NCBI GenBank assembly: GCA_029567195.1
Contig: JAKQLJ010000038.1
Span: forward strand, 1 to 62,298
Length of the DNA stretch: 62,298 bases
Direction: 5' to 3'
Source of the DNA: a bacterium
Lineage (GTDB): Bacteria > Patescibacteriota > Minisyncoccia > Moranbacterales > UBA2206
In this document: positions 1 through 62,298 of the stretch, one piece after another
How positions within the stretch are numbered: the stretch's first letter is position 1
Layout of the letters: every line of letters starts with the position of its first letter
Position numbers and translations under genes: made by a program
Notes under the pieces: generated by a model
Seen by the model: the letters and a program-made list of their open reading frames with translations, nothing else
Databases searched by the model: none
What the model was told of the DNA's origin: nothing

Positions 1-204
1 ATTGTTAAGGCCGAAAAACTTTTTCAACGAGCTATTATTAAATTAAGACATTTTTACAAAATAATCAACTATATGTATTCATCTTGTACAAAATCTGGAC
101 AATCAGCTTTTTTTGTGATATGCTCATCTGTTACAAGTGGCGTGTATTTTTTGGCGTATTTGAGTCAACTTGCAATAAAGTTCTTTTCATTATAGGAGCG
201 TAAA

Positions 205-1002
205 ATGAATCGAAAAATCGGAGTAAGTGTGGTTTGCATGCTTCCTTGGTGTTTGGGAAGGTATGGGTTGAATCGGTCTGCAACGTTGGCATATGACGCA
301 GGCTTTCAAGGTCTTCAGATACTGCCGATGCGAGGCTGGGATCATCTGACTTTCTCGGGAATTTCAAGCGAGAAAATCATTTCTTTTGAGCTGGCTTGGA
401 ACTGCGGACCTCTGGGGAGCGCTATTATTCGCAGTTCACATGCATTCAGTCTTAAGGTTCTACGATATTTTAAGCTGGGAGCCCTGACTGAGGCATTGCC
501 ATCGCCCAATGAAAACCGCCCGTTGATTACTGATTGGTTTCTTTTTGGCAATTGTGATGCTACGGAACGTCGTGCAGAATTGATGTTTCATCATTTCCAG
601 AAAACTTCGATGTTCATCACGCACGATGTCATCCACGCCGGCGTGGTGGAAATGCATCCCGAGTTGGATTTGGAAGTTGGTATTTATGCCAACTATCCGT
701 ACGGACTGGTCTGGGACACTGAACACGTGATTCGCTCAGGACGTCACGGACAACCGCCGGTTACCGATGACTGGGAAAAATTGCTGGATGAAGTTGGTCA
801 CAACATCCGCCTCATCCACGTGAAGGATCCAGTCAATCCCAAAATGCTCGAAGCCTTGGCCAAAAAAACAACCTGTCCCGTGATATTCGAAACAAGGCCG
901 CCGCTCGGAAAGATTTTCAAGCCTCCAATGAGGCACGTCCAGAAGCGAGCTCTCGAATGGCTCACGAGCAGGCGAAATTTTCTTGGCTATTTCTTTGATT
1001 AG
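205..1002 (+). CDS. Divergent TIM-barrel protein, sugar-phosphate isomerase/epimerase (AP-endonuclease-2-like) family
   Basis: 265 aa ORF with AGGAG SD. RLIHVKD and VIFET resemble the metal-binding strands of xylose-isomerase-like barrels. Confidence 0.5.
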   Translation: MNRKIGVSVVCMLPWCLGRYGLNRSATLAYDAGFQGLQILPMRGWDHLTFSGISSEKIISFELAWNCGPLGSAIIRSSHAFSLKVLRYFKLGALTEALPSPNENRPLITDWFLFGNCDATERRAELMFHHFQKTSMFITHDVIHAGVVEMHPELDLEVGIYANYPYGLVWDTEHVIRSGRHGQPPVTDDWEKLLDEVGHNIRLIHVKDPVNPKMLEALAKKTTCPVIFETRPPLGKIFKPPMRHVQKRALEWLTSRRNFLGYFFD

Positions 1003-1040
1003 AATTGCATAATATATGTCATATTAACAGGAGGAAAATT

Positions 1041-1403
1041 ATGCCCCATATTCACGCAATATTAGAGGAGAAAGCAAGGATCATTCACGCTCTGACCGAA
1101 TGTAAGTCAAGAGTTCGCCAAGCCGTGAGTGACCAGTTTCCAAAGTATCAAATGAGAGATATTGCTCTCATCCCGAGACTCGTCACTTACAAGGAAATGG
1201 CAATGGCAGACAATCTTCTGCCTCTTGAGTTCGTCATCGACCTCGGGAAGCTGGACAATCTTCTCGGCGATAGCGATTCGGACATCTTTCGCGATCGACT
1301 ACTCAAGCTCTGTCCCGAACTCAAAGATATCAATTTCGGCATCTGGCTTCGGGAAATGTCCAGTAATGGATTCTCCGAGCACAAGCCTGACCACAACGAC
1401 TAG
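1041..1403 (+). CDS. Small protein, possibly tautomerase superfamily (N-terminal Pro)
   Basis: AGGAGG SD before ATG 1041 gives M-PHIHAIL, a Pro1 beta-strand start. The ORF-track start at 1005 is probably too far upstream. Confidence 0.4.
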   Translation: MPHIHAILEEKARIIHALTECKSRVRQAVSDQFPKYQMRDIALIPRLVTYKEMAMADNLLPLEFVIDLGKLDNLLGDSDSDIFRDRLLKLCPELKDINFGIWLREMSSNGFSEHKPDHND

Positions 1404-1596
1404 TCAGGCTCAGGAGCAAGCGGTTATGAGACAAGCACATTCGTGCATCTCGTAACCGCTTTTATTTTTTCCAGCTGATTTTAATAGATTCAAATATATT
1501 CCCAACAGGCGAGTGAATGAAATGGTATCTGTAAAAACAATCTCCGAAGCGTTTATTTTAATGTTATAATAAAAACACATCAATAAGGCATATAAA

Positions 1597-2214
1597 ATGT
1601 TTGGTATCGACAAAAAAGAACTGAAAATATTAAAAGGCTTAAACACTCCTGGAAAGATCCAGGATTTTCTCAACAAATTGCCGATGAATTTTGAAAAGAA
1701 AGGAGATACCTGCTTTTCTCCCATGTCAGTTTTGAAAAAAAATACCTGCCACTGTATGGAGGGTGCGGCGCTGGCGGCCTTGGCTCTTCGAATAAATGGG
1801 CATCCTCCTCTTTTGGTTGATCTTAGGGCGAATAAAAATGACTTTGACCATGTCATTGCCGTTTTCAAAAAAGACGGCAAATGGGGTGCCATATCGAAAA
1901 CAAATCATGCCGTCCTTCGCTACCGGGAACCGATCTACAAATCCATAAGGGAATTGGCAATGAGTTACTTCCACGAATATGTGGATGATAAGGGAAGGAA
2001 AAACCTGAGAAGTTTCTCACGGCCTGTGAATCTTCGAATATTTGACAAGCTTGATTGGATGACCACCAAAGAAGAAATTGATTATATGCCGGAATACCTT
2101 GATAAGGTCAGGCATTATCCTGTTTTAAGCAGAAAGCAAATCTGCGGGCTCCGAAAGGCGGATGAAGTCGAGCTTACAGCCGGAGATGTTGTCGAGTGGA
2201 AAAAAGAGTTTTAA
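1597..2214 (+). CDS. Conserved hypothetical protein, transglutaminase-like (Cys-His)
   Basis: CHCMEGAALAALAL and DHVIAVF..WGAISK motifs. Confidence 0.6.
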   Translation: MFGIDKKELKILKGLNTPGKIQDFLNKLPMNFEKKGDTCFSPMSVLKKNTCHCMEGAALAALALRINGHPPLLVDLRANKNDFDHVIAVFKKDGKWGAISKTNHAVLRYREPIYKSIRELAMSYFHEYVDDKGRKNLRSFSRPVNLRIFDKLDWMTTKEEIDYMPEYLDKVRHYPVLSRKQICGLRKADEVELTAGDVVEWKKEF

Positions 2215-2327
2215 TGAATTGCCTGCGGCTTGCCGGCTGGTAAGTGAATTATCATAGCAAAGCAAATTAATATCGCCTTTTGGGCGTTTTTTTGATATAA
2301 TAGTAAATAATTATTAAGTAAAAAAAT

Positions 2328-2639
2328 ATGCAAAAATTTTGCCAAGCGTGCGGAATGCCGCTAATTAAAAAGGAAGATTTTGCTGGCGGCGATGAAAATT
2401 CCAATTTCTGCGCTTATTGCGTTAATGCTGACGGTAGTGTTAAATCCTGCGAAGAGATTTTTGAGGGCGGGGTGCAGTTTTTTATAAGTCAGATCGGAAA
2501 TGATCGAAAACTGGCGGAAAAAATAACAAGGAAAAATATGAATGGGCAACCTTATTGGCAGGGCAAAGACTGTCCAATTCTCAAAGGAGAAACGGCTACG
2601 GATGAGGAATTTGCCGAAGTTTTAAAAAATTTGAGCTAA
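2328..2639 (+). CDS. Zinc-ribbon domain protein
   Basis: FCQACGMPL ... FCAYC paired CxxC motifs. Confidence 0.7.
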   Translation: MQKFCQACGMPLIKKEDFAGGDENSNFCAYCVNADGSVKSCEEIFEGGVQFFISQIGNDRKLAEKITRKNMNGQPYWQGKDCPILKGETATDEEFAEVLKNLS

Positions 2640-2641
2640 AT

Positions 2642-2773
2642 ATGAACAAAAAAATTATCCAACAAAAAGAGTCCCAAAGGATAAAAAAGAGAACTTTATA
2701 CACCGCTTCCCGCCTTGAAGGAAAAGTTAAAAATACAGGCATCAAAAACGTGAAGAAAAAAGGAAAGAAATAG
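2642..2773 (+). CDS. Small basic peptide, 43 aa (MNKKIIQQKESQRIKKRTLYTASRLEGKVKNTGIKNVKKKGKK)
   Basis: Read manually; starts 2 nt after the upstream stop; below the ORF-track cutoff. Confidence 0.35.
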   Translation: MNKKIIQQKESQRIKKRTLYTASRLEGKVKNTGIKNVKKKGKK

Positions 2774-2841
2774 CGGCATCCGATTGAAAGGGGAAAGTTT
2801 TTTAATAAGTTTTTTGATTTTTAATTATTAAGAATAAAAAA

Positions 2842-3864
2842 ATGGCTGATAAAAATCACAAAAAATCTTTTACGACAAAAAAACCAACCGATTTTAAAGC
2901 GGTTAAAAGATTTATTGATAATAACTTTTTTCACTTCAATGCGGCTGTGGTAAAGAGCGCTTCAGAAGCTTATTTAAAGCACCTCAATAGCGGTGGCAAA
3001 ATGTTTCTTACCTTAGCCGGCGCAATGAGCACGGCCGAGATTGGAATTACTCTTGCGGAGATGATAAGAAAAGACAAGGTTCACGCGATTTGTTGCACGG
3101 GAGCCAATCTCGAAGAGGATATTTTTAATCTGGTTGCTCATGATTGTTATAAAAAAGTGCCCGATTATCGTTATTTATCCCGGGATGACGAGGAAAAATT
3201 ATTGAAAAACAATTTTAACCGGGTAACTGACACCTGCATTCCCGAAGAAGAAGCAATGAGAAAAGTGGAGGAAAAATTATATGTCGTCTGGGGAAGGGCG
3301 GAAAAAGAAGGAAAAAGATTTTTCCCGTATGAATATATTTATCAGTTGATCAGGGAAGAAAGACTTAAAAAAGAATATCAGATTGACCCGAAAAATTCCT
3401 GGGTAATTGCCGCTTGCCAGAAAAACATTCCTATTTTTACGGCCGGCTGGGAAGATTCTACTCTGGGCAACGAATTTGTGGCGGAAAAAATAAGAGGAAG
3501 ATTCAAAAGTTTTAATCCTATAAGAGGAGGGCTGGAAGTAATGGAGGATCTGATCGGGTGGTATAAGAAAAATTCAAAAGACAGTTCTATCGGCTTTTTT
3601 CAAATCGGCGGGGGTATCTCCGGTGATTTTCCCATTTGTGTTGTGCCTCTGATTCAGCAGGACTTAATGGAAAATTGCCGTCTGTGGGGATATTTTTGCC
3701 AGATATCAAATTGCACGACTTCTTACGGTTCATATTCCGGAGCAGTTCCCAATGAAAAAATTACCTGGGGAAAAATTGGCAAAAATACTCCGCAATTCGT
3801 CATTGAAAGCGATGCCAGCATTGTTGCTCCGCTGATATTCGCTTATATTTTGGGTTATAAATAA
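2842..3864 (+). CDS. Deoxyhypusine synthase-like protein
   Basis: LAGAMSTA, TGANLEED, FQIGGGISGDF and YSGAVPNEKITWGK (catalytic Lys retained). Confidence 0.9.
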   Translation: MADKNHKKSFTTKKPTDFKAVKRFIDNNFFHFNAAVVKSASEAYLKHLNSGGKMFLTLAGAMSTAEIGITLAEMIRKDKVHAICCTGANLEEDIFNLVAHDCYKKVPDYRYLSRDDEEKLLKNNFNRVTDTCIPEEEAMRKVEEKLYVVWGRAEKEGKRFFPYEYIYQLIREERLKKEYQIDPKNSWVIAACQKNIPIFTAGWEDSTLGNEFVAEKIRGRFKSFNPIRGGLEVMEDLIGWYKKNSKDSSIGFFQIGGGISGDFPICVVPLIQQDLMENCRLWGYFCQISNCTTSYGSYSGAVPNEKITWGKIGKNTPQFVIESDASIVAPLIFAYILGYK

Positions 3865-3921
3865 AAAATTTAGTTTATTTAAGAAAATGAAAAAGGAAAT
3901 GCTTTTTGGGCATTTCCTTGG

Positions 3922-5079
3922 TTATTTAAGATCAATTTCCTGAAGATCTATTTTGCATCCGGTAGTGCTGGAAATCAGATCAATGACTCTTTGGACTCTT
4001 CCTTTTAGAAAAGAATCTTTCGTTTCCAGAGTCGCTTTCCAAAACAACGGAAGGCTTTGAAGAGCACAATCATAATCTTGATGAAAAGAAGATGCCCACC
4101 AAAATTGGCAACTGTTGAGTGCTTTGTCCAATGCCAAACGGCCTTCGTAAGACATATGGTTTCTGCATTCCAAAACCATTCGGGTCAGTTGCCAAAGAAG
4201 ACGATGAACGGGGTTTTGCGGATGATTCCAGAGAGGAAAGGGAATATTATTGTCCATATCTTCTTTGCTGGTTGACCAGCTTCCCGGAGGAATTTCAAAT
4301 GGCTTTTTGGGGAAATAATCACATATTTCGGAAATCTTTTCCAGCGCCAAGCCTTTTTTTTGGCCTCCATTTCCTATTTCATCCAAGAATCTTTCCAAAT
4401 CTCCGATATATTCTTTGTGATGATGGCCGAAAGTCTCGGCGTCCATTCCAATGACCAGATAGCCATCTTTTCCGTTGATCCATCGTCCGAATTTGGAGTT
4501 GATGTCTTCCAGTATGCTTCCCCGGATCTTTTTAAATGCAATAGAGCTGCTCCAAAGATGACTGCGCAATATGACCGGCAGGCCGTCAGTTTCCGGAATG
4601 AACTCAAATGGGGCAAAACCGTGTTTTTCGCAAAATGGAATGTCTTCCGAAATAACCCATTTGTAATTGTGATTCTTTAGGATAGTAGTTATCCGGGGGC
4701 TGAATGCCATTTCTGGCGGGAAAAATCCTCTGCCAACTTCAAGACCCTCTTTTCTAAGTCCCTCCTTGTTTAGACGAATTTGACGGTCTATTTCATGTTC
4801 GTCCAGAAGCGGTAAAATCGGATGATAAGCTCCGCTTCCGGTCAGTTCCATCTTTTCTTTCCTGATTGCTTCGGCAAACAGTCCGAGCAGTTTTGCATGG
4901 CCGCAATGCTTAAGCAATTCGACCAATGAATAATTGATATTTACCGTAAAACAAGCCTTTTCATGTCGGACAATTAAATCAAGAAGCGGATAATAGCACT
5001 CTTCCAAAATTCTTTCCAGTATCTCCTTGGATTGCCAGGGAGGCTGGTAGAAATGCAAAAGAAAACCGAGATGTTTCAT
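3922..5079 (-). CDS. Glycoside hydrolase family 57 protein
   Basis: HFYQP, YHPILPLL, FFPPEMAF, MDAETFGHH, SCQFWW motifs. Confidence 0.85.
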   Translation of the reverse strand: MKHLGFLLHFYQPPWQSKEILERILEECYYPLLDLIVRHEKACFTVNINYSLVELLKHCGHAKLLGLFAEAIRKEKMELTGSGAYHPILPLLDEHEIDRQIRLNKEGLRKEGLEVGRGFFPPEMAFSPRITTILKNHNYKWVISEDIPFCEKHGFAPFEFIPETDGLPVILRSHLWSSSIAFKKIRGSILEDINSKFGRWINGKDGYLVIGMDAETFGHHHKEYIGDLERFLDEIGNGGQKKGLALEKISEICDYFPKKPFEIPPGSWSTSKEDMDNNIPFPLWNHPQNPVHRLLWQLTRMVLECRNHMSYEGRLALDKALNSCQFWWASSFHQDYDCALQSLPLFWKATLETKDSFLKGRVQRVIDLISSTTGCKIDLQEIDLK

Positions 5080-5235
5080 AAATGCCCTCCTTTGGCAATC
5101 ATATTTTGTTTGATGAATGGTTTTTTCTCGCCTTCCAACCGTTATTTACAATGAAAAGAACTCTGATAAAACAGTAAACTTTTTTTATAATCGCGTCAAA
5201 TTAATTTATTCCAGATTCTCATAAAGGTTGGAAAT

Positions 5236-5272
5236 AAAAAAGGCGGCCCAGCAGTGATCTGCCAGCCGCCTT
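5236..5272 (-). terminator. Intrinsic terminator after the small ORF at 5288-5509
   Basis: AAGGCGGC/GCCGCCTT stem followed by a T run on the minus strand. Confidence 0.6.
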
Positions 5273-5287
5273 AAGGGAGGGCAATGT

Positions 5288-5509
5288 TCAGTTTCGAGTG
5301 GGGGGGTCGTTCAAATTGGCAAAGCAAAGAGATTTTCTTTCGCCTTTTTCATCGCACACTGTTACTGGTGATTTACATATCCCGTTAATAATGTCAGTGC
5401 CGCCACAGCGGGGACATGTTGCCGTGTTAACAACGCTTTTTTTTCTGAGGGTTTTTTTCGCCCCATCTTGTAAATTTCTCAGTTTATCCTCATCTTTTGG
5501 AAAAAACAT
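5288..5509 (-). CDS. Small Cys-rich protein, 73 aa (CPRCGG, Zn-ribbon-like)
   Basis: GAGGAGG SD 5' of ATG; five Cys including a CxxC. Confidence 0.65.
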   Translation of the reverse strand: MFFPKDEDKLRNLQDGAKKTLRKKSVVNTATCPRCGGTDIINGICKSPVTVCDEKGERKSLCFANLNDPPTRN

Positions 5510-5565
5510 AGCATTTACCTCCTCTGTATTTTTGTATTAAAAGTACTGATTGAAGAAAAGAAATC

Positions 5566-5586
5566 AAAAAACCGCCGCCGGCGGTT
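5566..5586 (-). terminator. Attenuator-type terminator of leader unit C
   Basis: AACCGCC-GGC-GGCGGTT followed by a T run. Confidence 0.7.
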
Positions 5587-5613
5587 GTCTTTTGGTTCGA
5601 TTTTCTTTTCTTT

Positions 5614-5691
5614 CTACGAACGCTTAAAAACAACCGCTTGGCGAATGGCGAGCAATAGTAGGCCTAGCAAATTGTTTTGTCGTTTGTTCAT
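5614..5691 (-). CDS. Putative leader peptide C, 25 aa (MNKRQNNLLGLLLLAIRQAVVFKRS)
   Basis: Manual translation; ATG lies 6 nt after a -10 box; its 3' end is complementary to the terminator arm. Confidence 0.55.
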   Translation of the reverse strand: MNKRQNNLLGLLLLAIRQAVVFKRS

Positions 5692-5697
5692 AATAAT

Positions 5698-5726
5698 AAT
5701 TTAATACGGCTATTATTTTTTGTCAA
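5698..5726 (-). promoter_or_regulatory. Sigma70-type promoter of unit C
   Basis: TTGACA-N17-TAAATT. Confidence 0.6.
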
Positions 5727-5826
5727 ATAAAAAAACTCCATACTAAACAGCGTAGTGAATAAATCCATTTCTTATTTCAACCAAGCTATGATTTGCTGCT
5801 TTCCAATAATGATCCAACAAAAAAAC

Positions 5827-5972
5827 CCGTCATCCTGAGCGAAGTGAAATTGGGGTAGCGATTGAACGTAGTCGAAGGATCTGCCAATTAATATCAAAAC
5901 CAGCAATTCTATTTAGTAGATTCTTCGGCTTCATCTCGTCCTAAACGGACTCGATTCCGCTCAGAATGACGG
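5827..5972. repeat. Palindromic REP-like element, GTCATCC...GAATGAC family
   Basis: Terminal IR CCGTCATCCTGAGCGAA / TTCCGCTCAGAATGACGG and inner IR CGAAGGATCT / AGATTCTTCG. Confidence 0.8.
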
Positions 5973-6005
5973 TAAAAAGAAACACGCTATTTGTTAAAGA
6001 GCCAT

Positions 6006-6037
6006 AAAAAAAGCAAGCGGACAAGGCGCTTGCTTTT
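6006..6037. terminator. Bidirectional intrinsic terminator
   Basis: AAAAGCAAGCG / CGCTTGCTTTT. Confidence 0.7.
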
Positions 6038-6046
6038 GAAAAGGTT

Positions 6047-6199
6047 TTAAGATGTCCGGAAGCTTTCTACGGCATCATTGTATAATTTTTGGCATACCGG
6101 ACATAAATTTTTGCCAGGAATGACCTCTCTTTTTTTGCTGCAACAGTTGTTGCAGCATCTTTCTTTGGGATGAGGATCTTTCGGGTGTTCTTTTTCCAT
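6047..6199 (-). CDS. Small Cys-rich protein, 50 aa (MEKEHPKDPHPKERCCNNCCSKKREVIPGKNLCPVCQKLYNDAVESFRTS)
   Basis: AAGAGGTG SD; CxxC ... CPVC pattern; not in the ORF track. Confidence 0.65.
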   Translation of the reverse strand: MEKEHPKDPHPKERCCNNCCSKKREVIPGKNLCPVCQKLYNDAVESFRTS

Positions 6200-6211
6200 T
6201 GTTTTCACCTC

Positions 6212-6475
6212 TTAATTCTTTCCGTTTCCGTTTATTCGGAGAAAGAGCTTTACTTCAGGTGAAGCTTGATTTCCAATGTCGCGGCACGATTTTTGGTGAT
6301 CGCACCTTCCGCCATGGAGACAAACATCATAAGGATACTTTTTTTGATCGCGAGCCTCCTCAAGGATTTCCGGTCCCCGAGGACAATGCCTGAGGGGATA
6401 AAAACCCGGTTCAGTTTCTATCCTGCTTCTCAAGGCTCTTATTTCCTGCTTTCTGTCAGACGGATAAAACGCCAT
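6212..6475 (-). CDS. Small Cys/His-containing protein, 87 aa
   Basis: AAGGAGG SD; HCPRG and CLHGGRCDHQKSC. Confidence 0.6.
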   Translation of the reverse strand: MAFYPSDRKQEIRALRSRIETEPGFYPLRHCPRGPEILEEARDQKKYPYDVCLHGGRCDHQKSCRDIGNQASPEVKLFLRINGNGKN

Positions 6476-6534
6476 TTTTCCCTCCTTTTATTTTCTATTT
6501 TTCTAAATTGCTTTTATTTAGTTTAAAAAAGAAC

Positions 6535-6605
6535 AAAAAAACCGACTGCCGTCGGGTTGATTTTAGATATTTTTTAAAAAGTAAAATCAACTCGACGATG
6601 GTCGG
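6535..6605 (-). promoter_or_regulatory. Antiterminator/terminator switch of leader unit B
   Basis: CCGACCATCGTCGAGTTGATTTT can pair with AAAATCAACCCGACGGCAGTCGG (20 of 23 positions). The latter contains the terminator CCGAC-GGCA-GTCGG plus a T run. Confidence 0.7.
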
Positions 6606-6649
6606 ATAATAATGGTAATAATAATTTGGCTTAACAGGTTCTTTTTCAT
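6587..6649 (-). CDS. Putative leader peptide B, 20 aa (MKKNLLSQIIITIIIRPSSS)
   Basis: ATG 7 nt after TATAAT; six Ile codons within seven positions. Confidence 0.6.
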   Translation of the reverse strand: MKKNLLSQIIITIIIRPSSS

Positions 6650-6656
6650 TTAATTT

Positions 6657-6685
6657 ATTATAATATATGGCTGAAAAATTTTCAA
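6657..6685 (-). promoter_or_regulatory. Sigma70-type promoter of unit B
   Basis: TTGAAA-N17-TATAAT. Confidence 0.65.
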
Positions 6686-6756
6686 ATAATAGGGTGCCAA
6701 GGAAGAGAATTGCTTCATCATGTTTTGATGAGCTCTCTTCCTCGGCGGGAACCGCT

Positions 6757-6987
6757 TTAGAAAAACGGCTGTTTTGAATCGGGGTCAGGAGGTGTAAGGT
6801 TGCAAACCCCCGGGATATGCTTGTCTTCCTCAGTAGCAATTACTTCCTTAATATGGCTACTTTCTATTTGTGCAGAAGGTACTCCACATTTTCGACGACT
6901 TTCCTTTCTCCGGGCTTTTCTGAGACATTCGGCAATATTATCGCAGCTTGCTACATCAAATTCTTCTCCATCGCGCATACAATTCAT
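6757..6987 (-). CDS. Small Cys-containing protein, 76 aa
   Basis: AAGGAG SD upstream; five Cys. Confidence 0.5.
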   Translation of the reverse strand: MNCMRDGEEFDVASCDNIAECLRKARRKESRRKCGVPSAQIESSHIKEVIATEEDKHIPGVCNLTPPDPDSKQPFF

Positions 6988-7216
6988 GTTCTTCTTCTCC
7001 TTTTAGGTTAAGTTTTTTGGCACATTTATGATTTCCTGATTGAATCTCTTTTTTCGCTCTTTGTGGAGAGCGCCGCCAGAATTCAGTCGGATGTGACCTT
7101 ATTTATTCTGACAGAAGTTCAATGCAGGAAACCATCCATGAGCCGGAAAAAGAAAAATATTTTTCACTCTTTCCGGCTCGCGGATTTTTTGCGCCTTTTT
7201 AAAGAACTTATCAAAT

Positions 7217-7240
7217 AAAAATCCCGGTCTTTTACCGGGG
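7217..7240 (-). terminator. Terminator of leader unit A
   Basis: CCCGGT-AAAAG-ACCGGG followed by ATTTTT. Confidence 0.55.
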
Positions 7241-7265
7241 TTCTCTGTTTTTCTTATCCTTTATC

Positions 7266-7355
7266 TTATTGAGATTCCCCAGCAAAAAATTCTCGCCCTA
7301 CAAAGACGGAAGAAATGAGAATAATCTTCAATGTGTTTTTCGCCGAGTTCCTCAT
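7266..7355 (-). CDS. Putative leader peptide A, 29 aa (MRNSAKNTLKIILISSVFVGREFFAGESQ)
   Basis: Manual translation; lies between a consensus promoter and a terminator. Confidence 0.45.
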   Translation of the reverse strand: MRNSAKNTLKIILISSVFVGREFFAGESQ

Positions 7356-7377
7356 TTAAATATTGTTATCTTGTAAA

Positions 7378-7406
7378 AGTATAGGGGATTTTATGTTTTT
7401 TGTCAA
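7378..7406 (-). promoter_or_regulatory. Sigma70-type promoter of unit A
   Basis: TTGACA-N17-TATACT. Confidence 0.7.
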
Positions 7407-7479
7407 CTTTTTTAGGTTCTTTTGGGTCAATTTAAGCCAAAAAAGCCATTTTTAGCCGCATTTTAGCCCCCAGAAATGA

Positions 7480-7507
7480 TTGACAACAAGAGCAAAAGGT
7501 GTATAAT
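7480..7507 (+). promoter_or_regulatory. Sigma70-type promoter upstream of the RRM gene
   Basis: TTGACA-N16-TATAAT. Confidence 0.6.
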
Positions 7508-7684
7508 GGATGTATTGTAAGATTCTCCGTAGTTTCCTGTTTCTTGCCATTTTCCCCACAAGGGAAAAGCGAAAGAAACGAGCCTTATATGAAATAGTGT
7601 AAGGGTAGTCTAAAGGCTGAACGCTTTTTAGAAGTAAAGAGCTAAGTGAGAAGGTCACCTTGCAATTTAAGTTCATATAATTTA

Positions 7685-7743
7685 ATCCGGTTAGATGCCT
7701 CGCGGAGCGAGGACTTCGCTTAGAGCGGAGAATTTAACGGGAT
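7685..7743. repeat. Degenerate palindromic element, CCCGTT...AACGGG family
   Basis: ATCCGGTTAGAT ... ATTTAACGGGAT arms enclosing two small hairpins. Confidence 0.5.
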
Positions 7744-7750
7744 AAAATAA

Positions 7751-8071
7751 ATGGCACAGAAACTTTATGTAGGTGGATTAGCATATTCCACTACGGAAGA
7801 ATCTTTGGGAAATCTTTTCGCTCAAGCCGGAACAGTTCAATCTGCCAGTATCATTACTGACAAAATGTCCGGACGATCTCGAGGCTTTGGCTTCGTAGAA
7901 ATGAGCACAGAAGAGGAAGCTCAGGCTGCTGTTGAGATGTTTAATGGAAAAGAGTTCGAAGGAAGAACTTTGACTGTTAACGAAGCTCGTCCTCAGGGAG
8001 ACCGACCAAAAAGAACTGGTGGTTTTAGAGGAAATGACAGAGGCGGTTTTGGAAGACGAGACCGATTCTAA
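7751..8071 (+). CDS. RRM-domain RNA-binding protein (Rbp-like)
   Basis: RNP2 LYVGGL, RNP1 RGFGFVEM and a Gly/Arg-rich tail. Confidence 0.95.
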   Translation: MAQKLYVGGLAYSTTEESLGNLFAQAGTVQSASIITDKMSGRSRGFGFVEMSTEEEAQAAVEMFNGKEFEGRTLTVNEARPQGDRPKRTGGFRGNDRGGFGRRDRF

Positions 8072-8074
8072 TAG

Positions 8075-8110
8075 AAAAACACTCTCGGGTTAACCGGGAG
8101 TGTTTTTTTG
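8075..8110 (+). terminator. Intrinsic terminator
   Basis: AAAACACTCTCGG / CCGGGAGTGTTTTT. Confidence 0.75.
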
Positions 8111-8189
8111 TTTTATATGATATTGCTTAATATCTTCAAAAAATGCTATTATTTAGTAGTTATAAACTCATATTAAGTTTCTTCCTGAT

Positions 8190-8287
8190 GTCATTCCCAA
8201 CTTGATTGGGAATCCAGAAAACAAGCTGGATCATAAAGACTAGATTCCCGCCTGCCTGCCGGTAGGCATGGCTTGCGCGAGAATGAC
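8190..8287. repeat. Palindromic element, GTCATTCCC...GAATGAC family, with a nested CCTGCCTGCCGGTAGGC mini-element
   Basis: ATTCCC-N9-GGGAATCC ... GATTCCCG ... GAGAATGAC. Confidence 0.75.
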
Positions 8288-8385
8288 AACAGACAAAAGT
8301 TATTCCAATAAAATAGCTTATCATAAAGACAGGATGGAATTAACTTAAAATGACTTAAATATTTTTTTAAACTCAGATACAATTT

Positions 8386-8745
8386 ATGAAAAAAATTATT
8401 TTATCTTTATTGATTTTAGCGGCGGCTATTTTTTTGTTTTTTTCTTTTAAATCTTCTTCTAGCGTCGGATCTTTAGAAAATGCCAAATTCATTTTATTTT
8501 ATGGCACCGGCTGTCCGCATTGTGAAATAGTGGAAGAATTTATCAAAAAAAATAATATTCATGAGAAATTGGACTTTCCGGAAGTGGAAGTTTTTTTCAA
8601 TAAGGATAATGCAGCTGTTTTTGCTCAAAAGGCCAAGGAATGCGGTCTGGATGAGAAAAATTTGGGCGTGCCGCTCTTTTGGGCGGAAGGCAAATGTTAT
8701 AGCGGAGACAAAGACATAATCAGTTATTTAAGTGACAAGCAATAA
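8386..8745 (+). CDS. Exported thioredoxin/glutaredoxin-like protein
   Basis: Signal anchor, GCPHC, and GVP cis-Pro motif. Confidence 0.75.
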   Translation: MKKIILSLLILAAAIFLFFSFKSSSSVGSLENAKFILFYGTGCPHCEIVEEFIKKNNIHEKLDFPEVEVFFNKDNAAVFAQKAKECGLDEKNLGVPLFWAEGKCYSGDKDIISYLSDKQ

Positions 8746-8812
8746 GTGACAAGTAACATGTAACAAGTGACATGTGACAAGTAACAAGTAATAAGAAATA
8801 AGTGACAAGTAG
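8738..8812. repeat. Degenerate heptamer tandem array (TGACAAG/TAACAAG)
   Basis: About ten imperfect 7-nt units at the gene junction. Confidence 0.8.
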
Positions 8813-8817
8813 TGTAT

Positions 8818-9327
8818 ATGAAAAAAATTATTAAATACATAGCGGCTTTCTTTCTGGCATTTTTACCGCTGGGAAAAGCTCAGGCGGTTTGTCCAGTTTG
8901 CACGGTGGCGGTAGGAGCAGGCGTAGGGCTGACAAGATATCTAGGAATTGAAGACACTATCGCCGGAGTATGGATTGGCGGAATGGTGGTTTCTTTGGCG
9001 TTATGGACAAAAAATTGGATGGCGGGAAAAAATAAAAAATTTCGCTATCAAAGCCTTATTTTAATTATCATCTATTTTTTACTTGTAATCGTCCCTCTTT
9101 ACTACACCGGCATTATGGGGCATCCCTTTAACCGTATTTGCGGAATGGATAAAATTCTTTTCGGATCGTTTTTTGGAATTTTTGGCTTTATTATAGGTAA
9201 TGCCGTTAATCTTTATATAAAAGAAAAAAATGGCGGTCGGGCCTATTTTCCTTTTCAGAAAGTCGTGATGGCCATAGCTCCGCTTGTAATTTTAAGCGTT
9301 ATTTTCTATATTATTAGTAAATGCTGA
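8818..9327 (+). CDS. Conserved membrane protein with CPVC motif
   Basis: AVCPVCTVAVGAG followed by several TM segments. Confidence 0.7.
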   Translation: MKKIIKYIAAFFLAFLPLGKAQAVCPVCTVAVGAGVGLTRYLGIEDTIAGVWIGGMVVSLALWTKNWMAGKNKKFRYQSLILIIIYFLLVIVPLYYTGIMGHPFNRICGMDKILFGSFFGIFGFIIGNAVNLYIKEKNGGRAYFPFQKVVMAIAPLVILSVIFYIISKC

Positions 9328-9351
9328 TTTATAAAATATTAAATATCTATC

Positions 9352-9957
9352 ATGGAAACAAATAAGGAGTTGATAAAAAATGTCAATGATTTGATTGAAA
9401 AGGTGGATAATATGAAAAAGCAGGACAAGATGGATCTAAGCTCTGATCAGGATCTTTCCATTGCTATTATGAATTTGGTGAGCATTGAAGAGCATTTTTT
9501 CTTTACCGGAGCTAAACTCAATAAGCCTGAATATTTTGATTTGCTTCAAGAAGTAAGAAAAATGAGAGGCGACCTTTTGCGAAAAATTATCAAGGATTAT
9601 GAAGGCGAAGTCTGGTGTATTTCCAAACACTTATTGGCGGCCTCCATGAGGCTGATGGAGGTGGGAACCAAACAGCAGGGAATGGGGAAGAAAGAAGAGG
9701 CTCGGGAATTGTTTCAGAAAGCCTATGATCTTTATTCTTTGTTTTGGGCGGTCAATATGAAAATCATTAAGACTGATGATATCAAAAAAATCGATGAAGA
9801 CGCGGTAAATGTTCATGATAAAAAAGAAGAAGCCGTGAAGATGGCTTCTGATAACAAACCCGCTCAAGTCAAAGATGAAAACAAGCCTGTGAAATCCAGT
9901 TTCTTAGGGAAAATGGGAGAATTAGTGAGAAAAGCGATTGATTGTTGCATTGAATAA
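9352..9957 (+). CDS. Conserved hypothetical protein (C-terminal DCCIE)
   Basis: 201 aa ORF, WCISKHLL motif, operonic with the two upstream genes. Confidence 0.7.
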   Translation: METNKELIKNVNDLIEKVDNMKKQDKMDLSSDQDLSIAIMNLVSIEEHFFFTGAKLNKPEYFDLLQEVRKMRGDLLRKIIKDYEGEVWCISKHLLAASMRLMEVGTKQQGMGKKEEARELFQKAYDLYSLFWAVNMKIIKTDDIKKIDEDAVNVHDKKEEAVKMASDNKPAQVKDENKPVKSSFLGKMGELVRKAIDCCIE

Positions 9958-10024
9958 AATATGAAACAAGAGAAAGGGTCGAACTCTTGTTGATTGTAAT
10001 AAAAATTAAAATAAAAAAATTATC

Positions 10025-10333
10025 ATGTCTAAAAAAGCAATTATTCTGACGGTTCTATCTGTCCTTCTTTTGGTATTAGCCATATTTGGCCTTCAAAAAG
10101 CCAAAATAAACAGCCTTTCTACCAACACGTCCATTCCGTCGGTGGTTAAGATGCCAAAAGAAGCTTTGGCCAAGCCGACTGGAAACGTGGGTGATACGGT
10201 GGATGCCATAATTAATGAATCAACAGAAGAAAAATCATTGCTCTTGGCGGAAGACGAAGTCGCTAAAAACGCTGTCAGCGACAAGCAAGAGGCAGATGAT
10301 TTGTCAAAATCATATGATGAAAATGAATTTTAA
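10025..10333 (+). CDS. Exported hypothetical protein
   Basis: N-terminal hydrophobic segment and acidic tail. Confidence 0.6.
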   Translation: MSKKAIILTVLSVLLLVLAIFGLQKAKINSLSTNTSIPSVVKMPKEALAKPTGNVGDTVDAIINESTEEKSLLLAEDEVAKNAVSDKQEADDLSKSYDENEF

Positions 10334-11162
10334 GGTTATCGCCCTAATATTGGGCGTAATTTTGGTCAGTGGATTTTTTTATCAGAGATCATCGGCCAAA
10401 GTGGGCAGTGGTCCAGAGGATAAAAAAGCCATAATGGAGAAAAGAGAGGGAATAATAGAACAAAAAAAGGCAGAACGGCAGGCGGCAATGCAGGAAAAAT
10501 TTTGTGAAAGGCTTTCAAGCCTATCTTCCAAAATGGGGGAAAGGATGGATGCCAAAGAAGAGAAATTTCAGAATCGAGAGGAAGAGTCTTTCAGAAATTG
10601 GGATCAAAAGAGAAGCGATCGCGATGCTAAGCTTGAGGAATTCAGATTGAGACGGGAAGAAAATTGGGAAAAGCATTTTGCGGCTCTTGAGAATAAAGCT
10701 CAGACTGACGAGCAAAAAGAAGCGGTAGCTGATTTTAAGGCGGCGGTGCTGAAAGCTGTCGAAACCAGAAAAACTGCTGTTGACGCAGCCATTGAAACTT
10801 TCAGGACCGGTGCAGACAAGTTGATTGAAACCAGAAAGTCAGGATTGAAAACGGCAGCTGAAAGCTTTGTGGCAGCACAAGAGGCGGCCCTTGATGAAGC
10901 CAAGGCCAGCTGTGAAAGCGGCACTGACCCCAAGACGGTAAGGACAAATCTTCATTCTGCTCTCAAGGCAGCTAGGGATAAATTCAATGCGGAAAGGCAG
11001 GCTGTTGAAAAAGTAGGCACTTCCATGCAGACTCTGGTTAATGCCAGGCAACAGGCTTTTGAAAAAGCGCTGAGCGATTTTAAATCAGCTATGGAAAAAG
11101 CCAGGGCCGATCTTTTGAAAGCTTTTCCGGCAGAAGAAACAGAGGAAACGGAAACCGAATAA
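10323..11162 (+). CDS. Exported coiled-coil protein
   Basis: Likely start MNFKVIALILG (signal peptide); long charged helices. Confidence 0.7.
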   Translation: MNFKVIALILGVILVSGFFYQRSSAKVGSGPEDKKAIMEKREGIIEQKKAERQAAMQEKFCERLSSLSSKMGERMDAKEEKFQNREEESFRNWDQKRSDRDAKLEEFRLRREENWEKHFAALENKAQTDEQKEAVADFKAAVLKAVETRKTAVDAAIETFRTGADKLIETRKSGLKTAAESFVAAQEAALDEAKASCESGTDPKTVRTNLHSALKAARDKFNAERQAVEKVGTSMQTLVNARQQAFEKALSDFKSAMEKARADLLKAFPAEETEETETE

Positions 11163-11268
11163 ACTCCAAGGATCATTTTTTCTGAAAAATCCACCCCGTT
11201 CAGGCGAGGTGGATTTTATTTTAAAGAAAAGGTAAAATAAGGGCAATAATAAATTAAAGGCAATTATT

Positions 11269-12336
11269 ATGGAAAAATTAAACTTAGCCATCATCTTTGG
11301 CGGGCAATCGGGAGAGCATGAAGTTTCATTAAAATCAGCCAATCAAGTAATGAGCGCCATAAGCAAAGAAAAATATAATATTATTCCCATTGCCATAACT
11401 AAAGGCGGCAATTGGCTCATTGGTGAAAAAGGAAAACAATATATGGATGAAAATCTGCCGCTGGCACAAACAGAGGGCGGAGTGAGTCATGAGCAATCGC
11501 AAAAATTAGTGGGTGCGGTTGAAAATAATAATTTTAATTTTATCCAAGGCGGCGCCGATAAAAAAATTGATTTGGTTTTGCCAATTGTCCATGGGCAATA
11601 TGTAGAAGATGGAAAACTTCAGGGAATGCTGGAAATGATCGGAATTCCCTATGTTTTTTCCGGAACGCTTGCGAGCTCTTTGGCGATGAACAAGCATAAA
11701 ACAAAACTGATAGCTAAAAGCGTTGGAATAAAAATTGCCAAGGAAGTAATGGTCGCTAAGGGGAAAAAACATAATTCAGATAAAATTATCAGTAAGCTAA
11801 ACCTGCCAATTGTTATCAAGCCGGTTGAGTCGGGATCATCAGTTGGAATAAATATTGCCAAAAACAAGGAAGAATTGGAAGCGGGAATTCAAAAAGCATT
11901 GGAATACGGATCAGAAGTTTTACTTGAACAATTTATAAAAGGCCGAGAACTGACAGTGGCGGTTATGGGAAACAAAAGTCCTAAAGCGCTACCGGTGATT
12001 GAAATTATTCCCAAAATTTCCAGCTTCTATAATTATGATGCTAAGTATCAAGATGGTGGAAGCGAGCATATTTGTCCGGCCGAGATTACCGATGACACAA
12101 GAAAAAAGGTGCAAAAATATGCCGTAAAAATTTTCAAAGCCATAGGTTGTCGGGATTTGGCGCGGGCGGATTTTATTTTTTCCGAAAATGATAGCAAGTT
12201 ATATTTCTTGGAAATAAATACTATTCCCGGTATGACGGCAACTAGCCTTGCTCCCCAAGCGGCCAAAGCAGTCGGGATGGAATTTCCTGATTTTCTTGAT
12301 AAATTGATCAAGGAGGCCCTGGGGAGAAAAAAATAA
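11269..12336 (+). CDS. ddl: D-alanine--D-alanine ligase
   Basis: FGGQSGEHEVS, VHG..EDG, GSSVG, YNYDAKY, LEINTIPGMT. Confidence 0.97.
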   Translation: MEKLNLAIIFGGQSGEHEVSLKSANQVMSAISKEKYNIIPIAITKGGNWLIGEKGKQYMDENLPLAQTEGGVSHEQSQKLVGAVENNNFNFIQGGADKKIDLVLPIVHGQYVEDGKLQGMLEMIGIPYVFSGTLASSLAMNKHKTKLIAKSVGIKIAKEVMVAKGKKHNSDKIISKLNLPIVIKPVESGSSVGINIAKNKEELEAGIQKALEYGSEVLLEQFIKGRELTVAVMGNKSPKALPVIEIIPKISSFYNYDAKYQDGGSEHICPAEITDDTRKKVQKYAVKIFKAIGCRDLARADFIFSENDSKLYFLEINTIPGMTATSLAPQAAKAVGMEFPDFLDKLIKEALGRKK

Positions 12337-12462
12337 AAATTATCTTTCAAATCTTAAAGCCAAAAAAGCGCTCTCAGACAGGGGCGTTTTTTTGCGGAAA
12401 AAACTTTGACAAATGGCGCTAAAAATGCTACAGTGGTTTGTTAAATAGTAATTGCTAAAAAA

Positions 12463-13428
12463 ATGACTAATTCAAGCCAAAATATGACCAGTTTTAAGTC
12501 AAAGCTCAAATTTGTGATTTTTGCTTTGGCTTTATCAGTTGTAATTTTCCCGCTTTTTACCTTTTCCAGTCACAGCAATGATCTTTATGTCGATGACAGC
12601 GCTTCTGGTAGCCAAGACGGATCCAAAAAACATCCGTATAAGACTATTGAAGACGCTATGGATAAGGCGACATCCGGAACAGAAATTCATGTTTCCCGTG
12701 GGGAATACGAAGAAAATGTAGAAATTAAAAAGGGAGTGTCTCTGTCCGGAGCTAATAAGGAAAACACTGTTATAAAAGCCGATCATGAAAATGAAGATGC
12801 GGTTATCATGAAAAATAAAAGCAAAATATATGGCTTTACCGTAAAAGACGGTCGAAATGGAATCAGGGTGGAAGATGATGCCAAGGTTACCATCACTAGC
12901 TGTATTATAAAAGACAATCGCAGGGATGGAGTCAGTTTGGAAAAAGCTGATGTCCGTGATTCTCGGGAAGCGACTATATCTAACAGCGAAATTAGAGATA
13001 ATGGGAAAGCTGGAATTTTTTCTGAAAGAAGAAAACTTAATATAACGGAAAATGAAATAAAAAATAATGGCAGTGACGGGATAGATATTTTGGCCGGATC
13101 CAATGCTTGGATCAATAATAATACTGTCCGGGAAAACCGAGGCAGCGGAATGAAGCTGGCCGTTGACGGATCAAGCGTTTGGACTAAAAGAAATTTAATC
13201 AGAGAAAACAGAAGAGAAGGAATGGAAATTTCTTTTAGCGGAGGAAATGGCCGAGTGAATGTCGATCGGTCTAAAATTGTAGAAAACGGTCATTACGCTG
13301 TGGCCAGAATTCAAAAAGGAAATTTTGCCAACAGTTTCAATCTTTGGAATGAAAAGCTGACTTTTAATTCCGGAAACAGCATATGGGGAAACAAATTCGG
13401 CCAAATTTCTTCCATTATATATCAGTAA
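12463..13428 (+). CDS. Secreted right-handed beta-helix (pectin-lyase-like) protein
   Basis: YVD..DGSKKHPYKTI..A, GEYEE and repeated IxNNxxxGI turns. Confidence 0.8.
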   Translation: MTNSSQNMTSFKSKLKFVIFALALSVVIFPLFTFSSHSNDLYVDDSASGSQDGSKKHPYKTIEDAMDKATSGTEIHVSRGEYEENVEIKKGVSLSGANKENTVIKADHENEDAVIMKNKSKIYGFTVKDGRNGIRVEDDAKVTITSCIIKDNRRDGVSLEKADVRDSREATISNSEIRDNGKAGIFSERRKLNITENEIKNNGSDGIDILAGSNAWINNNTVRENRGSGMKLAVDGSSVWTKRNLIRENRREGMEISFSGGNGRVNVDRSKIVENGHYAVARIQKGNFANSFNLWNEKLTFNSGNSIWGNKFGQISSIIYQ

Positions 13429-13507
13429 AATTGCATAAATATACTTTCAAAAAAACGCTCCTCAATGGAGTGTTTTTTTGTTTTTTTAAAAATGTTAAAA
13501 TAGGCTT

Positions 13508-14347
13508 ATGGATAAAATATTTTTCTTCAAATACATGCCTTTTTTTTTGAATCCCATCGCTTTTGAAATCGGTCCTTTTTCCGTTACCTGGTATTCTCTT
13601 ATGTATCTGGTGGGTTTTTGGGTAGTTTACTCTTTAATAAAATACCGAATCAGGAAAGGGGAAGGGGATATTATAAAGACAAGCCAGCTATTTGATTTTT
13701 TGATTTTTGTTTTCTTGGGCCTTATCGCCGGAGCGCGTTTGGGGGAGGTTTTCCTATATGATCCCGAATATTATTTTTCCAATCCAGTAAGAATTATTTC
13801 TCCTTTTGATCCGGTAACTAAGGAATTTATCGGAATATATGGGATGAGTTATCATGGAGGCTTGGTCGGCGCTCTTCTTGCCGGTTGGATTTTTGCTAAA
13901 AAAAGAAATATTAATTTTTGGTCTTTGGTTAATTTTATCACGCCAGCCGTTCCGGCCGGTTATTTTTTTGGTCGACTTGGCAATTTTATAAACAGTGAAC
14001 TGTGGGGCAGAGAAACTAAAATGCCCTGGGGTATGTATTTTCCAGGTGATGATTTGGGTCTTCTTCGTCATCCTTCCCAGCTCTATGAGGCTTTTTTTGA
14101 AGGCTTGGTTTTATTCTTTCTTCTCTGGCCGCTAAGAAACAAGGAAAATATCAAAGATAAAATATTACTCTTATACCTTCTGGGCTATGCCCTTTTTCGT
14201 TTTTTTATTGAATTTTTCCGAGAACCGGAAGAGCCGACCGGGATGCTTCTTGGCTATTTTACCTTGGGGCAAATTCTCAGTTTTTTTATGGCGGCTTTTG
14301 CTATTTTCATTATCTTGAAAAAGAGGAAAAAAAAGAGTATAATATAG
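13508..14347 (+). CDS. lgt: Prolipoprotein diacylglyceryl transferase
   Basis: GARLG, GMSYHGG, GRLGNFIN.ELWGR, RHPSQLYE. Confidence 0.97.
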   Translation: MDKIFFFKYMPFFLNPIAFEIGPFSVTWYSLMYLVGFWVVYSLIKYRIRKGEGDIIKTSQLFDFLIFVFLGLIAGARLGEVFLYDPEYYFSNPVRIISPFDPVTKEFIGIYGMSYHGGLVGALLAGWIFAKKRNINFWSLVNFITPAVPAGYFFGRLGNFINSELWGRETKMPWGMYFPGDDLGLLRHPSQLYEAFFEGLVLFFLLWPLRNKENIKDKILLLYLLGYALFRFFIEFFREPEEPTGMLLGYFTLGQILSFFMAAFAIFIILKKRKKKSII

Positions 14348-14373
14348 AAAGAAAATAAAATAAAAAACAATTA

Positions 14374-15504
14374 ATGTTTGCAGCAATTCAGGGGAGGGTT
14401 ATTCCTATGGATGGTTTTTGCATCAAAAAAACCAGAAGAGTAAATTCTGACCTTCCATTAGCCAAATTTATCAGAGAGAAAAAAAATTCATCTATCTTGT
14501 TTTCCCGAAATGGGAGGACAAGGGATTTTTTGTCTTCTCATCCCCAACCTTATTTTTACCAACATGAAATCGGCAGACTAAGAAGAGGAACAATGGCAAA
14601 AAATACAATTCGATCGATAGATAGTCTTCAAGCCGGTTTATCCATCAGGCCTTCCTATAAAAAGGCCAATTGGGTATATCAAAGAAAAGAAGCGGACGAA
14701 ATATTTTTATCCATCAAGGAAAGGTATTCGGACACAAAAAATTATATCAATGATTTTTTCAGCAATTCCGTCCAGGGAGTTTCCGCGGTTAGGATGTGGA
14801 ACATTTCTGTTGTCGGATCACTCATTTTCGGGATGTTTTTGATGACAATGATTTATAGATATCTCGGGCAAAATGCTTCAGCCAGGGCCAAGGAAATAGC
14901 TAATCCTACCCAAAATAGTCTGGTTTTGGGAGCGGAGGATATAAAAAACCCGGATATTGAAAATGAAATAGATGTGGATATCACAGAACAGCTGATAAAA
15001 GAATATGCTCGCGAAGAAAAAAAAGAAATGGAAAAAAAGGAAAAAAGTCAAAAAGATATGGAGAATAAAATGCGGGAAATGGTAAAGGGTTATCCGATAG
15101 AAGAAATGATCCCTTACATTGCCAAAAAGGACAGGGTGGTAGCTTCTTTTCTCATCGGTATCGCCAAAAAAGAAAGTGATTGGGGAAAGCACGTGCCAGT
15201 TTATCAAGGAAAGGATTGTTATAATTATTGGGGTTTTAGGGCTAAACGGGAAAAAATGGGCACGGGCGGTCATACCTGTTTTGACAGTCCGAAAGATGCG
15301 GTAGACTCAGTAGCCAAAAGAATAGAGTTTTTGGTTTCCAGTGAAAAATTGAACACGCCTGCCAAAATGGTGGTCTGGAAATGCGGTTATGATTGTTCTT
15401 GGGACAACCCCAAGGCTGTCAAAAAATGGATATCGGACGTAGACACATATTTTAGAAAATTTGATTCTATCGCTAAAGGCGAAAATAAGAAAAATAAGAA
15501 ATAA
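14374..15504 (+). CDS. Membrane-anchored lysozyme-like/glucosaminidase-like protein, paralog 1
   Basis: TM helix, then IAKKESDWGK...YNYWG resembling the AxxESxWG..NxxG glucosaminidase/lysozyme motif. Start codon uncertain. Confidence 0.6.
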   Translation: MFAAIQGRVIPMDGFCIKKTRRVNSDLPLAKFIREKKNSSILFSRNGRTRDFLSSHPQPYFYQHEIGRLRRGTMAKNTIRSIDSLQAGLSIRPSYKKANWVYQRKEADEIFLSIKERYSDTKNYINDFFSNSVQGVSAVRMWNISVVGSLIFGMFLMTMIYRYLGQNASARAKEIANPTQNSLVLGAEDIKNPDIENEIDVDITEQLIKEYAREEKKEMEKKEKSQKDMENKMREMVKGYPIEEMIPYIAKKDRVVASFLIGIAKKESDWGKHVPVYQGKDCYNYWGFRAKREKMGTGGHTCFDSPKDAVDSVAKRIEFLVSSEKLNTPAKMVVWKCGYDCSWDNPKAVKKWISDVDTYFRKFDSIAKGENKKNKK

Positions 15505-15870
15505 CGGGCACATTGACAGAAATGACCTATTTTGCTAGTATTATCAGGTGTCAAATATCCCTTGCCGCTTTTGGGCTATATTAAGCCAAAAAAGCCTTAA
15601 AAAAGCTAATTTGGACCAATTTAAAGCCTAAAAGCCGTGGGGGATATATTAATTAAAAGTGAAGAATTGCCTAAAAATCGGGCAAATACCGCAAGTCGAA
15701 GCGGCCTGCAATAAGAAAGAAGAGCGCCAAAAGGCGAATTTGCAGGGAAACAATCTAAAATAAGGGCTATCCAGCCTTTCTGGCCACTGGCCGAAATCAG
15801 AAACCGGAAATCACGAATTTGGAAGAGAAATCGGAAATAAAAAAAGAACCGGAAGATTGGACAAAACCTA

Positions 15871-16611
15871 ATGAAGGATTATTTCCTGAGAATGATCCGA
15901 CGCCATGTCGGATCGAATCTGATCGATTGGAGGAACAGATTTAAGGGGGTAGGGACGAAAAAAAGAAATATATTGATCATTATTGTTCTCTTGCTATGCA
16001 CGAGGCTATTTTTTTACGCCTTTTTTGATAATTTCGCTCAAGCGGAAAAACCGATGAAAATTGACAATGTGGATGAAGAAATTATTGATCCAATGAACAA
16101 AATCAAAAAAGAAGACAGCCAGGAAGATAAAAAAAACAAGGCTAAACTTTGCTTTTCTGATAAAAAATTAGGAAAAAAAGATATATATAAACCGGAAGAA
16201 AAAATGCGGGAAGAGGAATATCGGGAAATGGTAAAAGGTTATCCTTTGGAAGAAATGGTGCCATTTATCGCCAGAAAGGATGAAAAGACAGCCGCCTTTC
16301 TTATCGGTATCGCCAAAAAAGAAAGTGACTGGGGAAAGCACGCTCCGCGAAAAGGTGACCGAAGTTGCTATAATTATTGGGGCTATAAGGGAAGTTATAA
16401 TCTGGTCCAGGGTTATTCCTGTTTCGATTCTCCGGAACATGCCATTGAAATAGTTGGAGGGAAAATAGACAGTCTGATAAATAAAAATATTGACACGCCT
16501 GAAAGAATGGTGGTTTGGAAATGCGGATCAAGCTGTGCCGGCCATAGTCCGGAATCAGTCAGAAGTTGGATAGGCGCGGTAAGGACTTATTGGCAAAGGA
16601 TACTTTCTTAA
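15871..16611 (+). CDS. Membrane-anchored lysozyme-like/glucosaminidase-like protein, paralog 2
   Basis: Same catalytic-like block as paralog 1. Confidence 0.6.
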   Translation: MKDYFLRMIRRHVGSNLIDWRNRFKGVGTKKRNILIIIVLLLCTRLFFYAFFDNFAQAEKPMKIDNVDEEIIDPMNKIKKEDSQEDKKNKAKLCFSDKKLGKKDIYKPEEKMREEEYREMVKGYPLEEMVPFIARKDEKTAAFLIGIAKKESDWGKHAPRKGDRSCYNYWGYKGSYNLVQGYSCFDSPEHAIEIVGGKIDSLINKNIDTPERMVVWKCGSSCAGHSPESVRSWIGAVRTYWQRILS

Positions 16612-16740
16612 ATTTTTAAAATTGGCTGATAATCCGCAGTGCCATTGCTATTAAATAGCTATTTGTGCCAGCTTGAAAGGGCTGGCTTTTTATAAAATAA
16701 AAGACTTGCCGGTTTTTCAGGCAAGCCCCGTGGGTGGTTT

Positions 16741-17223
16741 TCAATTGAGAAGAGTTCCCGGAGGAGCGCAGTCTGTTATCTCCATAATGGTCAGTATATT
16801 GTGATTTTTGTCTATGACTAGATAAGCATCGACTATGGTCTGGATACAAAGCAACCAAAAATTTACTTTTCGAAGAGCGTCCTGGAAGGCTTCATGACAT
16901 TTTTTGTCTATTCGGATAGTAGCGGAAAAATCAAAAAAAATTTCCTTGACGATTTCTGTTTTGTTTTTTTCGTTGAAAATGATGCCGGCTTTTATGTGAT
17001 CGCCATAAATAATATAGGCGAACATTCCATTTTCCAGTAGCTCTACTTCCAAGAAAATCTTGCTATTGTAAGCTAATTGTTCTCCGAGCGGTTCTCTGAT
17101 ATGGCCAAGATTGAAAGATATGCATGGCACTTTTCTGCCATTCTCTCCGTTTTGAGAGAAATCAAAAAAACCGATAGTGAATGAGACTTCCTTTGTTTCT
17201 GCAAAGATATCTGAAAAATTCAT
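16741..17223 (-). CDS. Hypothetical protein, 160 aa
   Basis: AAGGAGG SD before MNFSDIF; the ORF-track extension to 17322 runs into the terminator. Confidence 0.6.
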   Translation of the reverse strand: MNFSDIFAETKEVSFTIGFFDFSQNGENGRKVPCISFNLGHIREPLGEQLAYNSKIFLEVELLENGMFAYIIYGDHIKAGIIFNEKNKTEIVKEIFFDFSATIRIDKKCHEAFQDALRKVNFWLLCIQTIVDAYLVIDKNHNILTIMEITDCAPPGTLLN

Positions 17224-17285
17224 ACATCCCTCCTTATAGTAGAAACAAGCCTTTTTTAATGAGCTAAATATAATGTTAATGACAG

Positions 17286-17340
17286 ATAAAAAAAGAACCC
17301 CTGCTGGTTGGAGATTTTTCAAGAAAAACCAGCAAGGGGT
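17286..17340 (-). terminator. Terminator within the 5' leader of the 16741-17223 gene
   Basis: ACCCCTTGCTGGTT / AACCAGCAGGGGT followed by a T run. Confidence 0.75.
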
Positions 17341-17421
17341 GGTATGGACGATCGTTACGTCCTGTTGATGCCTCTGGGAAGACCTAGTTAGTCATCCCGC
17401 CTCTTGGCCGCCACTCGGTCA

Positions 17422-17460
17422 TCATTCGTTCTTCTTCTTTCTTAGTGTCAACGCAATCAT
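17422..17460 (-). CDS. Putative uORF/leader peptide D (MIALTLRKKKNE)
   Basis: AAGGAGAG SD; downstream of TTGACA-N18-TATTAT (17529-17558). Confidence 0.4.
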   Translation of the reverse strand: MIALTLRKKKNE

Positions 17461-17592
17461 AAGCTCTCTCCTTCTTCGCCGTTCGGTGGGAGAAACTCCC
17501 ATTATCGGAAAAGACTCTCAACGCTTAAATAATAGCAAATTTTTTCATGGATTGTCAATAAAATTTCTTTTAAACTTGGTTAAAAAGCTTCC

Positions 17593-17822
17593 AAAAAAAA
17601 CGGGAGAGTCCGGCTGTTTGCCGTTCTCTCCCTGAGGCGCGCGCCATCAATATTTTTTTAGAATTACACATTTTGTAAGCTCGTTGATGGCTGCGAGCTT
17701 GAAGAATGAGAAGATCGCTTCTTATCGGGCTTTCAACGTTAGTTTTTATCTGATCTTGGCCTTGGGCCGCGCGCCTTTTATGATCAGCGACAACACGACG
17801 GAGCCCCGGATAAAGGCGATGC
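17593..17822 (-). ncRNA. Candidate structured ncRNA with own promoter and terminator
   Basis: TTGACA-N17-TAATAT at 17829-17857; several GC-rich stems and loop-distal complementarities; ends in GGGAGAG/CTCTCCC plus a T run; no SD-led ORF. Confidence 0.5.
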
Positions 17823-17939
17823 AAGGAAATATTAAAATGAAAACCGGACAATGTCAAAGCAATTTTTTCGTTTTAATGACAAGGAAGCGTTGTTTATTGT
17901 ATAATGATAAAAGAATAAACATCAAAAATAAAAACAGAT

Positions 17940-18869
17940 ATGAATTGGCTGACTATTACTGCGGTCGCATATTTTCTTTTAGCTTTGGAAGTAGTTTTGA
18001 ATAAATTTCTTCTTTCTTCCAAGCGCATTTCCCATCCGGTAATCTATGCTTTTTATGCCGGAGCAACCGGACTTTTTGCTCTGGTGTTTTTGCCTTTCGG
18101 TTTTCATTGGATAGGATTTTCTGATATTCTTCTCCGTTTTTTGGGCGGCATTGTTTTTATCTACGGAATGCTGGCATTTTTTTCGGCGCTTGATAAGGGG
18201 GAGGCTAGTCGCGTAACGCCAGTAGTGGGGGCGGTTGTGCCGATAATCATCTTTTTTCTTTCCATGATTTTTTTGGGGGAACGTTTAAACTTTCAGGAAA
18301 TTAGCGGTCTTCTGGCGCTTGTTACAGGAGGCTTATGGATTTCCTATGATTTTGGCGCCAAGAAAAAATTTCAGTTATTTTCTGGTTTTTATTGGTCCGT
18401 CTTGGCCGGAATTCTTTTGGCTGTTTCAGCGACAACATTTAAAAATTTCTATACCCATGACAATTTTTTAAATGTTTATATTTGGACCAGAATGGGTGCT
18501 TTTTTGGGAGTGTTGATTTTTTTTCTCGTTCCGGGGTGGAGAAAAATTATTTTATCGTCCCTTTCTAAGTTTAAAAAACCCGGATCTGACAACAAAAGAT
18601 CGGGAATTTTGTTTATTTTGGCAAGATCTCTGGGCGGCGGCGGTTCAATCCTCAAAGAAAAAGCTACTTCCTTGACGCTGGCCAGTGTTACTTTGGTTAA
18701 CGCCCTGGTTTCTTTGGAATATGTTTTTGTTTTTGCTCTGGGTGTTCTTTTTTCTTTTTGGTTGCCGGGTGTTTTTATGGAAAAGAAAGATTGGAAAAGC
18801 GTGGGGCAAAAAATCATAGCTATATGCATAATAACCGTCGGCTTTATGCTAATTTCGGAAAACAAATAA
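17940..18869 (+). CDS. EamA/DMT family membrane transporter
   Basis: About ten TM segments, ALDKGEASRVTP..P, GERL. Confidence 0.8.
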   Translation: MNWLTITAVAYFLLALEVVLNKFLLSSKRISHPVIYAFYAGATGLFALVFLPFGFHWIGFSDILLRFLGGIVFIYGMLAFFSALDKGEASRVTPVVGAVVPIIIFFLSMIFLGERLNFQEISGLLALVTGGLWISYDFGAKKKFQLFSGFYWSVLAGILLAVSATTFKNFYTHDNFLNVYIWTRMGAFLGVLIFFLVPGWRKIILSSLSKFKKPGSDNKRSGILFILARSLGGGGSILKEKATSLTLASVTLVNALVSLEYVFVFALGVLFSFWLPGVFMEKKDWKSVGQKIIAICIITVGFMLISENK

Positions 18870-18873
18870 AGTC

Positions 18874-19881
18874 ATGAAAATAATCAAAAAAATCGTTCCC
18901 CGAATCCTGTTGGTTTTTTTAATTGCCATTGTCGCTCTTTTGATTTTTTTTAACTGGCCGACCAAAAGGGAAAACGAGAATGTTAAATTTGGCATCACTT
19001 TTTCTGCCCGTTATGCCAATGATATCCATCTTGATTGGAAAAAAGTTTATCTAGTCATCCTTGACGATTTAGGGGCGAAAAAAATACGCCTTCCGATTTA
19101 TTGGGATTTAACGGAAAAAACTTCCGGGGAATATGATTTTTCCGATATTGATTGGCAGCTTGATGAAGCCCAAAAAAGAAACGCAGAAGTTATTCTGGTC
19201 ATTGGCCAAAAAGTGCCTCGCTGGCCGGAATGTGCCATTCCCTTGTGGCTTAAAGATGACGATGAAAAAAGGAAGGAAAGTTTGTTGAAATTTTTGGGCG
19301 TAATTGTGGAAAGATATAAGGATAATGAAACAATAAAATATTGGCAAGTAGAAAACGAACCTTTTTTGCCTTTCGGAATATGTCCGGATCTGGATGTGGA
19401 CTTTTTGGATAAAGAGATAGCCAAAGTCCGGTCGATTGATCAATCAAAAAAAATAATCATTACGGACAGCGGCGAACTGAGCCTCTGGGTGCGGGCGGCC
19501 AAACGAGCTGATGTTTTTGGCACCACAATGTATCGCACCATTTGGAAGAAAGGTCTTGGCTATTTTGACTATCCGATCGGACCGAGATTTTTTCAATTTA
19601 AATATTTTTTAAATAAAAAAATTGCCAAACAGGATAAAATTATGGTCATTGAACTTCAAGGCGAGCCGTGGATTTCCGGCTATACGACAAGCGAGCCGCT
19701 TTCCGAACAATTCAAATCCATGAATGCCGAGAAATTAAAAGATAATGTGGCGTTCGCCAGAAGAGTCGGTTTTCCCGAAGTTTATCTCTGGGGCGTGGAA
19801 TGGTGGTATTGGCTGAAAATGGAGCAAGGCCACAGTGAACTCTGGGAAGAGGCCAAAAGTTTGTTTAATGAAGGAAAATAA
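18874..19881 (+). CDS. Membrane-anchored clan GH-A glycoside hydrolase (beta-galactosidase/GH5-like)
   Basis: IRLPIYW, WQVENEP (acid/base) and IELQGEPW (nucleophile). Confidence 0.75.
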   Translation: MKIIKKIVPRILLVFLIAIVALLIFFNWPTKRENENVKFGITFSARYANDIHLDWKKVYLVILDDLGAKKIRLPIYWDLTEKTSGEYDFSDIDWQLDEAQKRNAEVILVIGQKVPRWPECAIPLWLKDDDEKRKESLLKFLGVIVERYKDNETIKYWQVENEPFLPFGICPDLDVDFLDKEIAKVRSIDQSKKIIITDSGELSLWVRAAKRADVFGTTMYRTIWKKGLGYFDYPIGPRFFQFKYFLNKKIAKQDKIMVIELQGEPWISGYTTSEPLSEQFKSMNAEKLKDNVAFARRVGFPEVYLWGVEWWYWLKMEQGHSELWEEAKSLFNEGK

Positions 19882-19912
19882 AATATAATAAAGAGGTAAA
19901 ACAAATTTTTTT

Positions 19913-21073
19913 ATGGAGCGAGTTAAAAAACACATAGGCGTTCATCATATAAGTTCCTGGAAAGCATTTCTAATGGTGCTTTTTGTAATTTTAGCCGGTG
20001 TTTTAGGCATAGCTTATACCATTCAAGCTTATCCGGAAATTTTCAAAACCGATATTGCTTTGGAAAAAAATAATAATATTTCTCCGACCGAAACAATTGT
20101 TGTCAATTTTTCCCAGCCGGTGCTGAATGAAAGTTATGAATCAGGAATAAGGATATCTCCTTCCGTGGAAACAAAAGTAAGCTGGGATTCAACCAAGAAG
20201 AAAATGTTTATAATTCCTTTGGCTTTTTGGCGTCCGGAAACCAATTACAAGATATCTCTTCCGGAAGGAAGAAACGCTCTTTTGGGAAAAATAGAAAAGA
20301 CGGAGTTGGAATTTTCGACCGCCAACTTTCCCAAGGTTAATAAGATTCATCCGGTCGATGGGGCGGAAAATGTTCTGATAGGTTTGGAAGATCCGGTAGT
20401 CTTGGATTTTGATAGATCCACTGAAGGATTTTTTCTGAAGTTTGTCATCAGCCCTTCCAGCGGCATGGCTTATCAAAATAATCAGGAAAAAACCCAGTTT
20501 AAACTTTTGCCGAAGGAAAAAGTAAAAGACGGAGAAACTTATGAAATCAAGGTCTATGCTAAATATGTCAAGGATACGGATGATGGCTACAAAGAAATAT
20601 TTCGAAGTTCATTTGAAACCGTGGCGCCTCCTCCCAGCGCTTGGGATAAGGATTTTGGCAAAAGAATAGAACAGGCAAAAAAATATACCAAAGCCCAGCT
20701 AGAAACGGGAAAATATATCGATATCAATCTGGAAAGTCAGATACTTTCCATTTTTGAAGAAGGGAAAATACTGGGTGCTTATATTATTTCCACGGGAAAA
20801 AGAGGTATGGATACTCCCAAGGGAAAATTTGAAATAATGAGCAAGAGGCAGCGTCCTTGGTCTAAGAAATATTCTCTTTATATGCCTTGGTTTATGCAGT
20901 TTACCTCTGAAGGTCATGGCATTCATGAGCTTCCAGAATGGCCAGGCGGGTATAAAGAAGGGGCCAATCATTTGGGTATTCCTGTTTCTCATGGTTGCGT
21001 CAGATTGGGAGTCGGACCGGCTAAAGATGTTTATGCTTGGTCAGATGTGGGGACGCCGGTGGTCATTCATTAG
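19913..21073 (+). CDS. L,D-transpeptidase (YkuD) with N-terminal Ig-like domains
   Basis: ISTGK..TP.G.F, GIH and SHGCVRL. Confidence 0.9.
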   Translation: MERVKKHIGVHHISSWKAFLMVLFVILAGVLGIAYTIQAYPEIFKTDIALEKNNNISPTETIVVNFSQPVLNESYESGIRISPSVETKVSWDSTKKKMFIIPLAFWRPETNYKISLPEGRNALLGKIEKTELEFSTANFPKVNKIHPVDGAENVLIGLEDPVVLDFDRSTEGFFLKFVISPSSGMAYQNNQEKTQFKLLPKEKVKDGETYEIKVYAKYVKDTDDGYKEIFRSSFETVAPPPSAWDKDFGKRIEQAKKYTKAQLETGKYIDINLESQILSIFEEGKILGAYIISTGKRGMDTPKGKFEIMSKRQRPWSKKYSLYMPWFMQFTSEGHGIHELPEWPGGYKEGANHLGIPVSHGCVRLGVGPAKDVYAWSDVGTPVVIH

Positions 21074-21163
21074 GCGCAATTGTTTATTAGTGTCGGAACA
21101 TATTAGCATTTGGCATCCTTGCGGGCGGTAGATGTTAAAAAGAGAATGTGGTAAAATGCTAAG

Positions 21164-22336
21164 ATGAAAAATAAGCCTTTTATCTTCTTGAAATATCACC
21201 TTCCTGCCGTTTTGTGGGCTGGCGTCATTTTTTATTTTTCCAACGTGCCGGACCTGAAAGTTGGAGCGGAAAGCATAAGATGGGAAATTATTTGGAGAAA
21301 AGCGGCTCACACTGGAGAATATGCTGTTTTATTTTGGCTTCTATGGAGGCTTTTTTATTATGGTTACAGAAAGACATTAAAAAAGTCGCTGGCGATTTCC
21401 TTGATTGTTGTTTTTCTCTATTCCATTAGTGATGAATATCATCAGACACTTACTTTCGGAAGAACCGGAAAAATAATTGATGTTATCTTCGACCTGCTAA
21501 GCGCTTTTCTGACTTTGCAATTGATTATTTTTTATAAAGAAGATAAGGCTAGAAAAAAAATAATAGTGCCTATCTTTATTACTCTGATGCTGATCGTTAA
21601 CATGGAATATGAAATGATAAGGGAAAGCGAAGGGGGGGATGGTGAAAAAATAGAAACGAATGTAAAAAAGGACTATTTTTTTGAAGAAAAAACAGAGCCG
21701 CCGAAGGCAGAAGAAAAAAAGGAAGAAGATATTTTTTTTGTTGAAGACGAAAAGAAAGAAGAAGCTTTGCCTTTAAAAATAAAAATAAATGTTCCCTTTA
21801 CCACTCAGGCTCCTTTTGCCAATTGGGATGAATATCATGAAGAATCATGCGAGGAAGCATCAATTATTATGATTAAATATTATCTGGACGGAAAATCTTT
21901 GAACAAGGAAATAGCGGAGAAGGAAATTCAATCAATGATAAAGTTTCAGATTAAAAATTACGGGGATTACAAAGATACTTCCGCCAAAGAAAGCGAAAAG
22001 CTAGCCAAAGATTTTTACGGCATTGCCAATTTAAAAGTTGTTTATGATTTCAAAAAAGAAGATATTAAAAAATATCTGGCCCAAAAAAAGCCGATCATTG
22101 TTCCGGCAGCCGGCCGGCTTCTCGGAAATCCCAATTTTACTCCTCCTGGACCTCTGTATCATAACTTGGTCCTTGTTGGCTATGAAGGCGATATGATTAT
22201 TACCAATGATCCTGGCACGAGAAAGGGGGAAGGGTATAGATATGATATAGATACTTTTTATGAGGCTATTCACGATTTTCCAGGCAATCCGGTCAATATA
22301 GAAAAGGGTCGGAAGGCGATGATAGTTTTGGAATAA
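21164..22336 (+). CDS. VanZ-like membrane domain fused to a C39-like cysteine peptidase domain
   Basis: RKAAH..EY, SDEYHQ..GR (VanZ); VPFTTQAP, CEEAS, YHNLVLVGY, NDPG (C39-like). Confidence 0.75.
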   Translation: MKNKPFIFLKYHLPAVLWAGVIFYFSNVPDLKVGAESIRWEIIWRKAAHTGEYAVLFWLLWRLFYYGYRKTLKKSLAISLIVVFLYSISDEYHQTLTFGRTGKIIDVIFDLLSAFLTLQLIIFYKEDKARKKIIVPIFITLMLIVNMEYEMIRESEGGDGEKIETNVKKDYFFEEKTEPPKAEEKKEEDIFFVEDEKKEEALPLKIKINVPFTTQAPFANWDEYHEESCEEASIIMIKYYLDGKSLNKEIAEKEIQSMIKFQIKNYGDYKDTSAKESEKLAKDFYGIANLKVVYDFKKEDIKKYLAQKKPIIVPAAGRLLGNPNFTPPGPLYHNLVLVGYEGDMIITNDPGTRKGEGYRYDIDTFYEAIHDFPGNPVNIEKGRKAMIVLE

Positions 22337-22430
22337 CGGCGTGTGCTATAATTAATATATAAAATAGCGATTCAAATAATGGCAAGCGTTTATTTTGAAA
22401 TAAGAGTCGCTTAAAAAAATAGAAAGAGAG

Positions 22431-22613
22431 GTGAAAAATATGAATAAAAAAACGGCCGATATAATGGTAATGCTTTCTGTAGTAGCCGCTGTCATCTCTG
22501 CTTATGTTTCTTTTACTCAGAGTGATATTTTAAAGCTGGCTGGAACTCAATGGATTTTAATTGCTATAGTTCTTGGAATTTATGGCCTTTATATTAGAGA
22601 AAGATCTGCCTAA
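22431..22613 (+). CDS. Small 2-TM membrane protein
   Basis: GAGAGG SD; two hydrophobic helices. Confidence 0.6.
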   Translation: MKNMNKKTADIMVMLSVVAAVISAYVSFTQSDILKLAGTQWILIAIVLGIYGLYIRERSA

Positions 22614-22643
22614 TAATTCTCTAAAATTTAAATTGAAACCAAT

Positions 22644-23312
22644 ATGTCCAAAATCATTGTTGATATAGAAACGATAGGTTTTGATTTCGACAGTTTTGAT
22701 AAAAAGAGCCAGGAATATCTTCTAAAATTCAGCGAAACCGAAGAGGATAAGCTGGAAACAAAAAACAGGTTGTCTCTCTATCCAATGTCCGGAGAAATTG
22801 TAACTATTGGAATGCTTAATCCCGATACTATGAAAGGCTGTGTTTTGTTTCAAAATAAAGGGATGAAAATGGAGAAAAAGGAAGAGAACGGCATTGTTTT
22901 TGAGACCGGAAATGAAAAGGAAATTTTAGAAAAATTTTGGGAAAGGGTAAAAACCTATAATCAGGTGATAACTTTCAATGGTCGGGGTTTTGACGGACCC
23001 TTTCTTGTTCTTCGCAGTTCCATTCATAAGATCAAAACAACGAAAAATTTGATGGGCTATCGGTATAATTATCGGGAACACTGCGATCTTTTGGATCAGC
23101 TTACTTTTTACGGGGCGATCAGGAAATATAATCTTGATTTTTATGCCAAGAGTTTTGGAATAAAAAGCTCAAAAGAAGAAGGCGTTGACGGATCAATGGT
23201 CGGTCAGATGTATAAAGAGGGGAAATATATGGAGGTGGCTGAATATTGCCTTCGCGATCTTTTGACCACCAAAGAAATTTTCGATTATTGGGATAAATAT
23301 ATTAGGTTTTAA
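22644..23312 (+). CDS. DEDD/PolB-like 3'-5' exonuclease (RNase H-like)
   Basis: VDIET, TFNGRGFD, HCDL, YCLRD. Confidence 0.85.
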   Translation: MSKIIVDIETIGFDFDSFDKKSQEYLLKFSETEEDKLETKNRLSLYPMSGEIVTIGMLNPDTMKGCVLFQNKGMKMEKKEENGIVFETGNEKEILEKFWERVKTYNQVITFNGRGFDGPFLVLRSSIHKIKTTKNLMGYRYNYREHCDLLDQLTFYGAIRKYNLDFYAKSFGIKSSKEEGVDGSMVGQMYKEGKYMEVAEYCLRDLLTTKEIFDYWDKYIRF

Positions 23313-23367
23313 TGGATAGGATTTTAGAATAAGTGATATAATTGAAGTAGCTTTTAATTTTAAGAAT

Positions 23368-24054
23368 ATGACTCAAAAAATAGCGGTATTTGATATAGAC
23401 GGAACAATATTTAGAAAAAATCTGGCTTTTGAGCTCATCAATGAGCTGGCCTGGATGAAAGTTTTTAAAAAGGAAGTCAGAAAAACCTTAACCGATCTTT
23501 ACTCTCGCTGGCTTGATCATGAAGGCACTTATGAAGAATACAGAAAAGCCCTGGTTGCTATTTATTTTGAAAATTTAAAAGGTTGTCGCCAAGAGCAGAT
23601 ATTAAAAGCCAGTAAATTGGTAGTGCCTTTTTATAAAAACCGCACCTATATTTTTGCCATTCAACTGATTGAAAAATTAAGAAGAGAGGATTATAATATT
23701 ATTGCTGTTTCCGGATCGCCGTCGGAAATAGTGGAGGAGTATAACAAATATCTCAAATTTGACGCCGTCTTCGGTTCGGTCTATGAAATAGACAGCGAAG
23801 GTTTTTATACCGGCAAGGCGATATTTGAGCCGACCATCCATAAGGGTCATGTGGTGAGGCAATATGTAACGGAAAATAATTTGAATTTCAAGGGATCTTA
23901 CGGGATAGGAGATACGGAATCGGATGTTAAATTTTTGGAAATAGTGGAAAATCCCATCGCTTTTAATCCCAATTCTAATTTACATGCTATTGCCAAAAAA
24001 AGAGGTTGGCGAATTGTAGTAGAAAAAAAAGATGTAATTTATGATATAAAATAA
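23368..24054 (+). CDS. HAD-IB family hydrolase (SerB-like)
   Basis: FDIDGT, VSGS, K, GDTESD. Confidence 0.9.
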   Translation: MTQKIAVFDIDGTIFRKNLAFELINELAWMKVFKKEVRKTLTDLYSRWLDHEGTYEEYRKALVAIYFENLKGCRQEQILKASKLVVPFYKNRTYIFAIQLIEKLRREDYNIIAVSGSPSEIVEEYNKYLKFDAVFGSVYEIDSEGFYTGKAIFEPTIHKGHVVRQYVTENNLNFKGSYGIGDTESDVKFLEIVENPIAFNPNSNLHAIAKKRGWRIVVEKKDVIYDIK

Positions 24055-24058
24055 ATTT

Positions 24059-24256
24059 ATGAACCCCTATGTTGTCTTGATAATAATTGTCGCAGTGTTT
24101 GTTTTTCTTATTTATCTTTTGATTGATTTTGCTTCTTCCAATGCCAATGCTTTTATGGACAAGTGGGCAAAAAAAACTTTATGGATTTGGTTGCCTTTTT
24201 ATGGTTTATGGCGGCTGGTAAGGGAAGTGATTCTTAAGAAAAGAATAATAAAATGA
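24059..24256 (+). CDS. Small membrane protein
   Basis: 65 aa with hydrophobic N-terminus. Confidence 0.55.
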   Translation: MNPYVVLIIIVAVFVFLIYLLIDFASSNANAFMDKWAKKTLWIWLPFYGLWRLVREVILKKRIIK

Positions 24257-24260
24257 GATG

Positions 24261-24292
24261 TAAAAACCCCCGCTGAAGCGGGGGTTTTTAAA
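24261..24292. terminator. Bidirectional terminator
   Basis: AAAAACCCCCGC-TGAA-GCGGGGGTTTTT between convergent genes. Confidence 0.85.
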
Positions 24293-24313
24293 AGAAATAT
24301 TCAATGCAGGTTT

Positions 24314-24658
24314 TTATTTGACGTTTTCTATCAGTTTTTCAAATACTTTTGGATTTTCTACGGCCATTTGGGATAATACTTTTCTGTCAATTTCTACTTT
24401 CTTATCAGCCATAATTTTTATGAATGAACTGTATTTTAGACCCATCTCTCTCAGAGCAATGTTTAGCCTGGTTATCCAAAGGCTTCTGAATGTTCTTTTT
24501 TTGGCTCGCCTGTCGCGCAGGGCATATTTTCCAGCCTTAATAACAGCTTGCTTGGCTGTTCTGTAATGGGATTTTCTTTTCCAACGGTATCCTTTGGCGT
24601 CTTCCAGAAGATTATCTCTTCTTTTTTTAGCGGCCACTCCGCGTTTTACTCTAGTCAT
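24314..24658 (-). CDS. rplT: 50S ribosomal protein L20
   Basis: MTRVKRG...RDRRAKKRTFRSLWITR. Confidence 0.98.
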   Translation of the reverse strand: MTRVKRGVAAKKRRDNLLEDAKGYRWKRKSHYRTAKQAVIKAGKYALRDRRAKKRTFRSLWITRLNIALREMGLKYSSFIKIMADKKVEIDRKVLSQMAVENPKVFEKLIENVK

Positions 24659-24677
24659 GGAATTAGTTTTTTTAGGT

Positions 24678-24738
24678 GTTAGCTTTCAGCTTCTAGTCTA
24701 GGTCCCTAAAAGCCGCAAGCTAAAAGCTAGAAGCTTTT
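24678..24738. repeat. Inverted pair of heptamer arrays (TAAAAGC/TAGAAGC)
   Basis: TAGCTTTCAGCTTCTAG ... TAAAAGCCGCAAGCTAAAAGCTAGAAGC. Confidence 0.65.
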
Positions 24739-24934
24739 AAGCATAAGGCATAGCCTTCAGAACATTTTTTTCGTCAGCTCTGAAAAGTCTGATGTCGCCC
24801 TTTTTGTTTCTTCCTTTTTGTCCGGTTTCCTTGGAATTGTAATGATTTTGTCCGGTGTTTCTTCTAGTTACTTTTTTTCTTTTTGTGATTTTTATTCTTT
24901 TTGACAGCGCCTTGTTTGTCTTCAATTTTGGCAT
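24737..24934 (-). CDS. rpmI: 50S ribosomal protein L35
   Basis: MPKLKTNKALSKR; position between infC and rplT. Confidence 0.95.
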   Translation of the reverse strand: MPKLKTNKALSKRIKITKRKKVTRRNTGQNHYNSKETGQKGRNKKGDIRLFRADEKNVLKAMPYA

Positions 24935-24990
24935 AAAATTAAAACGAATAGCCATACTTTTTTGCGTCTTGGTTATTCGATGGTTATTAA

Positions 24991-25548
24991 TTATTCCGGG
25001 GCGATTATCACATTAAATCCTCCTGGATATCTTTTTACTTCTTGCTCTATCTTATGTGGAACGGATATTGATCTTATAAAATTTTGCAGGTTCAGTCTGG
25101 CCAAGTCCTGATGAGCTTTTTCTCTTCCTCTCATGGTTATTTCCACTTTCACCTTGTTGCCCTTTTTGAGGAACTTTTCCGCCTGATTTTTCTTGAAATT
25201 CAGATCATGATCGTCGGTCCTTACGCCGATTCGTATTCCTTTTATATCAAATTTCTTTTGCTTGGCTTTACTCATACGTTCCTGGCGCGATTTTTGATAT
25301 TGAAATTTTCCAAAATCCATAATTCGGCAAACCGGCGGATTGGCCTTTGGCGCCACCTCAACAAGATCCAGAGATTTTTCTCGGGCTATTTGCAGGGCGT
25401 CCCAAGGAGTCATTACGCCCAATTGATTTCCTTCGTCGTCAACTACCCTTATTTCTCGAGCTCGTATGAATTCATTTATTCTGGCTAGAGGCTCTTTCTT
25501 AACGAAAGGCCTTCTTTGAAATGTTCGTCTGATAACTTTTGTGTTAAT
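24991..25548 (-). CDS. infC: Translation initiation factor IF-3 (non-canonical ATT/ATC start)
   Basis: RINEFIRAREIRVV..EG.QLG lies upstream of the ORF-track start. No ATG/GTG/TTG in frame before it; ATT at 25548 or ATC at 25533. Confidence 0.92.
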   Translation of the reverse strand: MNTKVIRRTFQRRPFVKKEPLARINEFIRAREIRVVDDEGNQLGVMTPWDALQIAREKSLDLVEVAPKANPPVCRIMDFGKFQYQKSRQERMSKAKQKKFDIKGIRIGVRTDDHDLNFKKNQAEKFLKKGNKVKVEITMRGREKAHQDLARLNLQNFIRSISVPHKIEQEVKRYPGGFNVIIAPE

Positions 25549-25802
25549 TTATTAAATATATAATTGTTCAATTGTTTTTTTAAAAATTTTCTTCCTGATC
25601 CAGATTTAAGGAATTTTTCCCGTTTCTTTGCATCTAATTTATTTAGGTAAGCCTCATAGTAAATTAATTTCTATGGTCTTTTCTTTCTGGTAGCTATATT
25701 CTCTCCTTTATTATGGCTAATAAATCTCTTCTTCAGATCTTCACTATATCCAATATACTAGCTGTTGTCTATGGAGCTTTCTAATAAATAAGTATAAAAC
25801 AT
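25485..25802 (-). pseudogene. Small GIY-YIG endonuclease gene with two in-frame TAG codons
   Basis: MFYTYLLESSIDNS*YIGYSEDLKKRFISHNKG..RP*KLIYYEAYLNKLDAKKREKFLKSGSGR; no frameshift. Confidence 0.85.
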
Positions 25803-25812
25803 TTTTATTTGG

Positions 25813-25898
25813 TGCCGCGTAAAGAAATTTGCTAAAGCAAATTTCCACGCGGCTACCACGTGATGAAATTTTTTCAGAAAAAATTTCATTTTACGTGG
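25813..25898. repeat. Double-hairpin element, GCCGCGT family, copy 1
   Basis: TGCCGCGT..CACGCGGC and CCACGT..TGAAATTTT/AAAATTTCA..ACGTGG. Confidence 0.75.
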
Positions 25899-26291
25899 TG
25901 GAGATGGCGAGAATTGAACTCGCGTCCAAAATTATTCTTCCAAAATAATCTACAAGTTTAGCTTATCTGTTTGTTCAATTAAAGATAATAAATAAGCAAA
26001 ATCACTTTAATTTATTTCTGATATAATTTTACTAATATTACTCAGAAAAAACAATATTAGCTATTCTGATGTTTGACACCAAGATCTGCCTATCAGAAGT
26101 CGGCAGTTTGATGGCTAAAGCTATGTTTAAGCTAAAGCAGGAGCGAAAGACGGTGCAAAAGCTTGCGCAATTGCTGTCTTTGCCTTTGTTATGAAGTTTG
26201 CACTTATAACTTTGATAAAAATTTTAACGGGTCATTATCATTCCCGACTTGCCTATTTTAAAAGTACAACCTGTCGAAACCAAACATCCCC
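25896..26291 (-). ncRNA. ssrA: tmRNA
   Basis: 5' GGGGATGTTTGGTTTCGACAGG; 3' T-arm GTTCAATTC and CATCTCCACCA; G3.U Ala identity pair; tag frame 26127-26201; adjacent to smpB. Confidence 0.95.
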
Positions 26292-26353
26292 TAAATCAGC
26301 ATTGGGTGTTCTAAAGACAATAAATCCATATTTTATTTATTGTTTACCGAACA

Positions 26354-26812
26354 CTAATTCTTATTTCCCAGAAAGGCTCGTCTTATGCCTCTTTCATCTT
26401 CTCTCTTCTTGATTTTCTCTCTCTTGTCATATTCCTTTTTTCCTTTTCCTAAGCCGAATTCCAGCTTAATAAGTCGCTTTTTAGTATATACCCGGATAGG
26501 CACTAATGTCAAGCCCTGAGTTCTGGCTTTGCCTATTAAATGTTTGATTTCTGATTTTTTTAGCAAAAGTTTTCTGGGATTTGTCGGATTATAATTGGCC
26601 ACTTTCCCCGCATGCTTGTAAAGAGGGATATTGGCGTTTGTCAGATACAATTCATTTCCTTTTATGGTTACAAAACTTTCCTTCAAGCTGATATGTCCTG
26701 TTTTAATGGACTTTACTTCAAATCCGGCCAAAACCAAGCCGGCCTCGTATTTATCAAGTATTTGGTAGTCAAAATTAGCCCGTTTGTTGAAAGCAAGAGT
26801 AGCCATAGTCAA
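26354..26812 (-). CDS. smpB: SsrA-binding protein
   Basis: NKRANFDY, EAGLVL.G.EVKS, RKLLL, GKGKKEYDKRE. Confidence 0.98.
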   Translation of the reverse strand: MTMATLAFNKRANFDYQILDKYEAGLVLAGFEVKSIKTGHISLKESFVTIKGNELYLTNANIPLYKHAGKVANYNPTNPRKLLLKKSEIKHLIGKARTQGLTLVPIRVYTKKRLIKLEFGLGKGKKEYDKREKIKKREDERGIRRAFLGNKN

Positions 26813-26892
26813 AGTTTATCAATTAATTGAGATTATGCAAAATAGAATCGCTTCCAAATAAAAAATACCCCGCAGGGCATCTTTTAATTTTT

Positions 26893-27450
26893 TTAGGCTC
26901 TGCCGACATATTCTCCCTTTTCCGTATTGATTATTATTTCATCGCCTTCTTTTATAAAAAGAGGAGTGCTGACCTTAAGGCCTGTTTCCAGGACCACTAC
27001 CTTGCCTCCGGTGGAGGCGGTATTGCCCTTTATTCCAGGCGGAGCCTCCGTGACTTTAAGGGAAATTTTAATGGGCAATTCAACATTTATCGGATTGGAG
27101 TTAAAATTAAGAATCGTTATTTCCGTTCCTTCTTTTAGATAATTTATTGTTTCACCCAAAACGGCGGAAGACAGAGAAAACTGTTCATAACTTTCCGTAT
27201 CCATAAAATAATATTCCGTTCCTTCCTTATAGGTGTATTGAGCTTTTGATTTGGAAATGTCAGCTTCTTCAACTTGTTCCGCACCCTGAAAAGTTTTTTC
27301 CAAAACTGTTCCGGTGGTTAAGTTTTTCAGCCTTGTCCGAAGAACCGATCCCGCTCTTCCCGTTTTGGAATGTTCCTGATAAAGCACGGTATAGGGAACG
27401 CCGCTCAAAATTATGTTCTTTCCTGTTTTTATTTCGTTTATTGATAGCAT
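26893..27450 (-). CDS. efp: Elongation factor P
   Basis: KNL.TG..LEKTF, YFMD.E.YEQ, PGIKGNT, LETG, INTE.GEYVGRA. Confidence 0.97.
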   Translation of the reverse strand: MLSINEIKTGKNIILSGVPYTVLYQEHSKTGRAGSVLRTRLKNLTTGTVLEKTFQGAEQVEEADISKSKAQYTYKEGTEYYFMDTESYEQFSLSSAVLGETINYLKEGTEITILNFNSNPINVELPIKISLKVTEAPPGIKGNTASTGGKVVVLETGLKVSTPLFIKEGDEIIINTEKGEYVGRA

Positions 27451-27465
27451 TGTTTAAAAAACAAA

Positions 27466-27511
27466 TACACAATAACATCTTTTCATGTTATGTGATACGT
27501 GTTATGTGATT
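27466..27511. repeat. Heptamer array (TGTTATG/TGATACG)
   Basis: TGTTATGTGATACGTGTTATGTGAT with an inverted AACACAATAACA partner. Confidence 0.6.
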
Positions 27512-27512
27512 A

Positions 27513-27731
27513 CTATTTTACTACAAAAGGAACCAGCGCCATAACGCGGGCTTTTTTGATAGCATTGGATAGAGTCCTTTGATGCTTGGCGCAAGTGCCG
27601 TGCCGCTTTGGCGGATAAATTTTTCCCTGGGAATTCATAAAACGGCGGATGAGATAGGCATCCTTGAAATCAATCTTGTCCATTTTGTTCTGGCAAAAAT
27701 AGCAAAGTTTTTTTTCTTGTTGTACTTCCAT
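27513..27731 (-). CDS. rpsR: 30S ribosomal protein S18 (Zn-motif form)
   Basis: CYFC, IDFKD, GKI.P, CAKHQR. Confidence 0.97.
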   Translation of the reverse strand: MEVQQEKKLCYFCQNKMDKIDFKDAYLIRRFMNSQGKIYPPKRHGTCAKHQRTLSNAIKKARVMALVPFVVK

Positions 27732-27785
27732 TATTTTTCTCTAATTTATTATTAACAGATTAAATTTGCATATAGTCAGCAATAG

Positions 27786-28265
27786 TTAAAACGGCACGTC
27801 TTCTATTTTTACTTCTTCTTCCTCATCCAAGTTGATGGTGGGAATTTCTTCAGCCGGAGTTTCCTTAACAGAAGAGGCGGGAGCGGGGAAATTGTTATTG
27901 CTGGCCGGTCTTTGCGTGAAAGAACCGGTGCCGCCTTGAGCTCTTTGGCCCAATTGCATATTTTCGGCAATAACCTCGGTTACTCTTCTTTCCGTTCCAT
28001 CCTTAGCGGTATATTTTCTGTTTTCAATTCTGCCTTCAATGAATGCTTCCTGTCCTTTAGTCAGATATTGTCCGGCAATTTCCGCCAGTCTTCCCCAAAG
28101 AATAACATTGTGAAATTCTGTTTTTTCCTGTCTCTGGCCGTTTTTATCTTTCCAAAATCGGTTGGTGGCCATAGAAATGGAGGCGACAGTCTGGCCGGAG
28201 GAAGTGTTTCTTATTTCCGGATCGCGTGTTAAGCGCCCGACAAGAAGAACTTTGTTGACATTCAT
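27786..28265 (-). CDS. ssb: Single-stranded DNA-binding protein
   Basis: NKV.LVGRLTRDPE ... IEDVPF. Confidence 0.98.
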   Translation of the reverse strand: MNVNKVLLVGRLTRDPEIRNTSSGQTVASISMATNRFWKDKNGQRQEKTEFHNVILWGRLAEIAGQYLTKGQEAFIEGRIENRKYTAKDGTERRVTEVIAENMQLGQRAQGGTGSFTQRPASNNNFPAPASSVKETPAEEIPTINLDEEEEVKIEDVPF

Positions 28266-28271
28266 TGATGT

Positions 28272-28365
28272 TATTATCTCGAATTATCTCTAATTTTTTC
28301 TCGAATCATCCCGAATTATTTCCGTTCGAGATTATTAGTGATTAAATTCGTGATTGATTAGTGAT
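28272..28365. repeat. Degenerate inverted short-unit tandem arrays
   Basis: CTCGAATTAT-like units facing TTAGTGATT-like units between rpsF and ssb. Confidence 0.5.
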
Positions 28366-28844
28366 TAAATATTCAATATTTCTTCTAATTTTTTATCAAT
28401 GTCATCTTCTTTGGAAATTTCCTTTTCTTTCTTTTGGGAAACTTCTGCTTCTTTTTCGATTTGTTTCTTTTCTTCTTTCTTCTCCGGCTTAGCTTCAGGA
28501 GAAGGGACGCTTTTTTGAGTAGCTTCGGCTATTCTTTCCTCTTTTGATTTTAATTCGGGAATCTCATCAGCTTTACTGATGATAAACCGAAGGATGTCCT
28601 GGTTTAGGTTGGTTTTTTTGCTGATATCCTTGATAGCTTCAGGATCTTCCAGAGAAAATCTCTGAGCTACATAAAGTCCGTGAGTCTCGTGTTTTATTTT
28701 ATAAGCCAGTTTTCTTTTTTCTCTGGTTTCTTTCTCTTCAAAAACTCCACCGGAAGAAGTGACAATTTTTTTTATTTCTTCAATAATTTTTTCTGCTTCT
28801 GCTTCCCTGGAAGCGCCGATCAGATAGAATATTTCGTATCTCAT
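28365..28844 (-). CDS. rpsF: 30S ribosomal protein S6 with charged C-terminal extension
   Basis: MRYEI.Y, RKLAYKIK, ILRFII; rpsF-ssb-rpsR order. Confidence 0.95.
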   Translation of the reverse strand: MRYEIFYLIGASREAEAEKIIEEIKKIVTSSGGVFEEKETREKRKLAYKIKHETHGLYVAQRFSLEDPEAIKDISKKTNLNQDILRFIISKADEIPELKSKEERIAEATQKSVPSPEAKPEKKEEKKQIEKEAEVSQKKEKEISKEDDIDKKLEEILNI

Positions 28845-29172
28845 AATTAATCGCGAAAGTAGAACTAATTGATAGCGAATAAAGGTAATTATTCGTTCCG
28901 ATTAGCTTTATTTTCGATCTGTTTAGCAAATTATATAAAAACCGCCCAAGGAAAGCCTCCGATAGCGGATTATATCTTCCTATCCTCTGAGTGATTATAA
29001 GGCGGGAAGATTATGGGACTTTCTTTATTAAGGACAGTATAATATGTCTTTTCTGTTCAGTCAAGTTCCGCTTGATTTTTCCGATAGTCAGCGATAATAT
29101 AAATGTAGTATTTTGACAAAAATTGCTAAATAAAAGCGAAATATAAATCCAATAAGAAAGGAGAAAAATACG

Positions 29173-29604
29173 ATGCTTTATCAAGAAAAACCAGATGGTT
29201 TTTGCCCTGATATTGAAGCGGTGGGGTGCTTGGTGATTGTTGACAATGAAATATTGATGCTTCAGAGACCGCTTGATCATTCCTTGTATCCTAATCTCTG
29301 GGGTTTTCCTTCGGGCAAGATTGAAAAGGAAGAAGTGCCACTCAGAGCTATAATTCGTGAACTTTGGCAAGAAACAGGAATAAAAGCGAACGGCATCAGA
29401 TTTTTGGGAAAAGTCTATATTGTTTTTCCCCAATTGAGTTTTCCATATCACATTTTTCGACTCGATCTTTTAGGAAAGCCGGAAATCGAAATTAATCCCG
29501 ATGAACACGTTGGCGCCAAATTTGTTAATCCCCAGGACATCATTGAATTTCCACACAAATATATCGGGGATACTGACGCTTGCATCAAACAATTTTATAG
29601 GTAA
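29173..29604 (+). CDS. NUDIX hydrolase
   Basis: GKIEKEEVPLRAIIRELWQETG Nudix box; AAGGAG SD. Confidence 0.9.
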   Translation: MLYQEKPDGFCPDIEAVGCLVIVDNEILMLQRPLDHSLYPNLWGFPSGKIEKEEVPLRAIIRELWQETGIKANGIRFLGKVYIVFPQLSFPYHIFRLDLLGKPEIEINPDEHVGAKFVNPQDIIEFPHKYIGDTDACIKQFYR

Positions 29605-29647
29605 GCAGAGACCAGGAGAAATCCTGGTTTATTTTTTTAAAACTTTT

Positions 29648-30748
29648 TTAGATTTTAAATTCAATCACATCGCCGTCTTGAACGATATATTCTTTTCCCT
29701 CCAATCTTAATTTGCCCGCTTCTCGGGCTTTTGACCAGGAACCGATTTTGAGAAGTTCATCCCACTGGATCACTTCCGCTCTGATAAATTTTTCCAGAAA
29801 ATCAGTGTGGATGGCGGCGCCGGCCTGGGGAGCGGTGGAATTCTTTTTTATGGTCCAGGCGCGCGATTCATCTTCTCCCGTAGTAAGGAAAGTGATAAGG
29901 CCGAGAGTGTAATAAGCTTTTATTATAAGTTCGCTCAAGCTAGATCTGATGCCGAGCTCTTGTGCTTCAGCTTCTGTCATTTCCAAGAGCTCCTCTTCTA
30001 TTTTGATATCCAGCTTCACCCCGTTGAATAGCGGCGGAGCCGCTACGCCTTTGGCGTATTCAACGGGGTTAACATGATTTTTACTTTCCAATTCAGCCGG
30101 CAATTCCTTGTTTATATCCGAAACATTATAAACATAAATAAAAGGCTTCATAGTGAGAAGTGAAAGCTCGCGGACTATAAGAAGGGTATTTTCTTCTTCC
30201 ATATCCAATCTTACCTCATTAGCCAAGCGGCCTTCTTCCAGGATATTCTTAATTTTATTGATCACTTCCAATTGGATGTCGGATCCCTTCTTATTCCCAC
30301 GCAGATCTTTTTCTATCCGTGCTCCTACTTTTTTGACAGTTTCAAGATCAGCCAGAATGAGTTCGGTGTTGATGACTTCAATATCACCCAGAGGATCGAT
30401 CTGATTGTGCACGTGAATGATGTTGGGATTTTGAAATGCGCGGACAACTTGGACGATGGCGTCTACTTCGCGGATATTGGCCAGGAATTTATTGCCCAAG
30501 CCTTCGCCAGTGGAAGCGCCTTTGACCAGTCCGGCTATATCAACGAATTCAATGACCGCCGGAACAACTTTTTTGGATCTGGACATACTGGCCAGTTTTT
30601 CCAGCCGCTCGTCAGGCACCTTAACAATCCCGACATTCGGTTCGATAGTGCAAAAAGGATAATTATTAATATCCACCGGATTTTTGGTGAGAGCCTTAAA
30701 AAGGGTTGATTTCCCGACATTAGGCAGTCCGACGATTCCTATCTTCAT
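29648..30748 (-). CDS. ychF: Redox-regulated ATPase YchF
   Basis: [42 protein letters not shown] domain. Confidence 0.97.
30017..30070. repeat. In-frame palindromic insertion in ychF, CCCGTT family
   Basis: ACCCCGTTGAAT / ATTCAACGGGGT with two inner hairpins; 18 codons. Confidence 0.85.
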
Positions 30749-30751
30749 TTT

Positions 30752-30800
30752 TTACGAATTACTAATTTAATACTAATATACGAATAGTAGTATAGTATAA
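30752..30800. repeat. Degenerate heptamer array (ACGAATT/ACTAATA)
   Basis: ACGAATTACTAATTTAATACTAATATACGAATA. Confidence 0.5.
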
Positions 30801-30813
30801 TGGTTTTATCAAT

Positions 30814-31380
30814 ATGATACTCAAACGCAACTTTTATAATCAAAATACGATAAGGGTCGCCAAAGAGCTTCTTGGCTGTTTTTTGGTACGGGAATACAGG
30901 GGGAAAATTATAAAAGCCATTATCACAGAAGTAGAGGCTTATCGCGGCGAACACGATCTAGCCAGTCACGCATCAAAAGGAAGAACTGACCGCACGGAAA
31001 TTATGTACGGCCATCCGGGATATGCCTATATCTATATGATCTACGGGATGTATTTTATGTTAAATATCGTGACGGAAGAAAAAGATTTTCCGGCCGCAAT
31101 CCTGATCCGCGCTATAAAAATTACAAATTCATCCTCCTCTGCCCGAGGGGAGGAATTGAAGGAGGGGAGAGAGATAAAAGGTCCGGGGAAAATGACAAAA
31201 TTCTTGCATATCGATAAATCTTTAAATGGTCATGATCTGACTAAAAGAAAAAAGCTTTGGCTGGAATCTGCTGCTAATAAAAAGCGTCTAAAAATCATAA
31301 AATCCCCGCGGGTGGGGATTGATTATGCACGTCATTGCAAAAGTTGGCAGTGGAATTTCAAATTCGAAAATAAATCTTAA
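30814..31380 (+). CDS. mpg: DNA-3-methyladenine glycosylase (AAG/MPG family)
   Basis: ITEVEAY.G..D.ASH, AYIYMIYG, AILIRA, GPGK, RVGI. Confidence 0.93.
   Translation: MILKRNFYNQNTIRVAKELLGCFLVREYRGKIIKAIITEVEAYRGEHDLASHASKGRTDRTEIMYGHPGYAYIYMIYGMYFMLNIVTEEKDFPAAILIRAIKITNSSSSARGEELKEGREIKGPGKMTKFLHIDKSLNGHDLTKRKKLWLESAANKKRLKIIKSPRVGIDYARHCKSWQWNFKFENKS
31128..31172. repeat. In-frame palindromic insertion in mpg (DUF559-flank family)
   Basis: TCCTCCTCTGCCCGAGGGGAGGAATTGAAGGAGGGG, similar to 35453-35494. Confidence 0.65.
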
Positions 31381-31530
31381 TAAGTGGTATTTTGACGAAA
31401 TTATTAATTGATAGGAGATTGTTAATTTGCCGGTTAGGCGAAAGCTATTGACAAATTTTTTATGGCATGATAGTTTAACTAGTCAATAAAAGTTCTTTAA
31501 TGATACTTCAAAAAGAAGAAGGAGAGTTTT

Positions 31531-31761
31531 ATGGATCCAAGGGGAGAACTAGAGAGGAAAAGAGGGGGATTGCCTTCGAGTATTTGTGAATCAATTGAGT
31601 CTTTTTGGGCGGATATGATGCCGGTGGAAAATTACAAACCCGAGTGGTTTAGCGCTTTCATTGCTTTTTGGGCCGCTTGCGGTCTAATAAGCGAAGAGGA
31701 CATGCTTCATTCTGTATTCGTATACGAACAACTTTACCAAGAAGAATTTTCCATAAACTAA
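31531..31761 (+). CDS. Small hypothetical protein
   Basis: TTGACA promoter, AAGGAG SD and a downstream bidirectional terminator. Confidence 0.6.
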   Translation: MDPRGELERKRGGLPSSICESIESFWADMMPVENYKPEWFSAFIAFWAACGLISEEDMLHSVFVYEQLYQEEFSIN

Positions 31762-31805
31762 AACCGCCAAAGTAAAAAATACTGAGGCGGTTTTTTTCGT
31801 TTGTT

Positions 31806-32195
31806 TTATTGTCTGGTTTCTTTGACTTTTTCAAGAGCTAATCTGGCGTAAGCTTCCACAAACCTTTTTTCATCAAACGCCGGGCTCTGGTTAGCTAAAG
31901 CATTTTTCATTTTTCTTTGAAACTCCTGGCTGTGTAAGATTTCCATCGCTTTCATTTTTTTAGCTTCTACGACTTTTTGGTCAGCCCCGGGAGGCGTCAA
32001 TTCTCCGATTTTTTCATAAATTTTGCTGACTAATGCGGCTATTTTATCCAAATTTTCCACAGAAGTCTCAGCCTCTCGCATAACTTTTTTGGGATCAGCC
32101 GTTTCCAATTCGGCGACTTCCCGGTCGCTTAATTCTGTGACTGGTATTTTATTTTCATCCGGCTTTTTTGTTGGAGGCATTTCAAAACCACGCAT
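31806..32195 (-). CDS. Hypothetical helical protein
   Basis: 129 aa charged ORF convergent on the terminator. Confidence 0.6.
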   Translation of the reverse strand: MRGFEMPPTKKPDENKIPVTELSDREVAELETADPKKVMREAETSVENLDKIAALVSKIYEKIGELTPPGADQKVVEAKKMKAMEILHSQEFQRKMKNALANQSPAFDEKRFVEAYARLALEKVKETRQ

Positions 32196-32319
32196 ATGCT
32201 TTATCTTAATTTTTATACTTCTATTCTCTCATAACCTGTTTTTTATGTAAATACCGTCCGGGAGTGGAAAATAATCGGCTCATTTGCTATCATAAAACCA
32301 TAAGTTTTTAAAAAAAATT

Positions 32320-33693
32320 ATGGGAAAATCAATAAATCCGGCTATTTTCAAAGCTTATGATGTTCGGGGCATATATCCGGAGGAAATAGACGAAATGACA
32401 GTTTATAAGACAGCCAAGGCTTATTGCGAATATGTGAAGCCAAGGGAGGTCGTTATTGGATCAGACATCAGGCTTTCATCTCCGTCCTTAAAAAAGGCGG
32501 CAATAAAGGCCGTGACTGATCAGGGGATAAAAGTCATTGATGTGGGCGAAATTTCCACCGACATGCTGTATTTTTCCGTGGCCAATTACGGCTATTCCGG
32601 AGGATTTTCCATAACCGCTTCGCATAATCCAAAAGAATATAACGGTATGAAGTTTGTCCGGGAAAAGTCCCATCCCATTTCTTCCGATACCGGACTTTTT
32701 GAGATAAGGGATATGGCCGTAGAAATGGATCTGGATGAAAGTGTTTTGGAAGGGGAGGCGGACAATAATCTTATCGAGAAGAAAGAAATTCTTGACCAAT
32801 ATATTTTAAAAATAAAATCTTTTGCCGATTTTTCCAAATTCAAGAAGTTTAAAATTGTGGCCAATGCCAATTTTGGTTTGGCTGGAAAGGCGCTAGACGA
32901 GCTTGTGAAAGGAAGTGAAATGGAGATAGTGAAATTAAATTATGAACCGGATGGCAATTTTCCTAAAGGGCGGCCGGATCCCCTGATTCCTGAAAACCGG
33001 GAGGAAATTTCGAAATTAGTTGTGGAATCGGAGGCGGATTTCGGAGTAGCTTGGGATGCCGATGCCGACCGATGTTTCTTCTTTACGGAAAAAGGGGAAT
33101 TTATCGAAGGTTATTTTATCACCGCTCTTTTGGGAAGTATATTTTTGGAAAGAAAACCGGGCGAAACTATCATCCATGATACAAGACTGACTTGGGCGAT
33201 AGAGGATATTGTCAGGGAAAAAGGCGGGCGGGACGTTGCCACCAAGGCCGGCCATGCCTTCATCAAAGAAAGAATGAGAAAAGAAGATGCGGTATTTGGC
33301 GGAGAGATGAGCGCCCATTATTATTTCCGGAATTATTTTTATTGCGATAACGGTATGATTCCGCTGGTGATGATAATGGAGTTTCTTTCTTCTCAAGAAA
33401 AACCTTTTTCAGAAATTATGCGAGAAATGTTTTGGGGAAAATATTATGTTAGCGGGGAAATAAACAACCAAGTGGCTGAAGTGAAAGCGGTTATCGAAAA
33501 AGCCAAGGAAAAATATGCCCAGAGCGCAACGAATGTTGATGAAACAGATGGCGTTTCCATTGAATTTGAAAACTGGAGATTTAATCTTCGTGGTTCTAAC
33601 ACCGAACCGGTTATTCGGCTCAATGTCGAAGCTCGCTCCAAAGAGCTTATGGAAGAGAAAAGAGACGAATTGCTGAAAATCGTTAGAGAATAA
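32320..33693 (+). CDS. Phosphomannomutase/phosphoglucomutase
   Basis: FKAYDVRG, TASHNP, DADADR, GGEMSAH. Confidence 0.95.
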   Translation: MGKSINPAIFKAYDVRGIYPEEIDEMTVYKTAKAYCEYVKPREVVIGSDIRLSSPSLKKAAIKAVTDQGIKVIDVGEISTDMLYFSVANYGYSGGFSITASHNPKEYNGMKFVREKSHPISSDTGLFEIRDMAVEMDLDESVLEGEADNNLIEKKEILDQYILKIKSFADFSKFKKFKIVANANFGLAGKALDELVKGSEMEIVKLNYEPDGNFPKGRPDPLIPENREEISKLVVESEADFGVAWDADADRCFFFTEKGEFIEGYFITALLGSIFLERKPGETIIHDTRLTWAIEDIVREKGGRDVATKAGHAFIKERMRKEDAVFGGEMSAHYYFRNYFYCDNGMIPLVMIMEFLSSQEKPFSEIMREMFWGKYYVSGEINNQVAEVKAVIEKAKEKYAQSATNVDETDGVSIEFENWRFNLRGSNTEPVIRLNVEARSKELMEEKRDELLKIVRE

Positions 33694-33729
33694 AAAAAGA
33701 GGGAACCTGGGAGGTTCCCTGAACTTCTA

Positions 33730-34401
33730 TCAATATTGAAAGCGAATGAGATTGGCTATTCTTTTGATGAGCGGCCAATTATCCCGAATCTGTCCGTGGG
33801 CGCTGGCAAGAGCAAGCGCCAAGGAGATTACCAGCAAAGCGGCGACTAATATAAGAGCCGAAGTATCTTCTATGTTTGAATATTTTAAATCAAACATAAT
33901 AGCCCAACATACGACTGCTGAAGATTCGAAGCCCATTTTCCACCGGCCGAAATTATTGGCGCGAACCTTGGCACCCGAGAGAGAAACGACAGAGCCGACT
34001 GTCAAAAGAATAACTTCAATAATCCCAATAATAAGCATCATTTTGCAGATAAAACCGGCCAGTAGAAAGGGGATTGTTTCATAACTTCTATACATAAAGA
34101 AAAAGGCGGAGAGAATAAGAAACTTGTCCCTGATCTTATCAAGTGCCGATCCTAAAGCTGTGGATTGTCCGAAATGTTTAGCGGCCATTCCATCAAGCTT
34201 ATCTGACAAAACAGCTCCGACCAAGAGGGCAAAAGTATAAAAGCTAGCTGTCTCATGCCATCTTAAGGTTGTCATTTTCCAAGTCAGGAAAAGACCAATC
34301 AGGGTGATAAGGTTGGCCAGCGTGGAATTTATCCAAATTTTCATACAAACCCAAACCGCAGTGGCCGACAGAATTCTCAAAGAACCTTGCAATATAAACA
34401 T
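33730..34401 (-). CDS. CDP-alcohol phosphatidyltransferase family protein
   Basis: ANLIT, DKLDGMAAK..G..T.LG..LDKIRDK. Confidence 0.9.
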   Translation of the reverse strand: MFILQGSLRILSATAVWVCMKIWINSTLANLITLIGLFLTWKMTTLRWHETASFYTFALLVGAVLSDKLDGMAAKHFGQSTALGSALDKIRDKFLILSAFFFMYRSYETIPFLLAGFICKMMLIIGIIEVILLTVGSVVSLSGAKVRANNFGRWKMGFESSAVVCWAIMFDLKYSNIEDTSALILVAALLVISLALALASAHGQIRDNWPLIKRIANLIRFQY

Positions 34402-34438
34402 AACCCCTCCCTTTTTAAGATATATGTTTCTTATATTT

Positions 34439-35449
34439 TTATATAATAAACCCGATTTTCTTTTTGACTTCGTCTAATTTTGTTTTAGCAATTGGTCGGA
34501 CTTTTTTGGCTCCTTCTAGTAATATTTCCAAAACTTTTTCGTCGGACAATTCGGCAATTTTTTTCTGGAAAGGCTTCAAGAATTCCACTACAATGTCAGC
34601 CAGGTCGGATTTGAATTCGGCGTATCCTTTGCCTTCATATTTCTTTTCAATTTCTTTGGCAGAAATATCTGAGAGCAGGGAATAGATATTGATAAGATTC
34701 ATCAGTGCCGGCTTGTCATCCCGATATACTATTTCGCTACCAGAGTCAGTGACGGCTTTTTTAATTTTTCGTCTGACTGTTTCTTCATCATCGGTAAGGG
34801 CGATATAGTTATATTCCGAAGCGGCAGATTTACTCATCTTCTTGGTTGGATCGTCGAGTCCCATAATCCGCATCCCTTCTTTCTGTACATGGCCTTCAGG
34901 AATGACAAAAGTTTCTCCAAACTTATTATTAAAACGCTTAGCTAATATTCTTGTCAATTCGATATGTTGCAGCTGGTCTTCGCCAACCGGCACTAAATTA
35001 GTGTCATACAAAAGAATATCCGCTGCCATAAGAATAGGGTAATTAAAAATTCCCAAGGGGACGCTTTCAGATAAATCTTTATTTCCAGTGGCTAGTTCAG
35101 ATTTGTCTTTAAATTGTGTCATGCGGGACAGCTCTCCCGTTTTTGCGATCGTGTTAAGAATCCAAGACAATTCAGCATGCTCGCTGACATGTGACTGAAT
35201 AAAAAGAGAACATTTTGCTGGGTCAATTCCGGATGCCAGATAGATCTTAGCTACGTCCAATGTTTTTCTTTTTAACTCTTCCGGGTCTCGGGGAAGTGTT
35301 ATAGCGTGCATATCGACTACGCAAAATATCGATTCAAACTCATCCTGAAGCTTTACCCAATTTTTTAGAGCTCCTAAGTAATTACCGATGTGAATTGTTC
35401 CTGACGGCGCTACGCCGGAGAAGATTCGTTTTTTCATTATAGTTTTCAT
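34439..35449 (-). CDS. trpS: Tryptophan--tRNA ligase
   Basis: HIGNY, YPILMAADIL, KKMSKS. Confidence 0.98.
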   Translation of the reverse strand: MKTIMKKRIFSGVAPSGTIHIGNYLGALKNWVKLQDEFESIFCVVDMHAITLPRDPEELKRKTLDVAKIYLASGIDPAKCSLFIQSHVSEHAELSWILNTIAKTGELSRMTQFKDKSELATGNKDLSESVPLGIFNYPILMAADILLYDTNLVPVGEDQLQHIELTRILAKRFNNKFGETFVIPEGHVQKEGMRIMGLDDPTKKMSKSAASEYNYIALTDDEETVRRKIKKAVTDSGSEIVYRDDKPALMNLINIYSLLSDISAKEIEKKYEGKGYAEFKSDLADIVVEFLKPFQKKIAELSDEKVLEILLEGAKKVRPIAKTKLDEVKKKIGFII

Positions 35450-35452
35450 TTT

Positions 35453-35494
35453 CCTCCCCTCCTCAGATGAGGAGGGGAATTAAAGGGGAGGAGT
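35453..35494. repeat. Palindromic flank (3') of the DUF559 gene
   Basis: CTCCCCTCCTCAGATGAGGAGGGGAATTAAAGGGGAGG. Confidence 0.8.
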
Positions 35495-35501
35495 TGAAAA
35501 A

Positions 35502-35852
35502 CTAAAAGTATTTTTCAATTTCCAAACAAACTCCCTTTAAATTATTATTAATGTCATTATTCCAAAACCTTAATACCTTATATCCCAATTTTTGAAAGTA
35601 TGCCGTTCTTTCTTTGTCATACTTTTTATTGTTTTCTAGCGTATGTTGCCAACCATCAAGTTCAATTATCAGTTTCTTTTCCGGGCAGTAAAAATCGGCG
35701 ATATACTTTCCGATAGAGTGTTGCCTTCTAAATTTATAACCAAATTGTTTTATCCTTAATCTTGACCAAAGAATTATTTCCTGTGCAGTCGGGTTGTTTC
35801 TTAATGTTTTTCTTGATTTTAATTTTTCTTTTATATCATGAACGGTTCTCAT
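35502..35852 (-). CDS. DUF559 / Vsr-like small endonuclease
   Basis: LRNNPT..E..LW, KFRRQHSIG.YIADFYC, IELDGWQH, D.ERT, RFWN. Confidence 0.92.
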   Translation of the reverse strand: MRTVHDIKEKLKSRKTLRNNPTAQEIILWSRLRIKQFGYKFRRQHSIGKYIADFYCPEKKLIIELDGWQHTLENNKKYDKERTAYFQKLGYKVLRFWNNDINNNLKGVCLEIEKYF

Positions 35853-35857
35853 TTTTT

Positions 35858-35907
35858 CACCTCCCCTTTGTCCCTTCGGGACATTTCCCCTCATCTGAGG
35901 GGAAAGG
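35858..35907. repeat. Palindromic flank (5') of the DUF559 gene
   Basis: CACCTCCCCTTTGTCCCTTCGGGACATTTCCCCTCATCTGAGGGGAAAGGG. Confidence 0.8.
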
Positions 35908-36007
35908 GTATCGAATTAATTCCATCTTATCCTAGATTTTCAGAAACTACAAGCTATGCTAAAATATTCTCTGTGGCCACAGAGGCTATCTTTTTAATTT
36001 TTTTATT

Positions 36008-36058
36008 CTATGGAATACGCCGCAAAGCGGAGTGGCAAAGCCACTATTCCACGGGGTG
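36008..36058. repeat. Palindromic element, CCCGTT family (intergenic copy)
   Basis: GAATACGCC..GCG.AG.GGC...GCC.CTATT..ACGGGGTGAA aligns with the ychF insert. Confidence 0.7.
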
Positions 36059-36072
36059 AAATTCAAATAATT

Positions 36073-36426
36073 ATGCGAAACATCCAGGAAGTGTATAACG
36101 AACTGCAGGAGAATAAAAAAGAGCAAAAAAGTATCAAGCGAGAATATAAAGATGCTCTTGCCAATGCCAATGAATACGAGGAAACAGTGGCAAAACTAAA
36201 AGAGTTGAAAGAAAAGAAAAAACAAATAGAAAATCTTGCTCAAGCGCGGCTGGGTGTCAGATGGGATGAATATGAGAAGTTGAAAGCTAAATCAACGGAA
36301 CTGGACCAGATGATAACCGATATCGCCATGACTACTCTTATGGACGGAAAAACAGTGGAAATTAAGGATGAATTTAATAATGCTTACGAGCCGGTTTATA
36401 AAATAAGCTTCAGAAAGATTGTATAA
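36073..36426 (+). CDS. Conserved coiled-coil hypothetical protein
   Basis: Likely start MRNIQEVY; the ORF-track N-terminus is derived from the repeat. Confidence 0.7.
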   Translation: MRNIQEVYNELQENKKEQKSIKREYKDALANANEYEETVAKLKELKEKKKQIENLAQARLGVRWDEYEKLKAKSTELDQMITDIAMTTLMDGKTVEIKDEFNNAYEPVYKISFRKIV

Positions 36427-36734
36427 TTGATTGATTTACTTTTTCTTTCCGCAAGAAAAAGTAACAAAAAAAACTCTCTGCCCAAGTTCATTCACTAACA
36501 AATTTTCAGCTTTCTCGCTAAATTTACTAATCTCGCCAAGGCGAGACAAGATGAGTAAATTTTTAACGCTCGAAAGCCTTAATTTGTAGTAGCGTCTGAA
36601 CTAGGCATAATTAAAGAATTAAGAAGAGCGAGATTAAATCTCGCTCTTCTTGAAGAATAATTTATACTTCAATAACCACCCCGGAATGACCACCCCGTAA
36701 AGTCGCCTTAACGGCGATAATGGGGCAAGTTGGT

Positions 36735-38522
36735 CTATACTTCAATAACTACTGGAAGAACCATCGGTCTTCTTTGAGTTTTAGTATAAAGGAATTGTCC
36801 TACTACTTCCCGGATATTGTTGCGGACATAATCCCAGTTGGCCGGTTCATTTGGCGTAGTCTTGGCGGCAATCACTTCTTCCACCTTTTTTTTAGTGGCG
36901 TTAACGAGATCAAAATTTTCTTTGACAAAAATAAATCCGCGGGAAGTTACCTGGGGCTTTCCGATGATCTTTTTAGTCTTGGCGTCAACGATGACGATAA
37001 TCACAAACATTCCGTCTTTAGCCAAAACTTGTCGGTCGCGCAATACTATTTCACCGATATCGCCAACGCCCAAGCCATCCACCATCACATTGTTGAGCGG
37101 AACCTTTTCATTGGTGACTTTTCCATTTCCCCGGTAATCGAATTCAATTACCTTTCCATTTTCGCCGATAAGAATATTTTTCGGATCCATTCCGACGGAA
37201 ACTCCCAATTCTCCGTGAAGTTTGAGCATAAAATAGTTTCCATGGATGGGAATCAAGAATTTGGGCCGAACCAAGTTAATCATCATTTTGAGATCTTCCT
37301 GGCGGGCGTGTCCTCCGGCATGGACATCCATCATTTTATAATTGATGACCTTGGCGTCTTTTCTGTAGATTGTATCCATAATGGATTGCACCGTTCTTTC
37401 ATTTCCCGGAATAACCGAAGAAGAAAGAACGAAGGTGTCGTCTTTGTGGACTTTTACAAATCGATGCTCGCCATTGACTATTCGCATCAAAACAGCATTG
37501 GATTCTCCTTGCGCCCCGGTGCACATAATAACTACTTTGCCGTCCGGATATTCATTAACTTTGTTTATGGGAATAATTGTTCCTTTTCTTGCTTGGATGT
37601 ATCCCAGGGTTCTGGCAATTTCCACGTTAGTTTTCATGGAATAACCGTCAACAGCTACTTTTCGGCCATGCTTTTCAGCGGCTGTGATGATAGACTGCAA
37701 ACGGCTGATAAGAGCCGAAAAAGTGGCAATGATCAAACGGCCTTGGGTGCGTTCAAAGATTTCATCCAGTGTTTTGGCAATTTTTGACTCCGATAGGGAA
37801 TAGCCGGGAGTTCGAGAATCAGTAGAGTCGGACATAAGGGCGAGGATATTTTCACTACCAAGCCGGGCAATTTTAGCGATGTCAGCCGGAGCGTCACTGA
37901 TAGGAGAATGGTCAAATTTGAAATCGCCGGTATGGATGATTGTTCCAACGGGGGTAGAGATGGATAATCCCACCGCGTCCGGGATAGTGTGATTGACATG
38001 GAAGAATTCTATACTGAATGCCCCCAATCTTATTCGATCTATTTTTTTAACTGTGTGGATATTTAGAGATTTTTTGTCTTTATAATCATCCTGGCGCTTG
38101 ACGACAATACCTCTGGTGAGCTCTGTCATGTAGATAGGCGGATTGCCCAAGCCTTCCATCAAATGGGGAATGGCGCCAATATGGTCATAATGTCCATGGG
38201 TGATAATCACTCCGCGGATATTTCTTTCCTTCCCCTTCAAATAGGTGATGTCAGGAATGAGATAATCTATTCCAGGCATGTCTTCGTCAGGAAACTGAAG
38301 TCCCATGTCGACAATAACAATGTCTTGACCATATTCAAAAATGGTCATGTTACGGCCCACTTCTTCCAGTCCTCCGAGAGGAATGATCCGCAAATTATTT
38401 TTAGAACCAAAATTGCGATTTTGGTTTTGCCTGCTTGTTTCTGCTGCGGGCATAAACTTTCCGGTTTGGCCGGATAAGGAAATGCCAGGAGAATTCACAG
38501 GCGAACTGTGTTTTTTAAACAT
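36735..38522 (-). CDS. rnj: Ribonuclease J
   Basis: PLGGLEEVGRNM, THGHYDHIG, HTGDFK, VHAGGH. Confidence 0.97.
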   Translation of the reverse strand: MFKKHSSPVNSPGISLSGQTGKFMPAAETSRQNQNRNFGSKNNLRIIPLGGLEEVGRNMTIFEYGQDIVIVDMGLQFPDEDMPGIDYLIPDITYLKGKERNIRGVIITHGHYDHIGAIPHLMEGLGNPPIYMTELTRGIVVKRQDDYKDKKSLNIHTVKKIDRIRLGAFSIEFFHVNHTIPDAVGLSISTPVGTIIHTGDFKFDHSPISDAPADIAKIARLGSENILALMSDSTDSRTPGYSLSESKIAKTLDEIFERTQGRLIIATFSALISRLQSIITAAEKHGRKVAVDGYSMKTNVEIARTLGYIQARKGTIIPINKVNEYPDGKVVIMCTGAQGESNAVLMRIVNGEHRFVKVHKDDTFVLSSSVIPGNERTVQSIMDTIYRKDAKVINYKMMDVHAGGHARQEDLKMMINLVRPKFLIPIHGNYFMLKLHGELGVSVGMDPKNILIGENGKVIEFDYRGNGKVTNEKVPLNNVMVDGLGVGDIGEIVLRDRQVLAKDGMFVIIVIVDAKTKKIIGKPQVTSRGFIFVKENFDLVNATKKKVEEVIAAKTTPNEPANWDYVRNNIREVVGQFLYTKTQRRPMVLPVVIEV

Positions 38523-38625
38523 AAATTTTATTTATTGTGTCGCTTGTTTTTAAAATTAAAAATAAGCAAAAAAGTGTTAATTAGTTAATTTAATTATAGT
38601 TGAAAAGAAAATTAAATTTTGAAAT

Positions 38626-39648
38626 TTAAGCGAGTAACGCTTTCAGCTCTTCTACCATTTCTACGGGAGTAGGGTCTTGATTATAGGCCAGAGCCAAATG
38701 GTAAGAGGCCCAATCCCCGATAATCAAGGTAGAAAAAATAGTATTAAAAATGTTAGTGTCAGGCATATTAATAAGAGTGGTGCCTATTCCTTTTTTCTTC
38801 ATCAGATCAGCTGTTATCTTCATTCTTCTTTTGTTTTGCGGATGATCTTTTTCGTCTACCAAAGTTATGACATGGAATTTCGCCTGAGGAAGAGTATAGC
38901 CGATCATTTCATTGTGATTAAGCTCCGGATAGAAATTCCAATAGGCCGGAGTCTTGGCGTTTTCGTTTATTTTGATTTTCCAGATCATGGCCAGTGATTT
39001 ATATTTGGTGGAAGAAAAAATAATCGGGGTTTTGCCTTCCAGCTTCTTGGCGATCTTTTTTCCTTCTTTTTCAAGAGCCAAAATGTCCTTTTCTAAATTG
39101 GCGGCCAGTCTTACCAAATCTTTCGTCTTGTCTTCAATCATACCGGTGTTTACCAGAAGCTGGAACATTACGGAGAAGAAATATCCGGTGGCATAGCGGG
39201 GTTGGATACCGGATGGCAAAATGACGCAAGGTATATTGTTTTTCTGGCAAATTTCAGCCAGTTTTCCGCCAGTAGCAATGCCGACGCTGGGCAATTTGTG
39301 TTTCACCGCTTCCTTAAGCGATTCAATAGTCTCTTCAGTATTTCCGGAATAGGAAGCAAAAATATTCAGACAATTGTTATAAGCTTCGTGAGGCAGGGAA
39401 TAAAACCGGTTCTGATATATGCCAAAACTTTTATTTTTTTTCGGATTGGCGTTATATAAAGCATTAAGGTAAATTCTCAATATGTTGGCTGGCAGTGATG
39501 AACCGCCCATTCCGGAAATTTCTACCGATTTAAAATTACCCTTAATTTTTACGTCTTTAGCCAATTCCAGTCCCACTTCAAATTGTTTGGGGAAATCAAG
39601 AATGACTTGGCGTAAATTATATTTATCCAGGTTTTGTTTATTTTTCAT
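38626..39648 (-). CDS. Bifunctional phosphoglucose/phosphomannose isomerase (SIS family)
   Basis: GMGGS, SYSGNTEET, QPR, INENAK, PELNHNE. Confidence 0.93.
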   Translation of the reverse strand: MKNKQNLDKYNLRQVILDFPKQFEVGLELAKDVKIKGNFKSVEISGMGGSSLPANILRIYLNALYNANPKKNKSFGIYQNRFYSLPHEAYNNCLNIFASYSGNTEETIESLKEAVKHKLPSVGIATGGKLAEICQKNNIPCVILPSGIQPRYATGYFFSVMFQLLVNTGMIEDKTKDLVRLAANLEKDILALEKEGKKIAKKLEGKTPIIFSSTKYKSLAMIWKIKINENAKTPAYWNFYPELNHNEMIGYTLPQAKFHVITLVDEKDHPQNKRRMKITADLMKKKGIGTTLINMPDTNIFNTIFSTLIIGDWASYHLALAYNQDPTPVEMVEELKALLA

Positions 39649-39683
39649 AAGATTGTTTGTTTTTGCTAATTACTAAAAATTTC

Positions 39684-41306
39684 CTATTTTTGAACCCTCT
39701 TTGTTTTTATATACCAATAATTGACGTTACAAAATCTTTTGGAAGGCAGAATTAAGGTTTTAATATCCAAGCCTTGGACGCTTTTGTTGACCGGGTAAAT
39801 GTAGAGCGGGCTATAAAGGAAAATAGCCGAAGATTCTTTTTCCAATTCTTTCTGGAAATCAACATAACTTTCCGATCTTTTTTCTGTGTCAAATTCTATC
39901 CGGCCGTCTTCAATTAATTTATCCGTTTCAGAGCTTCCAAAAAGAGAAAGGTTTAATCCGGGATCTTTTTTCATTGAAGAATGCCAGAAGGAATACGGAT
40001 CAGGGTCGGCTCCCATCACTTGGCCAAAAAGCAAAGCTTCATATTCTCGGGGACGGATATAGTTTTGTTGGACATCAGAAATGGAATAAGTGGAAATATT
40101 AACTTTTATTCCCGCTTTTTCCCATTGGCTTTTCAGAATTTCAGCCGTCTGCGCTAATTCATCCCAATCAGTGGTAACCAAGTTGAATTGAAGGGGCACT
40201 CCGTCTTTTGATCGGAAGCCGTCTTCTCCTTTGGTCCATTTATTTTTTTCCAGAGTTTCAATAGATTTTTCCAAATTAAAGCCTTTATGTTCTAGGTCTT
40301 CTTTGTAACCAATCATTCCCGGCAAAAACGGGGAATAAACCGGTTCGCCGTTTTTATCCAGCACCTTTTCGATAATTTCCTGCCTGTCAGTGGCGTAAGA
40401 CAAGGCTTCCCTTACTTCATCATTGGCCAGGGCGACGCTTTTGTTTTGGTTTATGAAGACAGAAAAATATCTTGGAATGCGGAATTGATGGATAAGGGAA
40501 CTTTTTTTATTTTTTATCTGGTTCAATTTCTGAGAGGACAAACTGTTTATGCCCATTATTTCTTTGCGGTTAAAAGCATCGAGTGCCTGGGCTTCGTCAA
40601 TATAAAAATTGAAAGTGATTTTGGAAATATAGGGCTTTCCTTCAAAATAATTAGAGTTGGCGATTAATTTGTAGGATATGATATTGCCCTTGGAATCTTT
40701 CTGAAAAGAATTATATTTATACGGTCCGGTGCCGATAGGTTCCAGCTTCAATTCGTTTAAATGAAAGTTTTCCGGCTCTACCGCTTCCCAGATATGTTTA
40801 GGTAAAATTCCAAAAGTAAGGTTGTTTAAAAATCCGGCGTAAGGAGTTTTAATTCTAAAAATAATAGTGGAGTCATCAACCACTTCTGTTTCTATGCCTT
40901 GCCAGTTGGAACGAAGAGGTGATTTATAAGACGGATCAGAAATCAAATTAACGGTAAAAAGGATGTCGTTGGCTGTGAAAGGCTGTCCGTCATGCCAAGT
41001 AACATTTTTTTTCAGATGGAAAGTGTAGGCGGTTTTATCTTCGGAAATTTCGTAATTTTCCGCCAGATCGGAAATAATATTGCCGGCAGAATCATATTTT
41101 AGCAGTCCGCTATAAGCTAGCTGGACCAAATCAGCATCCACATCATTGGATTGGGAAAGAATGGGATTGATATAAACCGGCTGGCCGACTATTCCTTCAA
41201 TATATTCTCCGCCATAGGCGGGAATGGACTTGGTCTTGGAAAAATAAAAAAGAGTTCCCCATGTGGCGGTGGAAGCGATAAATACTATCACTAAAAGGTA
41301 GAACAA
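39684..41306 (-). CDS. ABC transporter substrate-binding protein, family 5 (OppA-like)
   Basis: EGIVG.P..INP, WHDG.PFTA.D, PIGTGPY. The true start may lie further upstream. Confidence 0.9.
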   Translation of the reverse strand: MFYLLVIVFIASTATWGTLFYFSKTKSIPAYGGEYIEGIVGQPVYINPILSQSNDVDADLVQLAYSGLLKYDSAGNIISDLAENYEISEDKTAYTFHLKKNVTWHDGQPFTANDILFTVNLISDPSYKSPLRSNWQGIETEVVDDSTIIFRIKTPYAGFLNNLTFGILPKHIWEAVEPENFHLNELKLEPIGTGPYKYNSFQKDSKGNIISYKLIANSNYFEGKPYISKITFNFYIDEAQALDAFNRKEIMGINSLSSQKLNQIKNKKSSLIHQFRIPRYFSVFINQNKSVALANDEVREALSYATDRQEIIEKVLDKNGEPVYSPFLPGMIGYKEDLEHKGFNLEKSIETLEKNKWTKGEDGFRSKDGVPLQFNLVTTDWDELAQTAEILKSQWEKAGIKVNISTYSISDVQQNYIRPREYEALLFGQVMGADPDPYSFWHSSMKKDPGLNLSLFGSSETDKLIEDGRIEFDTEKRSESYVDFQKELEKESSAIFLYSPLYIYPVNKSVQGLDIKTLILPSKRFCNVNYWYIKTKRVQK

Positions 41307-41394
41307 GACCTTTTCCTTGAAATTAAGGGTTTTAGTTATTTTAGGCCATTCCTTGAGGGATGGCCATCGGTTTTTAGAAAAATTGCTAATAGAT

Positions 41395-41625
41395 TTAGAT
41401 ACCTCGGCTGGATATAACCAAATTGGCTATAGCTAACCCGATAAATAAAGCTGATAAAATTACGGAAAAAACGACCAAAAATCTTTCAAAGCCTCTTCTT
41501 GTGTAATATCCGCCAAAATCTCCTCCAAAAGTCTGGGAAAGTCCAGCGCCTCTGCTTTGCATCAGAATGGAAACGATTAGCGCGATGGCGACTATAATTT
41601 CAGAAATGTTTATTACTTTTAGCAT
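41395..41625 (-). CDS. secG: Preprotein translocase subunit SecG
   Basis: ILMQSRGAGLSQTFGG ... RRGFE. Confidence 0.92.
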   Translation of the reverse strand: MLKVINISEIIVAIALIVSILMQSRGAGLSQTFGGDFGGYYTRRGFERFLVVFSVILSALFIGLAIANLVISSRGI

Positions 41626-41629
41626 AACT

Positions 41630-42001
41630 TTATTTTTCTGATTCGCTCGGTTTATTAAATATCCTTAGGATTATATTGTTAGTGATACTGATTATTATTA
41701 CCGCCCAAAAAGCTGACCAAAATCCGTCTATCTGAATGGTAGAAAGGAGGGAATCAACCACAAAAAGAAGGGCAATGTTTATGATTATGGAAAAAAGTCC
41801 AAGTGTCAAGAACACCAAGGGAAAAGAAAGAAGCTTTATTACCGGTCGAATAAGGGAGTTAATTATCCCCAAAACCATTCCGGCTACGGCTAAATCCCAC
41901 CAGCTGCCAAAAAAGACAAGGCCTGGAATAAGTCTGTTGGCCAGCAGAATAGCGGCTGAATTAGCCAAAATATGGACAAAAATTCTTCCTAAGAAACTCA
42001 T
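41630..42001 (-). CDS. 4-TM holin-like membrane protein (YvlD-like)
   Basis: LGIINSLIRPVIKLLSFPL..LTLGLF..IIN. Confidence 0.85.
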   Translation of the reverse strand: MSFLGRIFVHILANSAAILLANRLIPGLVFFGSWWDLAVAGMVLGIINSLIRPVIKLLSFPLVFLTLGLFSIIINIALLFVVDSLLSTIQIDGFWSAFWAVIIISITNNIILRIFNKPSESEK

Positions 42002-42288
42002 ATCAATGTAGCATATTTTATGTTTAAAGTCAATTCTCGGATGCGCTTAATAAATAAAGGGAAAAACAAAAACCAGAAATCATCTATCTCTTTTTAACCA
42101 GTATTTCTTTTATTTTAAATACGCTTTTGCCGGAAATAATCATCTTTTTCTTCCTCTTTTTCTCCCTTTTCTCAGCTTTTATTTTTACCATAACTATGTT
42201 TTAATTATAATGCAATATTTAATAAATTCAAAATGCCGGATGTGAAGATTTTGGGCGATGGCCAAAACCCAAGTCCGGTGCTAAAAAA

Positions 42289-43329
42289 ATGAAAATTGTT
42301 ATCTTTGCCGGAGGTATTGGAACCAGAATGTGGCCTCTTTCCAGAACCAACTCTCCAAAACAGTTTGATACTATCTTCAACGGCAAATCCACGTTACAGC
42401 TGGCCTACGATCGGGTGGCGCCTGTTTTCGGGAAGGAAAATATACTGATTCAAACTACCAAAGCTTATCAAAAAATTATTGAGCGCCAGCTAAAAGATCT
42501 TCCCAAAAAGAATTTAATTTTGGAACCGGCCAGGCGCGATGTCGGTCCGGCGGTTTTTTTCGCTATACACAAACTTAAAGAAACGGGCTATGACGGTCCG
42601 ATGGCTATTGTGTGGGCGGATCATTTGATGGATAGGGTCAATGAATTTACCGGGGCGCTGAAAATGGGCAAGAGATTGATAGAAAAAAATCCCAGTCGAT
42701 TTGTTTTTATGGCAGAAAGGCCAAGATTTGCCAATAATAATCTGGGATGGATGAAAGTCGGGGAAAAAGCGGGCGAAATGGGAAAACGTGATTATTTTAG
42801 CTTCAAAGGCTGGAAATACAAACCGACTAAAATAGTTTGCGATAGGATGTATAAGTCGGGAGATTATTATTGGAATCCGGGATATTTCATCACTTCTGTT
42901 GATTTTCTCGACTGGTGCTATAAAAAACTGGCTCCGGAAATATATAGTTGCGTTACCGGTGGAAAATATGAAGAATGTCCGCGTATTTCTTTTGATAAAG
43001 CCATTATTGAAAAAGTGAACCTCAAAAGCGCTGTTATTTTGAAAACTAATATGGGCTGGAGCGATCCGGGCACTCTTTATGCTCTAAAGGAAGCCTTGGA
43101 AGAAAGCAGCGAATCCAATGTGACCAAAGGAACAGTGGTGACTTATGAAACTTCCGACAGTCTGGTTTATAATTTGGAAAAAGGAAAAGTGGTAACAACT
43201 GTCGGTCTCAAGGGCATGGTGGTAGTTAACACCGAAGATGCGGTTGTCATAGTTCATAAAGATAATGTGGTAAATATTTCCGACCTAGTCAAAGAAATGA
43301 AAGAGAGGAAAATGGATAAATTTTTATAA
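42289..43329 (+). CDS. manC: Mannose-1-phosphate guanylyltransferase
   Basis: AGG.GTRMWPLSR..PKQF, EP.RR, ADH, YWNPG, GWSD.G. Confidence 0.88.
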   Translation: MKIVIFAGGIGTRMWPLSRTNSPKQFDTIFNGKSTLQLAYDRVAPVFGKENILIQTTKAYQKIIERQLKDLPKKNLILEPARRDVGPAVFFAIHKLKETGYDGPMAIVWADHLMDRVNEFTGALKMGKRLIEKNPSRFVFMAERPRFANNNLGWMKVGEKAGEMGKRDYFSFKGWKYKPTKIVCDRMYKSGDYYWNPGYFITSVDFLDWCYKKLAPEIYSCVTGGKYEECPRISFDKAIIEKVNLKSAVILKTNMGWSDPGTLYALKEALEESSESNVTKGTVVTYETSDSLVYNLEKGKVVTTVGLKGMVVVNTEDAVVIVHKDNVVNISDLVKEMKERKMDKFL

Positions 43330-43396
43330 AACTTTCAAATAAAAACCCCCGCAAGATTTGAAATGGCAGTGTGCCTTCTTGGAGGGGGTTTGTTTT

Positions 43397-44092
43397 TTAA
43401 CAGCGAGGCTCTTCATCTCCTTTGAGATTAAAATTATGTTCTTGGAAAAGTCGGGGCATCTGGACCATATTCCAAGCCATGGATTCCATGGTGGTGTCTA
43501 TCCACTCAAGTTTCCGGTATCCCATGACTCGAAGGCCGATCTTGGCCAAAGATTTATTGAGGATACTCGGCTTGAAAATGCACCCGTAAGGAGGAATAAG
43601 AAAGCCCATCTGCATCATTCCCCACATAAAAGAGGAATAGGCAAGAGAAGCTCCTTCTGAATCCTGAGAAAAAATCATGCCCAGGGGTTTTCCGCTAAAG
43701 GGATCTTTTCCTTTCTTTTTCTTTATTTCTTCCGAGTTGTTTTCTACGCAGGTCATTTTACTTCTCAGAATGGCAAGAAGGGAAGAAACGTTGCCCCATT
43801 CCACGTTGGAAGAAATGACAACACTGTCTGCTTCTATAATGGTTTCCAGAACTTCGGTTGTTTTATCTTGGCCATCATGAATGCAAGGCCAGGAACATTT
43901 TTCTCCCGATTTGGTTTCGGAATAGCAACCTTCGCAGGGAAAAATTCGTTTGTCCTTCAGTCGCAAAAGCCTTGTTTCACCGCCATGCTTTTTCACATAA
44001 CAAAGAAACTGCTTGAGCATTTTTTCGCTACAGCTTGCTTCTCCGCGCGGACTTCCGCTAATGCCTAAAACCAGGGTCCTTCCGTCTAGCAT
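43397..44092 (-). CDS. Flavodoxin / iron-sulfur flavoprotein family protein
   Basis: GISGSPRG and CEGCY..CSWPC cluster motif. Confidence 0.85.
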   Translation of the reverse strand: MLDGRTLVLGISGSPRGEASCSEKMLKQFLCYVKKHGGETRLLRLKDKRIFPCEGCYSETKSGEKCSWPCIHDGQDKTTEVLETIIEADSVVISSNVEWGNVSSLLAILRSKMTCVENNSEEIKKKKGKDPFSGKPLGMIFSQDSEGASLAYSSFMWGMMQMGFLIPPYGCIFKPSILNKSLAKIGLRVMGYRKLEWIDTTMESMAWNMVQMPRLFQEHNFNLKGDEEPRC

Positions 44093-44283
44093 AAAATTCC
44101 TTCCCTTTTAAGATTTGAAGATAGATTCTCCTAATATGAAAAAACTTAATTTTTAAGTTGCTGTTCGTGCTTAAAAACTACCATATATAAATGTTTTTAG
44201 TCAATTAAAATTCAGCCTTAGTCGGAAATGGACAGCTGCGCTTTTTCGCTATATAATCTATAATTGAAGTATTGGTTTATATT

Positions 44284-46323
44284 ATGAATAATAAATTCAA
44301 AATAAGCTCAAAATTCAAACCCGAGGGGGATCAACCAGCGGCCATAATCCAGCTGACCGAGGGTATAAAATCTGGCGCCAAATTTCAGACGCTTTTGGGC
44401 GTGACGGGAAGCGGAAAAACTTTCACCATGGCCAACGTCATCCAAAATGTTCAAAAGCCGACTCTTGTCATCGCGCCGAACAAAACTTTGGCGGCTCAGC
44501 TGGCTCAAGAGTTTCGAACTTTTTTTCCGCATAATGCTGTCGAATATTTCGTTTCCTATTATGATTATTACCAGCCGGAAGCCTATATCGCTTCTAGCGA
44601 TACTTATATCGAGAAAGAAGCGATGATTAACAGTGAAATTGAAAGACTGCGCCATGCGGCAACAGCGGCGCTTATGAGCCGTCGGGATGTCATTATTTGC
44701 GCTTCCGTTTCTTGCATCTATGGCTTGGGTTCGCCGGAATATTATCGGGAGACAATATTAGAACTAAAAACCGGCGAAAAATTTGATCGCCTAAAAATCT
44801 TAAAAAAGTTAGTCGAGATGCAATATTTGCGTTCCGATCTTTTAGCGCGGGGAAAATTCCGCCTGACGGGGAACACGCTGGAAATAATGCCGCCGGGCAG
44901 GGAAGTGGTGGCACGCATTGAAATAGAGGAAAATAAAATAATAAAAATTTTTGAATATGAATATCTCACCGGAGAAGAATTGGGGACGCTTGAAAAAGCC
45001 GTCATTTATCCGGCCAAGCATTTTGTGGTGCCGGAACCGATTATGGGAGAGGCTTTGGGAAAAATTGAAAAGGAGTTGGAAGAACAAACAGTAAAATTTA
45101 AAAAGGAAGGAAAAATATTGGAAGCGGAAAGGCTTGGGCGAAGAACCAAGCAGGATTTGGAGATGATGAAGGAAATCGGGTATTGCAACGGCATTGAAAA
45201 TTATTCGCGTTATCTCACTAACAGGGAACCGGGCGAAGCGCCTTACGTTCTCATTGATTACTTCCCAGAGGATTTTCTGTTAGTCGTCGATGAATCTCAC
45301 GTAACCGTGCCGCAACTCAACGGAATGTATAACGGTGATCATTCCAGAAAAGCGGCATTGGTAGAAAATGGTTTTCGTCTTCCTTCCGCTTTCGATAATC
45401 GACCGCTTAAATTTTCGGAATTTGAAAAGAAAATCAACCAGGTGATTTTTACGTCTGCGACGCCGGCGAAATATGAGATAGCGAAATCTAAAATTTCTGG
45501 TGTAGGGATAGACCTTGCGTCTGTCCAAGAAATGGCGGACACAAAGTTCGCCTCTACAAAAAATCCGGGTATTATCGAACAAGTCATCCGCCCGACCGGA
45601 CTTATTGATCCGGAATTGGATGTTCGTCCGGTCAGAGGCCAGATCAAAGACGTAGTGAAGGAAATAAAAAAAGTAACAGAGAGAAAAGAGAGAGTTTTGA
45701 TCACCGCCCTTACCAAGAGAATGGTGGAAGATTTAAGCGAGTATCTAAAAGAGTCTAAAATCAAGTCAGAGTATCTTCATAGCGGTGTGGACACCTTGGA
45801 TCGGATAAGAATTTTGGAAAAATTGAGACGCGGAGAATTTGACGTTTTGGTGGGTGTGAATCTTCTTCGCGAGGGTCTTGATCTCCCTGAAGTGTCACTG
45901 GTAGCTATTCTTGACGCGGATAAGGAGGGGTTTTTAAGAAGTGAAACTTCACTCATCCAAACTATCGGCCGGGCGGCCCGTAACGTTCGGGGAAAAGTTA
46001 TTCTTTATGCGGACAACTTGACCGGCTCAATGAAACGGGCGATGAAAGAAACAGAGAGAAGAAGAGAAATACAATTGAAATATAACAAAAAGCATAAAAT
46101 TACTCCTAAAACCATTAATAAAAAAATCGAATCTATTGTTGATCATGAACTCAACCCGCAAGTAACGCGCGATTTTACGCAGCTTGAAACTTTGGAAGAT
46201 ATTGCCGGCTATATTAAACAAAAGGAAAAAGAGATGAAAGAGGCGGCCAGAAATCTGGATTTTGAAAAAGCGGCTATTATCCGGGATGAAATTTCTGAAC
46301 TTAGAAAAATGCAGCTGAAATAA
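44284..46323 (+). CDS. uvrB: Excinuclease ABC subunit B
   Basis: [42 protein letters not shown] domain. Confidence 0.99.
45501..45558. repeat. In-frame GTAG-type REP doublet inside uvrB
   Basis: TGTAGGGATAGACCTTGCGTCTGTCC ... GCGGACACAAAGTTCGCCTCTACA inverted pair. Confidence 0.8.
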
Positions 46324-46364
46324 TTTTTACCCTCATTTCCCCCGAAAAAAGAGGATTTATATGC

Positions 46365-46443
46365 TGCCGCGTAAAATCCTGCAAAGCAGGATCACGCGGC
46401 TAGTCCGTGGTGAAATTTTTCTTAAAAATTTCACTTTACGGAC
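46365..46443. repeat. Double-hairpin element, GCCGCGT family, copy 2
   Basis: Same architecture as 25813-25898 with compensatory stem changes. Confidence 0.75.
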
Positions 46444-46659
46444 TGTGGATAACTTTAATTTGCCTATTCTCTCTTATTTTATATAATACAAGCACGGACA
46501 GATAATTCCTTGTCAATCTACTTTTTGGGTGTTTAGCCAGTTAATGTTAAAAATAAATAAACAATTTAATACTGGCGTATGAATTATAGACATTGGAAAA
46601 TTTATAATATTTTTATCCTTGGGGAGGGCACGCTTTAGGCGTGTTTTTTTGTCCCCTTG

Positions 46660-46785
46660 TCCCCCACCACTTTTACATTTTTTTGTAGACTGAATATTTA
46701 AAAAGTATCCATTTAGTAATTAAGAAAAATAGTGAATTTTATTAGGTTTTTTGTGCCAAAGGCACAATGTAAAAGTGGTGGGGGA
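46660..46785. repeat. 126-bp segment bounded by perfect 20-bp inverted repeats (MITE-like)
   Basis: TCCCCCACCACTTTTACATT (46660-46679) / AATGTAAAAGTGGTGGGGGA (46766-46785). Confidence 0.7.
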
Positions 46786-46998
46786 TAAACTTGATTTTTT
46801 CGGTAAAATGTGCTATAATGGACTGTTAAAAATAAAAAGGAAGTTCTTTAAATATTCATTCCTGAATATCTCCCAAATAAAGCAAAAAACCAAATTGACT
46901 CTCCAAAGGCGGTTTTTAATCGCTTTTGGAGAGTCAATTTGGCGGACTACAAAACAAGAAAAACGCCCTTGTTTATTCAGGGCGGGAAGGAGGTTTTT

Positions 46999-47247
46999 AT
47001 GGGAAACCAATGTATCAGGTGTCGTGTAACGTGGGGAGGAGGTCCTGATATAGATGGATGTTACTCCCATGGGCTTTGTGAGAAATGTCTGAAAGAGGCA
47101 TTGACGCCTCTTTACAGAAAACGGCAACGCCAGGAAGGCAATTTCGATTGTTTTGGAACGGCTTGCGGATATTGCGACCAATTTGGTTGCAAATACCGCA
47201 AAATATGTTTGGGATCAGAGACAGAAACATTAGTAGCTCACGCTTAG
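46999..47247 (+). CDS. Small Cys-rich protein, 82 aa (Zn-ribbon plus EGNFDCFG 4-Cys motif)
   Basis: AAGGAGG SD; CIRC...HGLCEKC and EGNFDCFGTACGYCDQFGCKYRKIC. Confidence 0.7.
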   Translation: MGNQCIRCRVTWGGGPDIDGCYSHGLCEKCLKEALTPLYRKRQRQEGNFDCFGTACGYCDQFGCKYRKICLGSETETLVAHA

Positions 47248-47428
47248 CGTGGAAAGGGATGCGAGATGAATTGCGCTAAGTGACGGGACCCGTTCGTGAA
47301 TTTCCGAACGCGGTCCCTTTCTTTTTGCCCAAAAACAATTAGTGGTGTAGAATTAGCAAATCAATTAAAATATAATGACTCGAATTGTTCGAATAGTAAT
47401 TTGAATAGATCGAATGTCAAACAAACAG

Positions 47429-48391
47429 ATGAACAGAAAAATAATCTTAAGCATTGTGTTTTTGGTGGTAATGGTATTTTCCGGTTGTTCATTGAGCCAG
47501 AAATCAACCGACATTGGTCAGGAAGAAGCAAAAAACAAAGCTTTGAAATTTGTCACTGAAAACCTGGTGCAACCGGGAACAAAATTAGAGGTTAAAGAGG
47601 TTATAAAAGAAAATGATCTCTATAAAATAACTCTCGATGTTTCCGGACAGGAAATCATTGCCTATATGACGCAGGACGGAAAGAAATTTTTTCCGTCTGT
47701 AATGGATATGGAAGAAGTGGAACAAGAGGTGGCGGAAAGTAAAAAATCCAGCGAAGAGGAACAGAAAGAAGTGCCAAAACAAGATGTTCCCGAAGTGAAG
47801 CTTTTCGTGATGAGCTATTGCCCTTATGGCACGCAAATTGAAAAAGGGATTTTGCCGGTTCTTGCTGCGTTAAAAGACAAAATAAATTTCAGTCTGGAGT
47901 TTGTTGATTATGCCATGCATGATAAAAAAGAAATTGATGAAAATTTGCGCCAATATTGCGTCCAAAAAAACGAACCGGCCAAGCTTGCCAGTTATCTCCA
48001 GTGCTTCCTTAAAAACGGCAATGCTCAGGAATGTCTGAATTCCAATGGCATTAACTCAGCCAGTTTAAATAGTTGTGTCAACGCGACAGACAGCCAGTTT
48101 AAAATTACAGAGAAATACAATGATAAAAGCCAATGGGAAACATCGCAATTCCCGCCGTTTGATGTGAATAAGGATGATAACGGAAAATATGCCGTTGAGG
48201 GTTCGCCATCCCTTGTCATCAATGAAACGAAAATTGCTTCCGCTCGCGATGCCGCTTCGCTTTTGAAAACTATTTGTTCCGGCTTCAATATCCCTCCGGA
48301 AGAATGTCAGGCGGAACTTTCCTCCACTGTTCCTTCATCCGGTTTTGGGGAAGGTAGCGGATCCGGATCCAACGCTTCCTGCGGGGAATGA
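47429..48391 (+). CDS. Lipoprotein with a thioredoxin-like (DsbA/GILT-like) domain
   Basis: Lipobox FSGC, FVMSYCPYG, GSP motif, several additional Cys. Confidence 0.75.
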   Translation: MNRKIILSIVFLVVMVFSGCSLSQKSTDIGQEEAKNKALKFVTENLVQPGTKLEVKEVIKENDLYKITLDVSGQEIIAYMTQDGKKFFPSVMDMEEVEQEVAESKKSSEEEQKEVPKQDVPEVKLFVMSYCPYGTQIEKGILPVLAALKDKINFSLEFVDYAMHDKKEIDENLRQYCVQKNEPAKLASYLQCFLKNGNAQECLNSNGINSASLNSCVNATDSQFKITEKYNDKSQWETSQFPPFDVNKDDNGKYAVEGSPSLVINETKIASARDAASLLKTICSGFNIPPEECQAELSSTVPSSGFGEGSGSGSNASCGE

Positions 48392-48395
48392 TAAG

Positions 48396-48433
48396 TCACA
48401 TAACACGTAACACATAACACGTAGCACATAGCA
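48396..48433. repeat. Heptamer array (TAACACA/TAACACG)
   Basis: CACATAACACGTAACACATAACACGTAGCACATAGCA. Confidence 0.75.
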
Positions 48434-48542
48434 TTATATAAAATCAGGCTGTTTTTGAGCCTGGTTTTTAGTTATCCACAGGGGAGGGTTGCAGTGATAT
48501 TTAATCAGTGATAGAATAACACTGTAATATATAAATAAAATT

Positions 48543-48585
48543 GTCATTCCTGCCAAAGCTCCATCTACCGGCAGGCCGGGGTGAC
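48543..48585. repeat. Degenerate GTCATTCC...GGGTGAC element with a CTACCGGCAGG core
   Basis: Related to 8190-8287; lies just upstream of the lexA ATG. Confidence 0.5.
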
Positions 48586-48596
48586 AAGATAAACTC

Positions 48597-49265
48597 ATGC
48601 AAAAACTAACATCAAAGCAAAAAGATATTCTGGAAATAATCCGGGAATATATCAACCAAAAAAAAGAAAACCCTACCAGCTACCGGATTCATAAGGATTT
48701 GGTTTCCAACGGTTCCAAAGACAGTTTGAAATCAGTGATGCAAGTTATCGAAGCGCTGGAAAAAAAGGAACTGATAAAAAGAGATGAGAACAAGAAAATA
48801 TATGTCATTGAGAATGACAGCTATGCTAATTTAAAAAATATTTTTTCCGTTCCCGTTTATGGTCTGGCTTCTTGCGGAGATGCCTTGGCTTATGCCGAAG
48901 ACAATGTTGACGGTTTTCTTCAAATATCCAAAAGTCTTTTTCGAGGGAGCAATTCTGCCCAGCTTTTTGCCGTTAAGACGCTTGGAGATTCCATGGACAA
49001 AGAAAACATTAATGACGGTGATTATGCTATTTTTGAAAAATACGATTATGCGTCAGGAAAGGAATTGGAAGGAAAAATTGTAGTAGCGGTCATAAACGGT
49101 ATGGCAACGATCAAGCGCTATAAAAAAGTTTCCAATGAAATAATCGGTCTTTTTCCGCATTCTACCAATAATTTCCATCAGCCGATATTCATCCACAAAA
49201 CCGACTCTATTCTTATCGCCGGAATTTTCAAGAAAGTCCTGCCGGTAAAATATGTGAGCCTTTGA
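48597..49265 (+). CDS. lexA: LexA transcriptional repressor
   Basis: LT.KQ wHTH, VPVYG.ASCG cleavage site, GDSM serine and TIKR lysine. Confidence 0.88.
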   Translation: MQKLTSKQKDILEIIREYINQKKENPTSYRIHKDLVSNGSKDSLKSVMQVIEALEKKELIKRDENKKIYVIENDSYANLKNIFSVPVYGLASCGDALAYAEDNVDGFLQISKSLFRGSNSAQLFAVKTLGDSMDKENINDGDYAIFEKYDYASGKELEGKIVVAVINGMATIKRYKKVSNEIIGLFPHSTNNFHQPIFIHKTDSILIAGIFKKVLPVKYVSL

Positions 49266-49318
49266 GAAAATGTAAAAATAAAATCTCAAAATGCAAAATG
49301 ACAAATCAAAATTTAAAA
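49265..49318. repeat. Left heptamer array flanking the four-helix-bundle gene
   Basis: AAAATGT/AAATCTC/AAAATGC/AAAATGA units. Confidence 0.65.
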
Positions 49319-49662
49319 ATGAATTTAAGAAAAGGCTTTATGTTTTTGTTTTAAGATTAATAAAATTTATTGATAAACTACCAAGAAATTCTGTTTCTGA
49401 TGTAATGGGAAAACAACTATTGAGAAGTGGTACAAGCATCCTGGCTAATTATATTGAAGCTAATTCTGCCAGTTCTAAAAAAGACTTTATAAATTTTTTT
49501 ACTCATTCATTGAAGTCAGCAAATGAATCTAAGGTTTGGGTATGTTTACTGAAAGACACTGGCAGGGGCAACAATAAGGAATCGGAGGTATTGCTTAAGG
49601 AGCTGACAGAAATAGCTAATATTATTGCTTCAAGTATAATTACGCTTAAGGGTAAAAAATAA
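49291..49662 (+). CDS. Four-helix-bundle protein (23S rRNA IVP / Avd-like family)
   Basis: QLLRSGTSI.ANY.EA..A.SKKDF..F..SLKSANESKVW. Confidence 0.92.
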   Translation: MQNDKSKFKNEFKKRLYVFVLRLIKFIDKLPRNSVSDVMGKQLLRSGTSILANYIEANSASSKKDFINFFTHSLKSANESKVWVCLLKDTGRGNNKESEVLLKELTEIANIIASSIITLKGKK

Positions 49663-49718
49663 TTTTGTATTTTACATTTTCATTTTGATTTTTGAGATTT
49701 ACACTTTGATTTGTGATT
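49662..49718. repeat. Right heptamer array (inverse of the left array)
   Basis: TTTTGTA/TTTTACA/TTTGATT/TTTGAGA units; the reverse complement shares AAATCTCAAAA with the left array. Confidence 0.65.
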
Positions 49719-49820
49719 AGGAATCTTGCTCAAAATATTTTTGTATAGTATGGTGTATTAGATAAAATTGAATATTAAGTACCCAATTTGGGGAAGGTTT
49801 TTGGTTTTCCAGACAATTTT

Positions 49821-52800
49821 ATGGATAAATTAGTCATCAGAGGCGCGCGGGAACACAATCTAAAAAATATAAATTTAGAATTGCCGCGGAACAAATTTAT
49901 AGTTTTTACGGGGATTTCCGGCTCAGGCAAGAGCACGCTGGCTTTTGATACCATTTTTGCCGAAGGCCAAAGGCGTTATTTGGAAAGCCTTTCCAGTTAT
50001 GCCCGGCAATTTTTGGGACAAATGAACAAGCCGGAAGTCGATCTGATCGAAGGTTTGAGTCCGGCCATTTCCATTGATCAAAAAGCGGCTTCGCATAACC
50101 CGCGTTCGACCGTCGGAACAGTGACGGAAATTCATGATTATCTTCGTCTTCTTTATGCCAAAATCGGTGTGCCGCATTGCCCGATCCGCCTCCCCGGCGG
50201 ACAAGTCTGCGGTCGGGAAATAAAAAAAATGTCGACAGATGAAATTGTGGATAGGATAATCGATTTGTGCTCTCCCTCCCCTCCGTCCCGCGGACGGGAC
50301 ACCTCCCCTCGGGCAGGTGAGGAGGATCGTGTAGTAAAAATACTTTCTCCTGTCGTCCGGCAAAGAAAAGGAGAATATTCAACATTGCTTTCTGAAATGT
50401 TTAAGCGTGGATTTTCGCGGGCTATTGTCAATGGAAAAGAGATAAAGCTGGAAGCAAAAATGGATGGCAAAATAAAACTAGAACGCTATAAAAAACATGA
50501 CATTGATATTTTAGTGGATGAAATGGAAATTAATGATGAAAATATAAGCCGAATTTTTGAAGGAGTAGAGAGAGCGCTGAAACTTTCGAGTGGGATAGTA
50601 AAAATTAAACTGCCTCCAAGCTCTTCTGTTTCGACAAAGTCGAAACTTTTCCCCTTAGGAAAGGGAGAAGGAAAGGGTGGTGAATTTATTTTTAACCAAA
50701 AACTGGCGTGTCCGGTCCATGAAGTTGAATTTCCAGAATTGGAACCGAGACTTTTTTCTTTTAATAGTCCTTTTGGCGCTTGTCCGGCTTGCGAAGGACT
50801 GGGAACAAAAAGAGAGATTGATCCGGTTCTGGTTGCTCCCGATATGAATAAGACTATTGCCCAAGGCGGCCTTATGCCATGGAGTTACAAAAAAAATAAT
50901 TGGCAGGGAACAATTTTGAGGGCGGTTACCAATTATTTTCACATTTCGGACAATGTGCGCCTCAGAGATCTTTTGGAAGATGATTTTAATATTTTAATGT
51001 ATGGCAGGCCGGTTCAGGAAAATAATAATGATGAAGAATTAACTTACGAATATTCCGCCGAAGGTGGAGATTACGAAAATATTCCGGTAACATTACGTTC
51101 CAAAACCGGAACAAACTGGAAATATAATATGGAATGGCGGGGAGTTGTCGGATATCTGGAAGATCGTTATAAAAAAACTGATTCGGAAGCGGTGCGGGAA
51201 GATATTGAAAAATATATGTCCAATAACCCCTGTTCTCTTTGCAAAGGAACGAGATATAAAAAAGAAGTGATGCTGGTAACGGTCAACAGAAAGAATATAA
51301 GCGAAATTTCTGCAATTAGCGTAGAAAAACTTCTGGAATTTTTTGATGGATTGACTCTTTCCAAAAATGAGGAAATTATTGCTGGCAGAATTTTAAAAGA
51401 AGTGAAAAATCGTTTGAAATTTTTGGAAAATGTCGGCCTCGGGTATCTTACCCTTTCCCGAGCCGCCAATACTTTGGCTGGAGGAGAAACGCAAAGAATT
51501 CGCCTGGCATCTCAAATCGGTTCGCAACTGGTTGGCGTTCTTTATATTCTCGATGAACCGTCAGTCGGACTTCATGCCCGGGATAATAATAAACTTCTGG
51601 AAACTTTGCTAAAACTCAGAGATGTCGGCAATACTTTGATAGTAGTGGAGCATGATGAGGAGACAATGAGAGCGGCTGATTATCTTGTTGATATCGGTCC
51701 GGGAGCCGGAAAATTAGGGGGAGAAATTGTGGCCGAAGGCAGTCCGGAAGAAGTGATAAGAAATAAGAAATCACTTACTGCCGCCTATCTCAGAGGAGAA
51801 AAAGAAATAGAAATTCCGTCTTTCAGGCGTCCAGTTAAAAACAAAAAATGGATAATCGTTCGGGGAGCGAGAGAAAATAATTTGAAAAATATTACGGTGG
51901 AATTTCCGTTAAAAGTTCTGACAACGGTCACTGGCGTTTCCGGATCGGGAAAATCAACGTTGGTGGAGGATATCCTATTCAAATCCCTCTCTTCCAAAAT
52001 TATGCGCTCTCTTGATCGGCCGGGAAAACATACGGAGATTATCGGTAGCAATTTTATCAACAAAGTCATTATGATTGACCAATCGCCGATTGGTCGAACG
52101 CCGCGATCCAATCCGGCCACATACACCGGACTTTTTTCTTCCATTCGTGAACTTTTCGCCTCCACCAGAGACGCCAAAGCCAGAGGATATATGCCCGGCC
52201 GCTTTTCCTTTAATGTTAACGGCGGAAGATGCGACAATTGCCGGGGGGAGGGATTTTTGAAAATTGAAATGCAATTTATGCCCGATGTTTATCTGCCGTG
52301 TGATGTTTGTCAGGGAAAAAGATACAATCGGGAGACGCTCCAAGTTAAATACAAGGATAAAAATATTGCCGGCGTTTTGGAGATGACGGTAGCGGAAGCT
52401 AAGGAATTTTTTCAAAATTTTCCGGATATTTATGATAAGCTAAAAGTCCTGGAAGAAGTGGGGTTGGGCTACATTCAGCTTGGCCAGCCGGCAACGACAC
52501 TTTCCGGCGGTGAAGCGCAAAGGATAAAGCTGGCAACGGAACTGGCCAGGCGTTCCACTGGCGATACTCTTTATATCTTAGATGAACCGACCACCGGCCT
52601 TCACTTTGAAGATATCAAGAAGCTTTTAAATGTTTTAAATCGTTTGGTTGATGCCGGAAACACTGTCGTAGTTATTGAACACAATATGGATGTTATAAAA
52701 ACGGCTGATTGGATAATTGATTTAGGGCCGGAAGGCGGAGAAAATGGCGGAAAAGTAATAGTTACCGGCACACCGGAAGAAGTAATTAAATATAAAAAAG

Positions 52801-52847
52801 AGAGTTGGACGGGGAAATATCTTAAGGAAGTTTTAAGTAGCAAGTGA
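49821..52847 (+). CDS. uvrA: Excinuclease ABC subunit A, copy 1
   Basis: GISGSGKST, two ABC signatures, Zn fingers; three in-frame palindromic insertions. Confidence 0.98.
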   Translation: MDKLVIRGAREHNLKNINLELPRNKFIVFTGISGSGKSTLAFDTIFAEGQRRYLESLSSYARQFLGQMNKPEVDLIEGLSPAISIDQKAASHNPRSTVGTVTEIHDYLRLLYAKIGVPHCPIRLPGGQVCGREIKKMSTDEIVDRIIDLCSPSPPSRGRDTSPRAGEEDRVVKILSPVVRQRKGEYSTLLSEMFKRGFSRAIVNGKEIKLEAKMDGKIKLERYKKHDIDILVDEMEINDENISRIFEGVERALKLSSGIVKIKLPPSSSVSTKSKLFPLGKGEGKGGEFIFNQKLACPVHEVEFPELEPRLFSFNSPFGACPACEGLGTKREIDPVLVAPDMNKTIAQGGLMPWSYKKNNWQGTILRAVTNYFHISDNVRLRDLLEDDFNILMYGRPVQENNNDEELTYEYSAEGGDYENIPVTLRSKTGTNWKYNMEWRGVVGYLEDRYKKTDSEAVREDIEKYMSNNPCSLCKGTRYKKEVMLVTVNRKNISEISAISVEKLLEFFDGLTLSKNEEIIAGRILKEVKNRLKFLENVGLGYLTLSRAANTLAGGETQRIRLASQIGSQLVGVLYILDEPSVGLHARDNNKLLETLLKLRDVGNTLIVVEHDEETMRAADYLVDIGPGAGKLGGEIVAEGSPEEVIRNKKSLTAAYLRGEKEIEIPSFRRPVKNKKWIIVRGARENNLKNITVEFPLKVLTTVTGVSGSGKSTLVEDILFKSLSSKIMRSLDRPGKHTEIIGSNFINKVIMIDQSPIGRTPRSNPATYTGLFSSIRELFASTRDAKARGYMPGRFSFNVNGGRCDNCRGEGFLKIEMQFMPDVYLPCDVCQGKRYNRETLQVKYKDKNIAGVLEMTVAEAKEFFQNFPDIYDKLKVLEEVGLGYIQLGQPATTLSGGEAQRIKLATELARRSTGDTLYILDEPTTGLHFEDIKKLLNVLNRLVDAGNTVVVIEHNMDVIKTADWIIDLGPEGGENGGKVIVTGTPEEVIKYKKESWTGKYLKEVLSSK
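50186..50207. repeat. In-frame mini-palindrome (RLPGGQV) inside a UvrA CxxC
   Basis: CCGCCTCCCCGGCGG core; 7 extra residues relative to uvrA copy 2. Confidence 0.65.
50271..50325. repeat. In-frame insertion in uvrA (DUF559-flank family)
   Basis: CTCCCCTCCGTCCCGCGGACGGGACACCTCCCCTCGGGCAGGTGAGGAG. Confidence 0.85.
50612..50680. repeat. Second in-frame insertion in uvrA (DUF559-flank-like)
   Basis: GTTTCGAC-AAA-GTCGAAAC then TTCCCCTTAGGAAAGGGAGAAGG. Confidence 0.7.
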
Positions 52848-52888
52848 CAAGTGGCAGGTGACAAGTGACAAGAGATAAATGACAAGGA
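52843..52888. repeat. Heptamer array (GTGACAA)
   Basis: AAGTGACAAGTGGCAGGTGACAAGTGACAAG. Confidence 0.75.
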
Positions 52889-52891
52889 AAT

Positions 52892-54184
52892 ATGGAAACG
52901 TCAATCAAAAAACTAAAATCCCTTCCTCAATCTCCCGGCGTTTATATTTTTAAAAATAAGGCGGGAAATATTTTATACGTGGGAAAAGCCGGGTCGCTTA
53001 AAGACCGGGTCGGATCATATTTTCAGAATCGTGACGGGTATGCACGGCCGATCGAAATATATATCTCTGAAGTTACAGATCTCGAAATCAGAAAAACAGA
53101 TACGGTTTTGGAAGCGTATATATTGGAACAGAGTTTAATAAAAAAATACCAGCCAAAATACAACATGATGTCTAAGGATGACAAAAGCTTCTGTTATGTT
53201 GTGGTTATAAAAGAGGATTTTCCAAGATTTATGATTATGCGGAAAACGGAATTAAAAGACCTCATCCTAACCCTCTCCTTATCAAGGAGAGGGAGTCAGA
53301 AGGAAAAAATTTATGGGCCATATACTTCTAAAAAACAGATTGAAACTGTTTTGAAAATCCTAAGAAAAATATTTCCATACCATGCCAAGCCACAAAAAAC
53401 AGAAAAAGGATGCCTGGATTATCATATCGGTCTTTGTCCGGGGCCTTACGACGGGGCGATTTCCAAGAAAGATTACCAAAAAAACATTCGAGCGATCCGG
53501 ATGATTTTAGAAGGAAAAAAATCCGGACTCGTAAAGAAAATGAAAAAAGAGATGCTGGAGCATTCCGATAATCAGGATTATGAAAGGGCGGCGAAACTGA
53601 GAAATCAGATGTTTGCGTTGCAACATGTGCAGGATATTGCACTCATAAACAATGAATTTTCCCCCTCTCCTCTCCGTCCCGAAGACAGGACACCTCCCCT
53701 TGGGCAGGGGAAGATGAAATTGATAAGGATTGAAGGCTATGATATATCCAATATCTCTGGGAAATATTCCGTAGGATCGATGGTGGTGTTTGATAATTCC
53801 GAAGGGGAAATAAAATCCAATAAAAATCAATATCGAAAATTCAAGATAAAAACTGTCGAAGGGGCTAATGATGTCGGAGCGATGGAAGAAGTGCTAATGC
53901 GCCGATTTCGCAATAATTGGGCATTGCCGAATTTAATAATCCTCGACGGCGGACGGGGGCATCTCAATATGGCCCGGAGAGTTTTAAGAGTTTATCACTT
54001 GGATATTCCAATCTTGGCCGTTGCCAAAGGACTGACCAGAAAGAAATTAGATTTCTGTTTTTGGGGATCGGTGCCGAAAATTCCTAAAAATATCATTGAA
54101 CAAATAAGAAATGAAGCGCATCGATTTGCCATTAAATATCACCGTGATTTGAGATCAAGGGAAGCTGTGAAAACTTTTAAATAA
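52892..54184 (+). CDS. uvrC: Excinuclease ABC subunit C (short form, no C-terminal HhH)
   Basis: PGVY.F, YVGKA..LK.RV.SYF, UVR domain, IEGYDISN, DGGRGH, RNEAHRFAI. Confidence 0.95.
   Translation: METSIKKLKSLPQSPGVYIFKNKAGNILYVGKAGSLKDRVGSYFQNRDGYARPIEIYISEVTDLEIRKTDTVLEAYILEQSLIKKYQPKYNMMSKDDKSFCYVVVIKEDFPRFMIMRKTELKDLILTLSLSRRGSQKEKIYGPYTSKKQIETVLKILRKIFPYHAKPQKTEKGCLDYHIGLCPGPYDGAISKKDYQKNIRAIRMILEGKKSGLVKKMKKEMLEHSDNQDYERAAKLRNQMFALQHVQDIALINNEFSPSPLRPEDRTPPLGQGKMKLIRIEGYDISNISGKYSVGSMVVFDNSEGEIKSNKNQYRKFKIKTVEGANDVGAMEEVLMRRFRNNWALPNLIILDGGRGHLNMARRVLRVYHLDIPILAVAKGLTRKKLDFCFWGSVPKIPKNIIEQIRNEAHRFAIKYHRDLRSREAVKTFK
53259..53296. repeat. In-frame hairpin insertion in uvrC
   Basis: CTCATCCTAACCCTCTCCTTATCAAGGAGAGGGAG. 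Confidence 0.75.
53659..53713. repeat. In-frame insertion in uvrC (DUF559-flank family)
   Basis: CTCTCCTCTCCGTCCCGAAGACAGGACACCTCCCCTTGGGCAGGGGAAG. Confidence 0.85.
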
Positions 54185-54272
54185 AAAACAGGTAATATGT
54201 CTGGTTTTGACTTCCTGGGGAAAATACTGTAAAATGTTTATTTAGTAACAAATTATTTATCTTTTTACATCA

Positions 54273-57107
54273 ATGACTAAACCAAATTCAAAATCTTGGG
54301 ACAACATTATCGTTCGTGGAGCCAGGGCTAACAATTTGAAAAACATTGATGTTTCTGTTCCGAGGGAGAAACTGGTGGTCATTACCGGCATGAGCGGCAG
54401 CGGCAAATCATCGCTGGCTTTTGATACCATTTTTGCCGAAGGCCATCGCCGCTATCTTGAAGGAATGTCGAGTTATGCCCGGCAATTTTTGGATTTGGGA
54501 GCTAAACCGGATGTAGATAAAATTGAAAATCTAAGCCCGGCTATCTCTATCGATCAACGAAGCGTCAGTCGCAGTCCTCGATCGACCGTTGGAACATTAA
54601 CGGAAATTTACGATTATTTAAGGGTGCTCTATGCCAAAATCGGCGTGCCGCATTGTCCTCGCTGTCATATTCCCATGGGAAGAGTTTCCAACGCGGAAAT
54701 ATTGGAAGAAATTTTATCTTTTCCAGATAATACTCAAGTGGTGATTTTAGCCAAGACAGAAAACAAAAGCGGGAATATCAGGGATGCCCTAAAAACGATT
54801 TCCCAGTTAGGCTATGCCAGGATAAGACTGGACGGAAAGATAATGATGCTCGGCGATGCGATATATAGCAAAGATATTGAAAAACACGAAAAAGTAGAAG
54901 TGGTAGTGGACAGAATTATGCTCAAGAAAAGAAATCCGGATCGGGAAAGAATTGTGGATTCCATCGAGACAGCTTTTAAATTGGGACGGGGGTTTATAAA
55001 TATTTCTTTTGATTCCAAAGAGGATCGTTTTTATAACAAGGATTTTGTTTGTCGGGAATGTTTTTTCAAGATGAGCGAAATAACACCGAAACATTTTTCC
55101 TTTAACAATCCGGAGGGTGCTTGTTTCCATTGTTCGGGATTGGGAGTGATAAAGGAAGTGGACGAAGAGTTGATCATTCCCAATAAAAACTTGACTCTCT
55201 CGGAAGGAGCGATTATTCCTTGGAGCAAATCAAATGGAAGATTTTCCGCTAACGGAGGCGGAATTAACATACTGAGATTTTTAGGAAAAAAATACGGGTT
55301 TTCCGTGGATGTGCCGGTTAAAAAACTTTCCAAAGATCATCTTAAGGTTATTTTTTACGGTCCGGAAGAAAAAGAAGTGGTGGTCAAGGAAAAAGACGGT
55401 TATGTTTCCGTTCCTTTCGATGGTGTTATTCCCATACTCAAGAAAAAATATGAAGAAGCGAGTTTTTCCAGCAGTCGAAGCGACATCGATAGATATATGC
55501 TGGATAAGGTTTGTCCGGTATGTCAAGGAAAAAGATTAAAGGATGAATATCTTTCTGTTTTGGTGGGAGAAAAATCCATTGATGAAGTAGTGAGGATGGA
55601 TATAGGAAAACTTATTGATTTTTTGAAAGGTATGGATAAGTCCGACTTGAGTCGTTCCCGAAAGGAAATTATCGCGCCGCTTATAAAAGAAATGATTTTA
55701 AAAGCGGAAGCATTAAGAAATGTGGGTTTGGAATATCTTTCTCTTTTTCGCGGAGCCAATTCCATCTCTGGTGGCGAGGCGCAAAGGATAAGATTGGCTG
55801 TGCAGATAGGTTCCGAGCTTATGGGTATCGTTTATGTTTTGGATGAACCTTCTATTGGTCTTCACAGCCGGGATACGGAAAAATTGGTAGCCACAATGAA
55901 AAATCTGGTCAAAACCGGAAATTCACTGGTAGTGGTGGAGCATGACGAGGAAATAATTCGCTCAGCTGATTGGATAATCGACATGGGACCGGGAGCAGGC
56001 GAAGAAGGCGGAGAAATTATATTTTCCGGAAACGCTAAAAAACTTTTGAGTTCCAATACTGTCACCGCCCAATATATAAAAGGCAAGAAGAAAGTAGTAG
56101 AGAAGAAAAAAAATCGAAAAGGAAACGGCAATATTCTGGAGATTGTCGGTGCCAATGCCAACAATCTGAAAAATATCAATGTGAAATTTCCGCTGGCTAA
56201 GTTCGTGACTATTTGCGGAGTGTCGGGCAGCGGGAAATCCACTCTGGTTTCGGATATTTTATCCCGGGCGCTTTCTAAATATTTTTTTCGATCAAAAGAA
56301 ATTCCCGGGGAGCATAAAAAAATAGAGGGATTAAAAAATATCGACAAAGTTATTACTATAAATCAGGCACCGATTGGCCGGACGCCCAGATCCAATGCCG
56401 CTACTTATACCGGAGTTTTTTCGCTAATAAGAGATCTATTTTCCCAAACGGAGGAAGCGAAGAAAATGGGTTATGACGCTAGTCGCTTTAGCTTTAATAT
56501 GAAAGGCGGCCGTTGCGAGGATTGCCAAGGAGATGGCACCAAGAAAATAGAAATGCACCTGTTGCCGGATATGTATGTCAAATGTGAAACTTGCAAAGGT
56601 TCGAGATATAACCAAAAGACGTTAGACATCGAATATCAGGGAGTGAATATTGCCCAAGTTCTTGATATGAGCGTGTCCTATGCGTTGAGATTTTTCAAAA
56701 AATCACCTCTGATTTATGAAAAGCTGAAAACTTTGGAAGAAGTCGGCCTGGGTTATTTGAAACTGGGACAAAGCGCGACCAATCTTTCCGGCGGGGAAGC
56801 GCAAAGAATAAAATTGGCGGCGGAGCTGGCCAGGAAATCGACCGGAAGAACATTGTATATTTTAGACGAACCAACCATCGGGCTTCATTTTGAAGATACC
56901 AAAAAACTCTTGCGGGTTCTGGATGCTTTAGTGGACAAAGGAAACACGGTCTTGGTAGTGGAACATAATTTAGATGTTATAAAAAATTCGGATTGGGTAA
57001 TAGAGCTCGGACCGGATGGCGGAGACAAGGGAGGGGAAATAATTTATGCCGGAATTTCGGCAGGGTTAAAAAAATGCAAAAAGAGTTGGACAGGGAAGTA
57101 TTTATAA
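54273..57107 (+). CDS. uvrA: Excinuclease ABC subunit A, copy 2
   Basis: GMSGSGKSS, ISGGEAQ, GVSGSGKST, LSGGEAQ. Confidence 0.97.
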   Translation: MTKPNSKSWDNIIVRGARANNLKNIDVSVPREKLVVITGMSGSGKSSLAFDTIFAEGHRRYLEGMSSYARQFLDLGAKPDVDKIENLSPAISIDQRSVSRSPRSTVGTLTEIYDYLRVLYAKIGVPHCPRCHIPMGRVSNAEILEEILSFPDNTQVVILAKTENKSGNIRDALKTISQLGYARIRLDGKIMMLGDAIYSKDIEKHEKVEVVVDRIMLKKRNPDRERIVDSIETAFKLGRGFINISFDSKEDRFYNKDFVCRECFFKMSEITPKHFSFNNPEGACFHCSGLGVIKEVDEELIIPNKNLTLSEGAIIPWSKSNGRFSANGGGINILRFLGKKYGFSVDVPVKKLSKDHLKVIFYGPEEKEVVVKEKDGYVSVPFDGVIPILKKKYEEASFSSSRSDIDRYMLDKVCPVCQGKRLKDEYLSVLVGEKSIDEVVRMDIGKLIDFLKGMDKSDLSRSRKEIIAPLIKEMILKAEALRNVGLEYLSLFRGANSISGGEAQRIRLAVQIGSELMGIVYVLDEPSIGLHSRDTEKLVATMKNLVKTGNSLVVVEHDEEIIRSADWIIDMGPGAGEEGGEIIFSGNAKKLLSSNTVTAQYIKGKKKVVEKKKNRKGNGNILEIVGANANNLKNINVKFPLAKFVTICGVSGSGKSTLVSDILSRALSKYFFRSKEIPGEHKKIEGLKNIDKVITINQAPIGRTPRSNAATYTGVFSLIRDLFSQTEEAKKMGYDASRFSFNMKGGRCEDCQGDGTKKIEMHLLPDMYVKCETCKGSRYNQKTLDIEYQGVNIAQVLDMSVSYALRFFKKSPLIYEKLKTLEEVGLGYLKLGQSATNLSGGEAQRIKLAAELARKSTGRTLYILDEPTIGLHFEDTKKLLRVLDALVDKGNTVLVVEHNLDVIKNSDWVIELGPDGGDKGGEIIYAGISAGLKKCKKSWTGKYL

Positions 57108-57122
57108 AATCTCTAATTTTCA

Positions 57123-58082
57123 ATGGCGGATAGTTATTTTATGCAAAATAATTTATCTTCAAAAATTATTGCCACTGTTGCTTATTGTGATACGCTTGAT
57201 TATCCCATGACTGCTTTTGAGATTTGGAAATATCTGACAGATGTGAGAGGACAGGAAACAGGAAAAGGCGAAGAAGGCAAAACAACCTTGCTGGATGTTC
57301 TTGAAGGGCTGGAAAAAGGAGAAGTGAAAAAAGTGGTCGAAGATCACCTGGGTTTTTATTTTTTACGCGGCCGGCAAGAACTAGTCGGGCAGAGGCTGGA
57401 AAGGAATAAAATTTCGGAACGAAAATTCAAGATAGCCAAGCGAGTAATTTTTTGCCTGAAATTCGTTCCTTTTGTGAGAATGGCAGCATTGACCGGAAGA
57501 ATGGCTATGAAAAATACCGAAGAAAAAAGCGATATAGATTTGTTGATAGTTTTGAAGCACGGCCATATTTATACCGGCCGAACATTAGTCACCCTTCTGA
57601 TTCATATATTGGGAAAAAGAAGATATGGCAATCATATTGCTAATAGAATTTGTCTCAATTTTTTTATTACCGATAAATCGCTGGAAATAACCCTTCAGGA
57701 TTTGTTCTCAGCCCAGGAATATTCATTCATAATGCCGGTCTTCGGATATCGAACTTTCCATAACTTTCAAAAAAGCAACTGTTGGATCAGAAATTTCAAG
57801 AAAAATTTCGAACCTGACGAGGTAGTGAACCTAAAAATGACGGATGATTCTTTTTTTTCCAGGCAAATAAGGAAGACGGGAGAGATGATTTTTGGTTTTG
57901 GCATAATGGAAAAGTATCTTAAAAAATGGCAAAAAAGAAGAATAGAAAATGATCCCAGGACGCATGGAGCGGGCAGTATGGTTATGGCCAGTGACGATTA
58001 TCTGATATTCTTGCCCAAACCTCAGGGACCGGAAATTTTTGAAAATTTTCAGGCAAAACTCAGGGAATTGAAAATTGCTTGA
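57123..58082 (+). CDS. Nucleotidyltransferase-domain protein
   Basis: ALTG.MA...SDIDLLIV polymerase-beta-like motif. Confidence 0.65.
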   Translation: MADSYFMQNNLSSKIIATVAYCDTLDYPMTAFEIWKYLTDVRGQETGKGEEGKTTLLDVLEGLEKGEVKKVVEDHLGFYFLRGRQELVGQRLERNKISERKFKIAKRVIFCLKFVPFVRMAALTGRMAMKNTEEKSDIDLLIVLKHGHIYTGRTLVTLLIHILGKRRYGNHIANRICLNFFITDKSLEITLQDLFSAQEYSFIMPVFGYRTFHNFQKSNCWIRNFKKNFEPDEVVNLKMTDDSFFSRQIRKTGEMIFGFGIMEKYLKKWQKRRIENDPRTHGAGSMVMASDDYLIFLPKPQGPEIFENFQAKLRELKIA

Positions 58083-58114
58083 CTATAAAATATTTTCTTG
58101 TAAAATACAATATG

Positions 58115-58141
58115 CTGGCACTCGGCGACAAAGAGTGCTAA
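58115..58141 (+). promoter_or_regulatory. CIRCE element (HrcA operator)
   Basis: CTGGCACTC-N9-GAGTGCTAA versus consensus TTAGCACTC-N9-GAGTGCTAA, upstream of groL. Confidence 0.85.
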
Positions 58142-58221
58142 TTAAATTATTTAACACGCCGACACCGTAGCGTTTTAACAAAAATATTTTGCTAAGACGT
58201 TTAAATGTCGAAAACGTTATT

Positions 58222-59880
58222 ATGAGTAAAATAATAAAATATAATGAAGAAGCCAGAGAAAAGATAAAATCCGGCATAGACCAAGTGGCTGATGCCGTCA
58301 AGGTCACTCTTGGACCCAGGGGGCGAAATGTTATTTTGGACAAAGGGTTCGGCTCTCCGGTTATTACCAATGACGGAGTTTCTATCGCCAAGGAAATAGA
58401 ATTGGAAGATAAGTTTGAAAATATCGGAGCAGATCTCATAAAAGAAGTGGCGAGCAAAACCAATGATGCGGCTGGCGACGGAACGACAACGGCGACAGTT
58501 CTCACCCAATCCATTATTCGCGAGGGGTTGAAATTAGTGGCGACCGGAATGAATCCGATAAATATTCGTCTAGGCATTGAAGATGCCAAAAAAGATATTA
58601 TAGCTCAGCTGAAAAAAAATGCTAAATCAGTCAGTTCTAAAGAAGAAATTGCCCAAGTGGCGGCTATTTCAGCGGAAAATGAAGAGATGGGAAAAATGAT
58701 AGCCGATGTTCTTTCGGAAGTGGGAAAAGACGGCGTAGTAACGGTAGAGGAATCCCAAACCTTTGGCTTGTCCAAAGAAATTGTGGAAGGAATGAATTTT
58801 GACAAAGGATATATTTCTCCATATATGATCACCAACAGCGAGTCCCTAAAGGCGGAAATGAAAGATCCTTACATAATTATTACCGATAAAAAAATATCTT
58901 CCATTCAGGAAATACTGCCTGTTTTGGAAAAAATTACCACTACCGGAAAAAAGGATATTGTAATTATAGCTGAAGAGGTGGAAGGCGAGGCTTTGGCGAC
59001 TCTGGTGGTTAATAAGCTAAGAGGAATACTAAATATTCTGGCCATCAAGGCTCCGGAATTTGGAGATACCAAAAAACAGATTTTGGAAGACATTGCCGTT
59101 CTGACCGGAGGAAAAGTCATTACCGAGGATACCGGCATGAAAATGGAAAATATCGACCTTTCGATTTTAGGGCAGGCTTCCAAGGTGATTGCCACTAAAG
59201 ACAGCACGACAATCGTTGGCGGCAAAGGCAAGAAAAAAGACATCGAGGCCAGAGTCGCTCAAGTTAGAAATTTAATAAAATCTTCAGATAGCAAATACGA
59301 CAGAGAAAAACTGCAAAAAAGATTAGCTAAAATCTCTGGCGGGGTGGCAGTTATCAAAGTGGGTGCGGCCACGGAAACGGAACTTACCTATTTCAAACAT
59401 AAAATGGAAGACGCCCTTTCAGCAACCAGAGCCGCTTATGAGGAGGGAATTATTGCTGGCGGAGGGGTAGCGCTTTTGAAATCTGTCGGCAATATAAAAT
59501 ATGATGCTAAAAAAGTTACTGCCAATGAAGAAGAATATAAAGCCGGATATTCCATTTTAATTAAAGCTTTAGAAGAGCCGCTAAGACAAATTGTTTTGAA
59601 CGGCGGACAAAAGGATCCTGGAGTGGTTCTTAATGAGATCGTCAGTCATAAAAATGCCAATTATGGTTACGATGCCGCCAAAGGAGAATTTGTCGAAGAT
59701 ATGGTTAAGACAGGCATTATTGATCCGCTAAAAGTTACCAGAACTGCCCTTGAAAATGCAGTTAGTGTTTCCGCCATTCTTCTGACAACCGAAGTGGCTA
59801 TTGCCGATAAGCCGGAAGAGAAATGCAAATGCGGTTCAGCTGGAGCCGGCATGCCAGGCGGAATGGGTGGAATGATGTAA
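58222..59880 (+). CDS. groL: Chaperonin GroEL
   Basis: TLGPRGRNV, AGDGTTTATVL, GGMGGMM tail. Confidence 0.99.
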   Translation: MSKIIKYNEEAREKIKSGIDQVADAVKVTLGPRGRNVILDKGFGSPVITNDGVSIAKEIELEDKFENIGADLIKEVASKTNDAAGDGTTTATVLTQSIIREGLKLVATGMNPINIRLGIEDAKKDIIAQLKKNAKSVSSKEEIAQVAAISAENEEMGKMIADVLSEVGKDGVVTVEESQTFGLSKEIVEGMNFDKGYISPYMITNSESLKAEMKDPYIIITDKKISSIQEILPVLEKITTTGKKDIVIIAEEVEGEALATLVVNKLRGILNILAIKAPEFGDTKKQILEDIAVLTGGKVITEDTGMKMENIDLSILGQASKVIATKDSTTIVGGKGKKKDIEARVAQVRNLIKSSDSKYDREKLQKRLAKISGGVAVIKVGAATETELTYFKHKMEDALSATRAAYEEGIIAGGGVALLKSVGNIKYDAKKVTANEEEYKAGYSILIKALEEPLRQIVLNGGQKDPGVVLNEIVSHKNANYGYDAAKGEFVEDMVKTGIIDPLKVTRTALENAVSVSAILLTTEVAIADKPEEKCKCGSAGAGMPGGMGGMM

Positions 59881-59991
59881 TTTTTCCCTAAAAAGAATTT
59901 TATAAAAGAGCTTTCTCAAGAAGGCTCTTTTGTCTTTTGGTTTATCTATTTTTATGGTATAATTCAAAGGTAAAAATAAAACAAAAACTAA

Positions 59992-60972
59992 ATGCAGTTT
60001 ATTAATGACCTAAATCTTAAAAAACAGGCAGAAGAGTTGGGAGTAAAAATATGGCAGACCCCAGGTTTCATGTTTATTATCATGGGAATAGTAGCCTTTA
60101 TTGTGATGACAGCCACTTTTTTGATTTCTAGAAATTATGATGATCCGAAAGTTTTGGTTTTGGCGGAAAGCATAGTCGCCGGCATCATAATAATTGTAGG
60201 TAATTCAGTGGTGAGAATAGTGGGTGAAATTGCCAGCGTTAACAAAATGAAAAGTGAATTTGTCTCTGTCGTTTCCCATCAATTAAGAACCCCCCTTTCC
60301 GCTATCAAATGGGAAACAGAACTGTTACTCTCCAAGCTTAGGAAAGGCTTAAATGAAAAACAACTTAAAAATATTGAAACTATCGGCTCGCTTTCTTGCC
60401 GCATGACAAGGCTGGTCAATGATCTTTTGGATGTAACCAGGATTGATCAAAAAAGGCTGGTTCTTAAATATGAACCGGTGGATTTGGCGGCCATAATAGA
60501 AAAAACCATAGCGGAATCCGAGTCATTGCTCAGTTCCCGGAATATTGAACTAATTTTCAGCAATAACAAAAAAAATCCCAAAGTTATCGGGGATCAGGAA
60601 CGTTTAAAACTAGTAGTTGACAACTTACTCAATAACGCCATCAAATATACAACCCAAAAAGGAAAAATAGAAATAAAACTGACTAAATCAGGCGGCGATT
60701 TGGTTTTTAGCGTTCGGGATAACGGAGTGGGCATTCCCGAGGAACAACACAGCCAAGTTTTCAGCAAATTTTTTAGAAGTGATAATGTGGTTAAGTATCA
60801 AACGGAAGGAACAGGATTGGGGCTTTATATCGCCAAAAACATAGTGGAACAATTGGGCGGAAAAATATGGTTCCAGTCCATAGAGAATGTCGGCTCGATA
60901 TTTAGCTTCTCTCTGCCTGTCAAAAAGAAGTCTTTTATAAAAGAAAAAAAATTATTTGATAATTTTAATTAA
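59992..60972 (+). CDS. Membrane sensor histidine kinase
   Basis: Two TM helices, SHQLRTPL, NLLNNAIKY, DNGVGI, GTGLGL. Confidence 0.95.
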   Translation: MQFINDLNLKKQAEELGVKIWQTPGFMFIIMGIVAFIVMTATFLISRNYDDPKVLVLAESIVAGIIIIVGNSVVRIVGEIASVNKMKSEFVSVVSHQLRTPLSAIKWETELLLSKLRKGLNEKQLKNIETIGSLSCRMTRLVNDLLDVTRIDQKRLVLKYEPVDLAAIIEKTIAESESLLSSRNIELIFSNNKKNPKVIGDQERLKLVVDNLLNNAIKYTTQKGKIEIKLTKSGGDLVFSVRDNGVGIPEEQHSQVFSKFFRSDNVVKYQTEGTGLGLYIAKNIVEQLGGKIWFQSIENVGSIFSFSLPVKKKSFIKEKKLFDNFN

Positions 60973-60986
60973 TAAGTGATAAAAAA

Positions 60987-61361
60987 ATGACCAAGAAAAA
61001 AATATTGGTAGTGGAAGACGAAGCTACTCTTCATAGGGCGCTTTTGGAGTTTTTAACTTCAGAAGGCTTTGAGGTATTTAGCGCTTTAGACGGAGAAGAA
61101 GGGATAGAAATAACAAAAACTAAAAAACCAGATTTGGTTCTGCTGGATATAATTTTACCCAAAAAAGACGGTTATGAAGTGTTGGATGAACTCAAAAAAA
61201 ATCCTGAAACCAAGAGTATTCCGGTTATTCTTCTTACTAATTTGGAAAGTGCCGAAGATATCCAAAAAGCCTTTGAAAAAGGAGCTACCACATATCTGGT
61301 TAAGTCTTCTTATAAATTGGAAGATGTGGTGAAAAAAATAAAAGAAACGTTGAAGATGTAA
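60987..61361 (+). CDS. Single-domain response regulator
   Basis: VVEDE, LLDIILP..DG, LTN, YLVK. Confidence 0.95.
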   Translation: MTKKKILVVEDEATLHRALLEFLTSEGFEVFSALDGEEGIEITKTKKPDLVLLDIILPKKDGYEVLDELKKNPETKSIPVILLTNLESAEDIQKAFEKGATTYLVKSSYKLEDVVKKIKETLKM

Positions 61362-61369
61362 AATAATTT

Positions 61370-62298
61370 ATGAGAATAGGCAATCGACAATTAAAAGATT
61401 TTATCAATGATTCGGGTATAATTGAAAAAAAGAGCCTGGAAGCGGCTTTTGAAGAAGCGGAAAACCAAAAAAAAGGATTAGGCAATGTTTTATTGGAAAA
61501 GAAACTCATTGAAGATACCCAATTAAGAAAACTTTATGCCTATATTTTAGGCGTGCCTTTTGTTGATCTTCAAAAAGAAGCCATTCCTTCTGATATTCTT
61601 CAGGTGGTGCCGGAACCGATTGCCAGAAAATATAAAATAGTCGCTTTTGAAAAAAACGGACAGGAGCTGAAAGTGGCCATGCTTAATCCTGAGGATATTC
61701 AAACAGTGGAATTTATAAAAAAGAAAAGCGGGCTGAAAATTGTCATTTGTCTTACCACAGTGGAAAGCATCGATGCGGCCCTGAAGCAGTATAGTAAAAG
61801 TTTGAAAGCGGAATTCGGGGACATTATCAGTAAGAATTCTGCGGAAGCCGGGGAAAATACGGAAGAAGATCTGGAAAAAATTGCTCAAGGTCTGCCTATC
61901 ATACGGATAGTAGATACTTTGATAAAACATGCTATTTTGCAAAGTGCCAGTGATATTCATATAGAACCGGATGAAAAAGAAGTGCGAGTGCGCTATAGAA
62001 TAGACGGAATTCTTCATGAAGCGATGACTCTGCCCAAACAGGTAAGAGACGGAATTATCGCCAGGATAAAAGTCCTTTCCAACTTAAAACTGGATGAACA
62101 CAGGGTTCCTCAGGACGGAAGATTCAAAATTGAAAAAGACAACAGTAAAATTTCTTTCCGCGTCAGTATTTTGCCCATCTTTGACGGAGAAAAAGTAGTG
62201 ATGAGGCTTTTGGATGAATCGTCCAAGGGAATGACTTTGGAAAAAATGGGACTGGGCGGCAAAGGCTTAGAGGCTATTCACAGAGAAATAAAACGACC
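61370..62298 (+). CDS. pilB: GspE/PilB family type IV pilus assembly ATPase (truncated by window end)
   Basis: Manual translation MRIGNRQLKDFIND..., ASDIHIEP, VRYRIDGILH, LKLDEHRVPQDGRF. Confidence 0.92.
   Translation, partial: MRIGNRQLKDFINDSGIIEKKSLEAAFEEAENQKKGLGNVLLEKKLIEDTQLRKLYAYILGVPFVDLQKEAIPSDILQVVPEPIARKYKIVAFEKNGQELKVAMLNPEDIQTVEFIKKKSGLKIVICLTTVESIDAALKQYSKSLKAEFGDIISKNSAEAGENTEEDLEKIAQGLPIIRIVDTLIKHAILQSASDIHIEPDEKEVRVRYRIDGILHEAMTLPKQVRDGIIARIKVLSNLKLDEHRVPQDGRFKIEKDNSKISFRVSILPIFDGEKVVMRLLDESSKGMTLEKMGLGGKGLEAIHREIKR

Follow-up and report, generated by a model that had tools for sequence, protein, structure and literature searches.

Three tandem leader-peptide units, putative amino-acid-sensing transcription attenuators, precede small cysteine-rich genes in a Patescibacteria bacterium

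The window analyzed here is a 62,298-nt stretch (contig JAKQLJ010000038.1, assembly GCA_029567195.1) from a member of the ultra-small Patescibacteria (CPR) with a 0.83 Mb assembly. On the minus strand of positions 5236-7406 lie three units, termed here A, B, and C, each comprising a near-consensus sigma-70 promoter, a 20-29 codon ORF without a Shine-Dalgarno (SD) sequence, an intrinsic terminator, and then one or two SD-led small Cys-rich ORFs. A preliminary description of the region had reported this layout, together with complementarity between the 3′ end of each short ORF and the 5′ arm of its terminator, and we confirmed each of these features in the sequence.

The unit A promoter (TTGACA-17-TATACT, nt. 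7378-7406) matches the consensus at 11 of 12 positions and is followed by a 29-codon leader ORF (nt. 7266-7355, MRNSAKNTLKIILISSVFVGREFFAGESQ), the ATG of which lies 22 nt after the -10 hexamer. Homologues of this leader were found in six related genomes, designated G018, G024, G086, G055, G012, and G017. Segment 1 of the unit (CUCGGCGAAAAA, nt. 7336-7347, the N-S-A-K-N codons) pairs with segment 2 (UUUUUUGCUGGGGAAUCUC, nt. 7271-7289) in the fold of the free RNA, and this pairing is kept through one-sided and wobble changes in relatives. Segment 2, which lies inside the 3′ end of the ORF here and just after the stop codon in relatives, can alternatively pair with segment 3. Segments 3 and 4 (nt. 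7213-7245) comprise the 5′ arm GAGAACCCCGGU, which also serves as the antiterminator partner, and the hairpin CCCGGU-AAAAG-ACCGGG (terminator at nt. 7239-7223) followed by a U run. The cargo of unit A is an SD-led 76-aa ORF with 5 Cys (nt. 6757-6987), beginning about 220 nt downstream, for which we found no family hit and no homologue in any of the retrieved loci.

In unit B, the promoter (TTGAAA-17-TATAAT, nt. 6657-6685) is followed 7 nt after the -10 hexamer by the ATG of a 20-codon leader ORF (nt. 6587-6649, MKKNLLSQIIITIIIRPSSS), placing the A of the ATG at or next to +1, such that the mRNA is leaderless or nearly so. Six Ile codons within seven lie at nt. 6625-6605. Segments 1 (CCGAC) and 2 (CGUCGAG) are located inside the last codons of the ORF (nt. 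6591-6605), and a central hairpin (UUGAUUUUA...UAAAAUCAA, nt. 6557-6590), with the UGA stop codon (nt. 6589-6587) in its 5′ arm, brings segments 2 and 3 together. Segment 3 (CCCGACG) and the terminator CCGAC-GGCA-GUCGG, followed by U7, occupy nt. 6535-6556 (terminator at nt. 6555-6542). Two cargo genes follow: an SD-led 87-aa ORF with 4 Cys (nt. 6212-6475), in which C31, C52, C58, H60, and C64 are conserved in the G018 homologue (tblastn, E = 7e-19), and a 50-53 aa ORF (6 Cys in the 53-aa form; CCNNCC...CPVC, nt. 6047-6208). A 51-aa ORF with a similar Cys pattern sits behind the Ile leader in G017, although the similarity is not detectable by BLAST. A terminator-like hairpin with a U run (AGCAAGCG...CGCUUGCU, nt. 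6005-6034), read directly from the sequence and not listed by our terminator scan, ends the unit B operon.

Unit C begins with the promoter TTGACA-17-TAAATT (nt. 5698-5726), and the ATG of its 25-codon leader ORF (nt. 5614-5691, MNKRQNNLLGLLLLAIRQAVVFKRS) lies 6 nt after the -10 hexamer, again consistent with a leaderless or nearly leaderless mRNA. The Leu run (nt. 5670-5650) has 6 Leu in 7 codons and contains 3 rare CUA codons. Segment 1 (AAAACAAU, nt. 5671-5678, the conserved N-N codons) can pair with segment 2, a pairing inferred from sequence comparison, while segment 2 (GCGGUUGUUUUU, nt. 5626-5637, the A-V-V-F codons) forms the antiterminator arm. Segment 3 (AAAAGACAACCGCC) and the terminator AACCGCC-GGC-GGCGGUU, followed by a U run, lie at nt. 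5566-5593 (terminator at nt. 5586-5570). The cargo is an SD-led 73-aa ORF with 5 Cys (MFFPKD...CPRCG..., nt. 5288-5509), with a homologue in G018 (tblastn, E = 4e-7); a phmmer search against 1.8 billion representatives found only the query itself. A second terminator-like hairpin (GGCGGC...GCCGCC with a U run, nt. 5235-5270), likewise read directly from the sequence and not listed by the scan, ends this operon. In both units B and C, the SD-led genes follow within 55-60 nt.

The cargo proteins have no detectable family (no Pfam or NCBIfam hit), yielded structure models of low confidence, and turn over faster than their leaders. While the preliminary description termed them metal-binding, this remains only a pattern-level guess, based on CPxCG and CxxC knuckles and the Cys/His positions conserved in the one detectable homologue.

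The leaders themselves are conserved beyond this genome. All three recur with intact reading frames in several other genera of the same Patescibacteria family, and the uORFs, together with their amino-acid runs, terminators, and competing pairings, are kept in 5-7 genomes of other genera; uORFs not conserved in close relatives were an outcome the preliminary description had named as refuting its proposal. For unit B, a DNA search of relatives found the leader, but not its flanks, conserved at 74-78% identity in three other genera, and a covariance model recovered it strongly in 6 genomes and weakly in a further one, G045. In all seven, the ORF is kept in frame with an Ile run (MKKLFNFIIGIIIRQASS, MNMRSNNIIMDIIIRRTSG, MKEISTQKSNNIIIDIIIRRMSG, MNFIFLTNSIIMIINRPASS, ..IFIIRIIMIRRASS, and MNNFLFVIIISIIIGLKDRCFA). 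The relatives in question are G017, G018, G024, G086, G055, and G045, and the frame is also kept in G140 and G164, two genomes of another family. Interestingly, all four segments are replaced together in G045 (CGGCC / GGACCG / CGGUCC / GACCGA, against CCGAC / GUCGAG / CCCGAC / GUCGG), with the logic kept. We did note that among the six close unit B sequences the antiterminator is 94% paired but varies too little for covariation to exceed shuffles, and the covariation argument rests on a few divergent sequences read by eye. Homologues of unit C in 7 more genomes (G018, G024, G086, G055, G017, G012, and G075) all have the form ..NN-LLLLL(L)-..-VVV.., and segments 2, 3, and 4 change together (GUGGUUGU / ACAACCAC / GUGGCUGU against GCGGUUGU / ACAACCGC / GGCGGUU).

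The Ile and Leu runs are kept through synonymous codon changes. The Leu runs use all six Leu codons, with CUA making up 9 of 41 run codons against 5% genomic usage, indicating that selection is on the amino acid and that rare codons are favoured, as appears to be the case in E. coli leuL. Given the 39% GC content of the genome, runs of I, L, F, N, and K arise easily, and a genome-wide scan gave about 25 short ORFs with 5 of 7 identical residues before a hairpin. Conserved residues outside the runs (NN, NQN, NSAKN, VVV) coincide with segments 1 and 2 and are therefore explained by RNA pairing.

To examine the switch in silico, we ran a partition-function scan with a ribosome mask from A-15 to A+13 placed at every codon. 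Terminator probability is about 0 while the A site is in or before the run and about 1 immediately after it in 7/7 B units, 7/7 C units, an Asn unit, and the Phe units, as well as in 12 further units. Unit C of this genome is thermodynamically the weakest, with a terminator probability of only 0.31 with the ribosome at the stop codon, and class A profiles are inconsistent between relatives. When the upstream part was dinucleotide-shuffled and the scan repeated, shuffles with at least as long a run of antitermination codons as the real sequence numbered 0/60 for B, 0/60 for an additional Phe unit, 2/60 for A, and 7/60 for C. The decisive evidence is the conservation in other genera.

The same platform carries other codons in related genomes, where it precedes cognate genes. 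These include R-R-Q-R before argS (TIGR00456, 295 bits), L-P-Q-P-I-N-P before a 115-aa ORF followed by proS, S-P-R-R-R-S-P before a proB-like glutamate 5-kinase followed by proS, and I-I-S-I-V-I-I on the class A platform before citramalate synthase (TIGR00977, 662 bits). The units also form a conserved bank, with the order A, Ile, Leu in G018 and G055, and A, Ile, Leu, (Asn), Phe directly after rpoD in G024 and G086, with up to five units in relatives. In the present genome, a fourth unit (Phe/aromatic) follows rpoD on another contig. The preliminary description had considered the arrangement unexpected in a probable CPR bacterium, since no amino-acid biosynthesis genes follow the leaders. Given the cognate genes in relatives, the arrangement is less paradoxical than stated, and the platform is most likely a general amino-acid-sensing device of this order, with small Cys-rich proteins as a recurrent but unexplained cargo.

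Taken together, we consider the region most likely (probability of roughly 0.8) to hold three independent ribosome-mediated transcription attenuators in tandem, as the preliminary description proposed, although, without transcript or ribosome evidence, the translation of the leaders, its coupling to transcription, and the response to starvation are inferred. In this model, a strong promoter starts an mRNA whose first codons are the leader ORF, which overlaps segments 1 and 2 of a four-segment switch; pairing 1:2 together with 3:4 forms the intrinsic terminator, while pairing 2:3 prevents it. A ribosome that reads through to the stop codon covers or releases segment 2 too late, such that 3:4 forms and transcription ends before the cargo gene. 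If no ribosome loads, 1:2 and 3:4 form and transcription again terminates, although the equilibrium fold of free unit B RNA is one long hairpin (1:4 plus 2:3), and this step therefore depends on co-transcriptional order. If the ribosome stalls on the clustered codons just 3′ of segment 1 because the cognate charged tRNA is scarce, it masks segment 1, 2:3 forms, and RNA polymerase reads into the small Cys-rich genes. Unit B would read Ile-tRNA (IIITIII) and unit C Leu-tRNA (LLGLLLL), whereas unit A, with a mixed Ile/Leu/Val stretch and no single-residue run, probably reports branched-chain amino acids, its specificity being the least certain.

An alternative, which we regard as unlikely, is that the switches sense general translation capacity, with ribosomes slowed or stalled by energy shortage, antibiotics, or ribosome damage, and that the hydrophobic runs are incidental or merely slow to translate. 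This is most plausible for unit A, given that it and its homologues carry mixed hydrophobic codons. Further, every codon from 1 to about 14 gives antitermination in the folding scan, such that any early stall would induce, and the cargo has no known link to amino-acid supply. However, the runs are kept at the amino-acid level, different units in one bank carry different runs (Ile, Leu, Asn, Phe), and run identity matches the regulated gene in relatives. Less likely still, the short transcripts may be untranslated cis-regulatory or small RNAs whose hairpins are set by a protein or small ligand (as with TRAP, PyrR, or riboswitches), the ORFs being by-products. The lack of an SD, the nearly palindromic unit B element (scoring about 50 bits on the opposite strand too), and the peptide conservation outside the runs, much of which is explained by pairing, are in keeping with this. 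In contrast, the frame, start, and stop are kept despite indels (18-24 codons in the class B units), the ATG sits at the expected +1, 6 nt after the -10 hexamer, in most homologues, the unpaired run region is conserved as amino acids and not as nucleotides, and no Rfam family reaches its threshold. Finally, functional hydrophobic micropeptides, such as type I toxins or small membrane proteins, are very doubtful despite the hydrophobic cores (IIITIII, LLGLLLL, IILISSVFV) and the strong promoter and own terminator of each ORF, given that the hydrophobic stretches (7-9 residues) are too short to span a membrane, sister units carry polar runs (NNNQNNN, RRR, PQPINP), no antisense promoter or partner RNA was seen opposite the leaders in our promoter scan, and the terminators are embedded in a conserved competing structure with SD-led genes following.

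Patescibacteria cannot make most amino acids and live on other cells, and almost nothing is known about how they regulate genes. The comparative evidence presented here suggests that one order of them uses ribosome-mediated attenuation in a modular, leaderless form in which the codon run can be swapped (Ile, Leu, Phe/aromatic, Asn, Pro, Arg); we found no description of this for CPR bacteria in the literature searched. The units suggest which amino acids limit growth in these organisms, the design implies tight coupling of transcription and translation, and the orphan Cys-rich mini-proteins are singled out as probably induced by starvation. Being short and self-contained, the elements could also serve as natural reporters of amino-acid status in co-cultures of epibiont and host. 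More speculatively, and with low confidence, the bank may be a dedicated amino-acid-starvation regulon of these host-dependent bacteria, each attenuator reporting one aminoacyl-tRNA pool (Ile, Leu, branched-chain; Phe elsewhere in this genome; Asn in a relative) and switching on fast-evolving, probably zinc-binding mini-proteins. These would be depleted in the very amino acid being sensed (Ile is 4.2% in Ile-controlled cargo against 8.9% in the proteome) and could still be made during the shortage. They would act on the cell's own transcription or translation machinery, the bank sitting next to rpoD or an RRM RNA-binding protein gene, or alternatively on the host cell, and would work alongside the RelA/SpoT enzyme that the genome also has.

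Among known systems, the drug-responsive leader-peptide attenuators of Firmicutes (ermC, cat, and bmrCD via bmrB) use a ribosome stalled on a short leader ORF to remodel downstream RNA and induce expression, as is inferred for the present units, but stalling there is caused by an antibiotic and the nascent-peptide sequence and not by runs of one amino acid, and no resistance gene follows here. T-box riboswitches sense aminoacyl-tRNA status and control read-through of a terminator before tRNA synthetase and amino-acid genes, as the present platform probably does; however, they bind uncharged tRNA directly and need no translation, whereas the present leaders are 110-170 nt long and contain an ORF inferred to be translated. 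No match to the T-box model (RF00230) was found at E <= 5 in nt. 4500-8500, nor at gathering thresholds in the window or at the thrS leader of this genome. The leader-peptide attenuators predicted in Actinobacteria (Seliverstov et al. 2005, PMC1262725) appear to rest on the same kind of comparative analysis, extended beyond Proteobacteria and Firmicutes, but concern a different phylum and unrelated sequences, and differ from the tandem bank, leaderless uORFs, and non-metabolic cargo seen here.

The closest resemblance is to the classical attenuators of enterobacterial amino-acid operons (trpL, leuL, ilvL/ivbL, pheL, hisL, thrL, and pheM before pheST), which appear to share the short ORF with clustered codons for the sensed amino acid, the four RNA segments with mutually exclusive 1:2/3:4 and 2:3 pairings, and the intrinsic terminator before the regulated genes. 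The rare CUA codons in the Leu run recall leuL, the mixed Ile/Val/Leu leader of unit A is reminiscent of ilvL, and the placement before tRNA synthetase genes in relatives parallels the control of pheST by pheM. There is, however, no sequence or covariance-model membership: only unit A gave weak hits, far below the gathering thresholds (Trp_leader, RF00513, 21.8 against 41 bits; Phe_leader, RF01859, 21.5 against 55 bits), units B and C gave none, and no leader-family hit reached gathering thresholds over the whole window. The present units further differ in that the leader mRNAs of B and C are leaderless or nearly so, instead of SD-led, the host is a Patescibacteria bacterium, units of different specificity are arrayed in one bank, and the cargo in this window consists of orphan small Cys-rich proteins, not biosynthetic operons.

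Read on the minus strand, positions 7406-5236 contain three units built the same way. In unit A, a promoter (TTGACA-17-TATACT, nt. 7406-7378) is followed by a 29-codon ORF (nt. 7355-7266, MRNSAKNTLKIILISSVFVGREFFAGESQ), which starts 22 nt after the -10 hexamer and lacks an SD, a terminator (CCCGGU-AAAAG-ACCGGG plus a U run, nt. 7239-7213) and, about 220 nt further on, an SD-led 76-aa ORF with 5 Cys (nt. 6987-6757). Within this spacer, we noted a second strong hairpin (nt. 7130-7185, minus strand, GAGCCGGAAA...UUUCCGGCUC) with no U run after it, which could be a processing or stability element, or a remnant. In unit B, the promoter (TTGAAA-17-TATAAT, nt. 6685-6657) precedes a 20-codon ORF starting 7 nt after the -10 hexamer (nt. 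6649-6587, MKKNLLSQIIITIIIRPSSS), a terminator (CCGAC-GGCA-GUCGG-U7, nt. 6555-6535), SD-led ORFs of 87 aa (nt. 6475-6212) and about 50 aa (nt. 6208-6047), and then a terminator-like hairpin. In unit C, the promoter (TTGACA-17-TAAATT, nt. 5726-5698) precedes a 25-codon ORF starting 6 nt after the -10 hexamer (nt. 5691-5614, MNKRQNNLLGLLLLAIRQAVVFKRS), a terminator (AACCGCC-GGC-GGCGGUU plus a U run, nt. 5586-5566), an SD-led 73-aa ORF (nt. 5509-5288) and a terminator-like hairpin. With 6 nt between the -10 hexamer and the ATG, the A of the ATG falls at the usual +1; unit C is therefore leaderless and unit B nearly so.

The assembly comprises 0.83 Mb in 54 contigs at 39% GC. The best named relative of the neighbouring GH57 gene is Patescibacteria group bacterium UBA4787, and the CPR assignment holds; however, no leader bank is found upstream of this gene in UBA4787. 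Between the terminator of the unit B operon and the unit C promoter lies a 268-bp repeat (nt. 5736-6003, minus strand), with a 93% identical copy on another contig of this genome, C27 (nt. 8690-8959), just upstream of a promoter and the thrS gene, and partial copies on contigs C37 and C40. The repeat folds into a long hairpin closed by a 17-bp stem (CCGUCAUUCUGAGCGGA...UUCGCUCAGGAUGACGG) followed by a U run (z-score -3.1), and in both full copies a TTGAC promoter starts about 10 nt after the repeat. It could be a MITE-like mobile element or a structured small RNA, while the possibility that the thrS leader after the second copy is a T-box was not supported. Elsewhere in the window, a tmRNA gene is present (nt. 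25896-26291, minus strand; Rfam 158.6 bits; ARAGORN tag peptide ANFITKAKTAIAQAFAPSFAPALA).

The leaders are conserved, and their cargo much less so. A DNA search of 40 related genomes with the whole region found the unit B leader at 74-78% identity in three other genera, and little else of the region. Using a covariance model of the unit B core, we identified it strongly in six genomes and weakly in a seventh (G045; compared genomes are numbered with the prefix G) out of 71 genomes of the family. In every case, an ORF of 18-24 codons ends at the same place in the RNA structure and carries an Ile run, as seen in G017 (MKKLFNFIIGIIIRQASS), G024 (MNMRSNNIIMDIIIRRTSG), G086 (MKEISTQKSNNIIIDIIIRRMSG), G055 (MNFIFLTNSIIMIINRPASS), G018 (..QNIFIIRIIMIRRASS) and G045 (MNNFLFVIIISIIIGLKDRCFA). 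A homologue of unit C lies a few hundred bases downstream in the same loci, in G018 (MKIFQNNLLLLLIAQHPVVVLKIS), G024 (MRNRLDNLLLLLLTQHPVVVFRVS), G086 (MRNQINNLLLLLLTQHPVVVFRIS), G055 (MNQIINNLLLLLLSPHAVVVSFRS) and G017 (MRNLKNNLLLSIRSNGGCF), and a homologue of unit A lies upstream in those loci, in G018 (MKNSAKKIYNKFILSFIAIGR), G024 and G086 (MKNSVKNYITIKVLSVVFGR) and G055 (MKTAKQTFKLVFGMLITVIGR).

Further units occur in the same row in G024 and G086, one being Phe/aromatic (MKISANQNLYSFFYFFFWFIRKAGFGFVEIKA), and G024 also has an Asn-rich unit (MRNVRNNNQNNNIPSRAGVCVLIGG). In genome-wide scans of the genome under study (G000), only one more convincing unit was found besides A, B and C, on contig C17 (nt. 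9934-10133, plus strand). This fourth attenuator comprises a promoter (TTGACA-17-TAAATT), a leader with a Phe/Tyr/Trp run (MANSRNQNLYSFYYFFFWFFNQAGFGFEKIKA) and the segments AACCAAAACC / GGUUUUGGUU / AACCAAAG..GGCC / GGCCGG followed by a U run, and lies directly after dnaG-rpoD and before three small ORFs of 65, 78 and 63 aa. The bank lies divergently next to an RRM RNA-binding protein gene in G000, G018 and G055, and directly after rpoD in G024 and G086. In the window, a perfect TTGACA-16-TATAAT promoter (nt. 7480-7507, plus strand) points away from unit A towards the RRM gene (nt. 7751-8071), leaving a 5' untranslated region of about 240 nt. We also noted that the words AGTTCTTTAAAAA or AGTTCTTTT recur between terminator and SD in several genomes (about nt. 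7208-7215 in the window, nt. 10134 on C17, and several relatives); however, the motif AGTTCTTT occurs 117 times in the genome against about 84 expected, and this mild over-representation may be chance.

Several features support the view that the short ORFs are read as codons. Across eight genomes, the Leu runs use all six Leu codons (UUG 22, CUA 9, CUU 5, CUC 3, CUG 1, UUA 1), and the Ile runs use AUU, AUC and AUA; the run is therefore conserved as amino acids while the nucleotides drift. CUA, the rarest Leu codon in this genome (5%), supplies 3 of the 6 run codons in unit C and 22% of run codons overall (p about 2e-4, cautioned by the use of this genome's codon usage for all genomes and by ignoring relatedness). 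ORF lengths differ between genomes while the frame, start and stop are kept, and most homologues have the ATG exactly 6 nt after the -10 hexamer. The residues conserved outside the runs coincide with RNA segments that pair, namely N-N in class C (AAACAAY), N-Q-N in the Phe class (AACCAAAACC, which pairs perfectly with GGUUUUGGUU), N-S-A-K-N in class A (CUCGGCGAAAAA, which pairs with UUUUUYGCUGGG) and V-V-V in class C (GGUGGUUGU, which pairs with ACAACCAC).

Each class has four segments. In unit B, segment 1 (CCGAC) and segment 2 (CGUCGAG) both lie in the last codons and are followed by a stable central hairpin (UUGAUUUUA / UAAAAUCAA), segment 3 (CCCGACG) and segment 4 (GUCGG, followed by U7), such that either 1:2 and 3:4 form (terminator) or 2:3 extends the central hairpin (antiterminator). 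In G045, all four segments are different but still mutually complementary in the same pattern (CGGCC / GGACCG / CGGUCC / GACCGA), while in G018 segments 3 and 4 changed together (CUCGGC / GCCGGG), with 2:3 kept through G-U pairs. Similarly, segments 2, 3 and 4 of class C change together between G018 and G000. Given that a MAFFT alignment including the divergent G045 misaligned the stems, these coordinated changes were read by eye, and a formal count on the six close unit B sequences showed 94% pairing but too little variation to beat shuffles; the covariation evidence is therefore qualitative.

To model ribosome position, we forbade pairing from 15 nt upstream to 13 nt downstream of the A-site codon and computed the probability of the terminator hairpin for every codon. 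In all 7 B units, all 7 C units, the Asn unit and 3 Phe units, the probability is about 0 while the A site is in or before the run and jumps to about 1 within one or two codons after it, although in the Phe units the jump falls inside the aromatic stretch. The same holds for 12 further units. Unit C of this genome gives a terminator probability of only 0.31 with the ribosome at the stop codon, class A profiles vary between relatives, and free unit B RNA at equilibrium prefers one long hairpin (1:4 plus 2:3), so that the untranslated, terminated state depends on folding order. After dinucleotide shuffling of the upstream part, at least as long a run of antitermination codons appeared in 0/60 (B), 0/60 (Phe), 2/60 (A) and 7/60 (C) trials.

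The relatives also provide a test of specificity. Covariance models of class C and class A, searched over 301 genomes of the order, hit 29 and 70 genomes, respectively, many of them weakly, and inspection revealed the same platform with other codons, followed by cognate genes. In G080, the leader MKKMQTISRRQRTNPKVQPGVVC precedes arginine-tRNA ligase (TIGR00456, 295 bits); in G060, G061 and G066, MKKILTNSLPQPINPKSSLRLFVSV precedes a 115-aa ORF and then proline-tRNA ligase; and in G065, MKKIIKNSSPRRRSPKLSLRLFVSV precedes a glutamate 5-kinase-like (proB-like) gene and then proS. In G079, G077, G084 and G076, leaders of the class A type (MQNIARKFFEIISIVIIRRQFFARVYA and similar, with Ile/Val codons) precede citramalate synthase (TIGR00977, 662 bits), the first enzyme of the citramalate route to isoleucine. 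In G140 and G164, which belong to another family, the Ile leaders MNLVKFITGIIIAIIIPQRRAGFHFN and MNIFKLITGGILIIISPRRAGFYFE precede a CxC...CPKCG mini-protein, which in G140 is Zn-ribbon-like and followed by an M20 peptidase. These matches argue for amino-acid-specific sensing, and also suggest that unit A, with its mixed Ile/Leu/Val stretch, reports branched-chain amino acids, though this remains the least certain assignment.

The four cargo proteins of the window displayed no Pfam or NCBIfam family and no paralogy among themselves or elsewhere in the genome. A word-indexed homology search of the 87-aa and 73-aa proteins returned only self hits, and phmmer of the 73-aa protein against 1.8 billion representatives returned only the query itself and one spurious repetitive protein. 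AlphaFold2 models of the 87-aa and 73-aa proteins, built with their few homologues, were of low confidence (mean pLDDT of 51 and 52.5, respectively), too poor for fold search. Among all fetched loci, only G018 has BLAST-detectable homologues of the 87-aa and 73-aa proteins, and none has a homologue of the 76-aa or 53-aa proteins. The 87-aa protein is 44% identical to its G018 homologue, with C31, C52, C58, H60 and C64 kept, and the 73-aa family shares M-[FY]-F-P-x-D at the N-terminus and a CPxCG knuckle; zinc binding is plausible but untested. Interestingly, many cargo mini-proteins (starting at nt. 6475 and 5509 in the window, and in G018, G024, G012, G140 and G164) begin with an aromatic-Pro motif (MAFYPSD, MAVFPSA, MFFPKD, MFFPED, MYFPED, MVPFYNP, MAPFYHP), even though the proteins are otherwise unrelated, and a translation-related signal is conceivable.

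Small Cys-rich ORFs follow such leaders in several other genera as well (G006, G005, G191, G140, G164 and G149). Pooled over genomes, cargo behind Ile leaders has 4.2% Ile against 8.9% in the proteome, Leu cargo 6.5% against 8.8%, and Phe cargo 2.9% against 5.3%. This is suggestive only. The proteins are small, hydrophilic and partly homologous to one another. The genome also has a RelA/SpoT gene (a 500-aa ORF on contig C10), and the bank is therefore not a substitute for the stringent response.

Taken together, the three-unit array noted in the preliminary description is confirmed, and its reading as leader-peptide attenuators controlling small Cys-rich genes is supported. The mechanism is very probably ribosome-mediated attenuation (a probability of about 0.8 for units B and C, and lower for the specificity of unit A), with translation of the leaders and the response to starvation being inferred. 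These elements very probably work like the enterobacterial trp, leu, ilv and phe leaders, and the features of this functional class that can be tested in silico are present, although unit A has only a mixed Ile/Leu/Val stretch and the cargo genes of the window have no known link to amino-acid supply. They are not members of any curated Rfam leader family, with searches at permissive and gathering thresholds giving only sub-threshold Trp/Phe leader hits to unit A and noise, nor are they T-boxes. While comparative analysis has been applied in Actinobacteria (PMC1262725), no description of such regulators in Patescibacteria or CPR was found in the full-text literature searched. What is particular to this locus is the tandem bank of differently specified units, the leaderless leader ORFs (unit C, and nearly so unit B) and the fast-turning-over Cys-rich cargo.

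Follow-up and report, generated by a model that had tools for sequence, protein, structure and literature searches.

A probable leucine-responsive leader-peptide attenuator ahead of a zinc-ribbon microprotein gene in a Moranbacteria genome

On the minus strand of the stretch of bacterial DNA that we analysed (the window; 62,298 nt, contig JAKQLJ010000038.1), a short leucine-rich reading frame lies between a promoter and an intrinsic terminator, ahead of a gene for a small Cys-rich protein, and the question that this locus, here called unit C, raises is whether the frame senses leucine, encodes a peptide that matters in itself, or is there by chance. [quoted passage not shown] In the present case the same logic would operate in a CPR bacterium of ∼0.8–1 Mb in which LeuB, a marker enzyme of leucine synthesis, was not found. 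A sequence-only reading had proposed that the 3′ end of the leader sequesters the terminator, with Leu codons as the sensor, and had named a type I toxin-like membrane peptide as the alternative. We consider it probable that unit C works as a transcription attenuator with a leader peptide and the classical four segments, that it responds to leucine and that its mRNA is leaderless, and we infer that the ORF is translated, that ribosomes stall on it, and that termination and read-through actually occur. The elements of unit C all lie on the minus strand, and all of their coordinates were re-read by script:

5698 to 5726, minus strand: sigma-70-type promoter, TTGACA (5726–5721), 17-nt spacer, TAAATT (5703–5698), with 10 of 12 matches in a promoter scan
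5614 to 5691, minus strand: leader ORF of 25 codons plus TAG, MNKRQNNLLGLLLLAIRQAVVFKRS, its ATG 6 nt past the −10 box and without a Shine-Dalgarno sequence (SD)
5650 to 5670, minus strand: putative regulatory codons 8–14, TTG CTA GGC CTA CTA TTG CTC (six Leu)
5666 to 5678, minus strand: segment 1, AAAACAATTTGCT, pairing with segment 2 in minimum-free-energy (MFE) folds
5617 to 5637, minus strand: segment 2, GCGGTTGTTTTT (5637–5626) plus GTTCG (5621–5617), the left arm of the predicted antiterminator, within codons 19–25
5581 to 5599, minus strand: segment 3, CGAAC (5599–5595) plus AAAAGACAACCGC (5593–5581), the right arm of the predicted antiterminator
5566 to 5586, minus strand: intrinsic terminator found by a terminator scan and kept in orthologues, AACCGCC-GGC-GGCGGTT (5586–5570), then T6 (5571–5566)
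5518 to 5522, minus strand: GGAGG, the SD of the controlled gene, 43 nt past the U-run
5288 to 5509, minus strand: the controlled gene, for a 73-aa Cys-rich zinc-ribbon protein (MFFPKDED...CPRCGG...)

The promoter is kept in orthologues of unit C (TTGACA and a TAAATT-like −10 box), and the promoter scan found no promoter-like site between the terminator and the 73-aa gene. With its ATG 6 nt past the −10 box and no SD, unit C probably has a leaderless mRNA that starts at or next to the start codon; a sequence scan found the same arrangement, with the ATG 6–7 nt after the −10 box and without an SD, in most units of the family described below, unit C included. Leaderless mRNAs may be common in this host, since its leuS gene (contig C10:42657, plus strand) has TTGAAA-17-TAAAGT followed 7 nt later by the ATG, with no attenuator. 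Unit C is no assembly artefact, as three more assemblies, made independently, carry the identical sequence. Four of the six Leu codons of the leader are CTA or CTC, the two rarest Leu codons of the host genome (4.8% and 8.1% of Leu codons, respectively).

The pairing of the leader's 3′ end with the terminator-overlapping sequence, described earlier as 12 + 5 bp, is present on the minus strand where it had been placed. Its core helix (GCGGUUGUUUUU with AAAAGACAACCGC) has 12 bp, i.e., 11 Watson-Crick pairs and one G-U pair, and the second helix joins GTTCG (5621–5617) to CGAAC (5599–5595) over 5 bp. The claimed overlap with the left arm of the terminator is likewise there: the last 6 nt of segment 3, AACCGC, belong to both the antiterminator helix and that arm, and the terminator itself is a GC-rich stem of 7 bp with a loop of 3 nt and U6. 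Besides the probable leaderless start and the order-wide family membership given below, a further element goes beyond the sequence-only reading and comes from folding: a hairpin between segments 1 and 2, AAAACAAUUUGCU (codons 5–9) with AGCGGUUGUUUU, which completes the classical four-segment layout (1, 2, 3, 4) of the trp/leu type. The computed energies are −12.4 kcal/mol for 1:2, −19.1 for the core of 2:3 (−23.5 with its extension) and −10.2 for 3:4; the fold of the whole leader has z = −2.4 against shuffled sequences, with 3 of 200 shuffles equally good. Folding puts 99.6% of the free RNA at equilibrium in the antiterminator form, and an ‘off’ state would therefore need kinetic trapping by 1:2 or a closely following ribosome.

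A complement of this length to a terminator arm is rare in the host genome. For each of its 138 terminator-like sites we took the longest gapless upstream complement to the left arm plus 8 nt; the mode was 6 bp, and 12 bp or more was reached at only three sites, namely unit C, a further attenuator of the family, with 16 bp, on contig C17, and a REP doublet. The last of these (C28, ∼24073, minus strand) has an attenuator-like score and was rejected as a false positive of the control, being a doublet of the GTAG type, with the sequence tgtagggacagacc...ggtctgtcc / ggacggat...atccgtccctaca.

The folds also bear on the reading that unit C is nothing but a constitutive long-stem terminator, or the palindromic remnant of a mobile element, with the ORF a chance frame. 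The MFE hairpin (nt 41–120) ends at the U-run, to which the long hairpin can be extended by UCGCC/GGCGG, so that it might terminate by itself unless a ribosome sat on about codons 11–14; moreover, the host genome is rich in palindromic REP/MITE elements. However, BLAST of unit C against its own genome and family found no second copy, only promoter- or terminator-like fragments, and the unit is syntenic, orthologous and upstream of the same gene family in five genomes. A constitutive stop between a conserved gene and its only promoter would, in addition, silence that gene. We therefore regard this reading as extremely improbable.

How a translating ribosome would act on a leader-peptide attenuator of this design was modelled by masking 30 nt, an assumed footprint, around each A-site codon and refolding the RNA. 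With the ribosome on codons 2–14 of unit C, the minimum-energy fold of the model contains the antiterminator and lacks the terminator, and with the ribosome anywhere between codon 15 and the stop codon the terminator is formed. In all ten Leu-type units available (see below) the model goes over from antiterminator to terminator at a point inside the Leu run or directly behind it, and in one of them, from another family (G114), the switch logic is kept with different sequences. The register of a classical attenuator, in which a ribosome on the regulatory codons frees segment 2 and one at the stop codon covers it, is thus reproduced by the model in the ten units.

We propose that transcription would begin with the A of the ATG or a neighbouring nucleotide and that a 70S ribosome would load onto the 5′ end. 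With ample Leu-tRNA(Leu), the ribosome would pass the Leu run, reach the UAG stop and cover segment 2, leaving segment 3 to pair with segment 4; the resulting 7-bp/U6 terminator would end a transcript of ∼125 nt. With Leu-tRNA(Leu) scarce, the ribosome would stall on codons 8–14, melt 1:2 and leave segment 2 free, the much stronger 2:3 helix would take up the left arm of the terminator, and RNA polymerase would go on to transcribe the 73-aa zinc-ribbon gene, which lacks a separate promoter. Since 2:3 is the favoured helix at equilibrium, a leader that is not translated would be switched off only if 1:2 trapped segment 2 kinetically.

The ten Leu-type units span eight genera of the family and include one unit of a second family within the order (G114) and one on a metagenome contig (L099); their leaders read as follows:

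Unit C: MNKRQNNLLGLLLLAIRQAVVFKRS
G210: MKIFQNNLLLLLIAQHPVVVLKIS
L099: MQTHQNNLLLLLFPTRGGCFEHC
G155: ..QNNQAQLLLLDLSNPAVILKRA
G186: MRNRLDNLLLLLLTQHPVVVFRVS
G240: MRNQINNLLLLLLTQHPVVVFRIS
G036: MKTFQNNFLLLPTRHPAVVLKFS
G176: MRNLKNNLLLSIRSNGGCF
G194: MNQIINNLLLLLLSPHAVVVSFRS
G114 (another family): MKQSITQNLLQLLLLNRTSLGDCWRA

A run of 3–6 Leu occupies the same place, codons 8–15, in every one of them, written in differing mixes of TTG, CTA, CTT, CTC and CTG and interrupted by G, Q or D only (with one F at the start of the run in G036), and the residues on its N- and C-terminal sides vary. The shared Ile-Arg near the C-terminus of leaders B (of the neighbouring unit B) and C, to which the sequence-only reading had drawn attention, is present in both and is not kept in the orthologues of C, so we take it to be a coincidence. 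L099 and G176 translate segment 2 in another frame, its nucleotides being kept (GGCGGTTGTTTT), and in all ten units the frame is open to segment 2 or beyond. Since the Leu run is kept despite codon turnover and the nucleotides of segment 2 are kept across frames, selection acts on the amino acid in the former and at the RNA level in the latter. Such a pattern is the signature of a leader-peptide attenuator rather than of a peptide with its own function or of an RNA without a coding role.

Covariation was counted in a MAFFT alignment of eight units that was fitted to no structure. Helices 1:2 and 3:4 together are 92.5% paired, as compared to 35–60% with the partner slid, with four pairs changed on both sides and a covariation score reached by none of 500 shuffles. 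Three pairs in helix 1:2 are changed on both sides (8 sequences), and helix 3:4 has one co-varying GC/AU pair, seen in 3 of 8 sequences. For 2:3, the values are 84% against 36–66% when slid, with one co-varying pair and a shuffle control that was not significant, so that covariation points more weakly to this helix than to 1:2 and 3:4. One position moves in step across segments 2, 3 and 4, which read either GCGG / CCGC / GCGG or GUGG / CCAC / GUGG (C/G/C vs. U/A/U). Folding, ribosome masking, covariation and the orthologues thus uphold the earlier proposal that the leader's 3′ end competes for the left arm of the terminator with Leu codons as the putative sensor.

The same comparison weighs on the reading in which the ORF is incidental and unit C is a non-coding leader, i.e., a terminator/antiterminator under the control of a protein or ligand, or a small RNA gene with a terminator of its own. 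Conservation of segments 1–4 as RNA, with a peptide tail that is not conserved as protein, would fit it, and a promoter and a terminator ∼125 nt apart would also suit a small RNA gene. Nevertheless, most units place the ATG 6–7 nt behind the −10 box, in none of the ten does the frame close before segment 2, synonymous changes have left the Leu run intact, and the downstream gene has no other promoter. No Rfam match was found either: unit C had none among the leader families, including Leu_leader (RF00512), even at E up to 10, and units A and B gave only sub-threshold matches to Phe_leader and Trp_leader. We consider the reading of the ORF as incidental improbable.

The promoter, ATG spacing, segment logic and terminator of unit C (together, the chassis) also carry leaders for other amino acids. 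Ile-run leaders are found in unit B and its orthologues, which keep the Ile run, and Phe/aromatic-run leaders include FFFYFFF, YFFFFWF, FWFYFY and, on contig C17 of the host genome, YSFYYFFFWFF. Further leaders contain RRRR, NNNQNNN or CCCC runs or Pro codons, and there are mixed Ile/Leu/Val leaders of 30–37 residues. At locus L094 (genome G217), argS (TIGR00456 at 302 bits, above the cut-off) follows 120 nt behind the RRRR leader, and a glutamate-5-kinase-like gene (with proB as its best NCBIfam match, below the cut-off) comes directly after Pro-codon leaders. ProRS genes near Pro-type leaders were considered as targets and were not counted as regulated because they have promoters of their own. 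Most units precede genes for small proteins without assigned function, among which several show Cys pairs or zinc-ribbon motifs. These sister leaders suggest a set of amino-acid-specific sensors on one chassis. The loci of three types are:

L057 (G094), L045/L048 (G222/G166), L098 (G055) and L070 (G186): Pro-codon, CCCC and NNNQNNN sister leaders

Two side observations concern such units in the host genome. A fourth unit of the chassis lies outside the window at C17:9933–10145 (plus strand), with an aromatic run in its leader MANSRNQNLYSFYYFFFWFFNQAGFGFEKIKA, a 16-bp complement to the terminator arm and a small ORF of ∼65 aa behind it; its ATG stands 19 nt after the −10 box, so this unit is not leaderless. 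In unit B (window 6530–6655, minus strand), the minimum-energy fold is a single long hairpin, closed at its base by CCGAC/GUCGG directly next to the U-run, and its ‘antiterminator’ may thus itself terminate unless a ribosome covers the 5′ side; the hairpin of unit C (UCGCC/GGCGG) reaches the U-run likewise, less cleanly than that of unit B.

One chassis that carries runs of chemically unrelated residues, each run built on a single amino acid, speaks for ribosome stalling at specific codons and against a membrane peptide. In the latter reading, unit C would be a gene for a small hydrophobic or membrane peptide, type I toxin-like or another micropeptide, with hairpins that only stabilise or end its mRNA. 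The basic N-terminus and the LLGLLLLAI core are what such a peptide would show, and some units of the family encode TM-like leaders of 32–37 aa. However, with 9 residues the hydrophobic core falls short of the length needed to cross a membrane, within the Leu-type units the run admits Leu only, with no exchange for Ile, Val or Phe, and the same chassis carries RRRR, NNNQNNN or CCCC. The alternative pairings co-vary as well, and the promoter scan found no plus-strand promoter where an antisense RNA to the ORF would start, so that the antisense partner expected of a type I toxin was not found. The toxin-like alternative of the sequence-only reading thus did not hold up, and we judge a membrane-peptide gene of any kind to be very improbable.

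Relatives of unit C, the probable attenuator, reach well beyond the host, and it took synteny and covariance models to bring them out. The 87-aa protein encoded by the neighbouring unit B has one homologue, in another genus of the family (G210), where a 10-kb region is syntenic and contains units A′, B′ and C′; behind C′ stands a gene for a 66-aa protein that is 41% identical to the 73-aa protein. Covariance models were built from these two C units and then from eight. With them, the chassis was detected in 34 of 71 family genomes (E up to 1), in 31 of 319 genomes of the order (E up to 0.001) and, outside the order, in a single further unit among 401 genomes of the class; all of these counts are lower bounds, and absence is weak evidence, because the searches score 6–8 candidates per genome. 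A degenerate pattern scan of all GTDB species was discarded since its matches were mostly unrelated terminators. By these comparisons, unit C is a member of a large, diversified, order-wide family found mostly in Moranbacteria.

The controlled gene is less familiar than its leader. Its 73-aa product has no Pfam or NCBIfam match and only 4–5 relatives among 5.8 billion proteins, and belongs to an orphan family confined to Moranbacteria. Members begin with M(F/Y)F(P/Q)(E/K)D and share a CPxC motif, which is CPxCG in 4 of 5. A Leu-type leader stands directly before the 73-aa gene and its four relatives (5 genomes, syntenic), and since all five family genes are so placed, the pairing of leader and gene is conserved. 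Its weak matches within the order proved to be ribosomal protein L32, which we considered as a relative: the 73-aa protein is colinear with bL32 over its first 46 residues (NTATCPRCG vs. NTATCPKCG; M-x-x-P-K start), with an N-terminus that is acidic where that of bL32 is basic. We rejected it because the hhalign probability was only 39.5% and the likeness is at the level of a generic zinc ribbon. Sequence matches in the PDB are generic zinc ribbons too, and the AlphaFold model is poor (pLDDT 59).

In a classical attenuator the controlled gene makes or charges the amino acid that is sensed, and for unit C we found no such gene. The 73-aa gene has no known leucine link, and Iso_dh/LeuB was not found in the host genome (an 87%-complete assembly) and is present in 14 of 14 control genomes; both points count against our reading. 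The tRNA-Leu inventory of the same 87%-complete assembly is incomplete.

These points would be expected if unit C read general translation capacity, or the coupling of ribosome and polymerase, and the Leu run were merely a slow stretch, since the geometry needs only a lagging ribosome and any delay of the leading one would give read-through. On the other hand, codon turnover has left the run specifically Leu in all 10 orthologues, and the runs of sister units are each made of another amino acid, with one of these units standing before argS, the cognate synthetase gene. We thus consider this reading unlikely, albeit the least improbable of the rivals. Our confidence in a leucine-responsive attenuator stops short of certainty mainly for another reason, i.e., that Streptomyces Leu/Ile leaders of similar look failed mutational tests of classical attenuation (PMC1262725).

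Set beside known systems, the design of unit C is classical, and its host, probable leaderless start and controlled gene depart from the classical attenuators. Like leuL (Rfam RF00512, Leu_leader), trpL, pheL, hisL, thrL and ilvL, it has a short ORF with tandem codons, the 1:2, 2:3 and 3:4 pairings and an intrinsic terminator, and a stalled ribosome would, in the masking model, free its segment 2 as it does theirs. Unlike leuL, it is probably leaderless and has no SD, sits in a CPR host, and has a zinc-ribbon microprotein instead of leuABCD as its output; its predicted antiterminator is also far stronger than its terminator, which is not so in classical attenuators. In the library that we searched, no paper connects leader-peptide attenuation to CPR or Patescibacteria.

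Leader-peptide attenuation beyond biosynthetic operons is exemplified by pheM-pheST in gamma-proteobacteria and by the attenuators predicted before trpS and leuS in Streptomyces (PMC1262725), which the sister RRRR unit before argS resembles. Unit C differs from these in not standing before leuS, and the leuS promoter of its host is plain, with a probably leaderless mRNA. The leaderless polycysteine short ORFs of mycobacteria (the ‘ribulon’), which act on translation and not on a terminator (bioRxiv 10.1101/834739), share with unit C a putative sensory short ORF, which in unit C is probably leaderless too, a run of a single amino acid and several loci with one sensing principle; the switch of unit C, in contrast, would be an intrinsic terminator, and the targets of its family are mostly microproteins of no assigned function. 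As in T-box riboswitches, the signal would be the charging of one tRNA and the output a terminator or antiterminator, whereas unit C has no specifier loop, T-box sequence or Rfam match and would sense through the translating ribosome. With type I toxin-antitoxin systems it shares a small ORF with a hydrophobic core and a strongly structured mRNA, and it differs in having neither a TM-length segment nor an antisense RNA gene and in belonging to a family with charged and polar runs.

It is tempting to go further, tentatively and at rather less than even odds, and to see in unit C a module of a Moranbacteria-order ‘ribulon’, in which one portable chassis of promoter, leaderless leader and terminator has been adapted, by a change of codons, to no fewer than seven amino acids (Leu, Ile, Phe/aromatic, Arg, Asn, Cys and Pro). 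An auxotrophic, host-dependent cell could thereby read the charging of single tRNAs and would answer mainly with fast-evolving zinc-ribbon microproteins as amino-acid-specific starvation effectors (e.g., on the ribosome, RNA polymerase or the host), and only occasionally with a synthetase or a biosynthetic enzyme. If unit C works as proposed, reduced symbionts monitor individual charged tRNAs, unannotatable microproteins gain a first functional handle as products induced by starvation for one given amino acid, and a compact set of natural, orthogonal amino-acid sensors is added to those known.

Two further observations concern the flanks of unit C. Upstream, at 5750–5990 of the window (minus strand), a long inverted repeat, ccgtcattctgagcg ... 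cgctcaggatgacgg, lies between the terminator of a 53-aa gene and the unit C promoter, and it looks like the palindromic mobile elements common in the host genome. Downstream, at 5540–5566 (minus strand), the sequence directly past the U-run is TTTTTTGATTTCTTTTCTTCAATC in unit C, and in many units this stretch is conserved as TTTTTTAGTTCTTTGA(A/G)AA or TTTTGTTTTCAACG (loci L042, L054, L059, L079, L082, L085, L093 and others); it might act as a distal terminator element, be a site of processing or mark the edge of a cassette.

Follow-up and report, generated by a model that had tools for sequence, protein, structure and literature searches.

A candidate isoleucine-responsive transcription attenuator, nested in one hairpin and probably leaderless, in a patescibacterial genome

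A short element on the minus strand of the 62,298-nt stretch of DNA analysed here (the window), termed unit B, is likely to be a ribosome-mediated transcription attenuator. As read from its sequence and from folding models, it would sense charged tRNA-Ile through AUU and AUC codons and control two small orphan genes (6475..6047). The modelled switch most likely turns these two genes on when Ile-charged tRNA is short.

Most known examples of leader-peptide attenuation come from Proteobacteria, Actinobacteria, and some Firmicutes; nearly all of them control synthesis of the amino acid that they sense. The literature searched yielded no papers tying ribosome-mediated attenuation to the Patescibacteria (CPR). 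On computational evidence, unit B appears to be a variant of classical attenuation, new in form.

Promoter, leader ORF, and hairpin

Unit B begins with a sigma-70-like promoter (6657..6685, minus strand, as are all unit B features below), TTGAAA-17-TATAAT, which matches the consensus at 11/12 positions: the -35 element TTGAAA at 6685..6680, a 17-nt spacer, and the -10 element TATAAT at 6662..6657. With only 7 nt between the end of the -10 element and the ATG, transcription probably begins at or beside the start codon, and the mRNA would be leaderless. No Shine-Dalgarno (SD) sequence precedes the leader ORF in the upstream sequence and promoter inspected. Both features are additions to the first-pass annotation of this sequence. 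Leaderless-type spacing, with 5-8 nt between the -10 element and the start, recurs in related leaders (L042, L046, L047, L048, L049, L050, and unit 1 of genome G190). A promoter for the downstream gene inside the hairpin, with TTGATT of the invariant 5' arm as -35 and TAAAAT of the 3' arm as -10, was considered and rejected: its spacer measures 19-22 nt in every variant, and nothing of the kind came up in the scan.

The leader ORF (6587..6649) has 20 codons plus UGA and encodes the peptide MKKNLLSQIIITIIIRPSSS. Codons 9-15 (6605..6625) read ATT ATT ATT ACC ATT ATT ATC; the five ATT and one ATC codons that the first-pass annotation counted within seven codons are thus present on the minus strand. 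The last three codons of this run (6613..6605) are the effective stall sites predicted by masked-ribosome folding. In a scan of the 829-kb genome for ORFs of 10-40 codons that combine an amino-acid run with a terminator close by, a run density of 6/7 was reached only by unit B (Ile) and by its neighbour, unit C (Leu).

A 21-bp hairpin takes in the last codons and the stop of the leader with its 5' arm, and a 5-bp terminator is nested in its 3' arm. The first-pass annotation had described pairing between the end of the leader and the terminator segment, and this was recovered: CCGACCATCGTCGAGTTGATTTT (6605..6583) pairs with AAAATCAACCCGACGGCAGTCGG (6564..6542) at 20/23 positions, one G-U included, and RNAfold adds one A-U for a total of 5+6+10 = 21 pairs. 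The long hairpin has a dG of -25.3 kcal/mol (z = -4.98), and 0/200 dinucleotide shuffles were as stable. The terminator proposed in that annotation, CCGAC-GGCA-GTCGG-U7, likewise emerged from a terminator scan at 6555..6535, with the stem-loop CCGAC GGCA GUCGG at 6555..6542 followed by U7 at 6541..6535. Its 5-bp stem alone has a dG of -7.3 kcal/mol, at the weak end for intrinsic terminators.

The RNA can be read as four segments. Segment A (CCGAC, 6601..6605) makes up the outer stem together with D, on the 5' side, and so shuts the long hairpin at the U tract. It could alternatively form a 4-bp mini-hairpin with B' (CGAC-CAUC-GUCG), as read off the sequences. Segment B (6582..6598), the antiterminator strand, comprises B' (UCGUCG, 6598..6593) and the apical 5' arm GUUGAUUUUA (6591..6582), and contains the UGA stop codon (6589..6587). 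Segment C (6549..6565) comprises the apical 3' arm (6565..6556) and C', which includes the terminator 5' arm CCGAC at 6555..6551. Segment C therefore has two possible partners: B, as antiterminator, or D (GUCGG, followed by U7), as terminator.

Conservation across the order

An order-wide search with a covariance model matched 28/319 genomes of the order and 22/106 of its genera, including 6/71 genomes of the family, so that the unit B element is conserved in further genera and families. The comparative set drawn from this search holds 22 variants from several families. Pattern hits in Bacteroidales, Thiomicrorhabdus, Mesorhizobium, Christensenellaceae, and two metagenome contigs were discarded as chance, since none of them fits the covariance model.

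The reading frame is open in 14/14 homologues checked, and each alternative frame has stops in 13/14. The position of the stop is constant across variants and the codon itself varies (TGA, TAA, or TAG). Leader peptide length ranges over 18-28 aa and changes by whole codons, as with an extra ATT inserted in L031. In the 8-codon block before the hairpin, Ile takes 115/176 codons (65%) in the 22 variants, as against 9% in the proteome. Just 2 Leu and 1 Val occur in this block, where the Ile codons are interrupted mostly by codons for S, T, N, G, D, and E. The block Ile codons are ATT (83), ATC (26), and ATA (6), such that ATA makes up 5% of them and 29% of Ile codons genome-wide. That Ile run, frame, and stop position are all kept in the 22 variants, and that members of the family stand before citramalate synthase, support the first-pass proposal of an Ile-tRNA sensor. 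Some homologues have GTG or TTG starts, or an SD-less leader of an estimated 8-15 nt; together with the lack of an SD, this makes efficient translation an assumption.

Covariation and the modelled switch

Sequence and covariation indicate three pairings: A:D, B:C, and the alternative C':D. Across the 22 variants, A:D is 92.7% paired with 5 double-change cells. B':C' shows 93.6% pairing and 13 double-change cells, and the apical stem 29 such cells; 0/1000 shuffles reach either number of cells. C':D is also 93.6% paired and shows compensatory A:U to G:C changes; for pairing, double-change cells, and covariation score, 1-5/1000 shuffles reach the observed value, and for extra pair types 147/1000. 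The alignment was fitted to the long hairpin, and C':D lies outside the model used for it. Since the 22 sequences are related, all these shuffle statistics overstate independence. The 8 close variants alone form too conserved a set (31/500 and 58/500 shuffles reach the observed score), and covariation became informative only once the order-wide search had widened the sample.

B':C' and C':D compete for the C' strand, so that only one of them can form at a time, and compensatory changes are seen in both helices. The 20/23-bp fold as drawn in the first-pass annotation is not itself an antiterminator, however: its outer 5 bp (CCGAC:GUCGG) abut U7, so the free RNA should still terminate, and a stalled ribosome must melt the outer stem.

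The switch was modelled by equilibrium folding with the ribosome-covered stretch masked, assuming a ribosome reach of 8-13 nt. The median paired probability of the terminator 3' arm in the 22 variants is 1.0 with the A site on codons 1-5 of the block. It drops to 0.00-0.02 at block codons 6-8, the three that close the run, and is 0.97 or more from codon 10 on. In L050, an A-C mismatch near the 3' end defeats the paired-probability measure; minimum-free-energy structures give the same three states. These results bear out the first-pass expectation of read-through upon a stall in the Ile run and termination once the ribosome nears the stop. In the model, the regulatory codons appear to be placed such that a stall favours the antiterminator and a ribosome at the stop favours the terminator.

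We propose the following sequence of events. Transcription would begin at or beside the AUG, and a ribosome would load on the leaderless mRNA. With no ribosome, A:D and B:C would form a single long hairpin that reaches the U tract, and transcription would terminate; the default would be off. Upon shortage of charged tRNA-Ile, with the A site at AUU AUU AUC, the ribosome would cover or melt A only; B:C would then hold C', D would be unpaired, and polymerase, meeting no hairpin next to the U tract, would read through into the genes for 87-aa and 53-aa proteins. A ribosome that has moved beyond the run, into the stretch from Arg to UGA, would cover B, and the small C':D terminator would form and stop transcription. 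The outer A:D stem is not predicted in 6/22 variants, so the default-off feature is not universal.

Regulated genes and isoleucine metabolism

The first gene behind the terminator (6212..6475, minus strand) encodes an 87-aa Cys-containing protein; a strong SD (AAAGGAGGG) precedes the gene, its start lies 59 nt past the U tract, and the scan detected no promoter-like site in between. Its product shares 45% identity (E 4e-28) with that of the gene behind the homologous leader in G018, and has no Pfam match and no further homologue in the word-indexed database. The second gene of the presumed operon (6047..6208, minus strand) encodes a 50-53-aa protein with CxxC motifs and is followed by a hairpin and T-run at about 6037..6003. 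This protein is weakly similar (E 8e-4) to the product of the gene behind the leader in G017. Pfam gave no matches for the small proteins of the window or for 10 downstream proteins of relatives.

Fifteen variants were read together with their flanks. In each, the gene that follows shares the strand of the leader, carries a strong SD, and begins 25-110 nt past the U tract. In two of these leaders (L042 and that of G018) the gap is only about 25-35 nt, too short to hold a promoter of its own. The identity of the downstream genes varies between lineages.

No ilvC, ilvD, HMGL-like, or cimA/leuA-type gene was found in this genome (G000). The sensor thus appears uncoupled from biosynthesis: the switch would report Ile supply rather than provide feedback on Ile synthesis. 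Attenuators of this type usually, though not by strict definition, act on genes for biosynthesis, transport, or charging of the sensed amino acid. The outputs in the window have no known link to isoleucine; an Ile-pathway gene is the output in two relatives. An HMGL-like gene is present in just 2/16 leader-carrying genomes checked (G182 and G190), and in both a leader of this family lies directly upstream. The G182 gene best matches TIGR00977 citramalate synthase (320.7 bits), and that of G190 is CimA-type (267 bits). ARAGORN lists 29 tRNAs and no tRNA-Ile gene in the present assembly, which is incomplete (87%).

A neighbouring leucine leader

Unit C (5691..5614), a Leu/Val leader that adjoins unit B, follows the same design, with leaderless promoter geometry and a nested hairpin. 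Its Leu run (6/7) is kept in four relatives through synonymous codons (CTA, CTT, TTG, and CTG). Presumably unit C would operate as unit B does, with the Leu run as sensor. Its Val triplet was also considered as sensor and rejected: the triplet falls within the 5' arm, at a position from which a stalled ribosome is predicted to give termination, and so it probably reflects a structural constraint.

Alternative explanations

Might the peptide itself be the product? On that view unit B would be an autonomous small-peptide gene, complete with promoter and long-stem terminator, whose product would work in trans, for example as a membrane-active agent, as a pheromone resembling the short hydrophobic peptides of streptococci, or as a type I toxin; the downstream genes would be expressed independently or through constitutive leak-through. 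ORF, promoter, and terminator are indeed conserved as a compact module, the differences between lineages in what lies downstream fit a free-standing module set before whatever follows, and the peptide has a basic N-terminus and then an Ile-rich core. Yet this core, of about 7 residues and broken by D, E, N, S, T, G, or R, is too short and polar for a membrane helix, and the near absence of Leu and Val is unexpected under selection for hydrophobicity alone. The peptide C-terminal of the Ile run has no cross-family conservation, and its C-terminal half tracks the hairpin arms instead. Nor does unit B resemble a type I toxin: the peptide is hydrophobic over only about 7-11 residues, with polar or charged breaks in homologues, and a consensus scan of 6500..6700 gave no plus-strand promoter-like site for an antisense RNA. 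The short gaps behind L042 and the G018 leader argue against independent expression, and a nested, covarying alternative terminator would be purposeless within a plain terminator. We therefore regard a trans-acting peptide as unlikely to be the explanation of unit B. The two readings can also hold together, as the leader peptide peTrpL is described as acting in trans as well (PMC7298713).

Even if unit B is an attenuator that responds to stalling, its signal might be general translation stress, for example ribosome-targeting antibiotics from neighbours or an inhibitor of IleRS, instead of Ile supply specifically. The architecture is like that described for antibiotic-sensing uORF attenuators (PMC12121999), and the outputs are orphan small proteins instead of Ile enzymes. 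Against this stand the strict AUU/AUC enrichment exactly where a stall opens the terminator, the Leu run of the sister unit C, and the control of citramalate synthase by family members in G182 and G190; together these indicate amino-acid-specific sensing and make a general stress sensor quite improbable. We give the least credence to a non-coding structured element, such as a bidirectional or upstream-gene terminator, an sRNA gene, or a REP/MITE-like palindrome, in which the ORF is an accident of AT-richness. The hairpin is the most conserved part of the element, its reverse strand also scores with the covariance model (38-57 bits), and ATT repeats arise easily at a genome GC content of 39%. 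Several observations speak against this reading, however: one frame alone is open in all 14 variants; stop codons differ between variants yet stay at one position, and an in-frame +3 indel occurs; ATA codons are depleted; the promoter lies at leaderless distance; the plus-strand version has no U tract; and no Rfam family matches at threshold. The full element is single-copy in its own genome (G000), where the sole other match is a 24-nt stretch, and this rules out a REP/MITE-like palindrome.

Wider meaning

If attenuation by isoleucine supply is borne out, unit B offers a view of an amino-acid-sensing circuit in CPR bacteria, with promoter, sensor, and terminator contained in a leaderless RNA of about 150 nt. 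Both transcription-translation coupling and leaderless initiation would be implied in these organisms. The orphan small proteins would become candidate effectors of a starvation response, and the leaders an entry to unannotated proteins. Moreover, the nested design, closed unless a ribosome stalls, would represent a minimal attenuator that could be reused in synthetic biology.

A broader scenario may be entertained, with less than even confidence. Units B (Ile) and C (Leu), with their order-wide relatives, might be what is visible of a starvation "ribulon" whose members are leaderless, ultra-compact attenuators of nested form. These would once have controlled branched-chain enzymes, as is still so for cimA in G182 and G190, and after gene loss in auxotrophic, host-dependent CPR lineages would have been retained and re-targeted to orphan small proteins, often Cys-rich, as effectors of an amino-acid-specific starvation response.

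Comparison with known systems

The enterobacterial attenuators comprise ilvL of ilvGMEDA, ivbL of ilvBN, thrL, leuL, trpL, hisL, and pheL. Like these, unit B has a short ORF in which codons of the sensed amino acid are clustered, a stop in or near the first pairing segment, and mutually exclusive antiterminator and terminator structures followed by a U tract. Untranslated enterobacterial elements terminate ("superattenuation"), and the same is predicted for unit B. In contrast to them, unit B probably resides on a leaderless mRNA with no SD, its segments are nested in one hairpin (1:4 over 2:3) rather than arranged in series, and its outputs are orphan small proteins in a genome in which ilvC, ilvD, and HMGL-like genes were not found.

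Rfam models do not assign unit B to a known leader family. At gathering score, the only match in the window is tmRNA, and neither the amino-acid leaders (Leu_leader, Thr_leader, Trp_leader, His_leader, and Phe_leader) nor T-box is matched. A permissive scan of unit B gave Phe_leader as the best leader, at 18.9 bits against a gathering score of 55 (E 5.3), and no T-box. Other sub-threshold matches are to microRNA and sRNA models, and reflect merely a long AU-rich hairpin.

Among the homologues of unit B are the citramalate-synthase leaders of G182 (L050) and of unit 2 in G190 (L058), which match the same covariance model at 50.5 and 41.4 bits. They share with it an IIIxIII-type run, the nested hairpin and terminator, and leaderless promoter geometry. 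These two leaders control an Ile enzyme of the citramalate route, whereas unit B, like most copies, precedes small orphan genes in a genome with no HMGL-like gene.

The ilvBNC operon of Corynebacterium glutamicum provides a characterized parallel. Its leader peptide IlvL (MTIIRLVVVTARRLP) is translated from a leaderless transcript that starts 1 nt from the start codon; its overlapping terminator and antiterminator hairpins interconvert without full unfolding; and mutation of the leader start codon lowers expression (PMC11857589). By analogy, because untranslated unit B RNA is predicted to be closed, a start-codon mutation in unit B would be expected to lower expression of the genes behind it. 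Common to both systems are a short leaderless leader with branched-chain codons and overlapping hairpins. The ilvBNC leader, however, mixes Ile, Val, and Leu codons where the unit B run is Ile-only, its regulatory region spans 292 nt as against about 115 nt for the unit B switch, and it controls acetohydroxy-acid synthase and isomeroreductase rather than orphan proteins of a CPR host.

A further parallel comes from the leaderless polycysteine sensory sORFs of mycobacteria, which form a "ribulon" (10.1101/834739). Unit B differs in its target, an intrinsic terminator with U7, and in that the SD of the next gene lies outside the switch. Both systems have a homo-amino-acid tract at which a stalled ribosome remodels, or in unit B would remodel, the downstream RNA; and in both, several independent units answer, or in the present case may answer, one amino-acid signal.

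The leader and its hairpins

Unit B (minus strand, about 6685..6535) contains a 20-codon leader ORF (6649..6587; MKKNLLSQIIITIIIRPSSS, then a stop codon). Codons 9-15 read ATT ATT ATT ACC ATT ATT ATC, and so contain the run of five ATT codons and one ATC codon described in the first-pass annotation. Because a TTGAAA-17-TATAAT promoter, absent from that annotation, stops 7 nt upstream of the ATG, and the upstream sequence holds no Shine-Dalgarno sequence for the ORF, the mRNA is probably leaderless.

Between the segment holding the final codons and UGA stop (CCGACCATCGTCGAGTTGATTTT) and AAAATCAACCCGACGGCAGTCGG, 20 of 23 positions do pair, as had been claimed. RNAfold gives a long hairpin of 5+6+10 bp (ΔG -25.3 kcal/mol; z = -4.98), matched by an equally good fold in none of 200 shuffles. 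The terminator reported earlier, CCGAC-GGCA-GUCGG followed by U7, lies nested within the 3' arm of this hairpin. Four segments can be named. A is CCGAC; B consists of B' (UCGUCG) and the apical arm that carries the stop; C consists of an apical arm and C' (CCGAC); and D is GUCGG, immediately upstream of U7. A can pair with D (A:D), B with C (B:C), and C' with D (C':D); A and B' can also form a weak mini-hairpin (A:B').

Predicted switch states

Each RNA was folded up to the U tract, with all sequence up to the ribosome leading edge removed. The A-site reach was assumed to be +8, +10, or +13 nt, from helicase and footprint distances. The results, which are equilibrium predictions, describe three states. 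Without a ribosome, the long hairpin of the window is closed against the U tract (P = 0.95). When the A site occupies one of the final two or three codons of the Ile run, GUCGG is unpaired (P = 0.01-0.03 for pairing); exactly which codons free it varies with the assumed reach. For A-site positions from the Arg codon up to and including the stop, formation of the small terminator is predicted (P = 0.95-0.97).

Across 22 variants, the 3' arm is paired with a median probability of 1.0 at codons 1-5 of the block, 0.00-0.02 at codons 6-8, and 0.12 at codon 9; from codon 10 onward the median is 0.97 or higher. For locus L050, in relative G182, the paired-probability metric alone is aberrant; the MFE structures show the same three states. 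Without a ribosome, 16 of the 22 variants fold as closed. The other six lack the outer stem, so that the long hairpin there is a plain antiterminator.

The switch as originally proposed, in which a ribosome stalled in the Ile run leaves the antiterminator free and one reaching the stop blocks it, is supported by these predictions with one amendment. The outer 5 bp (CCGAC:GUCGG) sit right against the U tract, making the long fold itself terminator-shaped, and a stalled ribosome would have to open this outer stem. The polymerase may pause at the A:B' mini-hairpin, which the invariant GUUGAUUUU follows; this, the kinetics, and leaderless 70S loading are inferred.

Covariation of the helices was evaluated in a 22-sequence alignment, using an alignment model without C':D and 1000 shuffles. 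The observed values for B':C' (93.6% paired, 13 double-change cells) and apical B:C (89.4%, 29 cells) were reached by no shuffle. Those for C':D (93.6%, 8 cells) were reached by 1-5 shuffles and those for A:D (92.7%, 5 cells) by 0-9, across pairing, double changes, and covariation score. At one column terminator pairing is retained (A:U, G:C, or G:U), and because A:D alone is mismatched there (A-C, in five sequences), C':D is kept more strictly than A:D. Since the 22 sequences are related, these counts are supportive of the switch rather than proof.

Conservation and codon content

A DNA search of relatives matched about 100 nt only, reaching from the Ile run to the U tract inclusive; the genes flanking unit B had no match in that search. 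A covariance model built on five copies detected the Ile leader in six genomes out of 71 in the family; across the order it was detected in 28 of 319 genomes, representing 22 of 106 genera. The genome of the window carries a single copy. Scanning public genomes and metagenomes for the pattern yielded additional variants, and homologous loci are labelled Candidatus Moranbacteria, Parcubacteria, or Patescibacteria.

Fourteen variants could be read with flanks. In all of them the Ile frame runs uninterrupted between start codon and stop, and the other two frames are each interrupted by stops in 13. The peptides are 18 to 28 aa long, and L031 differs from G017 by one additional in-frame ATT. The stop holds a fixed position in the 5' arm, the codon itself being TGA, TAA, or TAG. 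Read by eye, a -10-like hexamer stands 5-8 nt ahead of the start codon in most variants; a scan scored the promoter of the window only.

In the eight-codon block preceding the hairpin, Ile accounts for 115 of 176 codons (22 variants), versus 9% in the long ORFs of this genome. Leu occurs twice and Val once; S, T, N, G, D, and E account for most of the residues that interrupt the run. Among the Ile codons, ATT is used 83 times, ATC 26 times, and ATA 6 times; of all Ile codons in the genome, 29% are ATA, which is decoded by a different tRNA. The peptide beyond the run (RPSSS, RLKLSRQFCV, PSLAGRF, RPQLPGEFSF) is unconserved between families and merely tracks the hairpin arm. These features fit a codon sensor.

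Neighbouring units

Unit C (minus strand, 5726..5566), likewise probably leaderless, is an independent replicate of the unit B design: TTGACA-17-TAAATT, 6 nt, and an ATG opening the ORF MNKRQNNLLGLLLLAIRQAVVFKRS, which leads into a nested hairpin and terminator and then a 73-aa CPRC protein (5509..5288). It is kept in four relatives (G018, G024, G031, and L042), with peptides of the type NNLLLLLL..H.VVV whose Leu6 run uses the synonymous codons CTA, CTT, TTG, and CTG; the VVV triplet is located inside the 5' arm. An open-terminator window is predicted at the end of the Leu run in the window and in G031; for two further copies the metric gave no information. Besides units B and C, a genome-wide scan found no short ORF with six of seven identical residues and a nearby terminator.

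Unit A (minus strand, 7220-7406) has a TTGACA-17-TATACT promoter, a 29-codon ORF without Shine-Dalgarno sequence or single-amino-acid run (MRNSAKNTLKIILISSVFVGREFFAGESQ), a terminator (7239..7223), and a downstream 76-aa Cys-rich ORF (6987..6757). Its match to Trp_leader is sub-threshold (21.8 bits versus a gathering score of 41).

Downstream genes and genome setting

An 87-aa ORF with a strong Shine-Dalgarno sequence begins 59 nt after the unit B U tract, with no promoter-like site between; a 50-53-aa CxxC ORF and a terminator follow. The 87-aa protein has no Pfam family and no further homologue in the indexed database; it comes from a real gene, because it shares 45% identity with the protein encoded downstream of the G018 copy of the leader.

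The genome (829 kb, 54 contigs, 87% complete) encodes a RelA/SpoT homologue. We found in this assembly no ilvD, ilvC, or HMGL-like (leuA/cimA-type) gene, and no tRNA-Ile among 29 tRNA genes reported by ARAGORN.

An HMGL-like gene occurs in only two of 16 leader-carrying genomes, G182 and G190; in both, an Ile-family leader lies immediately upstream of it. The G182 locus (L050, G182:C27) reads TTGACA-16-TATAAT, 8 nt, MKLKNIFIIIISIIITRLELSSEFSF and its stop, terminator, Shine-Dalgarno sequence, gene; this truncated gene best matches citramalate synthase (TIGR00977, 320.7 bits). G190 (L058, G190:C4:38500-40300) has a tandem pair of Ile-leader units, separated by about 600 nt: unit 1 precedes a 108-aa Cys-containing orphan, and unit 2 a CimA-type gene (267 bits; PF00682, 158.6 bits). 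Citramalate synthase catalyses the entry step of the citramalate pathway, which leads to isoleucine. Because the leader directly precedes such a gene in these two genomes, the family appears tied to Ile metabolism where the gene exists; in the window, it would have been kept, or re-used, before orphan genes.

Elsewhere in the window, a 340-aa ORF (2842-3864, plus strand; Pfam DS, deoxyhypusine synthase, E 8.9e-43) adjoins a GH57 glycoside hydrolase-like gene (5079..3922, minus). A perfect consensus promoter (TTGACA-16-TATAAT, 12/12; plus strand, region 7480-8071) is located some 240 nt ahead of the gene for an RRM-domain RNA-binding protein (7751..8071, plus), implying a long 5' UTR; here, as in L004 and L006, that gene shows divergent synteny with the leader cluster. 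A unit of roughly 7 nt (AAGTGAC / AAGTAAC) forms two arrays 44 kb apart (8730-8811 and 52828-52888), which together constitute direct-repeat family D1 (seven overlapping 26-nt copies). A full-length tmRNA gene lies at 25896-26291 (minus; Rfam RF00023, 158.6 bits).

Alternative readings and known systems

On this wholly computational basis, we consider it likely that unit B is a ribosome-mediated Ile attenuator. The smaller remaining share of probability falls to three rivals: a small peptide acting in trans, a general sensor of translation stress, and a non-coding element. A membrane peptide, pheromone, or toxin does not fit the Ile-codon pattern, the scarcity of Leu and Val, the polar interruptions, and the unconserved C-terminal part.

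Unit B matched no Rfam leader family or T-box, and a full-text search found no literature joining Patescibacteria or CPR with leader peptides or attenuators. The proposed Ile attenuator matches classical attenuation in its mechanism. Its closest studied example is the leaderless Corynebacterium glutamicum ilvBNC attenuator, in which terminator and antiterminator overlap (PMC11857589). In concept it comes nearest to the leaderless polycysteine sORFs of mycobacteria, which together make up a 'ribulon' (10.1101/834739). What would be new in unit B is the combination of a nested, leaderless attenuator, in a CPR bacterium, uncoupled from biosynthesis in its own genome.

Follow-up and report, generated by a model that had tools for sequence, protein, structure and literature searches.

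On the minus strand of a contig from the order Moranbacterales (Patescibacteriota), a promoter is followed by about 230 nt and then by a terminator. Does this locus, which is designated here as RNA1, encode an independently transcribed structured RNA, and does it belong to any known family? To our knowledge, almost no experimentally described small RNAs are known in CPR/Patescibacteria, and our literature search turned up no account of sRNAs from CPR or Moranbacteria. A sequence-only reading of the DNA had proposed a stand-alone RNA in which two hairpin loops pair with distal segments, and had retained a divergent 6S RNA as another option. In this study, we examined the locus within the window (the whole 62,298-nt stretch of DNA that was analysed), within the rest of the genome (829 kb, 38.8% GC; designated as G000), and in relatives of the same species, family, and order.

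Promoter, terminator, and coding potential of RNA1

The unit is delimited by the following features.

17593..17822, minus strand: RNA1, a predicted transcript of about 230 nt with ends placed from sequence signals
17829..17857, minus strand: P1, the promoter of RNA1, from sequence reading and a promoter scan
17593..17632, minus strand: T1, the intrinsic terminator of RNA1, from an inverted repeat, the MFE fold, and a terminator scan

P1 consists of a perfect −35 box (TTGACA, 17857–17852), a 17-nt spacer, and a −10 box (TAATAT, 17834–17829). It scored 10/12 matches in the promoter scan, and the consensus promoter that had been claimed for the minus strand is thus present in a near-consensus form. 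An A-rich tract lies upstream of P1, which stands back-to-back with the promoter of an EamA gene on the plus strand (17876–17905). RNA1 is numbered from position 1 = 17822, a start deduced from the −10 box, and its 3′ end, as read from the sequence, falls within a U8 tract. The GC content of RNA1 is 48.7% versus 38.8% for the genome, and ranks among the top 4% of 200-nt windows.

T1 reads GGGAGAG-AA-CGGC-AAACA-GCCG-GA-CUCUCCC-G-U8, forming a stem of 7+4 bp with a 2×2 internal loop, an AAACA loop, and then G and U8. It was recovered as an inverted repeat, as part of the MFE fold, and in a separate terminator scan (−26.2 kcal/mol); we attribute its absence from the standard terminator scan to the 2×2 internal loop in the stem. 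A terminator had been expected about 230 nt from the promoter, and T1, with its U8 tail, is a strong one. Given that a second strong promoter, P2, begins about 35 nt past T1, RNA1 is a unit of its own. With its own promoter, an intrinsic terminator, and no SD-led ORF, it has the generic anatomy of a bacterial sRNA gene, in line with the stand-alone unit originally suggested.

The lack of an SD-led ORF was likewise upheld. The sole candidate in RNA1 is a GGGG located 7 nt ahead of a 16-codon frame with a GUG start (MLSLIIKGARPKAKIR); this signal is weak and lies inside a predicted helix, whereas genuine genes here use AAGGAGG-type SDs. A 95-codon frame (17857–17570, minus strand) spans the unit, beginning in the −35 box and ending 23 nt past the U-tract. 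Because it crosses T1, a terminated transcript would lack its stop codon. We found no Pfam match for this frame and no homologue among 5.8 billion proteins, and a 106-codon frame on the plus strand had no Pfam match. Units with mini-ORFs are common in the genome, which, together with the open frame across the unit and the GGGG ahead of the GUG, would fit an mRNA for a small protein encoded by the 16-codon or the 95-codon frame; the position of the longer frame, its lack of relatives, and the poor SD of the shorter one make such an mRNA very improbable.

Predicted pairings and the 3′ clamp strand

The structural elements considered below are as follows.

17714..17820, minus strand: predicted 5′ domain (RNA positions 3–109), from the MFE and centroid folds, a prediction only
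17750–17787, minus strand: hairpin CUGAUC 36–41/GAUCAG 68–73, inside the 5′ domain
17768..17776, minus strand: loop segment C (AGGCGCGCG, positions 47–55), in the loop of the CUGAUC hairpin
17677..17700, minus strand: hairpin AAGCUCG 123–129/CGAGCUU 140–146
17635..17650, minus strand: 3′ clamp strand (UUGAUGGCGCGCGCCU, 16 nt, positions 173–188)

In the predicted fold, the 5′ domain is closed by AUCGC/GCGAU, CUUUAUC/GAUAAG, and GGGCU/AGCCC. Loop segment C is complementary to CGCGCGCCU (positions 180–188) over 9 bp, and the loop of the AAGCUCG hairpin carries GCCAUCAA (positions 132–139; 17684–17691), which is complementary to UUGAUGGC (positions 173–180) over 8 bp. All four elements of the initial description, i.e., the two stems and the two loop-to-distal pairings, are thus present in the sequence. 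The distal partners abut in UUGAUGGCGCGCGCCU, which is a perfect complement of both hairpin loops, contains a 10-nt palindrome (GGCGCGCGCC), and ends 2 nt upstream of the T1 stem, outside the terminator. With loops of 2, 0, and 26 nt, the AAGCUCG pseudoknot would have H-type geometry, an arrangement that should be sterically acceptable. Alternative pairings are available to both clamp partners: the AGGCGCGCG region (45–51) can pair with the 5′ segment CGCCUUU (5–11), and positions 85–90 can pair with 136–141. Inspection of the sequence and constrained folds revealed no antiterminator and no rival to the T1 stem.

To judge these pairings against chance, we used 2000 dinucleotide-preserving shuffles of the 190-nt RNA1 body. 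A perfect helix of at least 9 bp occurred with P = 0.059 and two helices of at least 8 bp with P = 0.024, and two helices of at least 8 bp with abutting 3′ strands occurred in 0/2000 shuffles, although the adjacency statistic was picked post hoc and its true significance is hence weaker than 1 in 2000. Read with this reservation, the loop-to-distal complementarity is improbable by chance, and it is solely from these complementarity statistics that we infer a clamp fold. The GC-only octamer GGCGCGCG is rare: it or its complement is encountered 12 times across the 829-kb genome, and two of these occurrences lie in RNA1, in inverted orientation and 132 nt apart. No other partner for the clamp was found in the genome at up to 3 mismatches.

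The nested fold is ordinary. The MFE of the 190-nt body has a z-score of −0.82, with 33 of 200 shuffles being as stable, and the opposite strand of RNA1 folds at least as well (z = −1.72). The whole unit reaches z = −2.51, a value that appears to come mainly from the terminator, given the −0.82 of the body.

RNA1 and known RNA families

A search of the window with Rfam 15 identified tmRNA alone (25896–26291, 158.6 bits), and no family matched the RNA1 strand in the local region even at E up to 10, which bears out the claim that RNA1 is not in Rfam. This negative result is meaningful because the same lenient setting recovers a divergent T-box upstream of glyS (G000:C10:20680-20935; L273 403-595; E = 8.6e-4). 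The T-box scores 27.7 bits versus a gathering score of 93, indicating that curated thresholds miss known families in this lineage.

The housekeeping RNAs were considered individually. The genuine RNase P RNA of the genome is located at G000:C28:67773-68158 (127.6 bits), and its motif GAGGAAAGUCC is not in RNA1; across the order, RNase P RNA was found in 21/21 genomes, in five of them under the gathering score. The genuine tmRNA is the copy at 25896–26291 of the window. The SRP RNA models (RF00169 and RF01854) gave no match in the window, and the signature strings of this RNA are not in RNA1. The sequence-only reading had likewise noted that RNA1 lacks the RNase P, SRP, and tmRNA signatures. 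Since SRP RNA, Ffh, and FtsY are absent from the order (21 genomes checked), RNA1 cannot be an SRP RNA. The 6S RNA model (RF00013) gave no match in the RNA1 region at E up to 10 and none in the 21 order genomes. In the MFE and centroid folds, which comprise separate domains, RNA1 has no 6S-like closing stem or central bubble, as its 5′ end pairs internally (at 105–109, within the stretch 93–109) and not with the 3′ end, and it is not conserved; the earlier caveat that it could be a divergent 6S RNA is therefore unlikely to hold.

6S RNA was detected in 0/21 order genomes, so that a divergent 6S RNA could exist somewhere; this is the point in favour of reading RNA1 as a housekeeping RNA (6S, SRP, RNase P, or tmRNA) that has diverged strongly. 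We regard that reading as largely refuted and scarcely credible: RNase P RNA and tmRNA are found elsewhere, the SRP components are missing from all 21 genomes, the fold shows neither an end-to-end closing stem nor a central bubble, and conservation would be expected of such an RNA, yet 319 order genomes lack RNA1 and the corresponding locus of the relatives has no space for it.

The state of the SRP pathway is an observation in its own right. The pathway appears to be absent across the order, as examined in G000 and 20 relatives. Neither small nor large SRP RNA was found in the 21 order genomes (0/21), the Ffh M domain (PF02978) was also found in 0/21, and PF00448 matched generic P-loop stretches only, with no true SRP54-type GTPase among the 21. 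Motif scans of G000 revealed no ORF for a DTAGR GTPase. In the same searches, the controls were positive in 11 to 14 of 14 control genomes. We found no report of order-wide SRP absence in the literature, and this absence, if real, is more surprising than RNA1 itself.

Searches for homologues

The search for homologues in Patescibacteria that had been proposed as a check was carried out at several levels. A blastn search of RNA1 against 60 relatives gave short chance matches only. A covariance model that described the 190-nt body by 50 nested pairs retrieved only the query (248 bits) in 71 family genomes and in 319 order genomes (106 genera), and RNA1 thus went unmatched across the order. Two 17-bit covariance matches, both in one genus, corresponded to an unrelated palindromic intergenic element, the alignment of which to RNA1 was not significant; a copy of this element is also present upstream of glyS in G000. 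RNA1 was not found in the loci of relatives or in collections of phages, plasmids, and viruses. When contigs from metagenomes and genomes were scanned for the clamp-pair pattern, the matches listed were dominated by chance matches from GC-rich genomes. Within the species, six contigs from other assemblies were 100% identical across the region and displayed no sequence variation.

In two independent assemblies (JGI 3300025871 and Logan SRR5007225), a contig break falls exactly within the T1 loop, at 17612–17620. Both flanks of the break exist as separate contigs that are 100% identical to the window, and two other assemblies are continuous through the loop. The break may reflect a structural variant or an assembly/coverage artefact at the hairpin.

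The RNA1 cassette and its neighbourhood

Judging by the homologues of its EamA protein, the host is a Candidatus Moranbacteria-like CPR bacterium. RNA1 is part of a species-specific cassette of 1.2–1.3 kb that contains RNA1, the leader-like RNA2, and a rare 160-aa gene. The cassette, which runs on the opposite strand, is wedged between a conserved 246-aa gene (15871–16611) and the EamA gene, and its elements are arranged in the order P1, RNA1, T1; P2, RNA2, T2; ORF160, T3.

17287..17558, minus strand: RNA2 unit, from sequence reading and a promoter scan
16741..17223, minus strand: ORF160 (160 aa), with an AAGGAGG SD and no promoter of its own

In the relatives L016–L018, the homologue of the 246-aa gene is adjacent to the EamA gene, about 130 nt upstream of it. 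At the same spot, the relative L015 carries a 171-aa ORF and the relative L013 carries a unit comprising a promoter, a 26-codon ORF, a terminator, and a 50-aa ORF. The differing cargo marks the site as a hotspot of variable cassettes. The 1.3-kb cassette is bracketed by a 10-nt direct repeat, AATTGGCTGA (16620–16629 and 17943–17952). The right copy of this repeat constitutes codons 2–4 of the EamA gene and is conserved in relatives; given that chance alone would produce roughly one repeat of this kind in the stretch, it is no more than a hint of an insertion footprint.

P2, the promoter of RNA2, reads TTGACA-18-TATTAT with a TG (extended −10) and has 11/12 matches. RNA2 contains an SD-led 12-codon ORF (MIALTLRKKKNE, ATG at 17459) that overlaps a 13-codon ORF through ATGA, and it ends in a strong terminator, T2. 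RNA2 is probably the leader of ORF160, and its layout, with an SD-led short ORF upstream of a terminator, resembles that of a leader-peptide attenuator. RNA1 has no SD-led ORF, and its terminator is followed by P2 and not by a gene. The two units are not paralogous, as no similarity between them was found, nor was RNA1 similar to any repeat family of the genome. The complementarity of RNA1 to RNA2 or to the ORF160 leader is at chance level, and RNA1 contains no tandem repeats.

ORF160 has no Pfam or PADLOC match and appeared as an ORFan in a word-based search. Its family has four members among 1.84 billion representatives; HMMER detected three remote homologues with 27–38% identity. A single-sequence AlphaFold model was unusable (pLDDT 38.7). 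At the loci of the ORF160 homologues, just 100–172 nt lie upstream, and the one with readable DNA (L025) has a plain promoter. RNA1 and RNA2 are hence not linked to the ORF160 family, as these loci have no such RNA.

Proposed nature of RNA1

Our preferred reading, which we hold tentatively, is that RNA1 is a species-specific, independently transcribed small noncoding RNA of an accessory cassette, in which a 3′ strand clamps two loops. Judging from the sequence signals, RNA polymerase would initiate at P1 and terminate at T1, and the predicted fold of the transcript comprises a closed 5′ domain plus a 3′ hairpin. The 16-nt 3′ strand would then pair side by side with both loops, so that two H-type pseudoknots would be stacked on it. 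Since the genome offers the clamp no second good partner, and since the clamp lies outside T1 and the T1 stem is uncontested, a compact fold is most likely, rather than a switch. As for its role, our guess is that RNA1 might serve the accessory cassette as a trans-acting regulatory or protein-binding sRNA and would not be a housekeeping RNA. At its present stage, RNA1 is a plausible candidate for an orphan sRNA, represented by a single unconserved locus in a metagenome-assembled genome.

Orphan trans-acting sRNA genes of bacteria have a sigma-70 promoter and an intrinsic terminator, are 50–300 nt long and intergenic, and are often strain-specific or island-borne. RNA1 resembles them in that it has its own promoter, lacks an SD-led ORF, ends at a Rho-independent terminator with a U-tract, and, at about 230 nt, occupies an intergenic site within a variable region; it differs in that no seed-target complementarity was found and that the predicted double loop-to-tail clamp is atypical. 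As in H-type pseudoknots, such as those of tmRNA, SAM-II, and preQ1-II, a hairpin loop of RNA1 would pair with a downstream strand, and the loops of the AAGCUCG hairpin (2, 0, and 26 nt) permit coaxial stacking; unlike in those RNAs, a single strand would hold two separate hairpin loops, and nothing points to an expression-platform switch. That RNA1 founds a new class of compact RNAs, in which a single 3′ strand clamps two loops through two stacked pseudoknots, and that it binds a ligand or protein on behalf of a CPR accessory cassette, would be a long shot.

RNA1 resembles 6S RNA (RF00013) in size, in being noncoding, and in having its own promoter and terminator, but it lacks a stem that closes the 5′ and 3′ ends, shows no central bubble, and is unconserved among relatives. 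The leader or attenuator units of the same genome (RNA2, the units at 5236–7406 of the window, and the glyS T-box on contig C10) also consist of a promoter, about 200 nt, and a terminator with a U-tract, and RNA1 stands in tandem with the leader-like RNA2. Unlike these leaders, RNA1 lacks an SD-led mini-ORF, a T-box motif, and an antiterminator, and a promoter lies downstream of it instead of a gene. Placement among T-boxes and riboswitches is further at odds with the blank Rfam result and with the lack of an antiterminator rivalling T1. Similar to ToxI of type III TA systems, RNA1 is a terminated noncoding RNA upstream of a gene for about 160 aa in an accessory cassette; it differs from such antitoxin RNAs in having no tandem repeats, ORF160 has no PADLOC or Pfam match, and the ORF160 homologues are not accompanied by such an RNA.

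Two other explanations deserve closer weighing against an independently transcribed sRNA. RNA1 may be a non-functional leftover, that is, recently acquired or decaying DNA in a hotspot, with P1 and T1 as remnants, for instance, of an RNA2-like leader or attenuator that has lost its mini-ORF and gene, the GC-rich inverted repeats being relics at the DNA level and not helices of an RNA. The strict species specificity of RNA1 fits such an origin, as do the insertion of 1.2–1.3 kb between genes that are adjacent in L016–L018, with different cargo in other relatives, the many units of a promoter, a short stretch, and a terminator in the genome, and a nested fold that is not unusually stable; the contigs of the two assemblies that break inside T1 can also be taken as a hint of a structural junction. 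Against this, P1 and T1 are both intact and strong, and the GC content is raised rather than drifting toward AT; moreover, the split-clamp complementarity is improbable by chance, and RNA1 resembles neither RNA2 nor any repeat family of the genome. We thus consider a leftover rather unlikely, but a serious contender.

A role in cis is, in our view, improbable. Transcripts from P1 would in that case partly read through T1 into RNA2 and ORF160, and RNA1 would be the first of two tandem attenuators, or a new riboswitch, for the ORF160 operon. RNA1 is indeed on the same strand and directly upstream of RNA2 and ORF160, which lacks a dedicated promoter, each clamp partner has an alternative pairing open to it (5–11/45–51 and 85–90/136–141), and known leader classes can be missed, as the glyS T-box lies far under the Rfam cut-off. 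Against upstream control of ORF160, a full promoter (P2) lies between T1 and RNA2, no segment competes with the T1 stem while the clamp is outside T1, no Rfam leader or riboswitch emerged at E up to 10, the setting that caught the T-box, and the relatives of ORF160 have plain promoters with short 5′ UTRs.

If verified, the independently transcribed RNA1 would be a useful first example of a structured RNA of this kind in a Moranbacteria genome, and the double clamp is an attractive fold to probe; for now, it is valuable as a candidate. Of possibly greater importance are two side observations, namely, that the whole order seems to lack the SRP pathway and that promoter/mini-ORF/terminator cassettes are numerous at variable hotspots.

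Other recurrent elements in these genomes

Units composed of a promoter, an SD-led mini-ORF, and a strong terminator were observed at G000:C10:20376-20679, at G000:C16:15143-15491, and in L013 (3030–3230). One of them immediately precedes the glyS T-box in a tandem arrangement, and another is found in L013 at the corresponding spot upstream of the EamA gene. The promoter/mini-ORF/terminator unit is a recurrent cassette type in these genomes.

An intergenic palindromic element, about 160 nt long and with ...CTCGCTTCGCTCRCAGACAAAAATGGC at its end, is located upstream of glyS (G000:C10:20945-21105). Copies in another genus (L023 1480-1665 and L024 1425-1650), which lie upstream of an mraY-like gene, match it closely across some 160 aligned nt. 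The element looks like a MITE-like sequence that supplies an ATG.
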